From: Gammaproteobacteria bacterium
Lineage (GTDB): Bacteria > Pseudomonadota > Gammaproteobacteria > Nitrosococcales > Methylophagaceae
Length of the DNA: 64,000 nt
Direction: 5' to 3'
Assembly (NCBI GenBank): GCA_029882915.1
Contig: JAOUJZ010000006.1
Span: 2,115 to 66,114, forward strand
Below, in pieces: positions 1-64,000 of this stretch. Both the position numbers and the translations under genes were made by a program. The notes below the pieces were generated by a model. The model had not been told where the DNA came from. It did no database searches and worked only from the letters and a program-made list of their open reading frames with translations. How positions within the stretch are numbered: the stretch's first letter is position 1; every line of letters starts with the position of its first letter.

Positions 1-1
1 T

Positions 2-739
2 ACCTTATCTACCAGTATTGCTGCCCTCACCGCAGCTATCTTGTTATGGGCGCCCGGTTTGTTGACCCAGCTTAGTGTTTTGGTTGTGGCAGCCTTAGCC
101 GGTGCCAATTTAGGTAAACCCATTTTGAACAAAAGTACGACTCAACAACGAGTCAAGGTTGTGCCGCTGGCCTTGTTTTTGGTGCTTTTTCTGGGACTGC
201 CGTTATTAGCAATAACGACTCAAACTTTAGATATTTTTTCTCGTTTTTATCAGTCAGGAAGTCTTGTCTTCGGTGGCGGTCACGTTGTTCTGCCATTGCT
301 CCAACAAACCATTGGCGATTCAGTAGCTACCGATCGTTTTCTATTGGGCTATGCCGCTGCCCAAGCGGTTCCCGGGCCAATGTTTTCATTAGCTGCATTT
401 TTAGGGGCAGAATTATCACCTAGCACCCCACTTTTAGGTGCGTTGATTGCTACAGCAGGCATATTTTTGCCGGGATTTTTATTAGTACTAGCTTTACAGG
501 GTGCATGGGAATCACTGGCAGCACAGCCTAAAGTCGCTGGTGCCGCATGGGGCATCAATGCAGCTGTTGTTGGTTTATTACTGTCGGCATTGTATCAACC
601 TGTCTTTGTCAGTGCTGTCTATACCCCCATAGACATGTCAATGGTCATACTGGGTTTCATTGCATTAAGAACAGTGAAAGTTCCAATCGTTATGTTGGTA
701 TTGGGATTCGGAGTATTAGGGCTGATATTACATTTATAA
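2..739 (+). CDS. chrA: chromate transporter (CHR/ChrA family), 5'-truncated by the window edge
   Basis: The reading frame is open from base 2 with no stop before the listed Met at 41. The protein is polytopic and hydrophobic and carries the CHR-type motif FGGGHVVLPLL. Confidence 0.65.
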   Translation, partial: TLSTSIAALTAAILLWAPGLLTQLSVLVVAALAGANLGKPILNKSTTQQRVKVVPLALFLVLFLGLPLLAITTQTLDIFSRFYQSGSLVFGGGHVVLPLLQQTIGDSVATDRFLLGYAAAQAVPGPMFSLAAFLGAELSPSTPLLGALIATAGIFLPGFLLVLALQGAWESLAAQPKVAGAAWGINAAVVGLLLSALYQPVFVSAVYTPIDMSMVILGFIALRTVKVPIVMLVLGFGVLGLILHL

Positions 740-835
740 ATACAACTAACACAGATTTCACTGATAACTCACACCCTATCATCGACAAAACATGGAGCCA
801 GAATTAGACTTTTTCGAATTCGTGATTTAATCAGG

Positions 836-2617
836 TTAAACCAGTGCTGCATCAGCTAGCTTAGCTAGTCCGCAGACTTTATTACGCCCCGTATGTTTTG
901 CCTGGTAAAGATATTTATCAGCCTGATCAATCACCGCTTCTATTGAAGGTGTATCCACAGTATTTTCTGCAACGCCAATGCTGGTGGTGAAAAACAGTTC
1001 CGTAGAATTGAAGGTGATAGGCAGTGTTTCAATCTTTTGACGCACACGTTCAGCCAGTATAGTTGCTTGTTTAATATTTGTTTCAGGCAGCAGAATAATA
1101 AATTCTTCTCCACCCCAACGGGCAACAATGTCTGAATCTCGAACCAGTTCCTGTATGGTTTCAGCTGTTTGTATTAGCACTTTATCGCCATGCATATGGC
1201 CATATGTATCATTGATATTTTTAAAATGGTCCAGGTCCAGCAACATGACCGATAGTGGTGTGTCATGCCGTTTAGCACCGTGCCAGATTGAGCTGGCAGT
1301 TTCAGTAAATGCCCGGCGATTGTAGATGGCTGTTAATGGATCAATCCGCGATAGTTTTTCGGCATTGAGTTTTCCATCCTGAGCAATGCGGAACTGTTCC
1401 GCCAGTGCAATGGACAACAGGATGACATCTATAACGATACCAATTTCTGTTGCCCTGAATGTGAGATCGTTATAGGGCAATATGCCCCAAGGTGTCATTG
1501 CAGTTATAGATGCACCAGCCATGGAGGCAATACTAGCTAAAAGAAAGTAGGTTATTTCACGGCGACCTGTTCTAAGACTAATGATGGCAAGCATTAGTGT
1601 CGTGCTGGTAAAAAAGGTAACAAATAAAATACCCAGACCGATAGCCTTGCCCTGCATATCAAGAAATATGAGGACAATTGCTGCTGCAAAAATAGTCACA
1701 CATGAGGTTGTGACAAATTTATAGATACGTGGAAACAACATTTTGGTATGTAAAAATGACAATGAAAATACAAGACCACTAATACAGTAAATCGTAAGAA
1801 AGATGACATTTGACCATCGTTGAAACAGTGGTGAGTCTGGCCATAACAGCATGTACCCATGACCGGTATAGGATATATTGGTCAACAGAAACAAAGCCAG
1901 ATAGATGACGTAATAGAAATAACGCTGCAAACGCAGGTTTAAGTAAAGAATCAGGTTATAGAGCAACAGTGCGGCAACCACGCCGTATAACAGACCATAG
2001 GTGTAACCATTGTTGAGCTCATGTTTAGCGGCTTGTTGTTCGGTGCTGAAAAATATGGGCACCATCATCGGTTCAGCTGTAGCAAGTCTAATAAAGACCT
2101 GACTTAATCCAGGTTGGTAATCATGCTCAAAAACAAAGAAACGATGTTCAACCGGACGAGTTTCAAACGTGAATTGGTCGCCTGTTTGCTGATGTACTGT
2201 ATCTTCTTGCTCTCTGACAACATAAAAATCGATCAAATCCAACCAGGGGTTCTCGACAGTGACGAGTCGTCTGACACTATCAGCACCGTCGTTATTGACC
2301 GTGAAAGTTATCCATTGAGCTGTACTACCTATACCTCGATTTAAAACATCCCCTTTTAATGGCGTAAACAGGCCTTGTTCATATGCTTGACGGGCTTGTT
2401 CAAGAGGCAGTGGCGTGTCTTGATGTTCCGAAAAATAAGATGAAAACCGACCAATAGATTCAAAGTCGTACTTAGAAATATTTGTTGATAAGGTATCTGC
2501 CTCAGCAATCAGACTAAATAAGCCACTGGTCAAAATTAACAATAATGTGATCAGGCGATAATACATATGGATAACGCTTAAAAAGCCTTTTAGACTGCAA
2601 AAAAAAGAGTTCGTCAT
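836..2617 (-). CDS. diguanylate cyclase with 7TMR-DISM extracellular and 7-TM sensor modules (GGDEF domain)
   Basis: The N-terminal periplasmic region is followed by about 7 hydrophobic helices. The C-terminal GGDEF domain has an intact GGEEF, with RDSD (an RxxD I-site) exactly 5 residues upstream. An alternative start at 2566 (MYYRLITLLL...) gives a cleaner signal sequence. Confidence 0.85.
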   Translation of the reverse strand: MTNSFFCSLKGFLSVIHMYYRLITLLLILTSGLFSLIAEADTLSTNISKYDFESIGRFSSYFSEHQDTPLPLEQARQAYEQGLFTPLKGDVLNRGIGSTAQWITFTVNNDGADSVRRLVTVENPWLDLIDFYVVREQEDTVHQQTGDQFTFETRPVEHRFFVFEHDYQPGLSQVFIRLATAEPMMVPIFFSTEQQAAKHELNNGYTYGLLYGVVAALLLYNLILYLNLRLQRYFYYVIYLALFLLTNISYTGHGYMLLWPDSPLFQRWSNVIFLTIYCISGLVFSLSFLHTKMLFPRIYKFVTTSCVTIFAAAIVLIFLDMQGKAIGLGILFVTFFTSTTLMLAIISLRTGRREITYFLLASIASMAGASITAMTPWGILPYNDLTFRATEIGIVIDVILLSIALAEQFRIAQDGKLNAEKLSRIDPLTAIYNRRAFTETASSIWHGAKRHDTPLSVMLLDLDHFKNINDTYGHMHGDKVLIQTAETIQELVRDSDIVARWGGEEFIILLPETNIKQATILAERVRQKIETLPITFNSTELFFTTSIGVAENTVDTPSIEAVIDQADKYLYQAKHTGRNKVCGLAKLADAALV

Positions 2618-2707
2618 CCAAAATCATAGCTTGGTTGAACACGTCTCTAAAAAAAGGTTATCGACCATTGTCTGAAATACATCAGTTTTTTTCAGTCTAT
2701 GTGGCAA

Positions 2708-5700
2708 TTAATTCGTATGTGCATAATAACGCCGGTTTCCTTCCAGCTTACGCAGTAACACATAAAAAATCGGGGTAAAAAATAGACCAAAGAAGGTCAC
2801 GCCCAACATTCCTGAGAATACGGCCACACCAATATCATTACGCATTTCTGAACCGGCACCCGTTGAAAACACCATTGGTACTACCCCCATAATAAAGGCA
2901 AACGAGGTCATCAATATTGGCCGTAACCGCATTCTGCTGGCAGTGATAGCAGCCTTGATCGTTGCCATGCCACGTATTTCCAACTCGCGGGCAAACTCAA
3001 CAATCAAGATGGCATTTTTACTGGCCAACCCAGCTAAAACAAACAGGCTGATCTGCGTAAAAACATTGTTATCGCCATCGGAGTACCAGACTCCAAACAC
3101 CGCAGACAAGACTGATAATGGAATGATCGAAATCACCACCAACGGTAGGATAAGACTTTCATAAAGAGCGGCCAGTACCAGAAAAATCAGTAATAAACAC
3201 AATGGGAATACATACATCGCAGTATTACCACTTAACACCTGTTGATAGGTTAGATCTGTCCATTCGAATGTCATGCCTGATGGAAGCAACCGTTCTAATA
3301 TCTCGCTAATAGCATCTTGTGCCTGACCGCTGGAATAACCCGGCGCAGCGCTGCCATTCAAATCAGCAGCCAGATAGCCATTGTAATGGGCTGCACTTTC
3401 TGGACCATAACTTTCCTGCATATGGATAACGCTACCCAGTGGCACCATTTCACCGTTGTTATTGCGTACTTTCAATGTCAAAGCATCATTCGGGCTGGCA
3501 CGATATTCCGCATCGGCCTGAGTGATCACCTGATAGGTTCGACCAAATTGGTTAAAGTCATTCACATACAATGAACCCAGATAGATCTGCATGGTGTCGA
3601 AGATATCCTTGATGTTAAGACCCAACTGTTTGGCTTTGGTACGGTCCAGATCGGCAAATAACTGCGGTACGTTAATCTTGTAATTGGAATACACTCTGGT
3701 CAGTATCGGGTTCTGCCATGCTTCCTTTTGCACTGCCTGAACGACTTCATCCAGTTTTTCATAGCCCAAATCTGCTCTGTCTTCTATTTGCAGCTTGAAC
3801 CCCCCCGTTGTACCCAAACCACGTACTGGTGGTGGGGGGAAAATAGCAATGAAAGCTTCTTCAATGCCAGCAAACTTTTGTTGTAGTTTTCCGGAAATAG
3901 CTGTTGCCGAAAGCTCAGGTGATTGACGTTTATCGAATGGTTGCAGTGTGACAAACACAATACCGGCACTAGCACTATTGGTAAAACCATTTATTGATAA
4001 ACCTGGAAACTGCACAGCATTTTTCACGCCCGGCTCGTCGAGTGCAATTCGGCCCATTTCTCTTATCACTTCTTCGGTGCGATCCATCGTTGAGCCATCT
4101 GGCAACTGCGCGAAACTGACCAGATATTGTTTGTCCTGTCCCGGTACAAATCCCTTTGGTAGGCTGTTGAAACCAAACACCGTTATCCCGATTAATATGG
4201 CATAGATAGTAAAGGCCAGCATTTTATGGCCGATCAGTCCAGAAACACCGTCAGAATACTCATGTGTTGCACGTTTGAAATTACGATTGAACCAGCCAAA
4301 AAATCGACCAAATACAGCATCCATAATTCTGGTTAGTCTGTCTTTTGGTTCATCACGACCTCGAAGTAATAGGGCTGCCAAGGCTGGACTTAAGGTCAAT
4401 GAATTAATAGCTGAAATTACCGTTGAAATAGCAATCGTCAATGCAAATTGTTGGTAGAACTGGCCAGTAAGGCCACTGACAAATGCAATGGGTACAAACA
4501 CTGCCACCAAAGTCAGTGAAATGGCAATAATGGGGCCACTAACCTCCTGCATTGCTTTATAACTGGCCTGCAATGGCGACAGTCCTTCTTCAATATTCCG
4601 TTCAACATTTTCCACCACCACGATGGCATCATCCACCACAATACCTATTGCCAGTACCAAACCAAAAAGTGACAAGGTATTGATAGAAAAACCAAATGCC
4701 CACATTAATCCAAAGGTACCAATGATTGACACTGGCACCGCCAGTAAAGGAATAATTGATGCCCGCCAAGTCTGTAAAAACAGTACAACTACAAGTACCA
4801 CCAGCGCCAATGCTTCCAGTAAAGTTATGATCACAGCACGGATCGATTGCTTCACAAATATGGTTGGGTCATAAACTACTCGATATTCAACACCAGTCGG
4901 GAACCGTGTTGCAATTTCTTCCATGCTCTTGCGAACGTTGTCAGAAATTGAAATAGCATTCGCACCCGGCGCCTGAAATATTGGAATTGCTACAGCTGGT
5001 TGGCTATCCAACATTGAATTCAAACTGTGATCTGCAGCTTCTAGTTCAACTCTAGCAACATCTTTAAGTCGGGTAATTTCACCTTTTTCACTAGCACGAA
5101 TAATGATTTCGCCAAACTCTTCCGCCGATTCTAATCGACCCTTGGCATTAATCGGTAACTGCACATCTATTGGCGACGTCATCGGTGCACCGCCGATCAT
5201 GCCCGCCGCCACCTGCACATTTTGTTCACGAATCGCATTGACCACATCGGATGCAGTCAAAAAGCGTTCGGCCACTTTCTCAGGGTTTAACCAGATCCGC
5301 ATGGCGTAGTCGCCAGAACCAAACAAGCGCACCGTACCAACACCCGGCACCTTGGCCAGTTCGTCTTTAACGTGCATCAAGCCATAGTTACGTAAGTAAA
5401 GCTCATCATAGCTCTGATCGGGTGACACAAGATGCACTACCATCGTGAGATCCGGTGCACTTTTTACCACGGTTATGCCCAATTGACGTGTGACTTCAGG
5501 CAGACGAGGTAATGACTGAGAGACACGGTTTTGCACCATTTGCTGAGCCAAATCAGGATCAGTACCAATCTTGAAGGTAACGGTCAAAGTCATACGCCCG
5601 TCAGAGGTAGCCTGTGAAAACATATACAGCATATTTTCGACACCGCTCAACTGTTCTTCCAACGGTCTGGCAACCGTTTCAGCTACAACTTTAGGGTTAG

Positions 5701-5860
5701 CACCAGGAAATGAGGCTCGTACCACCACTGAAGGAGGTGCAACATTCGGATATTCAGATATCGGCAACTGGAACATCGCCAGTAGCCCCGATATCAATAT
5801 CATCAATGACAGTACGCCAGCAAAGATAGGACGATCTACAAAAAATTTAGAAAAGTTCAT
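2708..5860 (-). CDS. RND efflux transporter permease (AcrB/HAE1-like)
   Basis: 1050 aa. The N-terminus MNFSKFFVDRPIFAGVLS is typical, the 12-TM RND architecture is present, and the gene lies directly downstream of an adaptor gene. Confidence 0.92.
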   Translation of the reverse strand: MNFSKFFVDRPIFAGVLSLMILISGLLAMFQLPISEYPNVAPPSVVVRASFPGANPKVVAETVARPLEEQLSGVENMLYMFSQATSDGRMTLTVTFKIGTDPDLAQQMVQNRVSQSLPRLPEVTRQLGITVVKSAPDLTMVVHLVSPDQSYDELYLRNYGLMHVKDELAKVPGVGTVRLFGSGDYAMRIWLNPEKVAERFLTASDVVNAIREQNVQVAAGMIGGAPMTSPIDVQLPINAKGRLESAEEFGEIIIRASEKGEITRLKDVARVELEAADHSLNSMLDSQPAVAIPIFQAPGANAISISDNVRKSMEEIATRFPTGVEYRVVYDPTIFVKQSIRAVIITLLEALALVVLVVVLFLQTWRASIIPLLAVPVSIIGTFGLMWAFGFSINTLSLFGLVLAIGIVVDDAIVVVENVERNIEEGLSPLQASYKAMQEVSGPIIAISLTLVAVFVPIAFVSGLTGQFYQQFALTIAISTVISAINSLTLSPALAALLLRGRDEPKDRLTRIMDAVFGRFFGWFNRNFKRATHEYSDGVSGLIGHKMLAFTIYAILIGITVFGFNSLPKGFVPGQDKQYLVSFAQLPDGSTMDRTEEVIREMGRIALDEPGVKNAVQFPGLSINGFTNSASAGIVFVTLQPFDKRQSPELSATAISGKLQQKFAGIEEAFIAIFPPPPVRGLGTTGGFKLQIEDRADLGYEKLDEVVQAVQKEAWQNPILTRVYSNYKINVPQLFADLDRTKAKQLGLNIKDIFDTMQIYLGSLYVNDFNQFGRTYQVITQADAEYRASPNDALTLKVRNNNGEMVPLGSVIHMQESYGPESAAHYNGYLAADLNGSAAPGYSSGQAQDAISEILERLLPSGMTFEWTDLTYQQVLSGNTAMYVFPLCLLLIFLVLAALYESLILPLVVISIIPLSVLSAVFGVWYSDGDNNVFTQISLFVLAGLASKNAILIVEFARELEIRGMATIKAAITASRMRLRPILMTSFAFIMGVVPMVFSTGAGSEMRNDIGVAVFSGMLGVTFFGLFFTPIFYVLLRKLEGNRRYYAHTN

Positions 5861-5947
5861 TGTCTTTATTCATGCCTCGGCATGGCCGCCGGTACTCTAT
5901 GAATTCCTTTAAGTCAAAAGTGAATACTGTAGTCACTATCCATTTAA

Positions 5948-7141
5948 TTAAGTGTGGCCTTGCTTGGGCGCGACCACACTATTAGGCCTAATATGAGACA
6001 GACCATTAATCACTATGCGTTCACCCGCTTTCAGCCCTGTCAATACAATCCGGTCACTATTGTAGTGAGCGCCCAGAGTGACTTGACGATAGTTTGCCTT
6101 ATTGTCTGCATCGACTACATAAACGAATTGTTTATCCTGATTCGTGCCGACGGCTTTTTGTGGGATCAGTAATACTTCACTTTTGATCGCCGATCCTAAA
6201 CGAACATTAGCAAACATACCGGGCATCAATACGCCATCAACATTTTCTAGAATCGCGCGGGCACGAATTGTACCGCTTGAACTGTTGAGCTGATTATCAA
6301 AAGAATGAACATGCCCTTTATAGACCACGCTTTCATCGGCTGCCAATGTCAGCTCTACCGGCATAGCTCTTGTATCCTGTGAACTACGTACTGACTTGAT
6401 ATAGGTTTGCTCATCAACATTGAATTCGGCATATAATTGCTTGTTTGCCACCAGCGTTGCCAACACCGGTGCATTGGGGGTAGTTGCCACAATATTGCCC
6501 ACTGTCAGCTCTGCTCGACTGACACGACCATCAAATGGCGCATTAATATAACAATACCCTAAATTCAGTTGTGCTTGCACCAGTGCACTTTCAGCTTCCC
6601 TAATGGCAGCAGCACTGACTTGATGCTCGTTTTTTGCTGCATCATAAACACTCTCTGACACTAGTTTGCTCGCAACCAGTCGACGGCTTCGTTCCAATTC
6701 TTCATCAGCCAGCTTTGCACGTGAACTTGCTGAAGCTAATTGTGCTTCAGCCCGTTTAACTGCTGCCTGATGTGGTCGTGGATCAATAACAAACAAGGGA
6801 TCCCCTTGTTTTACTATCTGACCATCTTCAAACAGTACTTTCTTAATTTCCCCTCCAACCAAGGGTTTTATTTCAGCACTATCAACAGCACTCAACCGAC
6901 CAGAAAATCTAGTCCACAATCGAGCATTCTGAGGTTTCAGTTCAAGCACTTCAACCACTGGTGCAGGTCTAACATCTGCGGCCGATGATCCTTGATTGCT
7001 ATTGGTACTGCTAACACCATAAACGTAATAAATGACAGCGACAACAACCAATACGACTGACAGTACAGAAAAAGTTCGACGGATTGACATGGGCTTCAGG
7101 ACTCTTTTGTTATTGTGCGGCAATATATGAAAAAGCTTCAT
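5948..7141 (-). CDS. RND efflux periplasmic adaptor (membrane fusion protein)
   Basis: N-terminal TM anchor, coiled-coil hairpin region (AEAQLASASSRAKLADEELERSRRL ... ALVQAQLNLGY), then beta-barrel regions. It sits upstream of the RND permease. An alternative start lies at 7090 (MSIRRTF). Confidence 0.85.
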   Translation of the reverse strand: MKLFHILPHNNKRVLKPMSIRRTFSVLSVVLVVVAVIYYVYGVSSTNSNQGSSAADVRPAPVVEVLELKPQNARLWTRFSGRLSAVDSAEIKPLVGGEIKKVLFEDGQIVKQGDPLFVIDPRPHQAAVKRAEAQLASASSRAKLADEELERSRRLVASKLVSESVYDAAKNEHQVSAAAIREAESALVQAQLNLGYCYINAPFDGRVSRAELTVGNIVATTPNAPVLATLVANKQLYAEFNVDEQTYIKSVRSSQDTRAMPVELTLAADESVVYKGHVHSFDNQLNSSSGTIRARAILENVDGVLMPGMFANVRLGSAIKSEVLLIPQKAVGTNQDKQFVYVVDADNKANYRQVTLGAHYNSDRIVLTGLKAGERIVINGLSHIRPNSVVAPKQGHT

Positions 7142-7296
7142 TCTAGTGCCTTGACAGGAAAACAGCGAATATTTTACTTAATCAATGGGACATGAACATA
7201 CTTGATATTCAATGGTATGTCACATGTTAATAGTGATTGCCTATTTACACATCATGGAAACTCCTAATCTTCACTGATTTCTACTATTGATGATAC

Positions 7297-7305
7297 TGCT
7301 ATAAT
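7297..7305 (+). promoter_or_regulatory. candidate extended -10 promoter element (TGcTATAAT) for the 7348-9640 cassette
   Basis: TGcTATAAT lies 43 nt upstream of the ATG at 7348. An AGGAG RBS is at 7337-7341. No good -35 was seen. Confidence 0.3.
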
Positions 7306-7347
7306 CAAATTCACTCACATCAGCTATCTATAAATCAGGAGTTTGCC

Positions 7348-7737
7348 ATGGAACACGCACACTATTTCAAACGTAATACCGTCTATAAAATTGATGATGA
7401 CAATATTTCTGTCGTTGATGTGCAAAAAAATAATACCGTCACCCCTCTCGATCCATGGATGGCAGTGGTGGTTTCACTGGCTGATGGTCAGCATACTATC
7501 GACCAGCTCATTCAGTATATGGCTGACCAGTATCCTGACGGCGCTCCTGATAATCTTGTGGAAACGATTGAATCGGTTATTTCACGTCTCACAGATAGCG
7601 ATGTAATTGAATTAACAGCACGCCCATCACTGCTTCCTTATTATCTCCGGGTTCCTATTGATGAACAGGATCCGGAAAAGGCAACTGAGTTAATGTTGGA
7701 AGATGGTTTTATTCAGGCACCCAACATTAATGGCTAA
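7348..7737 (+). CDS. small PqqD-like (RRE-type winged-helix) protein, function unknown
   Basis: 129 aa with an AGGAG RBS. The segment PLDPWMAVVVSLADGQHTIDQLIQYMADQYPDG...LVETIESVISRLTDSDVIEL resembles the PqqD-family pattern. The family call is from memory only. Confidence 0.4.
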   Translation: MEHAHYFKRNTVYKIDDDNISVVDVQKNNTVTPLDPWMAVVVSLADGQHTIDQLIQYMADQYPDGAPDNLVETIESVISRLTDSDVIELTARPSLLPYYLRVPIDEQDPEKATELMLEDGFIQAPNING

Positions 7738-7767
7738 CTTATAATCAAGGCCTGATACAACACTGCT

Positions 7768-8271
7768 ATGCAAACGATTTCATTATGCTGGCAATGCATA
7801 ATTCAAGTATTGTTATTGTTGATCATTGCTAATGGCATGCCCATTCTGGCTCGTAATATTTTTGTTGCACGGTTTAATTGGCCGCTTGATTTTGGCCTCA
7901 CTTTTTTCGACCAACGTCCCTTATTTGGTTACACCAAAACCTGGCGTGGATTATTTTTTTCTATTGTTGTCACCACTTTTGTCGCGTTTTTGCTGGGTAT
8001 GAGTATTTATGATGGCGTACACTTTGGCGTATTGGTGATGGCAGGTGATTTATCTGGCAGCTTTATCAAACGCCGATTGGGATACATAGAAAGCAGTCGA
8101 TTTAGACTTTTAGACGTCATTCCTGAATCTTTTCTGCCGATTTTTATTTTACATCAACAACTTGGGTTAACGGTATTAGACGGGATTATTTGCATTGCTC
8201 TGTTTTTTGTACTGGAAGTCGTGCTATCGTCATTATTGTACCGTCTACATATACGTAAAAGACCTTATTAA
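7768..8271 (+). CDS. DUF46/CarS-like integral-membrane cytidylyltransferase (CDP-archaeol synthase family)
   Basis: 167 aa with about 5 TM helices. Motifs seen are ANGMPIL, a KTWRG loop and GSFIKRRLG...LLD, as in CarS-type CTP:lipid-phosphate cytidylyltransferases. Confidence 0.6.
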   Translation: MQTISLCWQCIIQVLLLLIIANGMPILARNIFVARFNWPLDFGLTFFDQRPLFGYTKTWRGLFFSIVVTTFVAFLLGMSIYDGVHFGVLVMAGDLSGSFIKRRLGYIESSRFRLLDVIPESFLPIFILHQQLGLTVLDGIICIALFFVLEVVLSSLLYRLHIRKRPY

Positions 8272-8306
8272 CAGTAGATGTAGAGATCAAACGGAGTACG
8301 GATGTT

Positions 8307-9059
8307 ATGCAGGAAAATCAGTTACGTATTCTGACATATAACCTCCACAAGGGATTCAGCGTTGGTAACCGTCATTTTATATTGCATCAGATCCGTGAAG
8401 CTCTGGTAGACACGGGTGCTGATATTTTGTTTCTGCAGGAAATGCAGGGCGAACATACCGAACACGAACAAACACACCACAACTGGCCCGAGTGCTCACA
8501 TTCAGACTTTCTCGCTGAGGATGTCTGGCCTCATGTCGCTTATGGAAAGAATGCTGTCTACAAGGTAGGCCACCATGGCAATGCTATTCTCAGCAAACAT
8601 GCATTTCATAGCTGGGAAAATATCAATGTATCTCCGTATGTTTGGGCAAGTCGAAGTTTGTTGCACGCAGTGATTAGATTACCTGAGCATGACGATGATT
8701 TGCACATCATCTGCATTCATCTGGGTTTAATCGGAGCCGAACGTCGACGCCAATTTGACACACTGTGTAAACGCATCGATGGATTTGTTCCCCATGATGC
8801 CCCGTTAATTGTTGCTGGTGACTTTAATGATTGGACGGGGCAGGCTGAAAAACGTTTTTATAAACATCTGAAATTGAAAGAAGCGTTTCGTACATTACAC
8901 AGTCGCTATGCTAAAACCTGGCCGGCCTGGTTTCCTATGTTACCCATGGATCGAATTTATTATCGTGGTATACAGCCTGTGCATTGCGAACGTCCTAACC
9001 ACGCATTATGGAAAAGCCTGTCAGACCATGCGCCATTATTGGCCACTTTTAAGCTATGA
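8307..9059 (+). CDS. endonuclease/exonuclease/phosphatase (EEP) family protein, YbhP-like
   Basis: Blocks seen: LRILTYNLHKGF, ADILFLQE, GHHGNAILSK, IVAGDFNDW and SDHAPLLATFKL. These are EEP catalytic blocks and appear collinear with my recollection of E. coli YbhP. Confidence 0.75.
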   Translation: MQENQLRILTYNLHKGFSVGNRHFILHQIREALVDTGADILFLQEMQGEHTEHEQTHHNWPECSHSDFLAEDVWPHVAYGKNAVYKVGHHGNAILSKHAFHSWENINVSPYVWASRSLLHAVIRLPEHDDDLHIICIHLGLIGAERRRQFDTLCKRIDGFVPHDAPLIVAGDFNDWTGQAEKRFYKHLKLKEAFRTLHSRYAKTWPAWFPMLPMDRIYYRGIQPVHCERPNHALWKSLSDHAPLLATFKL

Positions 9060-9640
9060 CAATACAAAAATTATCATTAAAAGCCTTATTAACACTGCCT
9101 AATTTACTAAGTTGCTTCCGCTTTGTTAGTTCACCGGTATTGTTATGGCTGGCATGGCATGGTTACCAAGAGACATTTCTTATATTACTGGCTGTCACTC
9201 TTTTAACTGATATGCTCGACGGTTTTTTTGCCAGAATGTTAAATCAGCAAAGTGAGCTTGGTGCCTTATTAGACAGTCAAGGTGACTTGGTCATCTATAC
9301 CACGATCGCGGCATCTGTCTGGTGGTTGTGGCCCGACATTGTGCAGCGTGAACTGAGCTATGTCGTCATCGCTATAATCAGTTATTTACTGCCTGTTATC
9401 GTTGGATTTATCAAATTCGGCGCACTAACCAGTTACCACACATGGTTAGTTAAATTCGCTGCTATTAGTATGGGGCTGGCATTTTTTCTCTTATTTGTTT
9501 TTGATATTTCAGAGCCATTTCGTATTGCAGTGTTTATCTGCCTATTGGCTGCAATTGAAGAAATTATCATCACTTTTTATTTGTCTGAATTACGCTCAAA
9601 TATACGCTCACTCTGGCATGCAATAAAAAAGATGTCCTAA
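9056..9640 (+). CDS. CDP-alcohol phosphatidyltransferase (PgsA-like paralogue)
   Basis: The complete motif DMLDGFFARMLNQQSELGALLDSQGD matches D-x2-DG-x2-AR-x8-G-x3-D-x3-D. The N-terminus LPNLLSCFRF is PgsA-like. An ATGA overlap couples it to the EEP gene. Confidence 0.85.
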   Translation: MTIQKLSLKALLTLPNLLSCFRFVSSPVLLWLAWHGYQETFLILLAVTLLTDMLDGFFARMLNQQSELGALLDSQGDLVIYTTIAASVWWLWPDIVQRELSYVVIAIISYLLPVIVGFIKFGALTSYHTWLVKFAAISMGLAFFLLFVFDISEPFRIAVFICLLAAIEEIIITFYLSELRSNIRSLWHAIKKMS

Positions 9641-9645
9641 TCGTA

Positions 9646-10167
9646 CTATTTTACAGTCTTAATCAAGGGCCAGCGCTGCAAGACCTGATATTCCACACCA
9701 TCATCCACACTAACAGACTCAACTAAAACGAAACTTGTTGAGTTCCACAATATTGGCTCCACTGGGATCGTCGGTTTCAATTGGGTTCTTCGCCCCAATG
9801 TGACATGAGCCACATAGGGCCGACTATCAATCCTCACACCGGCTTCGTGCAGGATGTTGTTTATTGCATTGACCAAATCTAAAAGGGATTGTGGCTGCCG
9901 TGCACTGGTCAGGCACAAAATACCGCCTTTTGGCCATAAAGTCAGCTGGTCAAAAACAATACTGACTGGTTCAGCTATAATTTCGTTAGTGCCCTGCCTG
10001 ACAATCTGTTCAACCTCATTACTGACATTACCTAGAAATGCCAGTGTCACATGAAGATTCTCTGGTTTGTATTTCTGTAATTGATCACTTGTTATTGACT
10101 GATTTAGCGTAGCAATTTTCTTACGGATTTTATCCTCAGGCCATAGTGCTAAAAAGAGTTTTTTCAC
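9646..10167 (-). CDS. thpR: RNA 2',3'-cyclic phosphodiesterase (2H family, ThpR/LigT)
   Basis: Two H-x-T-x motifs are present: LHVTLAFLG and AHVTLGRR. The length of 173 aa fits. Confidence 0.85.
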   Translation of the reverse strand: MKKLFLALWPEDKIRKKIATLNQSITSDQLQKYKPENLHVTLAFLGNVSNEVEQIVRQGTNEIIAEPVSIVFDQLTLWPKGGILCLTSARQPQSLLDLVNAINNILHEAGVRIDSRPYVAHVTLGRRTQLKPTIPVEPILWNSTSFVLVESVSVDDGVEYQVLQRWPLIKTVK

Positions 10168-10176
10168 ATCAACAAT

Positions 10177-10947
10177 TTAATCGTGATCTCGAATAAAGAC
10201 CCAATCATCACCTTGAGACATTTCAGAACTGAAGCGATACCCTTCACTATCAAAATCTTTCATTTTTTCCGGCTCTTCAATGCGATTATCAATAATGTAG
10301 CGACACATTAGTCCTCGGGCTTTTTTGGCATAAAAACTGATCATTTTATATTGATCATTTTTCCAATCTTTAAACACAGGAGTAATGATTCTGGCTTTGA
10401 ACTTTTTGGCTTGTAGTACTTTGAAATATTCATTGGATGCCAAGTTGATCAACACCCCATCAGCCAATTCTGGTTCTGCCTCAATTGCGTCTTTTAATTG
10501 TTCTCCCCAGAACTGATACAGATCCTTGCCTCGGCTGTTTGATAGTTTAGTGCCCATTTCAAGGCGATAAGGCTGCATCAGATCAAGAGGTCTGAGTACA
10601 CCATAAAGACCGGATAATATCCTTAAGTGTTGTTGTGCAAATGCCAACTCCTGTTCATCGAGTGTATCTGCATCCAGGCCTGTATAGACATCGCCTTTAA
10701 AAGCTAAAACCGCCTGCTTGGCATTGTCCAGATCAAAGGGTGTTTTCCATGTCTGAAATCGTGCCAGATTCAATCCTGCCAGTTTGTCACTGAGCTTCAT
10801 CAACGACGCAATATCACTGGCTGAAAATTGCTTAAGTTGTTCTATCAGCAGTGCAGATTGATCAAGGTAGTCTGGCTGACTGAACGTTTTGGTAACGGGT
10901 GGCGTGTCAAAGTCCAGCGTTTTAGCTGGTGAAATAACAATAAGCAT
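10177..10947 (-). CDS. yaaA: peroxide stress protein YaaA (UPF0246)
   Basis: The N-terminus [13 protein letters not shown] and the 256-aa length are characteristic of YaaA. Confidence 0.85.
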
Positions 10948-10980
10948 AGTTTACGAATATCCGGCAATAAAAAAGACCAA

Positions 10981-11298
10981 TTACGAATTACTGTCAGTTC
11001 CTGGCGTTTGATCAGTGTCCGATTCGGATTTCCAGGGCATAAATGGAAATGGTTTGGTGTTTTCATTGTATGTCAAAAACAAAATAATCTGGCTGATATA
11101 ACGAGCCAGATCAGTCGAAAACTGGCGAATATTATCATTGGTACTGCCAGTGACAAAAACCAGAAGCAGTTGCACTATAACCACAACGGCTACGACAGGT
11201 ATTATCAGATAGAGAACGACACTGAACAAAACCATATAAATAAATCGGCCCCATTGTTCACAGCTCAAAATATTGTGTTTAAATTCTTCTTTTTCCAT
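10981..11298 (-). CDS. small membrane protein, DUF4389-like
   Basis: 105 aa with two hydrophobic helices and the C-terminal motif KPFPFMPW. It is co-directional with yaaA-thpR. The family call is from memory. Confidence 0.45.
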   Translation of the reverse strand: MEKEEFKHNILSCEQWGRFIYMVLFSVVLYLIIPVVAVVVIVQLLLVFVTGSTNDNIRQFSTDLARYISQIILFLTYNENTKPFPFMPWKSESDTDQTPGTDSNS

Positions 11299-11441
11299 AA
11301 CCGTTACTCCAGTATTGTTTTATGTTTGGAATTACTTTACCACTTCCTTTAAAAACTTCATAAAACATTCTTCACTAGAGCTTGGCGTTTATTTATGGGA
11401 CACTCTCGTGTTACTAAATTTTGTACAAACAGAACTGAAAT

Positions 11442-11969
11442 ATGAATCCAAAATACCAACCTGTCATTGCCTTTATTGATGCCATTACTGAATGGACTGG
11501 ACGTACCGCTTGCTGGTTAGTGTTAGCTCTGGTGTTATTGATTTGTTATGACGTTGCCATGCGTTATCTGTTCCAGCAAGGTTCAGTCGCCCTACAGGAA
11601 CTGGAATGGCATTTGTTTGCATTGATTTTTCTACTTGGTGCAGCCTATACCCTTAAACATGATGAGCACGTCCGAGTGGATATTGTCTATCAAAGCCGAT
11701 TTATGTCAGATAACAATCGTGCCTGGGTCAATATTCTGGGTACTCTTTTCCTGCTGTTACCATTTTGTATCCTGATGCTGGTAGCAGCGTGGCCATTTGT
11801 TGAAAATGCCTTTTATTACAATGAAGGATCACCCGATCCCGGTGGCCTGCCCTATCGGTTCCTGCTTAAGGGCAGTTTATTAATCGCCTTTTCCCTGCTC
11901 ATCTTGCAGGGAATTGCTGAAATACTCAGAAATATCATGTTTCTCCACAGCAGCATGGGAGCCAGATAA
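11442..11969 (+). CDS. TRAP transporter small permease subunit (DctQ-type)
   Basis: 175 aa with 4 TM helices. Its stop overlaps the start of the large-permease gene (ATAATG). Confidence 0.8.
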   Translation: MNPKYQPVIAFIDAITEWTGRTACWLVLALVLLICYDVAMRYLFQQGSVALQELEWHLFALIFLLGAAYTLKHDEHVRVDIVYQSRFMSDNNRAWVNILGTLFLLLPFCILMLVAAWPFVENAFYYNEGSPDPGGLPYRFLLKGSLLIAFSLLILQGIAEILRNIMFLHSSMGAR

Positions 11970-13270
11970 TGGAAATTTGGGCTTTAGTGATGTTTGCCGT
12001 GTTATTCCTGCTACTGCTGGTAGGCTTTCCTGTTGCCTTTACCCTCGGCGCTGTAGCGTTTGCCTTTGGCGGCACATTCCTTGGCATGGAATTTTTTAAC
12101 CTGTTGCCACTACGAGTCTGGGGAATCATGACCAATTTCACCCTGTTGGCTGTGCCCTTGTTTGTATTTATGGGTGTCATACTGGAAAAGTCAGGGATTG
12201 CTGAAGAGTTACTGGAAACCATGGGGCGTTTGTTTGGCCGGGTTCGTGGTGGCCTGGCTATTTCTGTTGTTGCAGTCGGTGCTTTATTAGCAGCAACTAC
12301 TGGTGTCGTAGGTGCATCTGTGGTCACAATGGCAGTCATTGCCCTACCTGCGATGTTAAAACATGGGTATGCGCCCAGCCTTGCCAGCGGCACTATCGCT
12401 GCATCCGGTACCTTAGGTCAAATTATTCCACCCAGTATTATTCTGATTTTATTAGGTGATGTGATCGGTGTGCCTGTCGGCCAGTTATTTATTGCCGCGG
12501 CAGTTCCGGGCATGATGCTGGTTCTCGCTTATATGGCCTATATTGGTTTTGTAGCATGGCGCCATCCTGAGTTGGCACCGGCTATTGAAACCGTCCCCGA
12601 TGATCAGCATCTTGCCGTTCAAGTAGCTAAAAGTCTATTTCCCCCATTAGCACTTGTACTGGCAGTATTAGGCTCTATCTTTTTTGGTGTTGCTTCACCA
12701 ACTGAATCTGCTGCCGTTGGTGCTCTGGGTGCAATGTTACTTGCCACCATCCATAAAAAATTGAACCTTGCCAACTTACGTGACGCCCTCCAACAAACCA
12801 CTCGCCTGACCAGCATGGTGTTTTTAATTCTAATTGGAGCCACTGCGTTTGGACTGGTGTTTGTTGGTATGGGTGGTGATAGCCTTATATTCGATATTTT
12901 TAACAGTCTTCCCGGCGGAAAGTGGAGCTTTCTGATTCTCAGTATGCTGTTAATCTTTGTATTGGGTTTCTTTCTGGATTTTATTGAAATTTGTTTTATT
13001 GTAGTGCCAATTATCGCACCCGTTGCCATACATATGGGACTGGATCCCTTGTGGTTTGCCCTGCTGATCGCTTTAAATCTACAAACGTCATTTTTAACGC
13101 CGCCTTTTGGCTTTTCGTTGTTTTATCTTAAAGCCAGTGCTCCTCCCACACTGAAACTGCAATCAATCTATCGTGGCATCATGCCGTTTGTAGCCATTCA
13201 ACTGATCGTGTTGGCACTACTAATCACTTTTCCAGCAATAAGCTTATGGCTACCAGGCTTAATGGAATGA
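11969..13270 (+). CDS. TRAP transporter large permease subunit (DctM-type)
   Basis: 433 aa, polytopic, with a DctM-like sequence throughout. It is coupled to the small subunit. Confidence 0.88.
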   Translation: MEIWALVMFAVLFLLLLVGFPVAFTLGAVAFAFGGTFLGMEFFNLLPLRVWGIMTNFTLLAVPLFVFMGVILEKSGIAEELLETMGRLFGRVRGGLAISVVAVGALLAATTGVVGASVVTMAVIALPAMLKHGYAPSLASGTIAASGTLGQIIPPSIILILLGDVIGVPVGQLFIAAAVPGMMLVLAYMAYIGFVAWRHPELAPAIETVPDDQHLAVQVAKSLFPPLALVLAVLGSIFFGVASPTESAAVGALGAMLLATIHKKLNLANLRDALQQTTRLTSMVFLILIGATAFGLVFVGMGGDSLIFDIFNSLPGGKWSFLILSMLLIFVLGFFLDFIEICFIVVPIIAPVAIHMGLDPLWFALLIALNLQTSFLTPPFGFSLFYLKASAPPTLKLQSIYRGIMPFVAIQLIVLALLITFPAISLWLPGLME

Positions 13271-15718
13271 TAGTTGGAGATCGTTTTTTGTAGCAGGAAA
13301 ATAAAACGCGGCAGCACCATATAACATCACTGCCAGCATAATGAGTACACTGAACCCAAATTGCATCGCAATCAGTGTGGCTAAAATAGCACTGATAACG
13401 GAAGCACAGCCATTGATGCCCCATGCCCAGGGAATCAGTTCAGCTTGGGTTTGACTGAGCCTGGCAAGCGCCAATGGAAACGGTATTCCCATACAAAAGC
13501 CCAATGGTGCAATCAATAGAATCGACAGCATATATTTTGTTAGATCTGCTTGTTGCAACAAAAATGCGGCGATCAGATCAAAATTCAGCATGTAAGTGAT
13601 GGTCAATACGGCAATCATCATAACGGGCACAACTATCGTTAATTTAGAGTCAGAGTCTGACAGTGTCCGTGAAAAATAGCTGCCTGCTCCAGCAGTTACT
13701 AGAAAAGCACTCAATACCAGCGTAATGGCATAAAGTGGGTGATGAAGGATCAGAATAAACTTCTGAATAAAAGCGATTTCAATAAACAAAAAAGCCAGTC
13801 CCAGACAGAAAAAATACACCAACACTCGCTTGTGTTGCTGACTGCCACTCTGAATACCCAATTTGTGTTTCCATAACCACAGTGGCAATGCTATCAATAA
13901 CACACTGGCAACTATCGCCTGAAAGAGTGCCGCTATCAGCAACAGATAACCACTTTCTAATAAAAACAGGCCGCCACTGTCTATCAATGAAATAATTTCT
14001 GGTAACGTCTGCCATTTAAAAAACTGTGAAAAGTATGGCTGGTCATCTGTTGCCGGTTGAATATTAAATTTGTAGGAATCTATAAAAGCCTCATACTGGT
14101 CACCTAGCAATTCCACAGCCGCCTGATATAAATAAGGCTGTTGCAGGATATTAAACTGATTAGCCTCTTGCTCATTGATGCCGGGATAAAAAACCAGGTC
14201 AAAATTACGCTCACGGCAAAACTGTTTTAGTTTTGCAATTTCAATGGCCGTGATACTGCCATTTTTCACTATTAATGTGCTGGTTTGCCAACTACGAATC
14301 ACCATTATCTGCTGTGCAGGATCTGTGGCATAGTTTTCTTCCAATACATTACTTACCATTACCAGCAGTTTGGGCATATCACGGGGTGGCAGTTTAATCC
14401 AGCGTGTCAGGGTTAAATAGCCATCAGGAGATAAGTTCTGCAGATAATTCTGTATCGCCTGTTCGGTATACAAATAATTCTCAGCCATTGAATACAGTCC
14501 CGCTGCCGAAGCACCAAATGCATCCATTAATGAAATTGAAATCAGGTCGTAACTTTTATCACTACTCATCACAAAACCACGAGCTTCAGCCGTGTGAATC
14601 GTCACTTCTGGACTGGAATAAATATCGCCAGCCAGATCGGCATACCGATCCTTAATCAAATTAATAATTTGTGGGTTCTGTTCAACGGCATCAATATGTT
14701 TCACCTTATGAAAACGTGCCTGCAGTATGTCACTGCCCGTCCCTGCTCCTAGAATAAGCACATCCGATAAAGAGGATAAATGATAGGGCAATGCAGACGT
14801 CGTTTGATCCAGATAACGAATAGGTTCAAGATTGCCATCAAAAGAGGTGATGGCTGACATATTATCGCCATCTGTAAACACCGCCAGCTGTTCTGGTGGT
14901 TCCACATCCGCATTGATACTCATCCCCGGCGCATGGCGTAAAGGCATTTGCTTTGTTTCGACGACAGAAATTAAACCCAATGGACTGGATTGCTGCTCAA
15001 TTATTCGAGTGGCTGGAATAGTAAGAAACTGGTTCTGGCTTTTATAGGGCGAAATAATCAGTGTTCCTAGATCCGGCAATAGTGCCATTGCACCTATAGC
15101 AACAACAATAATGGCACTGTTCCATTTTTTTCTATTGATATGTTGTGCAAAAGTACGGGTAGATAACAGTAATGCTGACATCAGAACCACAAACAGCAAT
15201 ACCATTAATACTTTTTCCGGAAACATCATAAACAACAACACAATAATGCCGACACTGCCCGCACCCGCACCTAACAGGTCAGAGGCATAAAGCGATGACA
15301 CCTGTTGCTGATACTGATAAAACGACAGCCCAATGACATTAGCAGCAAAAAAGAAGGGCATGGTCAGTATTAAATAAACACTGCATAAATAAAGTAATTG
15401 CACTGGATCCCATAAAATCTCAGCTGGATTAAAAGGGATCTGCTGCGCCAACAAAAAACAGGCGGGCATTGAGATACTGAGACATAGCAGATGAGCTAAA
15501 ATAACTGTCGGGAAATGACGTGTCAGTCGTTGTCGATTTAAGGCTAGAAAAACCCCACTCACGCCATACCCCAACAAAGCCAGGCTAATAATCATGTAAG
15601 CAAAATGATGCCACTGAATGATCGAAAACAGACGCATCAGTAACACTTCATACGCCAAAGCCGAGGCAGAAACAGTTGCAATAACCAGCAAATAGGATCT
15701 GGACAGATGGGAATCCAT
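13259..15718 (-). CDS. membrane-embedded spermidine synthase-like / class I SAM-dependent transferase-fold protein with two polytopic modules
   Basis: 819 aa. The N-terminal TM module contains YEVLLMRLFSIIQWHHFAYMIISLALLGYGVSG. The central soluble domain has the Rossmann motif VLILGAGTGSDIL followed by DLISISLMD. The C-terminal TM module contains IEIAFIQKFILILHHPLYAITLVLSAFLVTAGAGS and AWGINGCASV. Confidence 0.65.
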   Translation of the reverse strand: MDSHLSRSYLLVIATVSASALAYEVLLMRLFSIIQWHHFAYMIISLALLGYGVSGVFLALNRQRLTRHFPTVILAHLLCLSISMPACFLLAQQIPFNPAEILWDPVQLLYLCSVYLILTMPFFFAANVIGLSFYQYQQQVSSLYASDLLGAGAGSVGIIVLLFMMFPEKVLMVLLFVVLMSALLLSTRTFAQHINRKKWNSAIIVVAIGAMALLPDLGTLIISPYKSQNQFLTIPATRIIEQQSSPLGLISVVETKQMPLRHAPGMSINADVEPPEQLAVFTDGDNMSAITSFDGNLEPIRYLDQTTSALPYHLSSLSDVLILGAGTGSDILQARFHKVKHIDAVEQNPQIINLIKDRYADLAGDIYSSPEVTIHTAEARGFVMSSDKSYDLISISLMDAFGASAAGLYSMAENYLYTEQAIQNYLQNLSPDGYLTLTRWIKLPPRDMPKLLVMVSNVLEENYATDPAQQIMVIRSWQTSTLIVKNGSITAIEIAKLKQFCRERNFDLVFYPGINEQEANQFNILQQPYLYQAAVELLGDQYEAFIDSYKFNIQPATDDQPYFSQFFKWQTLPEIISLIDSGGLFLLESGYLLLIAALFQAIVASVLLIALPLWLWKHKLGIQSGSQQHKRVLVYFFCLGLAFLFIEIAFIQKFILILHHPLYAITLVLSAFLVTAGAGSYFSRTLSDSDSKLTIVVPVMMIAVLTITYMLNFDLIAAFLLQQADLTKYMLSILLIAPLGFCMGIPFPLALARLSQTQAELIPWAWGINGCASVISAILATLIAMQFGFSVLIMLAVMLYGAAAFYFPATKNDLQLSFH

Positions 15719-15720
15719 CG

Positions 15721-16473
15721 TTAATGTTTCCCCGTCAATGGAACAAACTTCACGGGTAAAATCTGTTTGGTCGTGACATTGTTTTCAGCATCTTTTATCA
15801 CTAACACCAGATGTTGAAGCATAAATCGGCTTCCCACAGGGATGATCATCCGACCACCCGGCTTTAATTGTTTGATTAATGGTGGAGGAATATGGCTGGC
15901 TGCCGCCGTGACAATAATGGAATCAAATGGTGCCTCTGATTCCCAGCCGTAATAACCGTCACCTTTTCTGGTGGAGATTTGACCATAACCAGTGCGCTCA
16001 AGATCCATTGCAGCCCGTTTAGCCAGTTCATCAACGATCTCAATGCTGTATACACTGTCCACCAGCTCTGCCAGCACCGCCGCCTGATACCCAGATCCTG
16101 TCCCTATTTCAAGCACTCGATCTGTTTTTTTTAACCGCAAAAGATCGGTCATGATGGCAACCACAGCGGGCTGAGAAATAGTCTGACCAAAGCCAATAGG
16201 AAGAGGTCTATTTTTATAAGCCCAACGACGTTGATTTCCCGGAACAAACTCATGTCTTGGCACTGTACGAATTGCTTCCAGCACCGCTGTATCAAGTCGA
16301 TCTTTTTCCAGAAATTCGCTGCTTAATTGAACATCTTCTTTAATAAGGTCAACTAAGTGATCACGCTGTTGTTGATATTCGTCTGCTGCTTCAATATTTC
16401 CTGCCAGTAGCAACAGAATAAAACTCACAATGAATGTTTTATAAACAGGATTTTGTTTTATTTCCAACATCAC
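15721..16473 (-). CDS. pcm: protein-L-isoaspartate O-methyltransferase with an N-terminal signal peptide or anchor
   Basis: Motifs TISQPAVVAIMTDLL, VLEIGTGSGYQAAVLAEL and FDSIIVTAAASHIPPPLIKQLKPGGRMIIPVG are present. An extra N-terminal segment of about 40 aa, KTFIVSFILLLLAGNIEA/ADE, looks like a signal peptide. Confidence 0.85.
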   Translation of the reverse strand: MMLEIKQNPVYKTFIVSFILLLLAGNIEAADEYQQQRDHLVDLIKEDVQLSSEFLEKDRLDTAVLEAIRTVPRHEFVPGNQRRWAYKNRPLPIGFGQTISQPAVVAIMTDLLRLKKTDRVLEIGTGSGYQAAVLAELVDSVYSIEIVDELAKRAAMDLERTGYGQISTRKGDGYYGWESEAPFDSIIVTAAASHIPPPLIKQLKPGGRMIIPVGSRFMLQHLVLVIKDAENNVTTKQILPVKFVPLTGKH

Positions 16474-16638
16474 ACCCTCCTGATTAACATCGCTTATCAG
16501 TCAGCATATAAACCAGTAGCTCTATATTAATACTATAGGCCTTTATGAATAGGATATGAATGAAAAGAGTAAGGAAAAGGCTTGTTATTGATCATACTTA
16601 ATCAAGGATGCTTTTTTAGTACATCAAGCCAAAGACAG

Positions 16639-17628
16639 TCAGGCGCGTTCATAATCAAAACTCAACACCTTTTGAATAGAGCTCTTGTTGATAGCCAGCA
16701 TCATTAAACGATCAAGTCCTAAAGCGACACCAGAACAAGGCGGCAGACCATGCTGCATGGCTGCTAACAGGTGCTGATCTATTGGCATTTCAGGTTTGCC
16801 CTGACTGCGGCGTTGCTGGTTATCATTATTAAACCGTCGTCGTAATTCATCGACATCCAATAATTCATTATAACCATTGGCTATTTCTACACCATCGATA
16901 TAAAGTTCAAAGCGCTCAGCCACATCATTACCAGATTCATCCTTTTTGACTTTGGCTAGTTGTGCTTGTGAAGCAGGAAAATCGTAGATAAAAACAGGAA
17001 ATTTCATGGCTGCCAATCTAGGTTCTACCACGTGACTCATTAACAATTCTAACCAACCATCACGATCGGTTTCAAAGTCAGCAGGTAAGCCTTTTATGCG
17101 TTCAAGAGAGCAATGTTTAATCGTATCATCGGAACAACTAAACACATTAAGTTTAAAATAAAACTCAAAAAGTCCACGGTAACTTAACCGTGAAATAGGT
17201 TTAAAAACAAATACCTGTTGCAGCAGTATATTCACTTCATCCATCAACTGGTTCAATGTCAGCTCAGGTCGATACCATTCCAGCATGGTAAATTCAGGAG
17301 AGTGATACTTTCCTTGTTCACCATTTCGAAATACACGCGCAATTTGAAAGATAGATCCTGAGCCTGCCGCCAGCAATCGCTTCATCGCAAATTCGGGCGA
17401 AGTTTGCAGATAATGTGTTTGTTTTGATTGTGCGCCTATCGGAACATAGTCTGTAGAAAAACTATCCAGATACGGCGCTGTAGGCGCTGCTCGAGATAAT
17501 ATAGGTGTTTCGACTTCCCATACATCGCGCTCAGCAAAAAAATGGCGGACATCAGACAAATACTGAGCCCGCCGTTTTAATGTATCTATATTAGCTGTAG
17601 GTTGCCAATTTTTTGCATCTTCATTCAT
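16639..17628 (-). CDS. epmA: EF-P--(R)-beta-lysine ligase (EpmA/PoxA/GenX)
   Basis: 329 aa. It is a class II LysRS catalytic-core paralogue without an anticodon-binding domain, and it is adjacent to efp. Confidence 0.88.
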   Translation of the reverse strand: MNEDAKNWQPTANIDTLKRRAQYLSDVRHFFAERDVWEVETPILSRAAPTAPYLDSFSTDYVPIGAQSKQTHYLQTSPEFAMKRLLAAGSGSIFQIARVFRNGEQGKYHSPEFTMLEWYRPELTLNQLMDEVNILLQQVFVFKPISRLSYRGLFEFYFKLNVFSCSDDTIKHCSLERIKGLPADFETDRDGWLELLMSHVVEPRLAAMKFPVFIYDFPASQAQLAKVKKDESGNDVAERFELYIDGVEIANGYNELLDVDELRRRFNNDNQQRRSQGKPEMPIDQHLLAAMQHGLPPCSGVALGLDRLMMLAINKSSIQKVLSFDYERA

Positions 17629-17643
17629 TCTAAATGCAATGCA

Positions 17644-18213
17644 TTAATCTTTGGCTCGCTCAACATATTCGCCACTGCGCGTATCAATGCGTAATACATC
17701 ACCGATATTCATAAATAATGGAACACGTACAACCGCGCCCGTTTCCAACGTTGCTGGTTTGCCACCTGTACCCGCCGTGTCACCTTTCAATCCAGGATCC
17801 GTATCTATCACGGCCAAATTAACAAAATTAGGGGCTGTCACTAATAAAGGTGTGCCATTCCATAATGTGACGGTATAAAGATATTGTTCTTTTAACCATT
17901 TTTTACAATCTTCAATCGCATTCTCATCTGCAGCATGTTGCTCAAATGTATTGGGATCCATGAAATACCAGAACTCACCATCGGTATAGGAATATTCCAG
18001 TTCGACTTCCATGACATCTGCACCTTCAACGCTGTCGCCTGATTTGAAGGTACGCTCATTGACACGACCGGTTTTCAGATTACGATATTTAACACGATTA
18101 AACGCCTGTCCCTTACCAGGTTTAACCAGTTCATTTTCGATAATGCTGCATGGGTCACCATCTAATATAAATTTGAGTCCGGATTTAAATTCATTTGTAC
18201 TAAAATTTGCCAT
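17644..18213 (-). CDS. efp: translation elongation factor P
   Basis: 189 aa. The KPGKGQAF loop carries the modifiable Lys34. Confidence 0.95.
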
Positions 18214-18265
18214 GGCAACCTCTTTTAGGGGACGATCGTCGTCTATAAAAAAATCAAAGCTTAAT

Positions 18266-19273
18266 ATGATACCGCAAACTCAGTCACTCGTAACAAAACA
18301 AGCATGGCAAGTTGCATTAGCCAATACCATTAAAGACCCTGAAGTGTTGTTAAAACAGCTTGGTCTGGCTGATAAACTGAATGCCATTGACGGCGATATC
18401 ATCAAACAATTTCCGCTACGCGTCCCTCAAAGCTATGTAAACAGGATGCGTTATGGTGATCCTGATGATCCACTATTGCGTCAGGTTTTTCCGCTACTTG
18501 ATGAAGGTATTTCGGTAGCAAATTTTGTCACCGATCCGGTTGGCGACCATCTGGCAGTCACCTCTCCAGGCATGTTACAAAAATACACAGGGCGCGCATT
18601 ACTTCTGACTACAGGTGCCTGCGCTATTCATTGTCGTTATTGCTTCCGTCGTCATTTTCCCTACAATGACAGCAATCCATTAGCCCGTCAGTGGCAACAA
18701 ACCTTACTTTCAATAAAAGACGATACAACCATCAATGAAATTATCTTGAGTGGCGGCGATCCATTAGCACTGACTGATAACAAGTTAAGCAGTTTAGTCG
18801 ATGATCTGGAACAAATTCCACATATTAAACGATTGCGTATTCACAGCCGCCTACCTATTGTATTACCAGAACGTGTCGACCCACAGTTACTCACCTGGAT
18901 AAGTAAAACCCGACTGAAAGTGATTATGGTGGTGCATGCCAACCATGCCAATGAAATTGATAACACAGTGGCTAAGGCGCTGGAAGATTTGCGCACTGCA
19001 GGCTGTCAAATGTTGAATCAGGCAGTATTACTCAAAGGGATTAATGATAGTGCAGCAAGTTTAACTGCATTAAGTGAACGGCTCGGTGATGTTAATGTCA
19101 TGCCTTATTATCTGCATCTACTCGACCGCGTTGCCGGTGCGGGTCATTTTGAAGTGCCAGAGCAAAAAGGCATTGCGCTTGTAGCTCAGTTGAGAAACAG
19201 CTTATCTGGCTACCTTGTGCCTCGACTAGTAAGAGAGCAAAAAGGCGAAGCCAGTAAAACAGTCATTTATTAA
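18266..19273 (+). CDS. epmB: EF-P beta-lysylation protein EpmB (lysine 2,3-aminomutase, radical SAM)
   Basis: The [11 protein letters not shown] motif is a CxxxCxxC radical SAM cluster. I chose the start at ATG 18266 (MIPQTQ...) because the longer listed ORF overlaps efp on the opposite strand. Confidence 0.88.
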
Positions 19274-20430
19274 CTACGTTCAGCCAACGGCTTATATTCG
19301 CGTACATCACTGCCTATATAGATTTGAGTAGGCCTATAAATGCGGTTATTAGAAATTTGTTCGCGCCAGTGAGCTAGCCAGCCAGCTGAACGTGCCACTG
19401 CAAATAGTGCAGTAAACTGGTCTTCGGGGATCCCCATTTCTGAATATAAAATTCCTGAATAGAAATCAACATTTGGATAGACACCTTTATGACCTAGTCT
19501 GTCCGCACACACTGCCTCTAGACGCATTGCAGTCTCAAACATGGCATCCAGACTACCACCACGCTCTTTTACCAACTCTGCAACCAGTTTATGCAGTATT
19601 GTTGCTCGCGGATCTTTCACTTTGTATTCGCGATGCCCCATTCCCCATATTACTTTTTTGTTAGCAAGCTTATCATCAACCCATTGTTCTACGTTATCAG
19701 GAGACCCGATTTTCTTTAGCATGCTGACCACTTTCTGGTTAGCGCCACCATGTAAGGGTCCAGACAAGGTACCGATTGCACCTGAAATAACACTGAATGG
19801 TGTTGCCAGTGTTGAGCCAGCCACTAATGCTGAAAAGGTTGATGCATTCAATGTGTGTTCAGCATGCAAAATCAAACACACGTCCATAATTTTAGCCATT
19901 AATGGATCAGGTTCTTTACCAGTAAACATATACAACAGGTTTTCAGCTACCGATAAATCTTCACGTGGTTCTATTGGATCATAGCCCTGACGCATGTGTT
20001 CCCACATAGCAACCAGAGGAGCCATTTGAGCGATAATATTCACAGTCATATTGCGAACATAATGAATATCCTTGCAGGCGTCACTGCCAGTCAAACATTC
20101 ATTGCCTAGGTAAAACATACCCAAACTTGAAACAGCCGTCTGCAACATATCCATCGGGTGACCAGTTGCAGGAAAATGGCGCATCATTTCACGGATATGG
20201 TATTTAATGCGGTAGTTACTACGTAATTGTTCCGTAAAATCCGCCAATTCATGTGCAGTAGGCAATTCACCTTGAAGTAACAACAATGTAGTTTCTTCAA
20301 AGCTACTATGTTCCGCTAGGGTTTCCAAAGGATAACCGCGATATGACAATAGACCTTTTTCGCCATCAATAAATGAAATGGCTGATTTGGTAGCGGCAAC
20401 GCCTTCCAGTCCAGGTAAAAAATCGTTCAT
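19270..20430 (-). CDS. citrate synthase / 2-methylcitrate synthase family protein (small dimeric type)
   Basis: The motifs GHREYKVKDPRA and LHAEHTLNAST are present. The ATG at 20430 has a GGGGA RBS, and the listed ORF extends to a GTG at 20448. No prp genes are nearby, so I cannot tell citrate from methylcitrate specificity. Confidence 0.8.
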   Translation of the reverse strand: MNDFLPGLEGVAATKSAISFIDGEKGLLSYRGYPLETLAEHSSFEETTLLLLQGELPTAHELADFTEQLRSNYRIKYHIREMMRHFPATGHPMDMLQTAVSSLGMFYLGNECLTGSDACKDIHYVRNMTVNIIAQMAPLVAMWEHMRQGYDPIEPREDLSVAENLLYMFTGKEPDPLMAKIMDVCLILHAEHTLNASTFSALVAGSTLATPFSVISGAIGTLSGPLHGGANQKVVSMLKKIGSPDNVEQWVDDKLANKKVIWGMGHREYKVKDPRATILHKLVAELVKERGGSLDAMFETAMRLEAVCADRLGHKGVYPNVDFYSGILYSEMGIPEDQFTALFAVARSAGWLAHWREQISNNRIYRPTQIYIGSDVREYKPLAERS

Positions 20431-20663
20431 TACATCCCCATAAGTCACTGTGTGGTGGCGGTAGATAAATTCAATCTAGCACAATAGTATACTGTAACAA
20501 GTCGATCTAAACATATAGTACCTGTATTTACGTATGGAAAATAAATATTGATCACCAACCAGCCATAATCAATAAATGATGTCTTTTCAAGAGTTTATCT
20601 TTCTATGATGGGTAACATATTTAAATGAAAGGCTTGTATTTTTGGCCTGCTAGAAACTACTAT

Positions 20664-22421
20664 TTACAATCCCAAAAGAAGTGATTTTATCTCTTCTTGA
20701 TCGTTATAAAGATGAAAATGATACTGTGCAAAACCTTCACTGTTCCATACTGCTTCATCTAGATGAACTTTTTGAGGTTCTCCAATTGATTTGACTAATA
20801 AAACGTCGCCAGTTTTAGCATAACTGCGCGACATCAATAGGCTAGGAGTCACATCTGGTGTGATGTCATCCAACAATAGACAACTTTCTGATTCAAGATG
20901 ACTACCATCCAGTTTTACTGCATGAATTTTTTTTACGTGCCGCGCCAGTATGTAAACACCTAGATTGACAGATTTTCCCTCTTCTGCAGCCTGCATCCAG
21001 CAAATGGTACCCAATTGCCAGCCTGTATCATATTCATTAGACGTTTCGCTACTCAATTCCTCTGATTTAAGTAACAATAATTCTCCAACTGATAATAGGT
21101 CATCATCATCTATTTGACAGCTCAAGCCATAACCACCAGGACTTTTATTAGTGACTTTCCAATTATATTTAGCCACATGTGTTGCCATATCTTCAGGTTC
21201 GATTTTCGACGGCTCTTCAATCGCCGGTTCATCTATACTGAGAAATTGCAATTCATCCCATACATCAAAATCGTCTTTTTCACCCCATAATTTGCCGTGA
21301 GGATCTTTATCATCAATATCTGAAGAAGCCATCATTTGTTGGCTTAATAACAACTCTTCTTCTGTTGTTAATATTTTTTCTATCTGACTCAATCCAACGA
21401 CTGCCATTATTGTTTCATCTGTATCAATGCGATTGGATACGTATTCTGGATGTGCCTTTAAATTAAGTACTAAATAATTTAACAATTCTTTAGTCAGATG
21501 AATGCCTTGTTCTGAGTTTTTATACTCGCCTACTTCAAGCCAGCTATTGATTTGCTCAATCAAATCATTATTATTGATTAGCCAAATATGAGTGGTGTGA
21601 TTTTGATTCGGTTCACGTGCATTAGTCGGACCACTGTCAGACTGATAATTGACCAAATAAGCGGTGTCCAGCTCGACAATATCATCTGCTGCTACGATAT
21701 TGATCTTATCTACCCATGGACTCAAACCATGATAAACCTGTTCCAACTGAGCACTTTTCAAGCTAATTGGAGAAATCATTGCCTGTAATAATATGCGTTT
21801 ATAGACTTTTGAAGCAGATATGACTTCATCGGTCTCATAAGCGAGCTTGTTCTTTATTCCATAACGATGGATATTTAATTTTAGTGCATAAAAATAACAA
21901 CGATGCATGTCACGCCAAACGCCTAGAGGCTCATTTGCATAGAGTAAATAAGACAGGCGCAATTGTTCAGACAAATAAAACAGCGATCGAGTAACCAGAA
22001 GTGCATACTTTCTACGTGTCACCCAGTTGGGGTGTTTAATTGCACGTTGGTATAACAAGTATTTATAACCTTCTGCCATGGCCTGATTTATCGTGGTCAC
22101 AAGTCGGTATAGTTCCTGACCTTTTTTTGATAAATCAATTACATGACCACGAAATTCTTTCACAAATACGCTCATCAAGACGGCGACCGTGGGTCGTAAT
22201 CCTTCTAGTAACATTAATCGCTGTTTATCAGGAAGTGTAATGTGATTAATATAACTTAGGTATCGTTCTACTCGCTCGCTCGCATCCATTACATTCAGCA
22301 TCGGCAAGGTTAACAACCATGACTTTAATTGTTTATCAGTTATTGGAAAAACCAGTGCTCTATTAGCCGGAAGTTTTTGTTTAAACTTAAACCCTAAACA
22401 CTGTTGTCCATTAAATATCAT
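20664..22421 (-). CDS. uncharacterised 585-aa protein (helical N-terminal half, acidic linker, possibly a degenerate PilZ-like C-terminus)
   Basis: The ATG at 22421 has an AGGAA RBS lying directly after the fccB stop. I recognise no catalytic motif. NKSPGG matches the (D/N)xSxxG half of a PilZ signature, but there is no RxxxR. Confidence 0.55.
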   Translation of the reverse strand: MIFNGQQCLGFKFKQKLPANRALVFPITDKQLKSWLLTLPMLNVMDASERVERYLSYINHITLPDKQRLMLLEGLRPTVAVLMSVFVKEFRGHVIDLSKKGQELYRLVTTINQAMAEGYKYLLYQRAIKHPNWVTRRKYALLVTRSLFYLSEQLRLSYLLYANEPLGVWRDMHRCYFYALKLNIHRYGIKNKLAYETDEVISASKVYKRILLQAMISPISLKSAQLEQVYHGLSPWVDKINIVAADDIVELDTAYLVNYQSDSGPTNAREPNQNHTTHIWLINNNDLIEQINSWLEVGEYKNSEQGIHLTKELLNYLVLNLKAHPEYVSNRIDTDETIMAVVGLSQIEKILTTEEELLLSQQMMASSDIDDKDPHGKLWGEKDDFDVWDELQFLSIDEPAIEEPSKIEPEDMATHVAKYNWKVTNKSPGGYGLSCQIDDDDLLSVGELLLLKSEELSSETSNEYDTGWQLGTICWMQAAEEGKSVNLGVYILARHVKKIHAVKLDGSHLESESCLLLDDITPDVTPSLLMSRSYAKTGDVLLVKSIGEPQKVHLDEAVWNSEGFAQYHFHLYNDQEEIKSLLLGL

Positions 22422-22435
22422 CGCTTGTTCCTGAA

Positions 22436-23707
22436 TCAATTTAAAACATCTTCCCAAATATTTTTAGCCCATGCATTGGCATAAACACCTTCGAGTTTTG
22501 TTGCCAGCTTAGACACTCCACCACCTTGCATCGGCATCATTGCAGCATGCTCTTTATCATAGCGATATACCGCAGCCACATGTCCAGCCTGATGATCATC
22601 GACAAAACTATAACATGTATTATTGAATACCGGTTGCTGCTCTAGTTGCTGATCCGACAATAAAGATATCACTGCCGCAGCACACACTTTAGCCTGAGCG
22701 TTGGCCATATGGCCAGATTTAGGCAATTTTGCATGAACAGCATCGCCAATGATATGTACATTTTTCTTCGCAGTAGATTCATAGGTAAGAAAATCAACTT
22801 TACACCAACGTTGGTCGACATTGATAACTCCCGCCAATTCCGCCACCTTACCCGCTTTTTGAGGAGGAATAACATTGAGTACATCGGCAGAAATACTGGC
22901 AAATTCGCTGTCTATGTGAAGTTTAGATACATCAATATCTTCAATTGCACTATTAGCAACATATTCAATAGTGTCTGGATAAAGTTGTTGCCAAGCAGAT
23001 TTGAACAAGGCTTTTTTTGATACTACATCGGCATTCTGATCCAAAATAATCAACTTGGCAGTCGGGTTATAGTGTTTTAAATAAAACGCTATCTGGCACG
23101 CACGTTCGTATGGACCAGGAGGACAACGAAAAGGTGTAGCAGGCACAGTCATGACAATCTTACCGCCTTGTTTCATCGACACTAATTGCTGTTTTAATAA
23201 TGCTGTTTGTGGACCGGCTTTCCATGCATGAGGTATTTTCTTCTGAGCGGCAGCATTAGCCAGCATTGGCAAATCATCATAGATAAAATCCACCCCTGGT
23301 GCGATGATAAGACGATCATAACTAACAACAACACCATCGTGTAATTTCACCTGTTGCTTATCAGTATCAATAGCCACCACTTCAGCCTGAACAGTTTGAA
23401 CACCATATTTGTTTGTCAGACCATGGTAATCATGGGTTAACTGTTGAAGTGTCCTGATACCACCCAATACCAGATTACTCTGTGGGCACGATACAAATTG
23501 TGCATTACGCTCAATCATAACTACATCGAGATCTGAAGCCCACATTCGGATATATTTTGCCGCCGTCGCACCTGCAAAACCTCCGCCTATAACAACTACA
23601 CGTTGTTTCGAACGAACTGCCTGTTTTGAAAATACAGTTTTTGGAAGCATTGCAACACCACCAGCAACAACTGCAGTTTTAATAAAACTTCGACGTTTCA
23701 ATGCCAT
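22436..23707 (-). CDS. fccB: flavocytochrome c sulfide dehydrogenase flavoprotein subunit (FccB/SoxF-like)
   Basis: Tat signal MALKRRSFIKTAVVAGGVAM. FAD fold VVVIGGGFAGATAAKY. Blocks PHAWKAGPQT, PFRCPPGPYERA, IPPQKAGK, PKSGHMANAQ and NTCYS are collinear with my recollection of Allochromatium FccB. Confidence 0.85.
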   Translation of the reverse strand: MALKRRSFIKTAVVAGGVAMLPKTVFSKQAVRSKQRVVVIGGGFAGATAAKYIRMWASDLDVVMIERNAQFVSCPQSNLVLGGIRTLQQLTHDYHGLTNKYGVQTVQAEVVAIDTDKQQVKLHDGVVVSYDRLIIAPGVDFIYDDLPMLANAAAQKKIPHAWKAGPQTALLKQQLVSMKQGGKIVMTVPATPFRCPPGPYERACQIAFYLKHYNPTAKLIILDQNADVVSKKALFKSAWQQLYPDTIEYVANSAIEDIDVSKLHIDSEFASISADVLNVIPPQKAGKVAELAGVINVDQRWCKVDFLTYESTAKKNVHIIGDAVHAKLPKSGHMANAQAKVCAAAVISLLSDQQLEQQPVFNNTCYSFVDDHQAGHVAAVYRYDKEHAAMMPMQGGGVSKLATKLEGVYANAWAKNIWEDVLN

Positions 23708-23772
23708 GACACTTCCCCAGCCCAAAAAATTTATTTCATTAAAGAATTAAACACTCGCATTATCTGTATCCA

Positions 23773-24729
23773 TTAGGAAACATGTTCACCTTGCGCCTGT
23801 AGATCTGCATGATACGACGATCTGACCATGGGACCACTGGCAACATGTTCGAAGCCCATTTGTTTTGCAACCTCTGCCAATTGGTCAAACTCAACGGGTG
23901 TAACAAATCGTTCTACAGCCAAATGATGACGGCTAGGTTGCAAATACTGTCCCAATGTCAACATACGACAGCCGTGGTCACGTAAATCTTGCATCACTTG
24001 CTTTATTTCTTCTATCGTTTCACCCAAACCAAGCATTAAGCCGGACTTAGTTGGCACATCAGGATGCATCTGCTGAAATTTTTTAATCAGATCCAGTGAC
24101 CATTGATAATCAGAGCCAGGGCGCACGGCTTTATACAGGCGAGGAATACTTTCTAGATTGTGATTGAAAATGTCCGGAGGGTTATCCGCCAGATTTTCTA
24201 ATGCTACTTCCATCCGTCCACGAAAATCAGGAACCAATATCTCAATGCGTGTTTGTGGTGACTTCTGACGAATTTCTGCAATGCAGCGAGAAAAATGTGT
24301 CGAGCCACCATCGCGTAAATCATCACGATCGACAGAAGTCACTACAACGTGTTTTAAATCCATTGCAGCAATCGTTTTAGCAAGATGCTTCGGCTCATTC
24401 TCATCCAATGGATCCGGCTTACCATGTGCGACATCGCAAAATGGACAACGACGCGTACAAATATTACCCATAATTAAAAATGTGGCTGTTCCATGAGTAA
24501 AACATTCACCTAAATTCGGGCATGCTGCCTCTTCGCAGACCGTATGCAACTGGTGTTCACGTAATAGATCTTTCAGTCTAATGACTTCTGGATGATTCGG
24601 CGCTTTGGCCCTGATCCATTCTGGTTTGCGTTTGGGATCGCTAGGCTCTATCTTGATTGGGATTCGGGATACTTTTGATGCGCCTTTCAGTGCACTGACA
24701 TCCCGCTTTGCTTGTACCCTGTCTGTCAT
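23773..24729 (-). CDS. lipA: lipoyl synthase
   Basis: The cluster motifs [12 protein letters not shown] and [10 protein letters not shown] are present. 318 aa. Confidence 0.95.
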
Positions 24730-25328
24730 TGTTTCATCTGCCCTTCAAACGCTGTTAAAAACCTTTTTTTTGCCATTTCCATACTCATTTCATAGCCGAG
24801 GCTTTTCAAATCAATGACTTCCAAACCCTGATATCCGCATGGGTTAATATAGGAAAAGGGTATTAAATCCATATCGACATTCAAACTAAGCCCATGATAA
24901 CAAGCTCCACGTTTGACTCTTAAGCCCAGTGATGCAATTTTACGTTCATTCACATACACACCTGGTGCATCTGAACGAGATTGCGACTCAATACCTAATT
25001 CTGCAAGCAAGCTAATTACACTATTTTCCATGCGTGACACCATTTCACGTACACCAATATGCTGACGCTTTAAGTCAAATAGGACGTATGCAATCAACTG
25101 ACCTGGGCCATGATAGGTCACCTGCCCACCACGATCTGTCTTAATTACCGGTATCTCTCTAGCATTAAGGATATGTTCATCATTACCATTCAAGCCTTGA
25201 GTAAATACCGGCGTGTGCTCAAGAAGCCATAACTCATCGTCCGTGCTTTGATCGCGATTGGCAGTAAATACTCGCATTTCCTCACAGATTGACTGGTAAT
25301 CTACTAATCCTAAGTCACGGATAATCAT
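24726..25328 (-). CDS. lipB: octanoyltransferase (lipoyl(octanoyl) transferase)
   Basis: The [13 protein letters not shown] motif is present. The stop overlaps the lipA start by 4 nt. Confidence 0.92.
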
Positions 25329-25337
25329 CGCTACTGG

Positions 25338-25610
25338 TTACAGTACGTATTTAACTAAATCGTGACTACTCAAATCCCGATAGACTGCATCCACTTGTGC
25401 TTGACTAGTAGCTCGAATAGTGACCGTTACTGAAGTATATTTGCCACCAGAACTTTGCTTTGTTGCCACTGAACCTTCGTGTATATCCTCAACATGCTGG
25501 CGTACAATACCTACCACAATAGCATCGAATTCTTCACTGGTTTCCCCCATGGCTTTAATAGGAAAGTCACACGGGAACTCGATCAATGATTCTCTTTCTT
25601 GTTCGCTCAT
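25338..25610 (-). CDS. ybeD: YbeD-family protein (DUF493/UPF0250)
   Basis: The EFPCDFPIKAMG motif is present. The ATG at 25610 gives about 90 aa and forms an ATGA overlap with the upstream aminotransferase stop. Confidence 0.8.
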   Translation of the reverse strand: MSEQERESLIEFPCDFPIKAMGETSEEFDAIVVGIVRQHVEDIHEGSVATKQSSGGKYTSVTVTIRATSQAQVDAVYRDLSSHDLVKYVL

Positions 25611-26455
25611 GATGTGCCACGTTGTTTGTATTGTTGATACAACACATCTATTTGCTGCCAAATTGGGCCTGGAGATCCTGATCCGACTGGTTCACCATCT
25701 AATAATGTCACTGGCAATACTTCTTTTGTTGAACTGCTGATCCAAAGTTCATCTGCCTGCTTTAATTGTGCTTCATTGACAGCCTTCTCAATGACGGGTA
25801 TCCCAGCTTCTTCCGCTAATTCCAATATCAACTCTCGTGTAATACCTGGTAATACTTTTTCATCTTTTGGCGCTGTGTAAATTGTGCCCTCAATCACCGC
25901 ATAGGCATTACTTGCTGCTCCTTCAGTCAAGAAGCCATCTCTAATCAATAACGCTTCCAGAGCACCTTGATCCTGAGCTTGCTGTTTAAGCAGACTGTTC
26001 GGCAATAAGGTGATTGCTTTGATATTACAGTTCTGCCAGCGGATATCTGGCATAGTAATTACCGCAACCCCTTGTTTTTTATATTTTTCCGGTACAGGCT
26101 GCAGTGGATTACTCATTGCAAATGCAGTTGGTTTAACCCCGGTTGGAAAAACATGGTCACGGGGAGCAACACCTCGAGTGACCTGCAAATAGACCGACTG
26201 ATCACCACCACCATTTCGATCTACTAACTGCTCAATCATAGTTTGCCAATCATGATCAGAATATGGATTTTTCATCCGCACTCCGTCCAAACTGGTCTGT
26301 AATCGCTCTAAATGTCCTGCTAATCTGAAACAGCGGCCAGCATAAACAGGGATAACTTCGTAAACCCCATCACCTAATAAAAAACCACGATCAAACACTG
26401 AAACTTGTGCCTGGTCAGCGGGTAAAAATTGACCATTTAAAAAAACATCGTTCAC
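25607..26455 (-). CDS. dat: D-amino-acid (D-alanine) aminotransferase, fold-type IV PLP enzyme
   Basis: 282 aa with class IV aminotransferase blocks RGFLLGDGVYE and EGAASNAY. I cannot separate Dat from a branched-chain aminotransferase without an alignment. Confidence 0.7.
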   Translation of the reverse strand: MNDVFLNGQFLPADQAQVSVFDRGFLLGDGVYEVIPVYAGRCFRLAGHLERLQTSLDGVRMKNPYSDHDWQTMIEQLVDRNGGGDQSVYLQVTRGVAPRDHVFPTGVKPTAFAMSNPLQPVPEKYKKQGVAVITMPDIRWQNCNIKAITLLPNSLLKQQAQDQGALEALLIRDGFLTEGAASNAYAVIEGTIYTAPKDEKVLPGITRELILELAEEAGIPVIEKAVNEAQLKQADELWISSSTKEVLPVTLLDGEPVGSGSPGPIWQQIDVLYQQYKQRGTS

Positions 26456-26458
26456 AAA

Positions 26459-27604
26459 TTAAGTCCAAATCAACATCAAAACTGCATCGATCAATCGACG
26501 CCACCAACTTCCTTGCTCTATTGTTTGCAGTGCAACCAGTGGTTTGCTAGCGATCAATGAGTCATCAAGACGAATTTCAACTTCACCCAAGGATGAACCA
26601 GCTTCAACAGGTGCGACAACCAACTGTTGTATATTAGTAGTAGCCACTAATTCCTTATAACGGCCTCGAGGTACAGTGACAGAAAGAGCCTTTTCCAGCC
26701 CTAAATCAACTTTGTCTCCGGTGCCCTTCCAGATTTTTATGTCTACGATTTTGTCCTGAGCCTTGTATAAATCATGCGTTTCAAAAAAGCGGAATCCATA
26801 ATTAAACAATTTTTGTGTTTCCTGAGCACGTGCATTTTCACTCTCTGTTCCCAACACAACTGAAATCAATCGCATGTCATTACGCAGTGCTGATGCAGCC
26901 AGACAGTAACCTGCGGCTTCAGTATGTCCTGTTTTCAACCCATCGACACTGCTGTCCCGCCATAACAATTTATTACGGTTATGCTGGGTAATATTGTTAT
27001 AGCTGAATGCTTTTTCTGCATACCATTTATAGTGTTCGGGGAAGTCACGGATGATTGCAGTGGATAAAATGGCAATATCTTTAGCAGTTGTATAGTGATC
27101 AGGATCTGGTAACCCAGTTGAATTACGATAATTGGTATTAGACATACCTAATTTCTGCGCATACTGGTTCATCATTTGGGCAAAAATTTCTTCATCACCA
27201 GCAACATGCTCAGCTAAGGCTACAGCAGCATCATTACCGGATTGAATAATCATGCCTCGGAGTAATACTTCAACCGGCACTTTTGTATTGACTTCAATGA
27301 AGCTGCGCGACCCCACCATTCGCCATGCCTTTTCGCTAATCAATACATCATCGGAAAGACTAATATTGCCTGCTTGCAATTCATTAGACACCACATAGGC
27401 CGTCATCAACTTTGTGATACTCGCTGGAGGCAACCGTTGTTCCGAGTTTTTCTCGGCAAGTATCTGACCACTAGCAAAATCTTGCAAAATATAAGATTTG
27501 GCCGCTACTTGCGGGGCTGTAGGGTTAGGCGTAATCGCCGCATACGACGCTGTCACTAAGGACAGAAAACTGACTAGAAAAAATGTTTTTACAATTTTAA
27601 ACAT
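26459..27604 (-). CDS. dacA: D-alanyl-D-alanine carboxypeptidase (PBP5/6 class)
   Basis: Signal peptide plus SITK (SxxK), SGND (SxN) and KTGHT (KTG) motifs. Synteny with ybeD-lipB matches E. coli dacA. Confidence 0.9.
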   Translation of the reverse strand: MFKIVKTFFLVSFLSLVTASYAAITPNPTAPQVAAKSYILQDFASGQILAEKNSEQRLPPASITKLMTAYVVSNELQAGNISLSDDVLISEKAWRMVGSRSFIEVNTKVPVEVLLRGMIIQSGNDAAVALAEHVAGDEEIFAQMMNQYAQKLGMSNTNYRNSTGLPDPDHYTTAKDIAILSTAIIRDFPEHYKWYAEKAFSYNNITQHNRNKLLWRDSSVDGLKTGHTEAAGYCLAASALRNDMRLISVVLGTESENARAQETQKLFNYGFRFFETHDLYKAQDKIVDIKIWKGTGDKVDLGLEKALSVTVPRGRYKELVATTNIQQLVVAPVEAGSSLGEVEIRLDDSLIASKPLVALQTIEQGSWWRRLIDAVLMLIWT

Positions 27605-27624
27605 GAACCACTCTCAAAAATAAT

Positions 27625-28434
27625 TTACTCGATCACAATATGTGCATCATTAAAACCTAAATCAACCAGTCGTGATGCCAATGAATCACCATATTCAACA
27701 CTTGCTAAAGGCCCAATTCTGACTCTATATACAGAACCTTCCGGTTTATTTAACGGCACTATTAATACAGCATCACCAATCTGTTGCTGTATTTTGTTTT
27801 TTAATTGCTCTGCTCGTGATGATGTACTAAATGCACCCACTTGCAAATATAACCCAGCATAGTCACTCGTTATGGGTTGTTTTACTGGTGTTGCCACTGT
27901 CGTAACCGGTGCTTCACCTATCGTAATTGCACGCACTTCAACCATGCCTGTCCCTTTCCCAACAATGTCCAATTTTGTCGCTGCACTATAGGACAAATCA
28001 ATCAATCGATTATCATGGAAGGGGCCACGATCATTCACCTTTACGACAACCTTACGCCCATTATTCAGGTTTGTTACTTCCACATAAGTAGGCAGGGGTA
28101 ACGTTTTGTGTGCCGCTGTCATGGCATACATATCATAAGGCTCACCACTTGAGGTACGTTTACCATGGAATTTGGTTCCATACCATGATGCAATTCCTTT
28201 TTCTTGATAACCACGGCTGGTATTTAACGTGTAGTAACGTTTACCAAACACTTCATAATGTGCTGGATTACCATACTTACTGCGGGGCTCATCTCGAGGC
28301 ACTGCATTAGGCACAGAGGACACATCAGGCGTTGTTACAGGCGCACTATCCTGTTTTTCGATAATACTTCCACAAGCCACCAGCGTAAAATAAAGAACTG
28401 TGACAGCCAACAGTTTCAGTTTTGTCCAAATCAT
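27625..28434 (-). CDS. rlpA: septal ring lytic transglycosylase RlpA (DPBB plus SPOR domains)
   Basis: Lipobox LVAC. DPBB block ASWYGTKFHGKRTSSGEPYD...VNDRGPF. The C-terminus is SPOR-like. Confidence 0.9.
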   Translation of the reverse strand: MIWTKLKLLAVTVLYFTLVACGSIIEKQDSAPVTTPDVSSVPNAVPRDEPRSKYGNPAHYEVFGKRYYTLNTSRGYQEKGIASWYGTKFHGKRTSSGEPYDMYAMTAAHKTLPLPTYVEVTNLNNGRKVVVKVNDRGPFHDNRLIDLSYSAATKLDIVGKGTGMVEVRAITIGEAPVTTVATPVKQPITSDYAGLYLQVGAFSTSSRAEQLKNKIQQQIGDAVLIVPLNKPEGSVYRVRIGPLASVEYGDSLASRLVDLGFNDAHIVIE

Positions 28435-29408
28435 AATGATTTTCCGTAGAGTTCACGAATAACTTCGGCCAGTTGAATCACTGCCATTGCATACATTCTG
28501 CTGTGATTGTACCGTGTAATACTATAAAAATTCTGTCTTGCTAGCCAATATTCTTCACCATTTTCCTGCGTTAATTCAATCAATGCTAATGGGTATATCC
28601 CTTCAGGAAGGTTTTCGACATCAATACCTGCAGAGATTAGCTCTTGTCTGCTAATAGATGGTTTCATACCTTTAGCTATCAATGTCACTGCTGGTCCAAC
28701 AATACTGGTTTTATGAACAATGCTTTCGCCCGCCACCCAACCATGTCGTTTCAAGTAGTTCGCGATACTACCAATTGCATCAGCTGGATTGGTCCAAATA
28801 TCACGCTTGCCATCCTGGTCAAAATCAACAGCATAGGATCTGTAACTACTTGGCATAAATTGACCAAGTCCCATAGCGCCGGCATAGGAACCTATCGGAT
28901 CCAGAACAGATATCTGTTCTTCACGAGTCAGTAATAAAAAATGCTCTAACTCAGAACGGAAAAATGGACTTCTAGGTGGATATCGAAATGCCAGTGTGGA
29001 TAATGCATCGAGTACACGATATCTGCCAACATTATCACCATAACGAGTTTCCACGCCTAATATCGCAATGATAATTTCGGCAGGAACCCCATACTGTTGC
29101 TCAGCTTTATCCAATGTTTCCGCATGTTGTTGCCAGAATTTCACACCGCCATTTATTCGTTTTTCTGTAATAAAGATTTTGCGGTAGTCATACCATGGCT
29201 TACTTTTTTCCGCAGGTCGCGCGATAGCCTCAAGAATCGACTCTTTTACTTTCACTTTAGCAAATACTTCTGTGAGCTTATTATTGTCAAAACCATGCTT
29301 TTGGTGCATTTGATCGATAAAGATCGGCAGCTCAGGTAGCTCGGGGTTTGCATATGCAGTATCGACTGTTACCAATATCAAGGCTGTAATTATCAATAGC
29401 GATTTCAC
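28431..29408 (-). CDS. mltB: lytic murein transglycosylase B
   Basis: Signal peptide plus AILGVETRYG and GAMGLGQFMPSS blocks. Confidence 0.85.
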   Translation of the reverse strand: MKSLLIITALILVTVDTAYANPELPELPIFIDQMHQKHGFDNNKLTEVFAKVKVKESILEAIARPAEKSKPWYDYRKIFITEKRINGGVKFWQQHAETLDKAEQQYGVPAEIIIAILGVETRYGDNVGRYRVLDALSTLAFRYPPRSPFFRSELEHFLLLTREEQISVLDPIGSYAGAMGLGQFMPSSYRSYAVDFDQDGKRDIWTNPADAIGSIANYLKRHGWVAGESIVHKTSIVGPAVTLIAKGMKPSISRQELISAGIDVENLPEGIYPLALIELTQENGEEYWLARQNFYSITRYNHSRMYAMAVIQLAEVIRELYGKSL

Positions 29409-30550
29409 GGAGACATCATCCTTCGGTGAGTATGAATGGACATCAGGATACCGAAGCCAGCTAATAAGGTCACCATTGATGTACCACCATAACTGACTAA
29501 CGGTAATGGTACACCTACTACAGGTAATAACCCCGTCACCATCCCGACATTAACAAAGACATAGACCAGAAAAGTCATTGAAATACTCCCAGCCAATAAA
29601 CGTGCAAAACTACTTTGTGCCTGGCTCGCTATATATAATCCTCTTCCCGCTATTAGCAAATAAAGCAGTAAGATCAGCCCAACCCCAAGTAAACCAAATT
29701 CCTCAGCAATAACTGCAAAAATAAAATCGGTTGAACGCTCTGGCAAAAATGCCAATTGTGACTGAGTACCTTCTAGCCAACCTCGCCCGAATAATCCACC
29801 TGAACCAATCGCTATTTTTGATTGAATGATGTGATATCCCGATCCTAAAGGGTCCTTTTCAGGATTTAGAAATGTCAACACACGTTGGCGTTGGTAATCA
29901 TGCATGACATACCATAATACAGGTAATGCAGCGGTGCTTGCAGTAAGAAAACCAATAATAAGACGCCAGGAAATACCCGATAAAAATACAACCAGCAGTC
30001 CTGAACTTGCTATTAATAAAGCCGTTCCCAAATCTGGCTGTCTGGCAATTAAGAATGATGGCACAATTATCATCACCAGTCCTACAAATAACCGTGACAA
30101 TGTCGGTGGTAAGGGTCTTTCTGCCAAATACGTTGCCACCAATAACGGCACTGCCAACTTCATTAGTTCTGAAGGTTGAAATCGAAAAAGTCCCAAATCT
30201 AACCAGCGTTGAGCACCTTTTCCTTCATGTCCAAATACCAGTACCGCCACCAACAATATCAAGCCAGTAGCATATAACCAATATGCAGAATCACGCATTC
30301 TATCTGGGTGAACATTTGATATCACAAGTAACACAACAAAAGCCGCACTCATACGTATCAGCTGTCTGAACAAAAGATCTATATCCTGATCACCCGCGCT
30401 AAATAAAATCATCAGACCCGCACTCAATAGTGTAAACAATCCTAACAACAATAAAGCATCAAGATGCAGCTTGCTCAATGCCTTCGTCATACTCCATCGC
30501 TGGGGATTCTGGTAATCAGTGATTAAACTGCTCATTTGAAGTGCTTCCAA
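29405..30550 (-). CDS. mrdB: peptidoglycan glycosyltransferase RodA (SEDS family)
   Basis: The SEDS block FLPERSTDFIFAVIAEEFG is present and the gene lies downstream of PBP2. An alternative ATG is at 30535. Confidence 0.92.
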   Translation of the reverse strand: MEALQMSSLITDYQNPQRWSMTKALSKLHLDALLLLGLFTLLSAGLMILFSAGDQDIDLLFRQLIRMSAAFVVLLVISNVHPDRMRDSAYWLYATGLILLVAVLVFGHEGKGAQRWLDLGLFRFQPSELMKLAVPLLVATYLAERPLPPTLSRLFVGLVMIIVPSFLIARQPDLGTALLIASSGLLVVFLSGISWRLIIGFLTASTAALPVLWYVMHDYQRQRVLTFLNPEKDPLGSGYHIIQSKIAIGSGGLFGRGWLEGTQSQLAFLPERSTDFIFAVIAEEFGLLGVGLILLLYLLIAGRGLYIASQAQSSFARLLAGSISMTFLVYVFVNVGMVTGLLPVVGVPLPLVSYGGTSMVTLLAGFGILMSIHTHRRMMSP

Positions 30551-30598
30551 AGATTTTTTTTACTATCAACAGAGAGAAGGCATGTATTCATAATGGAC

Positions 30599-32440
30599 TT
30601 AGCGGTTTTTAAAATATTGTTTGATCATTTTATGTGCTATTGGTGCAGCTGTTTTACTTCCGCTACCACCATTTTCTACCACCACAGCAACGACAAATTC
30701 AGGGTCATCCGCTGGGGCAAAAGCAATAAATAAAGCATGATCATGTAATTTTTTTGATAATGTGTCAGCATCGTATTCTTCATCCTGTTTAATACCAAAT
30801 ACCTGTGCTGTTCCTGTCTTACCAGCGACCTTAAATGATAAGCCTTCACTTACGTGTCGTGCTGTCCCACGTTCTCCATGAACAACTTCCACCATTGAAT
30901 CGATCACGGTTTCCCAATGCATTCTATTAACCATTGGTAAAGCTTCTGCCTTTTTCTTGGTGATAAGTTGAAGTTCACTTTGACCTGATCTCCTGCTTGC
31001 TCGTGCAACTTGCGGACTAATGTTCAATCCACGCATCGCTAAAACTGCTGTGGCATGGGCAAGTTGAATCGGTGTCGTTTGATTAAATCCCTGTCCAATA
31101 CCTGAAATCAATGTCTCTCCCGGATACCATGCTTGATTACGAGCATTACGCTTCCATTCTCTTGATGGTGATAGTCCCATGCCTTCACTCGGAATATCTA
31201 TATCAGTACGATGACCGAAACCAAACAAGTCCAAAAAATTATGCATACGATCTATACCCAATGCATGTGACAGCTCGTAAAAATATACATCACATGACTG
31301 CGACACTGCTTTTTTCAAATCAACAGGACCATGACCATGTGACTTCCAGCATCGGTAGCGATGCTCCTGTCCAGGCAAAGTAAACCAACCCGGACATGTA
31401 CTTTGAGAATGTTCATTAATCACTCCCTGCTCCAATCCTGCTAGAGCCACAAATGGTTTTAAGGTAGAGCCTGGAGGATAATGACCTCGAGCGGCACGAT
31501 CATACAGGGGTCTATTTGGTGAGTCTCTTAAAAGCGCATACTCTTTACTACTGATACCTGATACAAATGAATTGGCGTCAAAGTCAGGCTTACTAACCAT
31601 TGCCAAAACGCCACCTGTTTTAGGTTCGAGCGCCACCACGGCACCATTAAATGTACCTAATTCTTTTGCTGCAACACGTTGCAAATTAATGTCCATATGC
31701 AAGAAAAGCTCATCACCAGAAACAGGTACCGTCCGATGTAATTCACGTACTACACGACCCTGAACATTCGTCTCAACCTGCTGGTACCCGACTGTCCCAT
31801 GCAACAACGTTTCATAGCGTTTTTCGATACCTGTTTTACCGATATGCAATGTGCCTTTGTAATTTTTCTCATCAATTGTTTTTTGATCGCGCTCATTGAT
31901 TCGGCCTACATAGCCAACTGTATGAGAAAATAACGCGCCTTGTGGATAATGTCGTATCAATCTACCAATCACATCTATGCCAGGAAAACGATGTCGATTG
32001 ACCGAAAATATAGCGACTTCCTGTTCTGTCAAACGCTGTCTTACAACCACCTGTCGAAAGCGACGCTCTTGGTTAATCTGTTGTTTGAGATCAGATATTT
32101 CAGCGTCAGTCATAGCAAATAAACTTGCTAGTTCCTGTAAGCTTTTGTCTATATTAGGTACATTTTCTGGTATTAATTCCAGACTGAAAGTAGGAATATT
32201 TTCAGCCAGTACCACACCATTACGGTCATAAATAAGGCCTCTTTGGGGTGGTAACGCCTCAATGTCTACTCGGTTTTTATTCGATAAAGAGTCAAAATGT
32301 TCGTATTCAAGAATTTGTAATACAGCAAGCCTAACCATCACAACGATAAAAAGTAATCCGACAAAAATCGCAGAGAAAATCAATCGATCATTGATTAAGC
32401 GACTTTCACGAAAATGGTCTTTCAGTGCAAATCGAGACAT
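30599..32440 (-). CDS. mrdA: penicillin-binding protein 2 (elongasome transpeptidase)
   Basis: Motifs STLKP (SxxK) and KTGTAQ. 613 aa. Lies between mreD and rodA. Confidence 0.92.
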   Translation of the reverse strand: MSRFALKDHFRESRLINDRLIFSAIFVGLLFIVVMVRLAVLQILEYEHFDSLSNKNRVDIEALPPQRGLIYDRNGVVLAENIPTFSLELIPENVPNIDKSLQELASLFAMTDAEISDLKQQINQERRFRQVVVRQRLTEQEVAIFSVNRHRFPGIDVIGRLIRHYPQGALFSHTVGYVGRINERDQKTIDEKNYKGTLHIGKTGIEKRYETLLHGTVGYQQVETNVQGRVVRELHRTVPVSGDELFLHMDINLQRVAAKELGTFNGAVVALEPKTGGVLAMVSKPDFDANSFVSGISSKEYALLRDSPNRPLYDRAARGHYPPGSTLKPFVALAGLEQGVINEHSQSTCPGWFTLPGQEHRYRCWKSHGHGPVDLKKAVSQSCDVYFYELSHALGIDRMHNFLDLFGFGHRTDIDIPSEGMGLSPSREWKRNARNQAWYPGETLISGIGQGFNQTTPIQLAHATAVLAMRGLNISPQVARASRRSGQSELQLITKKKAEALPMVNRMHWETVIDSMVEVVHGERGTARHVSEGLSFKVAGKTGTAQVFGIKQDEEYDADTLSKKLHDHALFIAFAPADDPEFVVAVVVENGGSGSKTAAPIAHKMIKQYFKNR

Positions 32441-32447
32441 GTATGTT

Positions 32448-32927
32448 TCAACTTACTTTTAAAGTACGTCTGAGCTTACGCAATGTTCCATATACAAATG
32501 GCCACATTATCGTACTGGTCACAGCTGGCAACCAGACATGCCAGCTCGCAGTTCTTGGCGATATTAATACGGCAATAATATGGACTAATAATACCAATGA
32601 CATAATACTTAAAGCTTGTTGCCACAAAGGATATTGACGCAACTGAAGATGAAACCCCAACACCAGATAAATGACTAAAGCGTAAGCAAAGGCTAGCACA
32701 CCTAAGGTGCCTCCCATCATCACATCTATCAATAACCCTACTACCCAGGCAAAACCGACACCTACACGATTGGGTAGTGCCATTGCCCAGTAAATCAAAA
32801 CCATGATAACCCACTCAGGTCTCACAAATCGTAAGGTTTCTGGTAATGGCAATAACATTAGCAACATCGCAAACAATACTGAGAATACGATGATTACTCC
32901 ACCTTGTGGCGTTTTATAGGTTGCCAT
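32448..32927 (-). CDS. mreD: rod shape-determining protein MreD
   Basis: 159 aa, polytopic, immediately after mreC with a 1-nt stop/start overlap. Confidence 0.85.
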   Translation of the reverse strand: MATYKTPQGGVIIVFSVLFAMLLMLLPLPETLRFVRPEWVIMVLIYWAMALPNRVGVGFAWVVGLLIDVMMGGTLGVLAFAYALVIYLVLGFHLQLRQYPLWQQALSIMSLVLLVHIIAVLISPRTASWHVWLPAVTSTIMWPFVYGTLRKLRRTLKVS

Positions 32928-33793
32928 TACTGATTCTCCTCTGAGAACGTTGACTCATTTTTCGTATCAAGTCTTCTCTCTGGCAATACCAACAATACTT
33001 CTCTACTTGTAGCCAGATGGGCTGCTGGTTTTACAGCAATCTCAGCAAATGATTTACCTTTAGGATAATTAATAGAAACGACGGTGCCTACTGGATAGCC
33101 AATAGGAAATCGCCCTCCTAATCCTGACGTCACAAGTAAGTCACCTACACGCACATCAGCATTATGTGGCAAGTGTTCTAATTGCAAATCATTTCCCAAA
33201 CCACGCCCTGTTGCTACTGCTCGTAAACCATTACGGTTAATCTGCACTGGGATACCATGACTAGGATCGGTCAACAAGACGACGCGACTAGAAAATTTAG
33301 ACACCTCTGTGACCTGTCCCATTACACCGGTTTCATCTAGCACTGACTGGCCTACAAAAACACCATAACGTTTACCCTTATTAATCACTACCTGCTGAGA
33401 AAATGGATCCAGATCGATAGTTAATAACTCCGCGACTAACACTCGCTCACGCAGGCGAAACGAAGAGCCTAGAAGTTCACGTAGTCGCATATTCTCGCGT
33501 TCTAATGCCTCTAATTTTTGCAGACGAACACTATTTAACAGTTTCCCCGCTTCTAATATCGTGTTTTTTTCTCTTAACTGTTTGCGATCTTTAAAAAAAT
33601 CATGAATCCAATAACTGGCATCGCTTGGTAACGATGCAATGGTTTGAATTGGATAAACGATGGTCGACAAAACACTACGAACAGGCGAGAAGTAATTCAA
33701 GCGTGAATCAAGGAAAAACAAAATCAGTGATGCCACCAGAGCCAGTAGCAATCGGGTGTTTAATGATGGGTAATGGGTAAATAAAGGTTTGAT
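32927..33793 (-). CDS. mreC: rod shape-determining protein MreC (start probably at a non-canonical ATC at 33793; the listed ORF starts at TTG 33751)
   Basis: The coiled-coil and beta-barrel blocks LVTSGLGGRFPIGYPVG are present. The 14 in-frame codons upstream of the TTG read IKPLFTHYPSLNTR, matching the conserved MreC N-terminus MKPIF..GPSL..R. Confidence 0.88.
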   Translation of the reverse strand: MKPLFTHYPSLNTRLLLALVASLILFFLDSRLNYFSPVRSVLSTIVYPIQTIASLPSDASYWIHDFFKDRKQLREKNTILEAGKLLNSVRLQKLEALERENMRLRELLGSSFRLRERVLVAELLTIDLDPFSQQVVINKGKRYGVFVGQSVLDETGVMGQVTEVSKFSSRVVLLTDPSHGIPVQINRNGLRAVATGRGLGNDLQLEHLPHNADVRVGDLLVTSGLGGRFPIGYPVGTVVSINYPKGKSFAEIAVKPAAHLATSREVLLVLPERRLDTKNESTFSEENQ

Positions 33794-33869
33794 AGTCTAT
33801 CAGCCTAAAGCTAGAAACCTTTGCAGCTTACATAAAAAGCTGCAAAAGTTATGTTGCTATACAAGCAAA

Positions 33870-35321
<1,452 letters not shown>

Positions 35322-35345
35322 CACATCGAAATTACAGGCTCACAC

Positions 35346-36800
35346 ATGCACAATAAATCTCTTTCTGAACTATCTGCTTCATTACACAATGGTGAATTTA
35401 GCAGTGTTGAGTTAACCCAACACTATCTTGACCGTATTAACGCACATAATGAGACTCTTAATGCATTCATCACAGTGACTGATGACAGTGCGTTAAAACA
35501 AGCACACGTTGCCGATCAATTATTACAACAAAATAAGGCTGGAAAATTAGCCGGCATTCCATTAGCCCATAAAGATATTTTTTGTACTCAGGGTGTTCGT
35601 ACCAGTTGTGCTTCAAAAATGTTAGACAACTTTATTGCACCATACAACGCAACCGTTGTAGAAAAAATCAATGCTGCGGGCATGGTGACATTGGGTAAAA
35701 CTAATATGGATGAATTTGCCATGGGCTCATCCAATGAAACCAGCTTTTATGGCGAAGTAAAAAACCCTTGGGATACTAATCGTGTTCCTGGCGGTTCATC
35801 GGGCGGTTCTGCTGCAGCTGTTGCGGCAAGACTTGCACCGATTGCAACAGGTACTGATACTGGTGGCTCTATTCGTCAGCCCGCTTCTCTATGCAACTTG
35901 ACTGGTCTAAAACCAACTTATGGTCGTATCTCACGTTATGGCATGATTGCTTTTGCATCAAGCCTTGATCAGGCAGGCCCAATGGCTAACAGCGCAGAAG
36001 ATGCGGCTATGTTACTTAATGAAATGGCAGGCTTTGATGACCGTGACTCAACCAGCGTCGAACGTGACGTTCCTGACTACACGGAGACATTAAATGATTC
36101 ATTGGATGGCCTGAAAATTGGTTTGCCAAAAGAATATTTTGGTGAAGGTCTCGATCCTGATGTGGCAGCAACGATTGAAGCCGCGGTCAAAATGTATGAA
36201 TCGCTGGGCGCAACCATTAAGGAAATATCTCTGCCTAATACTGGGCTGGCGGTACCTACTTATTATGTCGTTGCCCCAGCCGAGTGCTCATCTAATCTTT
36301 CTCGTATGGATGGTGTTCGTTTCGGACATCGTTGTGACGATCCTAAAGATTTATTAGACCTTTACCAGCGTTCACGTGGTGAAGGTTTTGGCGAAGAAGT
36401 AAAACGTCGCATCATGACTGGTACCTACGCTCTTTCTGCTGGTTATTATGATGCTTATTACTTGAAAGCACAGCAATGCCGTCGTTTAATCAGCGATGAT
36501 TTCCAACAGGCATTCAACGATGTGGACGTCATCATGGGACCAACAGCACCGACAACGGCATTTAATCTGGGGGATAAAACCGATGATCCTGTCGCCATGT
36601 ACTTAGCTGATATTTATACTATTAGTACAAATCTAGCAGGATTACCGGGTATGTCCATTCCAGCCGGTTTTGTTGATGGACTGCCTGTAGGATTGCAAAT
36701 TATTGGTAATTATTTTGATGAAGCGCGTTTACTAAATATCGCTCACCGTTACCAACAAGCGACTGATTGGCACCAACAAACACCTGCTGGCTTTAAATAA
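35346..36800 (+). CDS. gatA: Asp/Glu-tRNA amidotransferase subunit A
   Basis: Amidase signature [12 protein letters not shown]. 484 aa. Confidence 0.95.
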
Positions 36801-36865
36801 CAGTGGAATCATAGCGATACTCAAGATAGAGTATCGCTATCCCTGATCAACATTAGGATTTGTTT

Positions 36866-38497
36866 ATGAAGGCCTCGGAATTATTCGTCCGCAGTCTCGA
36901 GAATGAAGGCGTTGAATACATATTTGGCATCCCAGGTGAAGAAAACCTGGATGTTATGGATGCCTTACTTGAATCCAAAATTCAATTCATTACCACTCGC
37001 CATGAACAAGGCGCTGCGTTTATGGCGGATGTCTATGGCCGTCTGACTGGCCGTGCTGGCGTCTGTCTAGCCACATTGGGACCAGGTGCGACTAATCTAA
37101 TTACCGGTGTTGCTGATGCTAATATGGATCATGCACCACTCGTTGCTATAGCTGGGCAAGCATCCACTAATCGCCTGCATAAAGAATCACATCAAGTGCT
37201 GGATCTAGAAGCGATGTTCTTACCGATCACAAAATATGCCACCCGTATTGTAGGCCCAGAAGTGATCCCTGAAATTGTGCGTAAAGCATTTAAAGTAGCG
37301 CAGACTGAAAAAACCGGTGCCTGCTTTATTGAATTTCCAGAAAATATTGCAGAAATGGAAATTGATGAATCACCACTCCGAGTAAAACATGCTCGCCCAC
37401 CAGAGCCTGCCGCAGAACAAATTGAACTCGCGGCTGAACTCATTTCTAATGCTAAAAACCCGATCATTCTTGCAGGTAATGGCGTCGTTCGAGCAAAAGC
37501 GTCACAAGCATTAGCTGATTTTTCGCTACAACTCGGTATTCCTGTTGCTAATACGTTTATGGCTAAGGGGGTAATCCCTTTTCGTCATCCCATGGCATTA
37601 GGGAGTGTTGGTTTACAATCCAATGATTATGCCAACTGTGGTTTTGCTAATGCTGATGTGATTATCTGTATTGGATATGACATGGTGGAATATCACCCTT
37701 ATCTTTGGCATCCGTCACGAGATCGCACCATTATCCATATCGACACCACCCATGCCGAAGTTGATGCTTATTACAGCGTCGTGCTCGGCGTTATCGGCAA
37801 TATTAATCATAGTCTGAACCGTATTGCAGCACTGAGCACAGCCCATCAAGGTAAAACCATGCGTACCTTGCGCGACAGTTTGATAAAGGAAATGAATCAA
37901 CATCGTGAAGATGTGGAGTTTCCAGTCAAACCTCAAAAAATCATCTGGGATCTGCGTACAGCTATGGAACTGGAAGACATTGTAATTTGTGATGTCGGTG
38001 CCCATAAAATGTGGATGTCGCGTATGTTCCGCTGCGAATACCCCAACACATGCATTATATCTAATGGTTTTGCCAGCATGGGTATAGCCGTACCAGGAGC
38101 CATAGCCGCCAAACTGGCACATCCTGAACGTAAAGTGGTTGCCGTCACAGGCGACGCCGGATTTATGATGAACTCACAGGAAATTGAAACTGCAATGCGC
38201 CTTAATATCGCCATTGTCATTCTCGTCTGGAATGATGAAAGCTATGGCTTAATAGAATGGAAGCAACAAAACCAGTTTGGTCGTACCAGTAATGTAAAAT
38301 TCACCAACCCGGATTTTGTCCAGTATGCACAGTCATTTGGTGCCAAAGGCATTCGAATCGAAAAAACAGAACAATTAATGCCAGCATTACGCAACGCATT
38401 AGCCACTGACACTGTCACCTTAATAGACTGTCCTGTCGATTATCGAGAGAACCTTAAATTAACCGAAACTCTGGGACAACTCACCAGCCCAAATTAG
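36866..38497 (+). CDS. thiamine-diphosphate-dependent enzyme, acetolactate synthase (AlsS/IlvB large subunit)-like
   Basis: N-terminal PYR domain GIPGEENLDVMDAL...RHEQGAAFMADVYGR. ThDP motif GDAGFMMNSQEIETA...WND. AGGA RBS 7 nt before the ATG at 36866. No small-subunit or decarboxylase gene is adjacent. Confidence 0.75.
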   Translation: MKASELFVRSLENEGVEYIFGIPGEENLDVMDALLESKIQFITTRHEQGAAFMADVYGRLTGRAGVCLATLGPGATNLITGVADANMDHAPLVAIAGQASTNRLHKESHQVLDLEAMFLPITKYATRIVGPEVIPEIVRKAFKVAQTEKTGACFIEFPENIAEMEIDESPLRVKHARPPEPAAEQIELAAELISNAKNPIILAGNGVVRAKASQALADFSLQLGIPVANTFMAKGVIPFRHPMALGSVGLQSNDYANCGFANADVIICIGYDMVEYHPYLWHPSRDRTIIHIDTTHAEVDAYYSVVLGVIGNINHSLNRIAALSTAHQGKTMRTLRDSLIKEMNQHREDVEFPVKPQKIIWDLRTAMELEDIVICDVGAHKMWMSRMFRCEYPNTCIISNGFASMGIAVPGAIAAKLAHPERKVVAVTGDAGFMMNSQEIETAMRLNIAIVILVWNDESYGLIEWKQQNQFGRTSNVKFTNPDFVQYAQSFGAKGIRIEKTEQLMPALRNALATDTVTLIDCPVDYRENLKLTETLGQLTSPN

Positions 38498-38511
38498 AGA
38501 CTTTTCTATTA

Positions 38512-39018
38512 ATGAACATAGCTAAAAAATATAGTCTGATTGCACTGATCGTATTAGTCGGTTTATTGGCAATCAGATCTCTTAATAATAATCAACAATT
38601 ACTGCCAGATATTACATTCACAGATATTGATGGTGAACAACACTCTTTGATGGACTATAAGGGCAAACCGATATTAATGATCTTCTGGGCAACCGACTGT
38701 CCCGGATGTATTCAGGAAATGCCTGATCTCATCAAATTACATAATGATTTTTCCGGACAGGGACTCACCATGATTGGTGTCGCCATGCCTCACGATTCGT
38801 TAGATCACATCATAAGTATGCGCCAGACACGTGAACTACCCTATATCATTACTTGGGATAAAAATGCCGGTATTTCGCAAGCATTTGATAATATCCGGGT
38901 CACCCCTACCCACTTTTTAATCAATCCAGAAGGTGAAATTGTGATGCGCAAAATAGGATCACTCAATTTAAACCTACTGTATGACAAGCTATATGAAATG
39001 GGGCTTACATCCCTTTAA
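38512..39018 (+). CDS. TlpA/ResA-like periplasmic thiol-disulfide oxidoreductase
   Basis: N-terminal anchor and a thioredoxin fold with WATDCPGC (CxxC). Confidence 0.8.
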   Translation: MNIAKKYSLIALIVLVGLLAIRSLNNNQQLLPDITFTDIDGEQHSLMDYKGKPILMIFWATDCPGCIQEMPDLIKLHNDFSGQGLTMIGVAMPHDSLDHIISMRQTRELPYIITWDKNAGISQAFDNIRVTPTHFLINPEGEIVMRKIGSLNLNLLYDKLYEMGLTSL

Positions 39019-39050
39019 TGACAATTCTTCTACACATCTATTTTAGGGTA

Positions 39051-39059
39051 TGGTATAAA
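39051..39059 (+). promoter_or_regulatory. candidate extended -10 (TGgTATAAA) upstream of rpmB
   Basis: Sequence match only, 80 nt upstream of the rpmB ATG. No strong -35 was seen. Confidence 0.25.
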
Positions 39060-39138
39060 GTCTGGCTTTGTAGCTTTAAGTTGGAATGCACATCGCATTC
39101 CTCGTGATAAAAATGTTCACCAGGAGCAGGTTCTAAAA

Positions 39139-39375
39139 ATGGCCAGAGTATGTCAGGTAACGGGTAAACGTCCTATGAGCGGCAACAATGTTTCTCATGC
39201 CCATAATAAAACAAGACGTCGCTTTCTTCCTAACCTTCACCCACATCGCATTTGGGTTGAATCAGAAAATCGTTGGGTCAAGCTTCGCGTAAGTAACCAT
39301 GGTTTACGCATCATTGATAAAAAAGGCATTGACGCAGTATTGACTGACATCCGTGCTCGCGGCGAAAAAGTCTAG
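39139..39375 (+). CDS. rpmB: 50S ribosomal protein L28
   Basis: [33 protein letters not shown], 78 aa. Confidence 0.97.
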
Positions 39376-39385
39376 GAGATAGAAC

Positions 39386-39541
39386 ATGCGCGATAAAATT
39401 AAATTAGTGTCATCTGCTGGTACAGGACATTACTACACTACAGATAAAAACAAACGTACCATGCCTGAAAAACTGGAAATGAAAAAGTTTGATCCAGTTG
39501 TTCGCAAACACGTCATGTATAAAGAAGCTAAGATCAAATAA
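39386..39541 (+). CDS. rpmG: 50S ribosomal protein L33
   Basis: Not in the ORF track because it is under 60 aa. My translation is [59 protein letters not shown] is at 39375-39378. Confidence 0.93.
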
Positions 39542-39563
39542 GATTTCTTGCGCAATGACTATT

Positions 39564-39589
39564 AAAACCCGCTCCCGGCGGGTTTTTTT
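39564..39589 (+). terminator. Rho-independent terminator of rpmB-rpmG
   Basis: AAAACCCGC-tcccg-GCGGGTTTTTTT: a GC-rich 5-bp core stem extended by A/T pairs, followed by a run of 7 T. Confidence 0.8.
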
Positions 39590-39672
39590 ATATCTTGAGA
39601 TTCGCTATATTTATTAGCAAGCTCCGTATGGTGGACACCAAACTGATAATAATGCACTTCCTATCAACCTAA

Positions 39673-39703
39673 TTGACTATTGAGCGTTCATTTTCTTTAT
39701 AAT
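39673..39703 (+). promoter_or_regulatory. candidate sigma70 promoter (TTGACT, 19-nt spacer, TATAAT) for the ABC-2 operon
   Basis: The hexamers are at 39673-39678 and 39698-39703. The -10 ends only 10 nt before the ATG at 39714. Confidence 0.35.
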
Positions 39704-39713
39704 CAATATCATC

Positions 39714-40658
39714 ATGAGTACATTATTAATTGCACAATCATTATCTCGCTATTTCGGTGATCAACACGCCGTTAATAATGTGAGTTTTGAAATTCATAAA
39801 GGAGAGGTGCTTGGATTTTTAGGTCCAAACGGTGCAGGCAAAAGTACCACCATGAAAATGCTTAGTGGTAATCTGGCCCCCAATCGGGGTGAAATAACCA
39901 TTAATGGCTATGATTTATTAACTGAGCCCAAACAAGCAAAAGCACAAATTGGTTACCTTCCTGAACAACCTCCACTCTATAAGGAATTAACGGTAAAAGA
40001 GTTTTTGTACTTTTGTGCACAAATTAACCAAATAGACTCCTCCCGCATTAAAAATGCGACTGATACCGTTATTGAACGTTGTGGCTTAACAGATGTGACC
40101 CACCGCCTTATTGGAAATCTATCAAAAGGCTACCAACAACGTGTTGGCATTGCTCAGGCTATCATCCATACACCTGCAGTAGTAATTCTTGATGAACCAA
40201 CATCGGGACTTGACCCGATTCAGATCCGGGAGATCCGCCAATTAATCCGTGATGTTGCCACTGAACATAGTGTAATTTTATCCACTCATATATTGCCAGA
40301 AGTAAAAACATTGTGTGACCGGGTACAGATTATCAATCAAGGGCAATTGATCTTCAGTGACACCATAGCTGGGCTAGAACATAATATGCATGCTTCCAGT
40401 TTGTTGCTTACATTAAATTCTCCACCTGATATTGCCCAACTTCAGCAACTCACTGGTGTGATTACTGTTGAATCGCTCAATTCAACTCGCTTCAAATTAC
40501 ATTACCAGCCAGATAGCAACCCAACTCAAGAACTACTCAATCGAGCAGTTACCGAAAACTGGCAACTGACTGAACTGTCGCCAGAGCAACATTCATTAGA
40601 AGATGTTTTTATGAATATTATTCAACAAGAATCATCAACTCAGGAGCCGATTTCCTGA
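39714..40658 (+). CDS. ABC transporter ATP-binding protein (ABC-2/GldA-like)
   Basis: Walker A GPNGAGKST, signature LSKGYQQR and Walker B VVILDEPTSGLD are present. Confidence 0.9.
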   Translation: MSTLLIAQSLSRYFGDQHAVNNVSFEIHKGEVLGFLGPNGAGKSTTMKMLSGNLAPNRGEITINGYDLLTEPKQAKAQIGYLPEQPPLYKELTVKEFLYFCAQINQIDSSRIKNATDTVIERCGLTDVTHRLIGNLSKGYQQRVGIAQAIIHTPAVVILDEPTSGLDPIQIREIRQLIRDVATEHSVILSTHILPEVKTLCDRVQIINQGQLIFSDTIAGLEHNMHASSLLLTLNSPPDIAQLQQLTGVITVESLNSTRFKLHYQPDSNPTQELLNRAVTENWQLTELSPEQHSLEDVFMNIIQQESSTQEPIS

Positions 40659-41410
40659 TGTTTATTCTTGCCCGTAATGAGCTTTACCGTTTATTTTTAT
40701 CACCTCTGGCTTGGGTTATACTTGCGCTGAGCCAAATTATTCTCGCGTATTTATTTTTAACTCATATTGATTATTTTATTCAAATTCAGGCCAAAATTTC
40801 TGCTATACCAGGTGCGCCAGGCGTAACAGAATTAATTGCTTCCCCACTATTTAGCAACGCTGCCACAATCTTATTACTGCTTACTCCTCTCATTACCATG
40901 CGACTTATTGCTGAGGAACGACGCAATGATAGTTTGCCACTATTATTGTCTGCACCTCTGTCTATCCATCAAGTTGTGTTTGGAAAATACTTGGGCACGA
41001 TTGGCTTTTTTATTACCCTGCTCCTTTTAATAAGCTTGATGCCTCTGTCGCTCGCCTTAGGCAGCGATTTAGACTTTAAACTGCTTTCTGCCGGTATGCT
41101 TGGTTTGTGTTTATTAGTCGCCAGTTTTACCGCTATTGGCTTATTTCTCTCATCCTTGACCAATCAGCCTGCAATCGCTGCTATCACAACTTTTACCAGC
41201 CTATTTTTACTTTGGATCATTGACTGGGCTGGTAACACTCAGGTGGCAGGTGAATCCTCTGCTCTATTTAGTTGGTTATCTCTGCTTAGCCACTACCAGC
41301 CTTTGCTCCAAGGTGAAGTGAACAGTAGTGATGTCGCTTATTACTTGATTGTTATTACTACCTTTTTGGCGTTAACAATCCATCGACTTGACTCTCAGCG
41401 GCTTAATTAA
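40658..41410 (+). CDS. ABC-2 type transporter permease (GldF-like)
   Basis: 250 aa with about 6 TM helices. Stop/start overlap with the ATPase gene. Confidence 0.8.
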   Translation: MFILARNELYRLFLSPLAWVILALSQIILAYLFLTHIDYFIQIQAKISAIPGAPGVTELIASPLFSNAATILLLLTPLITMRLIAEERRNDSLPLLLSAPLSIHQVVFGKYLGTIGFFITLLLLISLMPLSLALGSDLDFKLLSAGMLGLCLLVASFTAIGLFLSSLTNQPAIAAITTFTSLFLLWIIDWAGNTQVAGESSALFSWLSLLSHYQPLLQGEVNSSDVAYYLIVITTFLALTIHRLDSQRLN

Positions 41411-41411
41411 G

Positions 41412-42785
41412 ATGAACATTAATCCAAAAACACGGTTTCAACTCCAAATACAACAGTTCATCTTTTATGTGCTAGTCATTATTGTTGTCACTCTATTGGC
41501 ACAGCTGACACTTAAAACCAATGTTCGTTCAGACTGGACTGCAAACAGCCGCCATAGTCTATCCGACTCAACTAAAGATGTTTTGAAACAGCTTGATGAT
41601 GACGTAACCATACAAGTGTTTATAAGCCCTGATAGTGAATACCATTCGGCACTAGAATCACTACTATCACGCTATCAACAACATAGTGATAAGTTAAATG
41701 TCATATACATAAATCCAGATTTCTCACCAGAAATTGTTCGCAAACTAAATATCCAGCAACAAGGTGAAATGGTCGTCTCCCTGAATGATAAACAACAGCA
41801 TGTTTTTGACCTGTCCGAACAGTCTTTGACTAATGCCCTAATTATCGTGTCGAGGGCACAACAACCATGGTTGGTATTTATTGAAGGCCATGGTGAACGT
41901 AGTCCCTTCAGTCAGGCCAATTTCAATTTAAGTGTGTGGGGGGAACAACTCAAACAAAAGGGTTTTAAACTTCAATCACTAAATTTAGTTGAACAGAGTC
42001 TAATCCCTAACAATGCAGCAGCTGTTGTAATTGCTAGCCCTGAACGCCCCTGGTTAGCCGGTGAAATTGACATCATCAAAAATTACATTACTGATGGCGG
42101 TAATTTATTATGGTTAACCGAACCGGATAGTCATCAATACCTTGCTGGTCTGGCCGAGCAACTTGGTATTGAATTTGTACCCGGTACAATTATCGATCCA
42201 AATGCCGAATTACTTGGCATCACTGATCCACAATTTGTCCTTATCACTAATTATGCTAATCACCCTGTTGCCACAGCTACCACTAGTGTCACTTTATTTC
42301 CACAAGCGGTTGCCATTGAAAATAATGTGGATAATTCAGCATGGCAATATCTGCCGCTCCTCACCAGTCAGGAAAACACATGGAGCGAAACAGATCCAAT
42401 TACCCAAGCCACTGTAGCATCGCCTATTTTTGATGTAAGTAATGATACTGGTGGGCCTCTTAATCTAGCTTATTTATTAACTGTACAACCTGTCGAGGAA
42501 GATGAAAAAAATAAAGAACAGCGTATTGCTGTCATCGGTGATGGGGACTTTTTATCCAATAGCTATATCGGCAATGGTTCCAATCTTGAGCTTGGCGTAG
42601 CCCTAATGAACTGGTTGGCCGAAGATGACAGCCTGATCGATATTCCAATTAAAACTACCATTGATAACCAGCTTCAATTAACAACTACACAGTCACTGAT
42701 CATTGGACTTGGTTTTTTAATCGTTATTCCAGTATTACTACTCAGTATTGGGCTGGGTTTATGGTGGTATCGACGTAAACAATGA
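41412..42785 (+). CDS. GldG-like ABC-transporter auxiliary protein (large periplasmic domain between N- and C-terminal TM helices)
   Basis: The ATG at 41412 follows the permease stop directly. Both an N-terminal TM helix and a C-terminal TM helix (LIIGLGFLIVIPVLLLSIGLGLWWYRRKQ) are present, which is the typical Gldg-family layout. Confidence 0.7.
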   Translation: MNINPKTRFQLQIQQFIFYVLVIIVVTLLAQLTLKTNVRSDWTANSRHSLSDSTKDVLKQLDDDVTIQVFISPDSEYHSALESLLSRYQQHSDKLNVIYINPDFSPEIVRKLNIQQQGEMVVSLNDKQQHVFDLSEQSLTNALIIVSRAQQPWLVFIEGHGERSPFSQANFNLSVWGEQLKQKGFKLQSLNLVEQSLIPNNAAAVVIASPERPWLAGEIDIIKNYITDGGNLLWLTEPDSHQYLAGLAEQLGIEFVPGTIIDPNAELLGITDPQFVLITNYANHPVATATTSVTLFPQAVAIENNVDNSAWQYLPLLTSQENTWSETDPITQATVASPIFDVSNDTGGPLNLAYLLTVQPVEEDEKNKEQRIAVIGDGDFLSNSYIGNGSNLELGVALMNWLAEDDSLIDIPIKTTIDNQLQLTTTQSLIIGLGFLIVIPVLLLSIGLGLWWYRRKQ

Positions 42786-43666
42786 AATTCCGTTATCTTA
42801 CAAATCTCATTCTCATTTTATTAGTGGCTGGACTGTATTGGTACAACAATCAAAATGAACCCAATGATGATGTTGCAAAACTCACCTCAATAACCCGTGA
42901 CGAAATTCAAATCATTACCATCTCACGGCCCACTACGGATGACATTGTTTTACGAAAGTCTTCTTCTGGTTGGCAAGTCACTCACCCCATTAAATCTCGT
43001 GCTAATGGCACACGGATTGACCTGTTATTATCACTGTTAAATACCCGCAGTCATGCCCAATTAATCGTCAACGACACACATGACAATGCACTGTCGCAAT
43101 ATGGTCTTTCTCCAGCCAAGGTGACTTTAAAACTGAATGACCATGTTTTTAAAATCGGTCACAATGAAACGATCAACAACTATCGCTATATATTACATAA
43201 TGACGTCATTCACTTGATTGACGATGATGTCGCACCATTATTACATGTCAATGCCACTGGTTTTATTGATAATCGACTAATCCCCCCCAACCACACTATC
43301 AGAAAACTAGAATTACCAGTGCGTAACGCTAATAACGACCTTTCAGCTGATCCTGTCATCATCGAAAACAAGGAAGGTCACTGGATAAGCATGTCTCTGG
43401 ATCAAACGTCTGACCAACTCACAACACTTATTGAGCTCTGGCAATATGCCTATGCTACTCGGGTATTAACGTTTAATATGACAGATCAGTCAACAGCCAA
43501 GACAGCCAAAATACGAATTTGGTATCAGGATATCAAGCAAGCATCAGAATTTGATGTAGAGTTCACAGAAAATACGCTCTTTATTACTGACCAACAACAA
43601 TTGAAATATCAATTTCCAGCCTCTTTATTCCAGCAATTAATACCTGCCAGTAACATAACCCCATAA
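42782..43666 (+). CDS. DUF4340-like protein (N-terminal TM anchor), usual partner of GldG-like genes
   Basis: 294 aa with anchor LILILLVAGLYWY. There is a 4-nt overlap with the upstream gene. The family call is from memory. Confidence 0.55.
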   Translation: MKFRYLTNLILILLVAGLYWYNNQNEPNDDVAKLTSITRDEIQIITISRPTTDDIVLRKSSSGWQVTHPIKSRANGTRIDLLLSLLNTRSHAQLIVNDTHDNALSQYGLSPAKVTLKLNDHVFKIGHNETINNYRYILHNDVIHLIDDDVAPLLHVNATGFIDNRLIPPNHTIRKLELPVRNANNDLSADPVIIENKEGHWISMSLDQTSDQLTTLIELWQYAYATRVLTFNMTDQSTAKTAKIRIWYQDIKQASEFDVEFTENTLFITDQQQLKYQFPASLFQQLIPASNITP

Positions 43667-44502
43667 TGCCAGAATTACCTGAAGTTGAAACGACACGTCT
43701 GGGTGTGAGCCCATATCTTAAAGACGCAATTGTTACACAAGTCATAATTCGACAATTTTCATTACGCTGGCCTATAGCAGCAGAACTTGCTGACATATTG
43801 ACCGGTCAGACAATTTTTCAAATTCAACGTCGCGCTAAATACTTACTGCTACACTGTAATTCCGGCACCTTAATCATTCATTTAGGCATGTCAGGTCGCT
43901 TACGCATAGTGGACATTGAGGCTGGTGATAATGATCTGCAAAAACATGATCACGTTGATATAACGTTAGATAACGGCCATCTACTAAGGTATACCGATCC
44001 ACGTCGTTTTGGTGCCATTTTATGGACTTCCGATCCTATTGAACAGCACCCTTTACTTGTTGATCTCGGGCCAGAGCCACTGACTGAAGAATTTACGGCC
44101 GATTATCTATGGCAACGAAGTCAGTCCCGGTGTTGTAGTATCAAAACATTAATTATGAATGGGAAAGTAGTGGTTGGGGTAGGAAATATTTATGCAAATG
44201 AAGCGTTATTTCTAGCTGAACTTCATCCTAAATCAGCCGCGAAAAATTTAACGTTTAAAGATCATGTTGCATTGGTCGCAGCCATAAAAAACGTGCTTAA
44301 TAAAGCTATTTCGGCCGGAGGGACAACCTTAAAAGATTTCAGAAAAAGTGACGGAAAGCCTGGCTACTTTGCCCAAGAACTTAACGTATATGGACGTGCT
44401 GGCTCACCCTGCCCTCGTTGCGAGAGCATAATTCAACACTATAAAGAAACACAAAGGGCAACATTCTATTGCCCTCTATGTCAGCCTACAATTTCAGATT
44501 AA
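43666..44502 (+). CDS. mutM: formamidopyrimidine-DNA glycosylase
   Basis: N-terminus [11 protein letters not shown] and C-terminal zinc finger CPRC...CPLC. The start overlaps the preceding stop (TAATG). Confidence 0.95.
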
Positions 44503-44711
44503 CTGACTACCGTCACGTCTTCTGCTTGCCAGCCTTTATCACCTTTAGTAACTGTGAATTCGACTTGTTGTCCTTCATCTAAGGTTTTAAAACCATCACC
44601 CTGGATAGCACGGAAGTGAACAAATACATCATCGCCACCTTCACGCTCTAAAAAACCAAAACCCTTAGCTGCGTCAAACCACTTAACACTTCCTGTTACT
44701 TTTTCAGACAT
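44499..44711 (-). CDS. cold-shock protein (CspA family)
   Basis: 70 aa with RNP motifs KGFGFL and VFVHF. About 230 nt of upstream non-coding sequence is compatible with a long csp leader. Confidence 0.93.
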
Positions 44712-44940
44712 ACAAAATTACTCTCATTTTAAAAATTCAAACTGGTGATTATCCTAACCACCTAATATCGCTATTGAAAAAAGCTAATAGCCAACCAGAA
44801 AAGACTGGTGAGGCTACACTAACAGGATAATAATCAGATAGCAAATATTAAACGGTATCGCCATTAAACCGATTATCAGTCAATGACATAGCCAAGATTG
44901 GAGCTGATAAATGTGCCACTTTATTAAAGTAAAGTCTGAT

Positions 44941-45246
44941 TTAAGGTTTGATCTGTCTGGAGAAATATGTCGCCATCAGCTCAATTTCCTTTGTAGTATA
45001 ACCACTGGCATGATGAAACATTACCGTGGACGGGCGCAGGGCACTCGTAAATTCTTTCATTTGCTTAATAATGTGTAACTCATCCAGCCCTGCCAGACTT
45101 GGTGTTCCACCTACACTATGTCCGCGAGTACCATGACAAGCTGCACACGTTGATGCTAGTAATTCACCATTTCTACTATTATCTGCTGAGACAGGACTCG
45201 TTATCAGGCAACATAATAAACTCAGGTAATACAAAATACAGCGCAT
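44941..45246 (-). CDS. monohaem class I c-type cytochrome (c-553 / FccA-SoxE-like), exported
   Basis: Signal peptide, a single CAACHG haem motif and a distal Met (TVMFHH). The ATG at 45246 gives about 101 aa. Confidence 0.75.
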   Translation of the reverse strand: MRCILYYLSLLCCLITSPVSADNSRNGELLASTCAACHGTRGHSVGGTPSLAGLDELHIIKQMKEFTSALRPSTVMFHHASGYTTKEIELMATYFSRQIKP

Positions 45247-45320
45247 AATAAATACCCTAATCAAGCCAATAAGTACAGCCTACGCTATAATATACGTATA
45301 TGCATTACTAAAGACTACTC

Positions 45321-46283
45321 ATGTCAGAATTATTACAACTCGAAGGCATTATTCCTGATGAATATGCTGGTTTACGTCTAGATCAAGCGCTCGCACAAGT
45401 GTTCCCGGATTATTCTCGCGGTCAAATCACCAAGTGGATAAAAGCAGGTCATGTGCTGATTGACCAACAATCGCTTCGACCGAGAGATTCGGTCTCAGGC
45501 GGTGAACATATTATTATTTCAGCACAAATTGAAATTGTGGATGACACATGGACAGCAGAGGCAATACAACTCGATATCATCCATGAAGATGATGATCTAC
45601 TGATCATCAATAAACCTGCAGGTATGGTTGTTCATCCTGGAGCCGGAAACCAGCAAGGTACTCTGGTCAACGCCTTATTACATCATGCTCCACAGTTAGA
45701 GACCATTCCTCGCGCTGGTATTGTGCATAGGATCGATAAAGGGACTACCGGTTTGTTAATGATTGCCAAAACCCTGCAAGCTCATAATTCTCTGGTTTCA
45801 CAATTACAGGCTCGCACTGTCCAGCGCGAATATCAGGCTATTGCAATGGGTGTCATGACAGCTGGAGGCACAGTTGATGAACCCGTTGGTCGTCATCCTG
45901 TCGACCGTAAGCGTATGGCAGTAACGGGTGCAGGCAAACCAGCTATAACGCATTATCGGGTTGAACATCGCTACCGTGCACATACCCACATTCGCTGTAA
46001 ACTGGAAACGGGGCGTACTCATCAAATCCGGGTCCATATGGCTCATATCCGGTACCCACTACTCGGTGACCCAGTATACGGAGGTCGTTTACGATTACCT
46101 AAAGGTGCATCTGAATCATGCCTCGAAGCATTACAGAATTTTCGAAGACAGGCACTACATGCTGGATTACTCGGGTTTATCCATCCTCGTTCTGAACAAG
46201 AAGTATCATGGCAAGTTGACATGCCTGAAGACATGCTACACATCTTGGCCGTTCTAGCTGAAGACCAAAAACTACACGGTTAA
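45321..46283 (+). CDS. rluD: 23S rRNA pseudouridine synthase RluD
   Basis: N-terminal S4-like region, catalytic HRIDKGTTGLL, and GRTHQIRVH. Confidence 0.9.
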   Translation: MSELLQLEGIIPDEYAGLRLDQALAQVFPDYSRGQITKWIKAGHVLIDQQSLRPRDSVSGGEHIIISAQIEIVDDTWTAEAIQLDIIHEDDDLLIINKPAGMVVHPGAGNQQGTLVNALLHHAPQLETIPRAGIVHRIDKGTTGLLMIAKTLQAHNSLVSQLQARTVQREYQAIAMGVMTAGGTVDEPVGRHPVDRKRMAVTGAGKPAITHYRVEHRYRAHTHIRCKLETGRTHQIRVHMAHIRYPLLGDPVYGGRLRLPKGASESCLEALQNFRRQALHAGLLGFIHPRSEQEVSWQVDMPEDMLHILAVLAEDQKLHG

Positions 46284-46332
46284 TCAATCTAGTTCCAGCC
46301 ATAAAAAGGCAGTCTAATAAATCTTTAAGCAT

Positions 46333-46363
46333 AAAAAAGGGGCTGATAAATCAGCCCCTTTTT
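46333..46363. terminator. bidirectional Rho-independent terminator between rluD and the EF-G paralogue
   Basis: AAAAAA-GGGGCTGA-taaa-TCAGCCCC-TTTTT: an 8-bp stem flanked by an A-run and a T-run, lying between convergent genes. Confidence 0.85.
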
Positions 46364-46385
46364 ATTACGCGAATAATAACTTAAA

Positions 46386-48473
46386 TTATTTTGCAGCTGC
46401 ACGCTCTTGAGCTGCTTTAATAACTTCCTCAGCAACATTACGAGGACAAGGACTGTAGTGCACGAACTCCATAGAGAACTGTCCACGACCCGATGTCATT
46501 GTACGTAATGTACCGATGTAACCAAACATTTCACTCAATGGCACTTCACCATTAATGCGAACACCTGTTACACCCGCATCTTGTGATTTAATCATGCCAC
46601 GACGACGGTTCAAGTCACCAATAACATCACCAACGTGATCTTCAGGTGTGAATACATCCACCTTCATAATTGGTTCCATCAACTGAGGACCCGCTTTTGG
46701 CATTGTTTGGCGATATGCAGCCATTGCAGCCAATTCAAATGCAACAGCAGATGAATCCACGGCATGGAAACCACCGTCAAATAATGTGACTTTAAAGTCC
46801 AAACATGGGTAACCCGCTAACACACCACGGTCTTTCATTTTTCCGAAACCAGCTTCAACAGCAGACCAGAATTCACGAGGAACTGTACCACCAGTAACAG
46901 TTGATTCAAATACAAATCCACTGCCTGGTTCACCTGGTTCAACGATATAATCAATTTTACCGAATTGACCAGAACCGCCTGATTGTTTTTTGTGGGTGTA
47001 ACTGTCTTCAACGCGCTGAGTGATCGTTTCACGGTAGGCAACTTGAGGCTCGCCCACTGTTACATCAACACCATGAGTACGTTTCAAAATATCAACTTTG
47101 ATATCAAGGTGTAACTCACCCATACCTTTGATAATAGTCTCGCCACTTTCCTGATCTGTTTCTACTCGGAAAGAAGGATCTTCTTTGATCATCTTACCTA
47201 AAGCGATACCCATTTTTTCCGATCCACCTTTATCTTTAGGCGCAATCGCAATAGAGATAACAGGATCAGGGAATACCATTGGTTCTAATGTCGCTGCATT
47301 CTTAGGATCACATAATGTGTGACCTGTCTGAACGTCTTTCATACCAACAATAGCGATGATATCACCCGCTTGTGCGCTATCTAATTCAGTACGATCATCA
47401 GCGTGCATTTCTACCATACGGCCAACACGCTCTGTTTTACCGGTAAAGGTATTTAAAACAGTATCGCCTTTTTTTAGTACGCCAGAATAGATTCGAATAA
47501 AGGTCAACGCACCAAAACGGTCATCCATAATTTTAAATGCCAAAGCACGTAATGGTTTTGCAGGATCAACAATTGCGACTTCACCTGTTTCATTACCGTC
47601 TAGATCCACTTCTGGCTGAGGATCAACCTCTGTTGGATCTGGCAGATAATCAACAACGGCATCCAATACCATCTGTACGCCCTTATCTTTAAAGGCTGAG
47701 CCACAGTATGTTGGAAAGAAGTCCATTTTTAATGTACCTTGACGGATACATTTCTTGATTTCTTCAATTGAAGGCTCAACACCATCAAGGTATTTTTCCA
47801 TCAAATCATCGTCTTGCTCAACTGCTGTTTCAATCAACATTTCACGATATTCTTCGATCTGATCAGCCATTTCTGCAGGCGGCTCTTCAATACGGAACGC
47901 AGTTGTATCTGCTTCATTGTCCCAAATCCAGGCTTTACGTGTTAACAGATCAACACAGCCTTTGAAGTCATCTTCGATGCCGATTGGCAACACCATCACT
48001 AACGGATGTGCGCCGAGTACATCTTCAACTTGCTTAACAACGCGGTAAAAATCTGCACCCATACGATCCAGTTTATTAACAAAGATAATACGAGACACTT
48101 CAGAGTCATTGGCATAACGCCAGTTGGTTTCAGATTGAGGTTCTACACCACCACTACCACAGAAAACACCAACACCACCATCCAGTACTTTCAACGAACG
48201 ATATACTTCAATAGTGAAATCAACGTGTCCAGGTGTATCAATAACATTCAAACGGTGACCGTTCCATTCACAGCTAGTCGCAGCTGATTGAATAGTAATA
48301 CCACGTTCTTGCTCTTGTTCCATGAAGTCTGTTGTTGCTTCACCATCATGAACTTCACCAGTCTTATGAATTTTACCGGTAAGTTTTAAAATACGTTCTG
48401 TCGTAGTAGTCTTTCCCGCATCTACATGCGCGAAGATACCAATGTTTCTATACTTGGATAAGTCTGCAGCCAT
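46386..48473 (-). CDS. fusA: elongation factor G paralogue (stand-alone, EF-G2-like)
   Basis: G motifs [17 protein letters not shown] and NKLDR. 695 aa. It is not in an rpsL-rpsG-fusA-tuf context. Confidence 0.9.
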
Positions 48474-48747
48474 TGTCCTGTCTCTAAAATTAGTAAGGTG
48501 TTGTGAATATACGGAAATAAACCGCGTTATTTTAAACTAGTTTAGTCTTTCATGCACCTTTAAAAAGATTTAATCAGTTAACCACGAGAAAAATGGTAAT
48601 TCCACCTAGTAGTGAGCAAAGCCCATAGAACTGACTACTTGTTCATGCGCGTTTCAACAAGGCGAATTTAACGTTTAATTCCTAACGATTCAGGAATTAT
48701 TTTAGGCAATCAAAACGACTCTGAAATACACTAACATTAGAAAATGA

Positions 48748-49059
48748 CTACTGAATACTTTCTTTTCTCTGCATAGGTAACCACTGATAGCGATAGATAA
48801 CGCCTGGTACAGCCAAAACCAGAAACGAACAAAAAGTAGTCACAAAAAACTCCCATCCCTGTGGATAGATCTCTCCAGAGAATCGTAATTCATAAGCAAT
48901 GGCTATCAACAAACTCACGATATAAAACACCATCAACTCAATTAATCTCACTAGTACTGACTTACTGCCATTAAGGGGATAAACCAGCAGTATACGCTCA
49001 CTGATCCATGGTAAGTTGGCGATGACTAAAAACACTAAAATAAGCACTACTGAGGACAT
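48748..49059 (-). CDS. DUF2818-like small membrane protein trailing the nuo operon
   Basis: About 103 aa from the ATG at 49059, with 3-4 hydrophobic helices, QGWEFF and PGVIYRY. It starts 11 nt after the nuoN stop. The family call is from memory. Confidence 0.55.
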   Translation of the reverse strand: MSSVVLILVFLVIANLPWISERILLVYPLNGSKSVLVRLIELMVFYIVSLLIAIAYELRFSGEIYPQGWEFFVTTFCSFLVLAVPGVIYRYQWLPMQRKESIQ

Positions 49060-49070
49060 GGAAACAAACC

Positions 49071-50507
49071 TTAAGAAAACACGATGGCGCAAACAGCCAT
49101 TAATGAACCTGGAAACAGTCCTAAAGCCAGTACAGCTAACGCATTCGCACTCAGAAATATACGCATATCCGCTGGTGCCTCTATGGCATGTGCGTGCACA
49201 GGTTTATCAAAGTACATCACTTTAATCATTCTTAAATAATAAAATGCACCAATCACTGACATCATCACGGCAACCACTGCAATTGCTATCAAATTAATAT
49301 CGACCACGGATTTAATGACGGATAATTTGGCATAAAAGCCAACCATTGGAGGGATCCCTGCCATCGAGAACATCAAAATTAACATCATCAAAGCATACCA
49401 GGGATTTCGTTCACTTAAGCCTTTATAGTCATCAATATTATCTGCTTCGAAACCCTGACGACTCATCAGAATAATCATCCCAAATGCACCCAGACTCATC
49501 ACAGCATATACCAATGCATAAAACATTGACGCCGCATACCCTTCCTGGCTACCAGACAATATCCCCAACAAGATAAAACCGACATGTGAAATAGTTGAAT
49601 AAGCCAGCATTCGTTTCAGGTTGGTTTGAGCAATCGCTACCACATTACCCACAATCATTGATAATACCGACAGCATTATCAACATACCCTGCCAATGTTG
49701 ATGAAGGTCGCCCAATCCCTCTGCCAATATCCTAATCATCATCGCAAAGGCGGCAATTTTTGGGGTGGTAGCAATAAACAAGGTCATGGCAGTGGGTGCA
49801 CCATGATAGACATCCGGCAACCACATATGAAATGGGACTGCACCCAACTTAAATCCAATACCAATAACCAGGAATACCAAGCCAAAACTTAACACGGTGT
49901 CATTCCAACCACTAGCTTGCAATAGCACCGATATGGTCGCAATATCTAAGCTTCCAGTGATGCCGTATATAATCGACATTCCATATAACAGCATTCCTGA
50001 AGCCAACGCACCTAACACAAAATATTTCATCGCAGCTTCAGTTGCTACTTTTGAATCACGCTGCATTGCTACCATTGAATATAAACACAAGGACATCAGT
50101 TCTAGCCCCAGATACAAAGTCAGGAAATGATAGGCTGACACCATAATCATCATTCCTAAAGTTGCAAAGACCGCTAACACATAATATTCGCCTTTGTATA
50201 AGTTGCGCGTTTTCAAATAGTGCGTTGAATACAACAACACTGCAATATTCATCAGACAAATCGAGAGCTTTAAGACATCACTGAAAGCATCTTTAATATA
50301 GGTTCCATCGAATGTCAGCCCCCCATTTTCACCCACTGACTGGTAGATAAGTATAGCTGTCACTATCATGGTCAACTGACTTAATCCATAGGCATAACTT
50401 GAGGCCTTTTTACCTAAAAAAGCGGTGACTAGTAAAATCACACAAGCCATTGCCAGCATAAACATTTCTGGTAGCGCAAAAGACATATTCGATACTTCAA
50501 ACATCAT
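49071..50507 (-). CDS. nuoN: NADH-quinone oxidoreductase subunit N
   Basis: 478 aa antiporter-like subunit, last in nuo order. Confidence 0.93.
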
Positions 50508-50522
50508 AATCTTGTTGTTACC

Positions 50523-52034
50523 TTAAAGTTTAGATTGCGAAACTTGGGTTAATAAATGTTCGACCGAGGCATGCATCACCTCAGTAATAGGTGCCGGATA
50601 GAGCCCTATTACCAATACGATCAAAGCCAATGAAGCTAACATGATAAATTCACGATTATTTATATCTGTCAGTTGGGCAACGTTATCATTGGCTACTTCA
50701 CCAAAAATCACTCGTTTAACCATCCATAAGGTATAAGCGGCTCCCAAAATTAATGTTGTAGCGGCTAGGAATGCAAACCAAAAATTAGCTTGAAAAGCAG
50801 CCAGAATCACCATAAATTCACCAACAAAACCTGATGTACCTGGCAAACCAGCATTAGCCATTGCAAAAAACACTGCGAATCCTGCAAACACTGGCATGGT
50901 ATTCACCACTCCACCATAAGCGGCTATTTCGCGAGTATGCATACGGTCATATAGCACACCCACACACAAGAACATCGCTGCTGCAATAAAGCCATGTGAA
51001 ATCATCTGTATCATTGCCCCTTCTACGGCCAACACTGCACCACTGCCCGTTGCAGATTGGGCAAAGATTCTAAACACAATGAAAAAACCTAAGGTGACAA
51101 ATCCCATATGAGCGATACTCGAATAGGCAATGAGTTTCTTTAAGTCAGATTGAACCAAGGCAACAAAGCCGATATAAACCACAGCAATCAATGACAAACT
51201 GATCACGAAGTAATCCATCGCCATACTGGCATCTGGTGCAATCGGTAATGCGAATCGCAATAAACCATAGCCACCAATTTTCAATGTGATTGCAGCCAGA
51301 ATTACTGAACCACCTGTTGGGGCTTCAACGTGAGCATCAGGTAACCAGGTATGAACAGGCCACATTGGGACTTTGACGGCAAACGCAATAAGAAATGCAA
51401 AGAACAACCAAGTTTGTTCCTGTAACGACAAACTTACTTGCTGATAGTCTAGAATTGAAAAGCTTCCCGCCACATGATGCAAATACAGTAGGGCCAATAA
51501 TAAAAACACTGAACCAAACAATGTATAGAGGAAAAACTTTATGGTGGCATAAACCCTGTTTGGACCGCCCCATATCCCGATAACCAAAAATAGTGGAATC
51601 AACATCGCTTCAAAAAACACATAAAACAGTATGGCGTCTAATGCTGCAAATACAGCGATCATCAATCCTTCCATGATCAGGAAAGCTGCCATATATTGAC
51701 TGGTTCGATGTTCAATTACTTGCCAGCCAGCGATAACCACTATCACCGTGGAAAAGGCCGTCAATATAATCAACGGTAACGAAAAGCCATCTATGCCTAA
51801 ATAATAGTTAATGTTGTAACTGCTAATCCAGGGAGCCATCTCAACAAACTGCATCTGGTGTGTTGTAGTATCAAATCCGATATACAAGCCCAAAGCTGCT
51901 AATAATGTAAGCACAGAAATAAGTAAAGATAAAGGCCTAGCCCATGGGTTGTTATCACCATTCAGCAAGACACCTACACCACCTATAACTGGCAGCCAGA
52001 TGATCAAGCTTAATAAAGGAAAATCAGCAAACAT
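50523..52034 (-). CDS. nuoM: NADH-quinone oxidoreductase subunit M
   Basis: 503 aa antiporter-like subunit, positioned between nuoL and nuoN. Confidence 0.93.
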   Translation of the reverse strand: MFADFPLLSLIIWLPVIGGVGVLLNGDNNPWARPLSLLISVLTLLAALGLYIGFDTTTHQMQFVEMAPWISSYNINYYLGIDGFSLPLIILTAFSTVIVVIAGWQVIEHRTSQYMAAFLIMEGLMIAVFAALDAILFYVFFEAMLIPLFLVIGIWGGPNRVYATIKFFLYTLFGSVFLLLALLYLHHVAGSFSILDYQQVSLSLQEQTWLFFAFLIAFAVKVPMWPVHTWLPDAHVEAPTGGSVILAAITLKIGGYGLLRFALPIAPDASMAMDYFVISLSLIAVVYIGFVALVQSDLKKLIAYSSIAHMGFVTLGFFIVFRIFAQSATGSGAVLAVEGAMIQMISHGFIAAAMFLCVGVLYDRMHTREIAAYGGVVNTMPVFAGFAVFFAMANAGLPGTSGFVGEFMVILAAFQANFWFAFLAATTLILGAAYTLWMVKRVIFGEVANDNVAQLTDINNREFIMLASLALIVLVIGLYPAPITEVMHASVEHLLTQVSQSKL

Positions 52035-52044
52035 GTTCTATTCC

Positions 52045-53994
52045 TTAGGCCACAAAAAAAGTGAGCAACAACAATACGCCCAAAATCATCGCAAACGCAT
52101 AGTGATACAAATAACCAGACTGAACATGCCGCATCAATCTTGATGCCAGTCCAACCATCCTGGCCGTTCCGTTAACCACGGCACCATCAATGATTACACG
52201 ATCGCCGACTCGCCATAACATTTGCCCAATAAATCTGGAACCGCCAGCAAACACTTTTTGATTAAAATCATCAAAGCCGTATTTATTCTCAAGCACACGA
52301 TATAACAGCTGGAATCGTTGCTGTAACCGGGCAGGGATGTCTGGCTTCATCATGTACAGGTAATATGCTGTGGCCACACCTGAAATAGCCAACCAGAATG
52401 GCAATGCTTGCAGGCCGTGCCATACAAAACCCATAATGCCATGATAGTTTTCGGCATGATGAGCCAATACATCGTGCTGAGGTAATACAAAAATAGATGA
52501 CCCAAAAAAGTCGCCAAATACCATGTTACCTATTAAGAAACCCGCTATTACCGATGGAATAGCCAGTAATATCAGAGGTACCGTAACCACTGCTGGTGAC
52601 TCATGGGGTGCATGACCGCCATGAGTGTCAAAACGTTCTTTGCCATGGAACACCATAAAAAATAATCTAAAGCTGTATAGGGCGGTAATAAACACGCCGA
52701 TTACAACTGAAAAATATGCAAATCCACTGCCTGCAATATCTGAAGCATGTACTGCTTCGATAATTGAGTCTTTGGAGAAAAAACCTGCAAACCCGGGAAA
52801 GCCAATCAGGGCCAACGAACCAATCAATCCTGTCCAATACGTGATCGGCATATACTTTTTCAGACCACCCATTTTTCGAATATCCTGTTCATGGTGCATT
52901 GCAATAATCACCGAACCGGCTCCCAAAAACAGTAATGCTTTGAAAAATGCATGGGTCATTAAATGGAATACACCTGCTGCATAGGCTGAAGCTCCTAAAG
53001 CTACGGTCATATAACCCAATTGAGACAACGTCGAATAAGCAACGACACGTTTTATATCATTTTGTATCAGACCTAAAAAGCCCATGAATAAGGCCGTAAT
53101 TGCACCAATCACCAGCACAAAAGATAAGGCAGTTTCAGAAAATTCAAACATCGGCGACATCCTAGTCACCATAAAAATACCGGCAGTCACCATAGTTGCC
53201 GCATGAATCAACGCAGAAATTGGGGTTGGACCTTCCATCGAGTCTGGCAACCAGACATGTAAGGGAACCTGCGCAGATTTCCCCATCGCTCCAATAAACA
53301 ACAAAATGCATATGACGGACATCACAGACCAGTCATAGCCCGAAAAAATACTCATTGTTTGTCCAGCTATCGTCGGTGCCTGAGCAAACACCTCAACATA
53401 ATCCAAGCTGCCGGCATACATTAATACCCCGGCGATACCTAGCAGGAAACCGAAGTCACCAACCCGGTTAACCAAAAATGCCTTCAAATTGGCATAAATT
53501 GCTGTTGGTTTTTTATACCAGAAGCCGATCAATAAATAAGACACTAATCCAACGGCTTCCCACCCAAAAAACAACTGCATAAAGTTATTAGCCATCACTA
53601 GCATCAGCATTGAGAAGGTAAACAGTGAGATGTAACTAAAGAACCGGGCATAGCCTTCGTCATCATGCATATAACCAATGGTATAAATATGTACCATCAA
53701 GGATACAAATGTGACCACTACCATCATCATGGCTGTCAATGCATCTACCATAAAGCCCACTTCCAGACTTAATGAGCCGGCCTGTAACCATTGATAAACC
53801 TGTTGGTTATAGGACTCACCATCAATGGCTACTAGCTTTAAAACCCACACAGAAAGTGCAAATGAGATACCAACGCCAGCAATAGCAACGCGATGCGCCC
53901 CTACTTTGCCAACTTGTTTACCCAATAGACCAGCAATAATGCTGCCTAATAATGGAGCAAGGGCAATTGTGAGGAGTAAGCTCTGTGTCATCAT
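52045..53994 (-). CDS. nuoL: NADH-quinone oxidoreductase subunit L
   Basis: 649 aa, the longest antiporter-like subunit, with a C-terminal extension. Confidence 0.93.
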   Translation of the reverse strand: MMTQSLLLTIALAPLLGSIIAGLLGKQVGKVGAHRVAIAGVGISFALSVWVLKLVAIDGESYNQQVYQWLQAGSLSLEVGFMVDALTAMMMVVVTFVSLMVHIYTIGYMHDDEGYARFFSYISLFTFSMLMLVMANNFMQLFFGWEAVGLVSYLLIGFWYKKPTAIYANLKAFLVNRVGDFGFLLGIAGVLMYAGSLDYVEVFAQAPTIAGQTMSIFSGYDWSVMSVICILLFIGAMGKSAQVPLHVWLPDSMEGPTPISALIHAATMVTAGIFMVTRMSPMFEFSETALSFVLVIGAITALFMGFLGLIQNDIKRVVAYSTLSQLGYMTVALGASAYAAGVFHLMTHAFFKALLFLGAGSVIIAMHHEQDIRKMGGLKKYMPITYWTGLIGSLALIGFPGFAGFFSKDSIIEAVHASDIAGSGFAYFSVVIGVFITALYSFRLFFMVFHGKERFDTHGGHAPHESPAVVTVPLILLAIPSVIAGFLIGNMVFGDFFGSSIFVLPQHDVLAHHAENYHGIMGFVWHGLQALPFWLAISGVATAYYLYMMKPDIPARLQQRFQLLYRVLENKYGFDDFNQKVFAGGSRFIGQMLWRVGDRVIIDGAVVNGTARMVGLASRLMRHVQSGYLYHYAFAMILGVLLLLTFFVA

Positions 53995-53996
53995 AA

Positions 53997-54302
53997 TTAC
54001 CCTTTCAAGTTGTCCAATTCAGACACATTGATGGTCTTCATATTTCGGAACAACACCACTAAAATTGCCAGACCTATCGCCGCTTCAGCAGCGGCAACAG
54101 TTAATATAAAGAAGACAAATACCTGCCCAGCCATATCCCCAGAAAAATGCGAGAAGGCAACAAAATTGAGATTAACCGCCAACAACATCAACTCAATACA
54201 CATCAATAAAATAATGATATTTTTACGGTTAATGAAAATCCCAGCTACCGATAAACTGAATAATAAGGCACCCAAAATCAGGAAATCCGATAACGCGATC
54301 AT
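53997..54302 (-). CDS. nuoK: NADH-quinone oxidoreductase subunit K
   Basis: 101 aa, 3 TM helices, correct operon position. Confidence 0.92.
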
Positions 54303-54919
54303 GATTGTGACTCCCCATCACTGCCTTTCTTACTAACAGCAGTCATTTTAACCAATCTCACCCTGTCTTCACGCCTCACCTTAATCTGCTCTGAGATATC
54401 CTGAGATTTACTGGTTTTCTTACGTAAAGTCAGGGTAATTGCTGCCACAATAGCCACCGTCAATATTACTGATGCAATCTCAAAGGGATAGACATAGACC
54501 GTGTATAACAACATGCCCAATTCTTTGGTATTGCTATACCCTTCTGGATGAGGCACAGGAGCTGGGATAATATCCAGACCAAAATGTGAAGCCCCTAAAA
54601 CTGCAATCATTTCAATAGTGATCACTGCGGCCACTAAAATACCCAACGATACATATTTGGTGAACCCTTCTTGTATTGGCACCAAATCAATATCCAACAT
54701 CATGACCACAAACAAAAACAGCACCATTACAGCCCCGACGTAGACTAGCACTAGTGTGATAGCCAGAAATTCTGCTTCTAATAGCAACCAGATCGCAGCG
54801 CTGGTAAAAAAAGCCAGTATCAAAAATAATGAAGCACGTACCGGATTTCGTACAGTGATGACCATCGTACTGGCGAACAATAAAATGGCAGAAAAACAAT
54901 AAAAAATGAGATATTCCAT
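54299..54919 (-). CDS. nuoJ: NADH-quinone oxidoreductase subunit J
   Basis: The ATG at 54919 (MEYLIFY...) avoids overlap with nuoI. The [17 protein letters not shown] block is present. Confidence 0.9.
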
Positions 54920-54932
54920 AGTCTGTAATGCC

Positions 54933-55421
54933 TTATCGATAAGGTGCATCAGCAACACGGTCTGCTGCTATCTGAGTTTCGTATTTATCCCCCATTGCCA
55001 ATAACTTGTCCTTGGTCATTATATTTTCACCACGTTGTTCAAAGTGATAATCAAACACTCGGGTTTCAACAATTGAATCAACAGGGCAGGATTCTTCACA
55101 AAAACCACAAAAGATGCACTTAAATAAATCTATCTCATACCGCGTTGTACGACGTGAACCGTCATCACGCGGTTCTGTATCAATGGTAATAGCCAACGCT
55201 GGACAAACAGCTTCACACAATTTACATCCAATACATCGCTCTTCACCATTAGGGTACCGTCTCAGTGCATGTAGCCCTCTAAAGCGTGGCGATTGTGGTG
55301 TCTTTTCTTCGGGATACTGTACTGTGATTTTTTTAGCGAACAAATAACGGCCTGTCAGCTTCAAACCTAACAGCAATTCCCAAAGCAAAAAGCTTTTGAA
55401 AAAATGTCGTAGAGACTTCAT
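54933..55421 (-). CDS. nuoI: NADH-quinone oxidoreductase subunit I
   Basis: Two 4Fe-4S ferredoxin motifs: [12 protein letters not shown] and [12 protein letters not shown]. Confidence 0.95.
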
Positions 55422-56509
55422 GATTCTGCCGCCTTAATCAGGGCAACACTATCACTAGCCAATGAAGTCGCATTGTCTTCCGTAAACCAGGGGCCAATAT
55501 CCATTACCTGAGCTGTTGACACAACAATTAACCACACCAGAGTCACAGGAATGAATATTTTCCAGCCCAAACGCATAATCTGGTCATATCTATAACGAGG
55601 AAAAGTTGCTCGAAACCATAGATATAAGAACAAAAAGATACAGGTTTTCATTAACAACCAAATTAATCCCGGCACCCACGAAAACAGTCCTTCTAGCCCA
55701 GGAATCCCCTGAAATGGAGACAACCACCCCCCCATAAACATCACAGCAGCCAACATGGAAATCAAAATCATATCGGCATATTCTGCTAGGAAAAATACTG
55801 CAAATGCCATCCCTGAATATTCCACGTGGAAACCGGCTACAATCTCCGATTCACCTTCTGATACATCAAATGGTGCCCGGTTGGTTTCCGCCACACCCGA
55901 AATGAAGTACACCACGAACAAGGGAAATAGGGGCAGCCAAAACCAGTGAAAAATACCGCCCTGTTGTGCCAAAACAATTTCGCCCAGATTCAAACTGCCT
56001 GCAGCAACTAATACACCAACCAACGCAAAACCCATTGCAATTTCATAGGACACGACTTGAGCAGCTGATCGCATGGCACCTAAAAATGCATAACGTGAAT
56101 TGGATGCCCAACCGGCGATCACGATGCCATAAACGCCCATAGAGGTTATCGCTAATATATAAAGCAGACCGGCATCAATATTGGCCAGGGTTAAGGTCGC
56201 ATCAAACGGCATCACTGCCCATGCTGCCAGAGCGGGACCAATAGCTAAAACTGGGGCAACCAGGAATAAATACAAATTCGATTTAGCCGGAAAAATAACT
56301 TCTTTTAATGCTAATTTAAGTCCATCTGCTATTGGTTGAAGAAGACCTAATGGACCCACACGATTAGGACCAATTCGCACTTGAATATATCCAATAACTT
56401 TACGCTCAGCATACGTTAAATATGCTACGCAAAGCATTAAAGGAGCAATAATCAATGCTATCTTAATCACCGTATATAACAAGGTATTAGAAATAACCCA
56501 ATCAATCAT
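55418..56509 (-). CDS. nuoH: NADH-quinone oxidoreductase subunit H
   Basis: 363 aa with [20 protein letters not shown]. Confidence 0.95.
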
Positions 56510-56511
56510 GA

Positions 56512-58881
56512 TTATTCTCCCTGTCCTGTAGGTTCAACACTGACACTGCCAAAAGCACTGCCTAGGTGTGATGTTTTCTGAGTACCCGCAGCAATGTAAA
56601 TACAACCATCGGCAATCGTATTATCAATCTCGAATGGCACTGTGATGGCATTATCAGCCTGCGTCACAGTAATGTACCGCTCTTCTTTTACACCATAGCG
56701 CTCAGCTTCATCAGCATTCATTCTAGCAATGGATGCACGCTGATTATTAGGCGTTTGTTGTAATGCACTGCTTCGCCTTACCACGCTATCACTCTGATAC
56801 ATCGGTACTTCTGAAATGACCATCAGTGCCACATCAACATTCTGCTTGGTTGGAATATAAGACGCCTTATCAATTGCCTGCGTTGCCTTAATCTGATCCT
56901 GAACGTCATCTCGCACATCTTGCGAAGACACATAATCAAAGTCATTTAGTTTGGCGACATTCGCCAACACCCGCAATACCTTCCAACCAGGACGACTTTC
57001 CCCTTTCGCTGTTACCGCACCAGTGAAACTTTGCCACTGCCCATCAACGCCAATAAATGTGCCTGATGTTTCTGCAAAACTAGCGATCGGTAATATGACA
57101 TCAGCATAAGTCAACATCGTATCACTGACATAACTATTCATCGACACAACAAAACTGGCTTGCTGCAGGGATTGTTGAGCCAGAACAGGATTTGCACAAT
57201 CCAGTTCTGGTTCTACGCCAAATAAGACATAAGAAGGTAAAGTCTGTTGCCAACTTTGCTGGGCATCAAGTCCCACTGAATTTGCAGACTGTTGTGCAGT
57301 ACTGACATATGGTAATGCACTAGCAATGGCTGACGCCATAGAATTAGCTGTTGGCAGTACAATCAAGCGGCTATGACTTAATTTTGCAATTAAGTTTGTC
57401 AGTGCCTTTATAGTGGCCGCTTGTGGATGGGTGACCGCCAATGAACCCACGAACAACATCCCCTGAGTGGCATTTGATAGTTGCATCGCAATAGTTTGTT
57501 CTATAGCTGATGGCACCACATCGTCCAGATAGTCATTCCAGGCTGTTGTATCCTCATCTCTCGCCAGAGGTATTAATGCCTTGGCAATGCCGGACAACGT
57601 TGTCAGCATTTCTTTGGCATTGACCGTAACCTGTTTATCAACTGACATCAGCAGATCTGAAGCAAAAAAGTTAATATCAGTGACGGTTGCCCCCGCCATT
57701 ACTGACTGCCTGACACGGTGAGCTATAATTGGTTGTTCCGCACGAATATTACAGCCTACTAAAACAATATCATCGCTTTGCTCTATATCTGCCAGAGACC
57801 ATTCTTCATGGTCATAATCACAATTCTGGTCGGAAAAATCTTGTTGTCGTAAACGATGGTCAATATTATTAGACCCCAGACCACGTAATAGCTTCTGGAA
57901 TAAATAAGCTTCTTCCAGAGTTGCTGAAGGCGAGATTAATCCAGCAATTTTCTCTGCGCCATAGTCTGCTTTTATCTTTTTCAAGCCATCAATAGCAGTC
58001 TGCAATGCTGTTTCCCAGCCAACCTGTTGCCACTTCCCATTTTGTTTAATCATAGGATTAGTGGCACGTTGCTCATGGTTCAACCCTAGATAACTAAAAC
58101 GATCTCTGTCTGACAACCACGTTTCATTGACATTTTCATTATCTCTGGGGACAACCCGTAATATCTCATTACCTCGAGTGTGAAATTCAATATTTGATCC
58201 AATCGCATCATGAGGTGCAATAGAGGGATGTGCCGTCAATTCCCATGCCCGAGCACGATAACGAAATGGTTTTGACGTCAATGCCCCGACTGGGCATAAA
58301 TCAATAATATTGCCCGATAATTCAGAAGCAAGACTATGTTCGATATAGGTGCCTATTTCCATATGCTCACCACGACCAGTTGCACCCAGCTCTTTAATTC
58401 CGGCTATTTCCTCACCAAACCGTACGCAACGTGTGCAATGAATACAACGAGTCATATCAGTATTAATCAGTGGACCAATATTTTTATCTTTAACAACACG
58501 TTTATTTTCACTAAAACGGCCAACACCAGAACCATAGCCCACGGATAAATCTTGTAACTCACACTCTCCACCCTGATCACAAATCGGACAATCCAGCGGA
58601 TGATTAATTAGCAAGAACTCCATCACACTTCGTTGAGCAGCAATGGCTGTTTTGGAATGGGTAAATATTTTCATGCCTTCAGTTACAGGTGTTGCACAAG
58701 CAGGCAATGCCTTACGCGCTTTATCCACCTCAACCAAACACATACGACAATTAGCCGCTATCGACAGTTTTTTGTGGTAACAAAAACGCGGAATATCAAT
58801 ACCTGCCTCATCAGCAGCCTGAATAATCATTTTTGTTGAATCCACTTTAAGTGGAATGCCGTCGATCTCTATATTAACCAT
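56512..58881 (-). CDS. nuoG: NADH-quinone oxidoreductase subunit G
   Basis: 789 aa. An N-terminal 2Fe-2S region ([19 protein letters not shown]) and 4Fe-4S motifs are followed by a molybdopterin-like domain. Confidence 0.95.
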
Positions 58882-58912
58882 CTATTTCTATACTCGGTCC
58901 ATTCTCACTGGT

Positions 58913-60181
58913 TTACACCTGACATCGACCATGATCGATGTGATATTGAAACTCTTCACGGAAATGTTTAATAAAACTCATTACGGGTGCTGCTGCGGCA
59001 TCACCTAATGCACAAATAGTATTACCATTAATGTTTTTGGCAACATCCACCAAACGGTCTAGATCTTCCTGTTTTCCTTCACCGTGTTCTATTCGTTTCA
59101 CAACTCGATACAACCAACCTGTACCCTCACGACAAGGCGTACACTGACCACAAGATTCTTCATAATAAAATTCCGCAATGCGTTCCAGTGCTTTTACCAT
59201 ACAAGTGGTTTCATCCATCACAATCACTGAACCGGCACCAAGCATTGAACCGGCCTGACTAATGCCATCGTAGCTCATTGCAACATCCATCATTGCTTCA
59301 CCGGGAATAACAGGTGTCGAACTACCACCTGGAATTACTGCTTTTAATTTATTACCGTTACGTACGCCACCAGCCAGCTTCAATAATTCTGAAAAAGGTG
59401 TTCCCATCGGCACTTCATAATTGCCCGGTTTATTAACGTGCCCAGAAACACTGAAAATTTTGCTACCACCATTATTAGGTGTGCCCAATTCATGGAACCA
59501 GTCACCGCCTTTTTGCAAAATGACAGGAACTGAAGCCAGACTTTCGGTGTTATTAATTGTGGTTGGTCGACCATAGAGTCCATAACCAGCAGGAAATGGA
59601 GGTTTATACCGTGGCTGGCCTTTTTTTCCTTCTATTGATTCCAGTAATGCTGTTTCTTCACCACAAATATAGGCTCCAGCACCTGGCTGGGTATACAATT
59701 CAAAATTAAAGCCCGAACCTAAAATATCCGTACCTAAATAACCGGCCTGTTTAGCTTCCTGAATGGCTGTTTCAAAACGCTCAAATGGCTCATAAAACTC
59801 GCCGCGAATATAGTTGTAGCCTGTCTGAGCACCAATTGTGTAACCGGCGATTATCATGCCTTCGATCACCTGATGAGGATTAAACCGTAAAATATCTCGG
59901 TCTTTACACGTGCCCGGCTCACCTTCATCAGAATTACAGACAATATATTTTTCGCCCGGTAATCGGCGAGGCATAAAACTCCACTTCAATCCAGTTGGAA
60001 ACCCCGCGCCACCACGACCTCGTAATGCAGAATCTTTAATTTGTTCAATAATCTCTTCTGGGGGAGTTTTCTGTTTGAGTATTTTTTCCAGAACCTCATA
60101 ACCACCCACACTGCGATAGGATTCCATCGTCCATGGCTGATCGAGATGAAGGGTGCGGAAACAAACCTGATTCAATTGCAT
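58913..60181 (-). CDS. nuoF: NADH-quinone oxidoreductase subunit F
   Basis: The FMN/NADH block [19 protein letters not shown] and the cluster motif [12 protein letters not shown] are present. Confidence 0.95.
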
Positions 60182-60690
60182 TATTTGATTCCATCCAATA
60201 TCTGATCAATTTTTTCAGTCGTCAGGTGCTCATGATAATCCCGATCCAGTTGCATCATTGGTGCACCACAACAGGCGCCCAGACACTCTACTTCTTTCAG
60301 GGTAAACCTTCCATCTTGCGTGGTTTCACCCAACTTTACACCCAATCGTTTTTCAAGATGGCTAACCATTTCCTCTGAACCATTCAACATACAGGAAATA
60401 TTGGTACATACATTCACCTTATGTGAACCGACAGGCTTAAGATCAAACATAGTATAAAAACTGGCGACTTCATAGACACTGATCGCTGGGATACTCAGGT
60501 AGTTGGCAAGTGCATCCATGACTGATTGTGATAACCAACCGTCATTGGCTACCTGCACAATATGTAAACTTGGAATCACTGCCGACTGACTTTGTCCTGC
60601 CGGATATTTAGCTACCCAGCTATCAATCTGCTGACGAACATCAGCATTAAATAAGTGTTCTTTGGCACCTGTTAATTGCATGTCACTCAT
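60181..60690 (-). CDS. nuoE: NADH-quinone oxidoreductase subunit E
   Basis: 169 aa. Thioredoxin-like 2Fe-2S cysteines ([11 protein letters not shown] ... [10 protein letters not shown]). Confidence 0.93.
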
Positions 60691-61940
60691 CGGTCAATCT
60701 CACCAAATACAATATCCATCGTACCAATCACAGCCACCACATCTGCCAGCATATGACCTTTCACCATCTCATTCATCGCCGCCAAATGAGCAAAACCAGG
60801 AGCACGGATTTTCAGTCGATATGGTTTATTGGCACCGTCCGATATCATGTAAATACCAAATTCGCCCTTTGGATGTTCAACTGCTGAATAAATTTCACCC
60901 TCAGGCACACAGTAGCCTTCCGTAAATAATTTGAAATGATGGATCAATGCTTCCATGTCCTGTTTCATATCCGCACGTTTTGGCGGTGCCACTTTGACAT
61001 CATCAGTAATCACAGGCCCTGGATTTGCACGTAACCAGTCAACACATTGTTTGATAATCCGGTTTGACTGTCGCATTTCTTCAACACGCACCAGATAACG
61101 ATCGTAGCAATCACCTTCCACACCCACTGGAATATCAAAATCCAGTCGATCATAGACTTCATAGGGTTGTTTTTTACGTAGATCCCATTCCACTCCAGAA
61201 CCACGCAACATAGGGCCGGAAAAGCCAAGCTGTAATGCCCGCTCAGGTGATACGACACCAATTCCTACCGTACGCTGTTTCCATATACGATTGTCCGTTA
61301 ATAAGGTTTCGTATTCATCAACACAGTTAGGAAATCGCTCAGTGAAGTCTTCAATAAAATCTAATAAACTGCCTTCTCGGTTGGTGTTTTTTTGTTTTAC
61401 TTCTTTTTCACTGTGCCATTTTGACGCTTCATATTTAGGCATTGAATCCGGCAGGTCGCGATATACACCACCCGGACGATAGTATGTGGCATGCATCCTT
61501 GCTCCAGACACAGCCTCATAACAATCCATCAAATCTTCACGTTCACGGAAACAATACAAAAACATCGTCATGGCACCGATATCCAAGCCATGGGTACCTA
61601 ACCACATTAAATGATTCAATATTCGTGTAATTTCATCAAACATCACTCGAATATACTGAGCGCGTTCTGGTACTTGCACACCCAATAGCTTTTCTATCGA
61701 CATCACATAAGCATGTTCATTACACAGCATTGAAACATAATCAAGCCGATCCATATAACCAATACTTTGATTGTAAGGTTTGGTTTCAGCCAGTTTTTCT
61801 GTACCACGATGCAGCAGTCCCACATGTGGATCCGCACGTTGAATAACTTCACCGTCCATTTCAAGAATAAGACGCAATACACCATGTGCTGCTGGATGCT
61901 GTGGGCCAAAATTTAAGGTGTAATTCTTAATTTCAGCCAT
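60687..61940 (-). CDS. nuoD: NADH-quinone oxidoreductase subunit D
   Basis: 417 aa with [15 protein letters not shown]. Separate from nuoC (not fused). Confidence 0.95.
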
Positions 61941-62596
61941 TATCTATTCTCGTCATAATAACGGTTATCATCACGGATAACGCGCGGAACTAATGTTCTT
62001 TCTTCAATACTGACCGGCTCGTAAATCACTCGTTTTTGTTCAGCGTCATAACGCATTTCAACGTTACCGATCAGTGGAAAATCTTTACGGAATGGGTGAC
62101 CAATAAAACCATAATCTGTGAGAATACGACGCAGGTCATTATGGCCATCAAATAAAATCCCGAACAAATCAAAGGCTTCTCGCTCAAACCAGTTCGCACT
62201 ATTCCAGATACCAGTCACACTATCAATTATAGGAAACTCCGCTTGGAGGCGAACTTTGATACGAAGACGCTGGTTATGTTGAATTGACAACAGATGATAA
62301 ACCACCGCAAAACGATACCCTTCCGACACCGGCTCCATATGACCTTCACCATCTACGGCCCGGCTAAAACCATGTCCAGATGCCGCTTTGGTTTCCCATG
62401 CGGAGCCGCCATATTCAGAATAATCGACACCACAAACATCCATGAGCTGATCAAAGCCAAACTGGTCACGTAACTGCTCACATACTTCCAGAATACTGTC
62501 TACAGGGACATGAAGCGTTATTTCTCCATGTAACAACTCATAATCAAGTAACACCTTGGAAAAGTGCTGTTCCAGTTTCGTCTGTAATGCTTCCAT
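61940..62596 (-). CDS. nuoC: NADH-quinone oxidoreductase subunit C
   Basis: The ATG at 62596 ([10 protein letters not shown]...) lies just after the nuoB stop. [13 protein letters not shown] block. Confidence 0.92.
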
Positions 62597-62609
62597 GATG
62601 ACTGTTCCG

Positions 62610-63098
62610 CTAGGCTTCCTTGACCCGTGCAATTGTATTGGTACGACGTATTTTCTTTTGTAACTGAATAATACCGTACATCAGAGCTTCTGCTGTTGGT
62701 GGACAGCCTGGCACATAAATATCAACAGGTACTATACGATCACAGCCACGAACAACTGAATAGGAATAGTGGTAGTATCCCCCTCCATTAGCACAGGAGC
62801 CCATTGATATAACCCAACGTGGTTCAGACATCTGGTCATATACTTTACGTAATGCCGGTGCCATTTTATTCACCAGTGTACCCGCAACAATCATCACATC
62901 GGACTGACGTGGACTGGGACGAAATACCACACCGAAACGGTCGAGATCGTAACGCGATGCACCTGCTTGCATCATTTCAACAGCACAGCAGGCAAGACCA
63001 AACGTCATCGGCCATAGTGATCCAGTTCGTGCCCAATTGATTAACTTATCTGCTGAAGTAGTAACAACACCTTGTTCCAGGACACCTTCTATTCCCAT
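62610..63098 (-). CDS. nuoB: NADH-quinone oxidoreductase subunit B
   Basis: [10 protein letters not shown] and GCPPTAEAL are present. The ATG at 63098 ([10 protein letters not shown]...) has an AAGGGGG RBS, and the listed ORF extends to a GTG at 63119. Confidence 0.93.
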
Positions 63099-63445
63099 TC
63101 CAATGCCCCCTTTTTCCACTCATAGATGAATCCCACAACCAATATTGCCAAAAACAGGAACATGGCGAGCAGACCAAACACACCAATATCATCAAGCACA
63201 ACAGCCCAAGGGAATAAAAAGGCAATTTCCAGATCGAAAATAATAAACAGGATAGCAACAAGGTAATAACGCACATCAAACTTCATATGTGCATCTTCAA
63301 ATGGCTCAAAACCACATTCATAAGTAGAACGCTTTTCATCATCAGGGCGGCGAGGTCCCAGAACAAAACCTGCTATCAATGGCATGATGCCAAAGCCGAT
63401 TCCAATAATCACAAACAACAAAATTGGCAGATAATTCTCCAACAT
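63089..63445 (-). CDS. nuoA: NADH-quinone oxidoreductase subunit A
   Basis: 118 aa with 3 TM helices and YECGFEPF. First gene of the operon. Confidence 0.93.
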
Positions 63446-63681
63446 ATAAGCTTATTCTTTTTGGTTGACGATAAATTACAGCGACTTACACTTTGTACAG
63501 TCGCCCTCCATCAAAACGATAATTTGATGATAACTAATACTACACAGAATAATGCCCAAAGAGAAGTGGTGTTTTAGCTATTTTTGTTGATCTTGATCCG
63601 CATCATTTATGACTCGTAAAAGCAATTTGTTTTTAGAGAAACTAACCATTAAGTCACTAGTTAGATAGAAGGAGGAAAGGA

Positions 63682-64000
63682 TCAGTATACAAAATGTTTC
63701 GTCACAACAACTTCATTGCCCTTACCTTTATATTCAATTGAGTCAAAGCTAATCTTGCTACTCATAGCAATGCCTCGCCCATGCAGATCGAAAACTCTAT
63801 CTGGCGATATTTCCAGATAATTCTGCCAGTCAAACCCCATACCATCATCAATAATTTGAAAACTCACATTCTCTTTTGAATGTTGCACCACCACTTTTAC
63901 AAATTTATTGCGGTTTTCTGGCAACTTTTCTCTTTTATCAATTTCTTCATGCCAACGATGAGTTCGTATAAGTTCCGATTTATCTTGATAGCCGATTCCC
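63682..64000 (-). CDS. HATPase_c-type ATP-binding protein (RsbW/SpoIIAB-like anti-sigma or partner-switching kinase, or the C-terminus of a larger fusion); 5' end lies outside the window
   Basis: The frame stays open upstream of the listed TTG to the window edge (...GIGYQDKSELIRTHRWHEEIDKREKL...). The C-terminal block IIDDGMGFDW...HGRGIAM is a GHKL ATPase G1/G2-like signature. Confidence 0.5.
   Translation of the reverse strand, partial: GIGYQDKSELIRTHRWHEEIDKREKLPENRNKFVKVVVQHSKENVSFQIIDDGMGFDWQNYLEISPDRVFDLHGRGIAMSSKISFDSIEYKGKGNEVVVTKHFVY

Follow-up and report, generated by a model that had tools for sequence, protein, structure and literature searches.

ORF2, ORF3 and ORF4 of the 64-kb stretch of DNA analysed here (the window) form a conserved module of methane- and methyl-oxidising bacteria, and this module most likely makes a non-housekeeping CDP-activated phospholipid. 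Its conserved core is ORF3-ORF4, a gene for a YbhP-type phosphoesterase of the EEP fold followed by a gene for a CDP-alcohol phosphatidyltransferase (CAPT), to which a gene for a CarS-type cytidylyltransferase, ORF2 at this locus, is a frequent but repeatedly lost addition. The three proteins belong to these enzyme classes and have intact catalytic motifs, their genes are coupled in a conserved manner, and they are not PgsA, CdsA or YnbAB. ORF1, the first gene of the run, is a lineage-specific chance neighbour that lies outside the conserved lipid module. The features referred to below are as follows, in coordinates of the window:

7297..7305, + strand: extended -10-like element TGCTATAAT 5' of ORF1, read directly; function putative
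7337..7341, + strand: ribosome-binding site AGGAG, 6 nt 5' of the ORF1 ATG, read directly
7348..7737, + strand: ORF1, 129 aa; small conserved protein with a PqqD/RRE-like fold
7768..8271, + strand: ORF2, 167 aa; CarS-type five-TM CTP:lipid-phosphate cytidylyltransferase, predicted accessory first step
8044..8082, + strand: ORF2 core motif G93-D94-L-S-G-S98-F-I-K101-R102-R103-L-G105, the nucleotide/phosphate-binding loop, also present in ApCarS
8307..9059, + strand: ORF3, 250 aa; metal-dependent phosphoesterase of the YbhP type with the EEP fold, predicted to be cytoplasmic; constant partner of the CAPT
9056..9059, + strand: ATGA stop/start overlap of ORF3 and ORF4, read directly; predicted translational coupling
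9056..9640, + strand: ORF4, 194 aa; CAPT of an uncurated subfamily, predicted committed step of the module
9209..9286, + strand: ORF4 catalytic motif D52-x2-D55-G56-x2-A59-R60-x8-G69-x3-D73-x3-D77, perfect, read directly
9413..9454, + strand: ORF4 subfamily signature K120-F121-x4-S126-Y127-H128-T129-W130-x2-K133, putative acceptor-binding loop

Gaps of 30 nt (ORF1/ORF2) and 35 nt (ORF2/ORF3) separate the first three ORFs, and the genes on either side, an RND adaptor at 5948-7141 and ThpR at 9646-10167, run antisense to the four. The original prediction had described these ORFs with their spacing, the motifs quoted below, TGCTATAAT, the AGGAG element and the opposite-strand flanks, and all of them were found in the sequence. 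A consensus promoter scan of the + strand did not find a complete sigma-70 promoter with both -35 and -10 elements, so that TGCTATAAT is an extended -10 element at most. That ORF1-4 are real genes and not chance ORFs follows from the Pfam E-values of ORF2 (4e-14), ORF3 (7e-19) and ORF4 (1e-18) together with the hundreds to thousands of homologues that each of the four possesses. No cdsA, pgsA or pssA gene lies within the 64-kb window. Against the PADLOC anti-phage defence families, ORF2, ORF3 and ORF4 had no match and ORF1 had only a chance-level match of 14 bits.

Gene order at related loci

Every CAPT-centred locus that extends far enough has an EEP gene directly 5' of the CAPT gene, and a 4-nt overlap joins the pair in 95 of 111 related loci. 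The order CarS-like, EEP, CAPT occurs in 26 of 46 CAPT-centred and 50 of 79 CarS-centred loci, in the latter amid many differing flanking contexts, and the adjacency of CarS and CAPT genes is kept even in divergent members with 42-48% identity (L065, L071 and L080). An adjacent CarS-like gene is absent from 20 of the 46 CAPT-centred loci, which retain EEP-CAPT, and an NJ tree of EEP plus CAPT, calculated without support values, places its absence at no fewer than four separate positions while the pair stays. The ORF4-type gene itself has a patchy distribution among close relatives; cultured bacteria that carry the module include Methylobacter tundripaludum SV96 and Methylomicrobium sp. wino1. 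All four genes had been proposed to form one self-contained cassette, but not one of some 165 related loci contains the full set, and the conserved unit is EEP-CAPT.

ORF1 is missing from 80 CarS-centred loci and from 78 of 80 CAPT-centred loci, and it stands next to an ORF3-ORF4 pair in one other lineage only. It has 371 homologues, with identities of up to 81%, and in other genomes it is found solitary or beside ATP-grasp/glycosyltransferase genes. Although PqqD (PF05402) had been named as a family to search for, ORF1 scores 16.9 bits against this Pfam model, under the gathering cut-off of 23.4. Its AF2 model (pLDDT 93.2) has a winged-helix RRE fold: the best compact fold matches, all of them with weak E-values of 0.03 or above, are the lasso-peptide RRE proteins TbiB1 (5V1V) and B1 (6JX3) with a TM of 0.75 and a probability of 1.0 (for 5V1V, TM on the target 0.75 and rmsd 2.7), and the RRE domains of MibB, MadB and TglHI match as well. 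ORF1 is probably co-transcribed with ORF2-4 at this locus, and this PqqD/RRE-like protein would have come to be encoded upstream of them by chance in this lineage.

Enzyme classes of the module

ORF2 contains ANGMPIL, KTWRG and GSFIKRRLG, which had been taken as the pattern of a DUF46/CarS-type enzyme and not of CdsA, an assignment that holds up. Pfam PF01864 (CarS/DUF46) matches residues 23-167 with 53.5 bits (cut-off 22), the Pfam search gave no PF01148 match, and similarity to ApCarS (5GUF) is detectable by sequence at E = 3e-8. BLASTP found no significant similarity to E. coli CdsA or YnbB (E 0.028 for YnbB). The AF2 model (pLDDT 86.7) has the five helices of the CarS fold, its sole significant PDB match is 5GUF (TM 0.71/0.74, probability 1.0), and no CdsA structure is among its fold matches. 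ORF2 has at least 544 genomic relatives. N22, D41, K57-T58, G93-D94, S98, K101-R102-R103, G105 and D116 are invariant in a multiple alignment and match identical residues of 5GUF (AGDMAGSFVKRRLG for the core motif); ORF2 has the polar core residues of this archaeal CDP-archaeol synthase. As in the archaeal pathway, in which CarS supplies archaetidyl-serine, -glycerol-phosphate and -inositol-phosphate synthases, a five-TM CarS-fold enzyme would feed a CAPT. Unlike that pathway, the host is bacterial, there is no GGGPS/DGGGPS context, ORF2 reaches 63.3 of the 148 bits that the archaeal CarS equivalog model NF003114 requires, and the lipid substrate is probably diacyl. In other lineages the CarS-like gene lies tail-to-tail with a gene for a YaeI/LpxG-like pyrophosphatase-type metallophosphoesterase.

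ORF3 matches PF03372 with 68.8 bits and aligns with E. coli YbhP over 249 of 250 residues at 41% identity (E = 8e-66), so that the suspected collinearity of the two proteins extends over their full length. The canonical EEP catalytic residues N12, E45, H138, D172, N174, D215 and D240-H241 are invariant across 13 homologues including YbhP. Among the PRK05421 equivalog models the best score is 68.1 bits for NF003842, under the cut-off of 144, and direct reading of the sequence finds no signal peptide or membrane segment. The characterised relatives of solved structure that lie nearest to the EEP profile are phosphodiesterases, namely S. aureus beta-hemolysin/sphingomyelinase C (6e-5), Tdp2 (3e-4) and a Bacillus sphingomyelinase, with the sphingomyelinase matches being weak (E about 1e-4 to 1e-2) and outscored by uncharacterised EEPs. 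Two loci (L172 and L173) have a YbhP-like gene without an adjacent CAPT gene. In the enterobacterial ybhP-clsB-ybhN operon, known from E. coli, as here, the EEP gene lies directly 5' of and overlaps a phosphatidyl-transferase gene. The partner differs, being here a CAPT with a CDP-activated donor and there the non-homologous PLD-type ClsB; in addition, a CarS-type gene is added 5' in the present locus, no homologue of ClsB or YbhN is encoded in the window, and across the examined loci none lies beside the EEP gene save for one ClsB match (L070). YbhP homologues thus sit with ClsB and with CAPT, which means that one accessory protein accompanies two phosphatidyl transferases that are unrelated to each other.

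ORF4 scores 68.5 bits against PF01066 (cut-off 22). Its perfect CAPT motif, which had been recognised together with a PgsA-like N-terminus, spans residues 52-77, and the N-terminal helix is indeed common to PgsA. The motif is retained in 112 of 125 full-length representatives of the ORF4 family. Clustering of this family at 50% identity gives 71 clusters at E <= 1e-30 and 678 at E <= 1e-10. The columns of the subfamily signature are conserved to differing degrees across 126 aligned sequences (K/R120 in 125, S126 in 88, Y127 in 106, H128 in 123, T129 in 105 and K/R133 in 121), and E. coli PgsA and YnbA both lack the SYHT-x3-K loop signature.

ORF4 falls under every NCBIfam functional cut-off. 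The best model is that of the CAPT-type, CDP-DAG-dependent cardiolipin synthase ClsA of actinobacteria and eukaryotes (NF053678; 57.5 bits against 240), which is also the top model for 68 of 68 diverse family members; because none of these reaches its cut-off (best E 7.7e-19), 'closest to' ClsA does not mean 'is' ClsA. ORF4 and ClsA are alike in superfamily, catalytic motif and size (roughly 190 aa, all membrane), whereas the SYHT-x3-K signature is the ORF4 family's own, and the coupling of ORF4 with a YbhP-type EEP gene is obligate and that with a CarS-type gene frequent. We know of no report of ClsA-type enzymes coupled to either. The second commonest match is the pgsA model (61 of the 68 members), and the models for archaetidylinositol-phosphate synthase and PIP synthase match 58 and 29 members, respectively. 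ORF4 itself scores 32.9 bits against 109.1 and 26.6 against 304 for the PgsA models TIGR00560 and PRK10832, and 37.7 against 170 and 37.4 against 180 for the PIP synthase and archaetidylinositol-phosphate synthase models NF045883 and NF040950. By BLASTP, its similarity to E. coli PgsA (33% identity) covers only 73 residues around the motif, and that to YnbA only 37 residues across it. Three candidate identities were rejected: PgsA, whose models are missed, whose similarity is confined to the motif region and whose loop is unlike SYHT; YnbA, with its 37-residue match and no SYHT-x3-K signature; and PIP synthase, on its score.

The locus had also been compared to the E. coli ynbABCD operon, which encodes a CAPT (YnbA), a CdsA paralogue (YnbB), a hydrolase/methyltransferase (YnbC) and a phosphatase (YnbD). 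The analogy of enzyme classes stands: in both cases a CAPT that is not essential is encoded beside an additional CTP:lipid-phosphate cytidylyltransferase and at least one hydrolase, and ynbABCD is a precedent for a dedicated CDP-DAG supply. Orthology does not: YnbA matches ORF4 in the motif only, the similarity of YnbB to ORF2 is not significant, ORF3 matches neither YnbC nor YnbD, and the cytidylyltransferases belong to the CarS subfamily here and to the CdsA subfamily there. YnbB contributes to MPIase glycolipid synthesis and is hence no longer wholly uncharacterised (PMC6362211). A literature search found no experimental work on the gene combination of the present locus, as the original prediction had stated.

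Proposed chemistry and competing readings

Which lipid is used, which acceptor and product are involved and what the EEP protein hydrolyses are all inferred, and the scheme that we favour, tentatively and at rather less than even confidence, is an accessory CDP-DAG-dependent phosphatidyl-transfer module. ORF2 would activate a lipid phosphate of the membrane (most probably phosphatidic acid) with CTP, giving a dedicated local pool of CDP-diacylglycerol. ORF4 would then move the phosphatidyl moiety of the CDP-lipid onto a hydroxyl group of its acceptor, which would be anionic or a polyol, and release CMP. The near-invariant basic/polar loop residues K/R120, H128 and K/R133 would fit an acceptor of this kind, most likely phosphatidylglycerol or a related glycerol-based head group, which would give a cardiolipin-type lipid in parallel to the CDP-DAG-dependent ('eukaryote/actinobacterial-type') cardiolipin synthases. 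Translational coupling would produce ORF3 in fixed stoichiometry with the CAPT, and ORF3 would act on the head-group side, on acceptor or product, in the same role as YbhP beside the unrelated PLD-type ClsB. Housekeeping CdsA makes CDP-DAG, and since EEP-CAPT is kept without an adjacent CarS gene in at least four parts of the tree, the donor can also have another source. Cardiolipin synthase needs no hydrolase, so the cardiolipin reading gives the EEP protein no defined chemical step; likewise, because the physiological role of ClsB is uncertain and it also makes PG and trehalose phospholipids, the YbhP partnership does not specify cardiolipin. A cardiolipin-like lipid is the likeliest product, a route through a phosphorylated intermediate and a phosphatase is the close rival, and the logic of activation, transfer and trimming remains a live hypothesis.

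In this rival route, which we regard as possible but doubtful, ORF2 would make CDP-DAG, ORF4 would be a PGP or PIP synthase with glycerol-3-phosphate or inositol-1-phosphate as acceptor, and the EEP protein would remove the terminal phosphate to yield PG or PI. The three genes would then be three consecutive steps with a defined job for each, the tight ORF3-ORF4 coupling fits sequential enzymes, and K/R120, H128 and K/R133 could bind the phosphate of the acceptor. Within the EEP superfamily, the inositol polyphosphate 5-phosphatases are phosphomonoesterases with lipid head groups as substrates, and many members of the ORF4 family match the pgsA, archaetidylinositol-phosphate synthase and PIP synthase models. 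A CAPT step followed by a phosphoesterase step is also the pattern of PgsA plus PgpA/B/C and of PIP synthase plus PIP phosphatase. Unlike in those systems, ORF4 is far under the PgsA and PIPS cut-offs and the phosphoesterase has the EEP fold; to our knowledge, none of the known PGP and PIP phosphatases is in the EEP family. Moreover, the EEP profile is nearest to phosphodiesterases and not to inositol phosphatases among characterised solved relatives, no inositol-phosphate synthase is among the called neighbour genes, E. coli without pgpA, pgpB and pgpC is inviable despite ybhP, and ClsB, the enterobacterial partner of YbhP, makes no phosphorylated intermediate. The same profile matches could instead point to an enzyme that cleaves phosphodiester bonds in lipids as phospholipase C and sphingomyelinase do. 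It would degrade or remodel what the CAPT makes, setting free a phospho-head group or diacylglycerol, for instance, and EEP-CAPT would be no linear pathway but a couple for synthesis and turnover or for delivery of head groups. This is unlikely in our judgement. The invariant EEP catalytic residues agree with it, the solitary YbhP-like genes are expected of an enzyme acting on a common lipid, and the metallophosphoesterase gene tail-to-tail with the CarS-like gene in other lineages would be a parallel. Yet the sphingomyelinase matches are weak and outscored, ORF3 has no signal peptide or membrane segment, and a fixed-stoichiometry couple of synthesis and degradation would be futile unless regulated.

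The CarS subfamily of ORF2, established by sequence and fold, raises the question of its lipid. Characterised archaeal CarS enzymes prefer the isoprenoid DGGGP to phosphatidic acid, have lipid grooves wider than those of CdsA and do not complement E. coli cdsA (PMC9385802), so that phosphatidic acid as the ORF2 substrate is an assumption. CdsA is presumably already present in these bacteria, and a second, different cytidylyltransferase suggests a different substrate. ORF2 might accordingly activate an isoprenoid, ether-linked or other bulky lipid phosphate from which the CAPT builds an unusual, archaeal-like or unprecedented phospholipid. We consider this improbable: EEP-CAPT persists without the CarS-like gene in 20 of 46 loci, which argues for a common metabolite as donor; the neighbourhoods of about 165 loci show no recurrent gene of the GGGPS/DGGGPS type or for other isoprenoid lipids; and ORF2 is well under the archaeal CarS equivalog cut-off. 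It is just as improbable that the SYHT-subfamily CAPT and the YbhP-type hydrolase turn such a lipid phosphate, activated by the CarS homologue in place of ordinary phosphatidic acid, into a phospholipid class not yet described in bacteria. Least credible of all, to the point of being highly improbable, is that ORF4 is the housekeeping PG-phosphate synthase of ordinary PG synthesis or that ORF1-4 are one peptide- or protein-directed modification system. The PgsA-like N-terminus and motif, the 33% identity over 73 residues and the lack of another pgsA within the window speak for the former, but both PgsA equivalog models are missed widely, the loop signature is absent from PgsA, and a patchy distribution among close relatives is unexpected for an essential gene. 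For the latter, the modelled RRE-type peptide-binding fold of ORF1, 30 nt 5' of ORF2, would be apt, but about 163 of 165 related loci lack ORF1, whose contexts in other genomes are unrelated.

Were the bulky-lipid reading true, the module would be a working piece of 'archaeal' head-group activation in widespread methanotrophs and methylotrophs. The module ties YbhP, an E. coli protein without known function, to phospholipid head-group chemistry.

Gene content and conserved core of the cluster

The original prediction described four genes as a single cassette making a non-housekeeping CDP-activated phospholipid. Its open reading frames, their spacing, the motifs and the strands of the neighbouring genes were all borne out in the sequence, with gaps of 30 nt between ORF1 and ORF2 and 35 nt between ORF2 and ORF3, and an ATGA shared by ORF3 and ORF4.

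Features of the cluster and its immediate neighbours in the window
5948-7141, opposite strand to the cluster, RND adaptor gene (upstream neighbour)
7297-7305, + strand, TGCTATAAT, extended -10-like element 5' of the ORF1 ATG
7337-7341, + strand, AGGAG, 5' of the ORF1 ATG
7348-7737, + strand, ORF1, 129 aa
7768-8271, + strand, ORF2, 167 aa
8307-9059, + strand, ORF3, 250 aa
9056-9640, + strand, ORF4, 194 aa
9646-10167, opposite strand to the cluster, ThpR/LigT gene (downstream neighbour)

Both elements predicted upstream of ORF1, TGcTATAAT and AGGAG, are present, but a consensus scan called no full -35/-10 promoter on the + strand of the cluster, and the promoter claim therefore stands on the extended -10 alone. 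One flank holds ordinary genes (a chromate transporter, a GGDEF protein and an RND pump with its adaptor) and the other holds genes for ThpR, YaaA, DUF4389, TRAP DctQ/DctM, PCMT, an EpmA-like protein and EF-P. GC content is 0.39-0.44 over the cluster genes versus 0.37-0.50 in the flanks, and because there is no discontinuity between the two we discarded a foreign-island reading; a defence-system reading was discarded because PADLOC returned no matches for the cluster proteins. No regulatory RNA emerged when 7000-9800 was scanned against Rfam at permissive E-values. Within the ORF2 coding region (7870-7897, + strand) are two terminator-like hairpins that overlap and carry T-runs; two such sites were found versus 2.1 expected from shuffled sequence, and the hairpins are probably due to chance. 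Elsewhere in the window, an 819-aa ORF (13259-15718, - strand) weakly resembles spermidine/spermine synthases in a central domain (35 bits) and is otherwise unassigned.

Related loci were compared in two scans, one centred on the CarS-like gene (ORF2) and the other on the CDP-alcohol phosphatidyltransferase (CAPT) gene (ORF4). The CarS-centred scan, using one genome per species, returned at least 544 relatives, and 79 of the best 80 loci, which were those analysed, had room downstream. Fifty of these 79 carry genes for the CarS-like protein, the EEP-fold protein (ORF3) and CAPT in that order on the same strand, while two have CarS-CAPT without EEP, three have EEP only and 24 have neither. In the CAPT-centred scan of metagenome contigs (336 relatives, best 80 analysed), the EEP gene lies directly 5' of the CAPT gene wherever a locus has room for it, and the 46 loci whose upstream sequence is 1.9 kb or longer comprise 26 CarS-EEP-CAPT, 18 EEP-CAPT only and two ORF1-EEP-CAPT arrangements, with all four genes in none. 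At 95 of 111 junctions the end of the EEP gene shares 4 nt with the beginning of the CAPT gene. The predicted co-occurrence of the four genes as one unit was not upheld, as none of about 165 related loci holds all of them, and we rejected a conserved four-gene cassette. The conserved core is EEP-CAPT, with the CarS-like gene as a frequent accessory.

The genes that flank the CarS-EEP-CAPT trio vary widely (KdsB and an aminotransferase for Methylobacter, ThyA and GyrB for Methylomarinum, a multicopper oxidase elsewhere), and the trio thus behaves as an autonomous unit. The window and its closest syntenic relatives have EEP-CAPT-(ThpR)-YaaA-DUF4389-DctQM in common; the CarS-like gene is missing from these relatives, with HtpG and a DUF5610-like gene upstream where it is missing. 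In a rough neighbour-joining tree of concatenated EEP and CAPT from 105 loci, which has no support values, the window nests inside the pair-type EEP-CAPT clade of these relatives. Loci with no adjoining CarS-like gene fall at no fewer than four separate places among clades of trios, and a trio also serves as the outgroup, which suggests that the adjoining CarS-like gene was repeatedly lost or moved while EEP-CAPT was kept. The carriers found are mainly C1-oxidising Gammaproteobacteria (loci L001-L052, L082 and L087-L166), including Methylobacter, Methylomonas, Methylomarinum, Methyloprofundus, Methylomicrobium, a methanotrophic Bathymodiolus (mussel) endosymbiont and Methylophaga/Piscirickettsiaceae-like genomes, a predominance that may reflect sampling rather than ecology because the scans kept only the most similar loci. 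Cultured carriers are Methylobacter tundripaludum SV96, Methylomicrobium sp. wino1, Methylomonas lenta and Methylobacter psychrophilus, and Methylomarinum vadi and Methylomarinum sp. Ch1-1 are on record for homologues of single module proteins.

ORF1 is absent from all 80 CarS-centred loci, and its adjacency to EEP-CAPT is found elsewhere in one Piscirickettsiaceae lineage only, marking it as a lineage-specific neighbour of the module that is probably co-transcribed in the window. With 371 homologues of up to 81% identity, it is a real conserved protein whose structural model (pLDDT 93.2) predicts a PqqD/RRE-type fold: the best matches are TbiB1 and B1, which bind lasso-peptide leaders, together with lanthipeptide dehydratases in their RRE domains (target TM 0.75 and probability 1.0, with weak E-values). 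The PqqD score of 16.9 bits lies below the gathering cut-off of 23.4. Elsewhere the family stands alone beside RND pump, mraZ cluster or ATP synthase genes. At L170 (4001-4378) a relative precedes genes for an ATP-grasp protein of 630 aa and a glycosyltransferase of the GT1 type, and at L171 (4001-4381) one follows two small ORFs and precedes the same glycosyltransferase and Ysc84; such loci may represent an undescribed RiPP-like or peptide-glycosylation system.

Outside Methylococcales, the downstream neighbour of the CarS-like gene in 15 of 16 loci (L053, L055-L057, L059, L062, L066, L068, L069, L073-L075 and L077-L079) is a calcineurin-like metallophosphoesterase gene on the opposite strand, arranged tail-to-tail at a spacing of about 0-75 nt and usually 0-11 nt or overlapping. 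The hosts are Alphaproteobacteria, Thiogranum, Sedimenticola, Porticoccaceae, Methylohalobius and a 'delta proteobacterium'. The best NCBIfam matches of this phosphoesterase, YaeI and the UDP-diacylglucosamine diphosphatase LpxG, are both below cut-off, and the arrangement suggests a make-and-break pair in which a nucleotide-diphosphate-lipid hydrolase sits beside a CDP-lipid synthase.

Three predicted lipid enzymes

The original prediction assigned ORF2 to the DUF46/CarS type rather than CdsA, saw ORF3 as collinear with YbhP, and took ORF4 for a CAPT with a full motif that is not the housekeeping PgsA; each assignment held up. ORF2 scores 53.5 bits against the Pfam CarS-like family PF01864 (cut-off 22) and matches the solved Aeropyrum pernix CDP-archaeol synthase 5GUF in sequence (E = 3e-8). 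Its AlphaFold model (14 homologues, pLDDT 86.7) has five helices, and 5GUF is the sole significant match in the PDB (TM 0.71/0.74, probability 1.0). The polar core invariant in the bacterial family (N22, D41, K57-T58, G93-D94-x3-S98-F-x-K101-R102-R103-x-G105 and D116) aligns with identical residues of the A. pernix enzyme. Neither E. coli CdsA nor YnbB is significantly similar to ORF2, and the archaeal CarS equivalog model is matched at 63.3 bits, short of its cut-off of 148. By sequence and modelled structure, ORF2 is a CarS-fold cytidylyltransferase, and any substrate shared with the archaeal enzyme is putative.

ORF3 scores 68.8 bits against the EEP domain PF03372 and is 41% identical to E. 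coli K-12 YbhP over its full length (E = 8e-66). Residues N12, E45, H138, D172, N174, D215 and D240-H241 are invariant across 13 homologues including YbhP and, by pattern, would form the standard EEP metal-binding and catalytic set; the protein has neither a signal peptide nor a membrane segment. The single sequence found no match in the PDB, and the family profile found weak ones only: uncharacterised EEPs (about 1e-5), then S. aureus beta-hemolysin/sphingomyelinase C (6e-5) and Tdp2 (3e-4). YbhP, whose gene belongs to the ybhP-clsB-ybhN operon, is on record with no known function, and to our knowledge its role there has never been established. EEP genes 69-70% identical to ORF3 occur in Methylophaga lonarensis MPL (L172, 5001-5753) and at L173 (5001-5756) with no CAPT or ClsB adjoining, the latter beside Hsp33 and HtpG, an arrangement shared with the syntenic relatives of the window. 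These loci argue for an EEP function independent of the adjoining transferase and, together with the ClsB partner in E. coli, indicate that coupling to CAPT is not obligatory for EEP.

ORF4 matches PF01066 (68.5 bits) with the full catalytic motif at residues 52-77 and reaches no NCBIfam functional model: it scores 57.5 bits against the CAPT-type cardiolipin synthase ClsA model NF053678 (cut-off 240), 37.7 against PIP synthase (cut-off 170), and misses both PgsA models (pgsA, 32.9, cut-off 109.1; PRK10832, 26.6, cut-off 304). Similarity to E. coli PgsA (73 residues) and YnbA (37 residues) is confined to the motif region, as are the equally weak matches of the family profile to PSS, PgsA and PIPS in the PDB, none of which is favoured. 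An exhaustive search of 1.84 billion representatives placed 71 clusters in the ORF4 family at E <= 1e-30 and 678 at E <= 1e-10. The catalytic motif is retained in 112 of 125 full-length representatives, and a near-universal loop signature, [KR]120-[FY]121-x4-S-Y-H128-T-x3-[KR]133 (H128 in 123 of 126 aligned sequences), is missing from PgsA and YnbA. The ClsA model is the best match for 68 of 68 diverse members, none near the cut-off. The motif, loop signature and these scores place ORF4 in a distinct, uncurated CAPT subfamily whose nearest characterised relative is the CDP-DAG-dependent cardiolipin synthase. Four relatives (P0261, P0296, P0273 and P0317) are fused to unrelated domains (PAS-histidine kinase, lysyl-oxidase-like, DUF2784 and DUF6122), which could be real or gene-calling artefacts on metagenome contigs; being uninformative on the acceptor, they were dropped as a Rosetta-stone clue.

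Candidate reactions of the module

ORF2-ORF4 are thus predicted, with catalytic residues intact, to encode a CarS-fold CTP:lipid-phosphate cytidylyltransferase, a cytoplasmic EEP phosphoesterase and a CAPT. None is the housekeeping CdsA or PgsA; housekeeping cdsA, pgsA and clsB do not occur in the 64-kb window, an observation that bears on the window only. ORF3 and ORF4 are translationally coupled. The donor would be a CDP-activated lipid, most likely CDP-diacylglycerol, since CdsA could supply it in the many genomes with no adjacent CarS-like gene. A dedicated supply by ORF2 would have a precedent in E. coli YnbB, which shows that a cytidylyltransferase additional to CdsA can be reserved for a dedicated, non-bulk role (PMC6362211).

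We tentatively favour a cardiolipin-type phosphatidyl transfer by ORF4 as a possible reaction of the module, with two independent hints pointing that way: the curated family closest to the subfamily as a whole is the CDP-DAG-dependent cardiolipin synthase, and the fixed EEP partner is homologous to the protein that accompanies the unrelated PLD-type ClsB. One accessory protein thus accompanies two non-homologous phosphatidyl transferases. A close rival, which we rate only a little lower, is the originally proposed scheme in which a PGP- or PIP-like phosphorylated intermediate would be trimmed by EEP acting as a phosphatase. This scheme assigns a step to every gene and agrees with the basic residues conserved in the ORF4 loop, but the nearest characterised EEP relatives of solved structure are phosphodiesterases and ORF4 misses the PgsA and PIPS models. 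That EEP is instead a lipid phosphodiesterase or remodelling enzyme seems unlikely. Action of the CarS-like enzyme on a non-diacyl substrate, in keeping with the isoprenoid preference of archaeal CarS (PMC9385802), is quite improbable, and we give very little credence to ORF4 being the housekeeping PgsA or to an ORF1-dependent four-gene system, even taken together.

Relation to known systems and implications

The module works like the CdsA/CAPT head-group pathway and resembles four known systems while being a member of none. CAPT-type cardiolipin synthesis provides the closest model to ORF4, with its cut-off missed; ybhP-clsB-ybhN shares a homologous EEP, but the module's transferase differs and it has no YbhN; the archaeal CarS-CAPT pathway has the same enzyme pair, but the host is bacterial and the equivalog cut-off is missed; and ynbABCD has the same enzyme classes with no orthology. 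The original interpretation is therefore right in its domain calls, in linking ORF3 to YbhP and in setting ORF4 apart from PgsA, but not in the four-gene cassette or the ynb kinship. In line with its statement that no experimental work on this gene combination was known, literature with partial coverage of subscription journals yielded none, nor any characterisation of an EEP-CAPT pairing, of YbhP or of proteobacterial CarS/DUF46/PF01864 homologues, methanotrophs included.

The module offers a genetic handle on YbhP function: translational coupling of a YbhP homologue to an unrelated transferase class, seen in hundreds of loci, leads to the prediction that hydrolases of the YbhP type work on the head-group side of phosphatidyl transfer. 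CarS-type cytidylyltransferases are usually regarded as an archaeal hallmark; their wide occurrence in Proteobacteria, where they are linked to CAPT or a YaeI/LpxG-like phosphoesterase, bears on the strictness of the 'lipid divide' where head groups are activated. The established principles of phospholipid synthesis would be unchanged unless the product of the module is unusual. The membranes of methanotrophs and methylotrophs are of ecological and biotechnological importance, and a possible unrecognised lipid in these organisms could affect membrane biology or serve as a biomarker.
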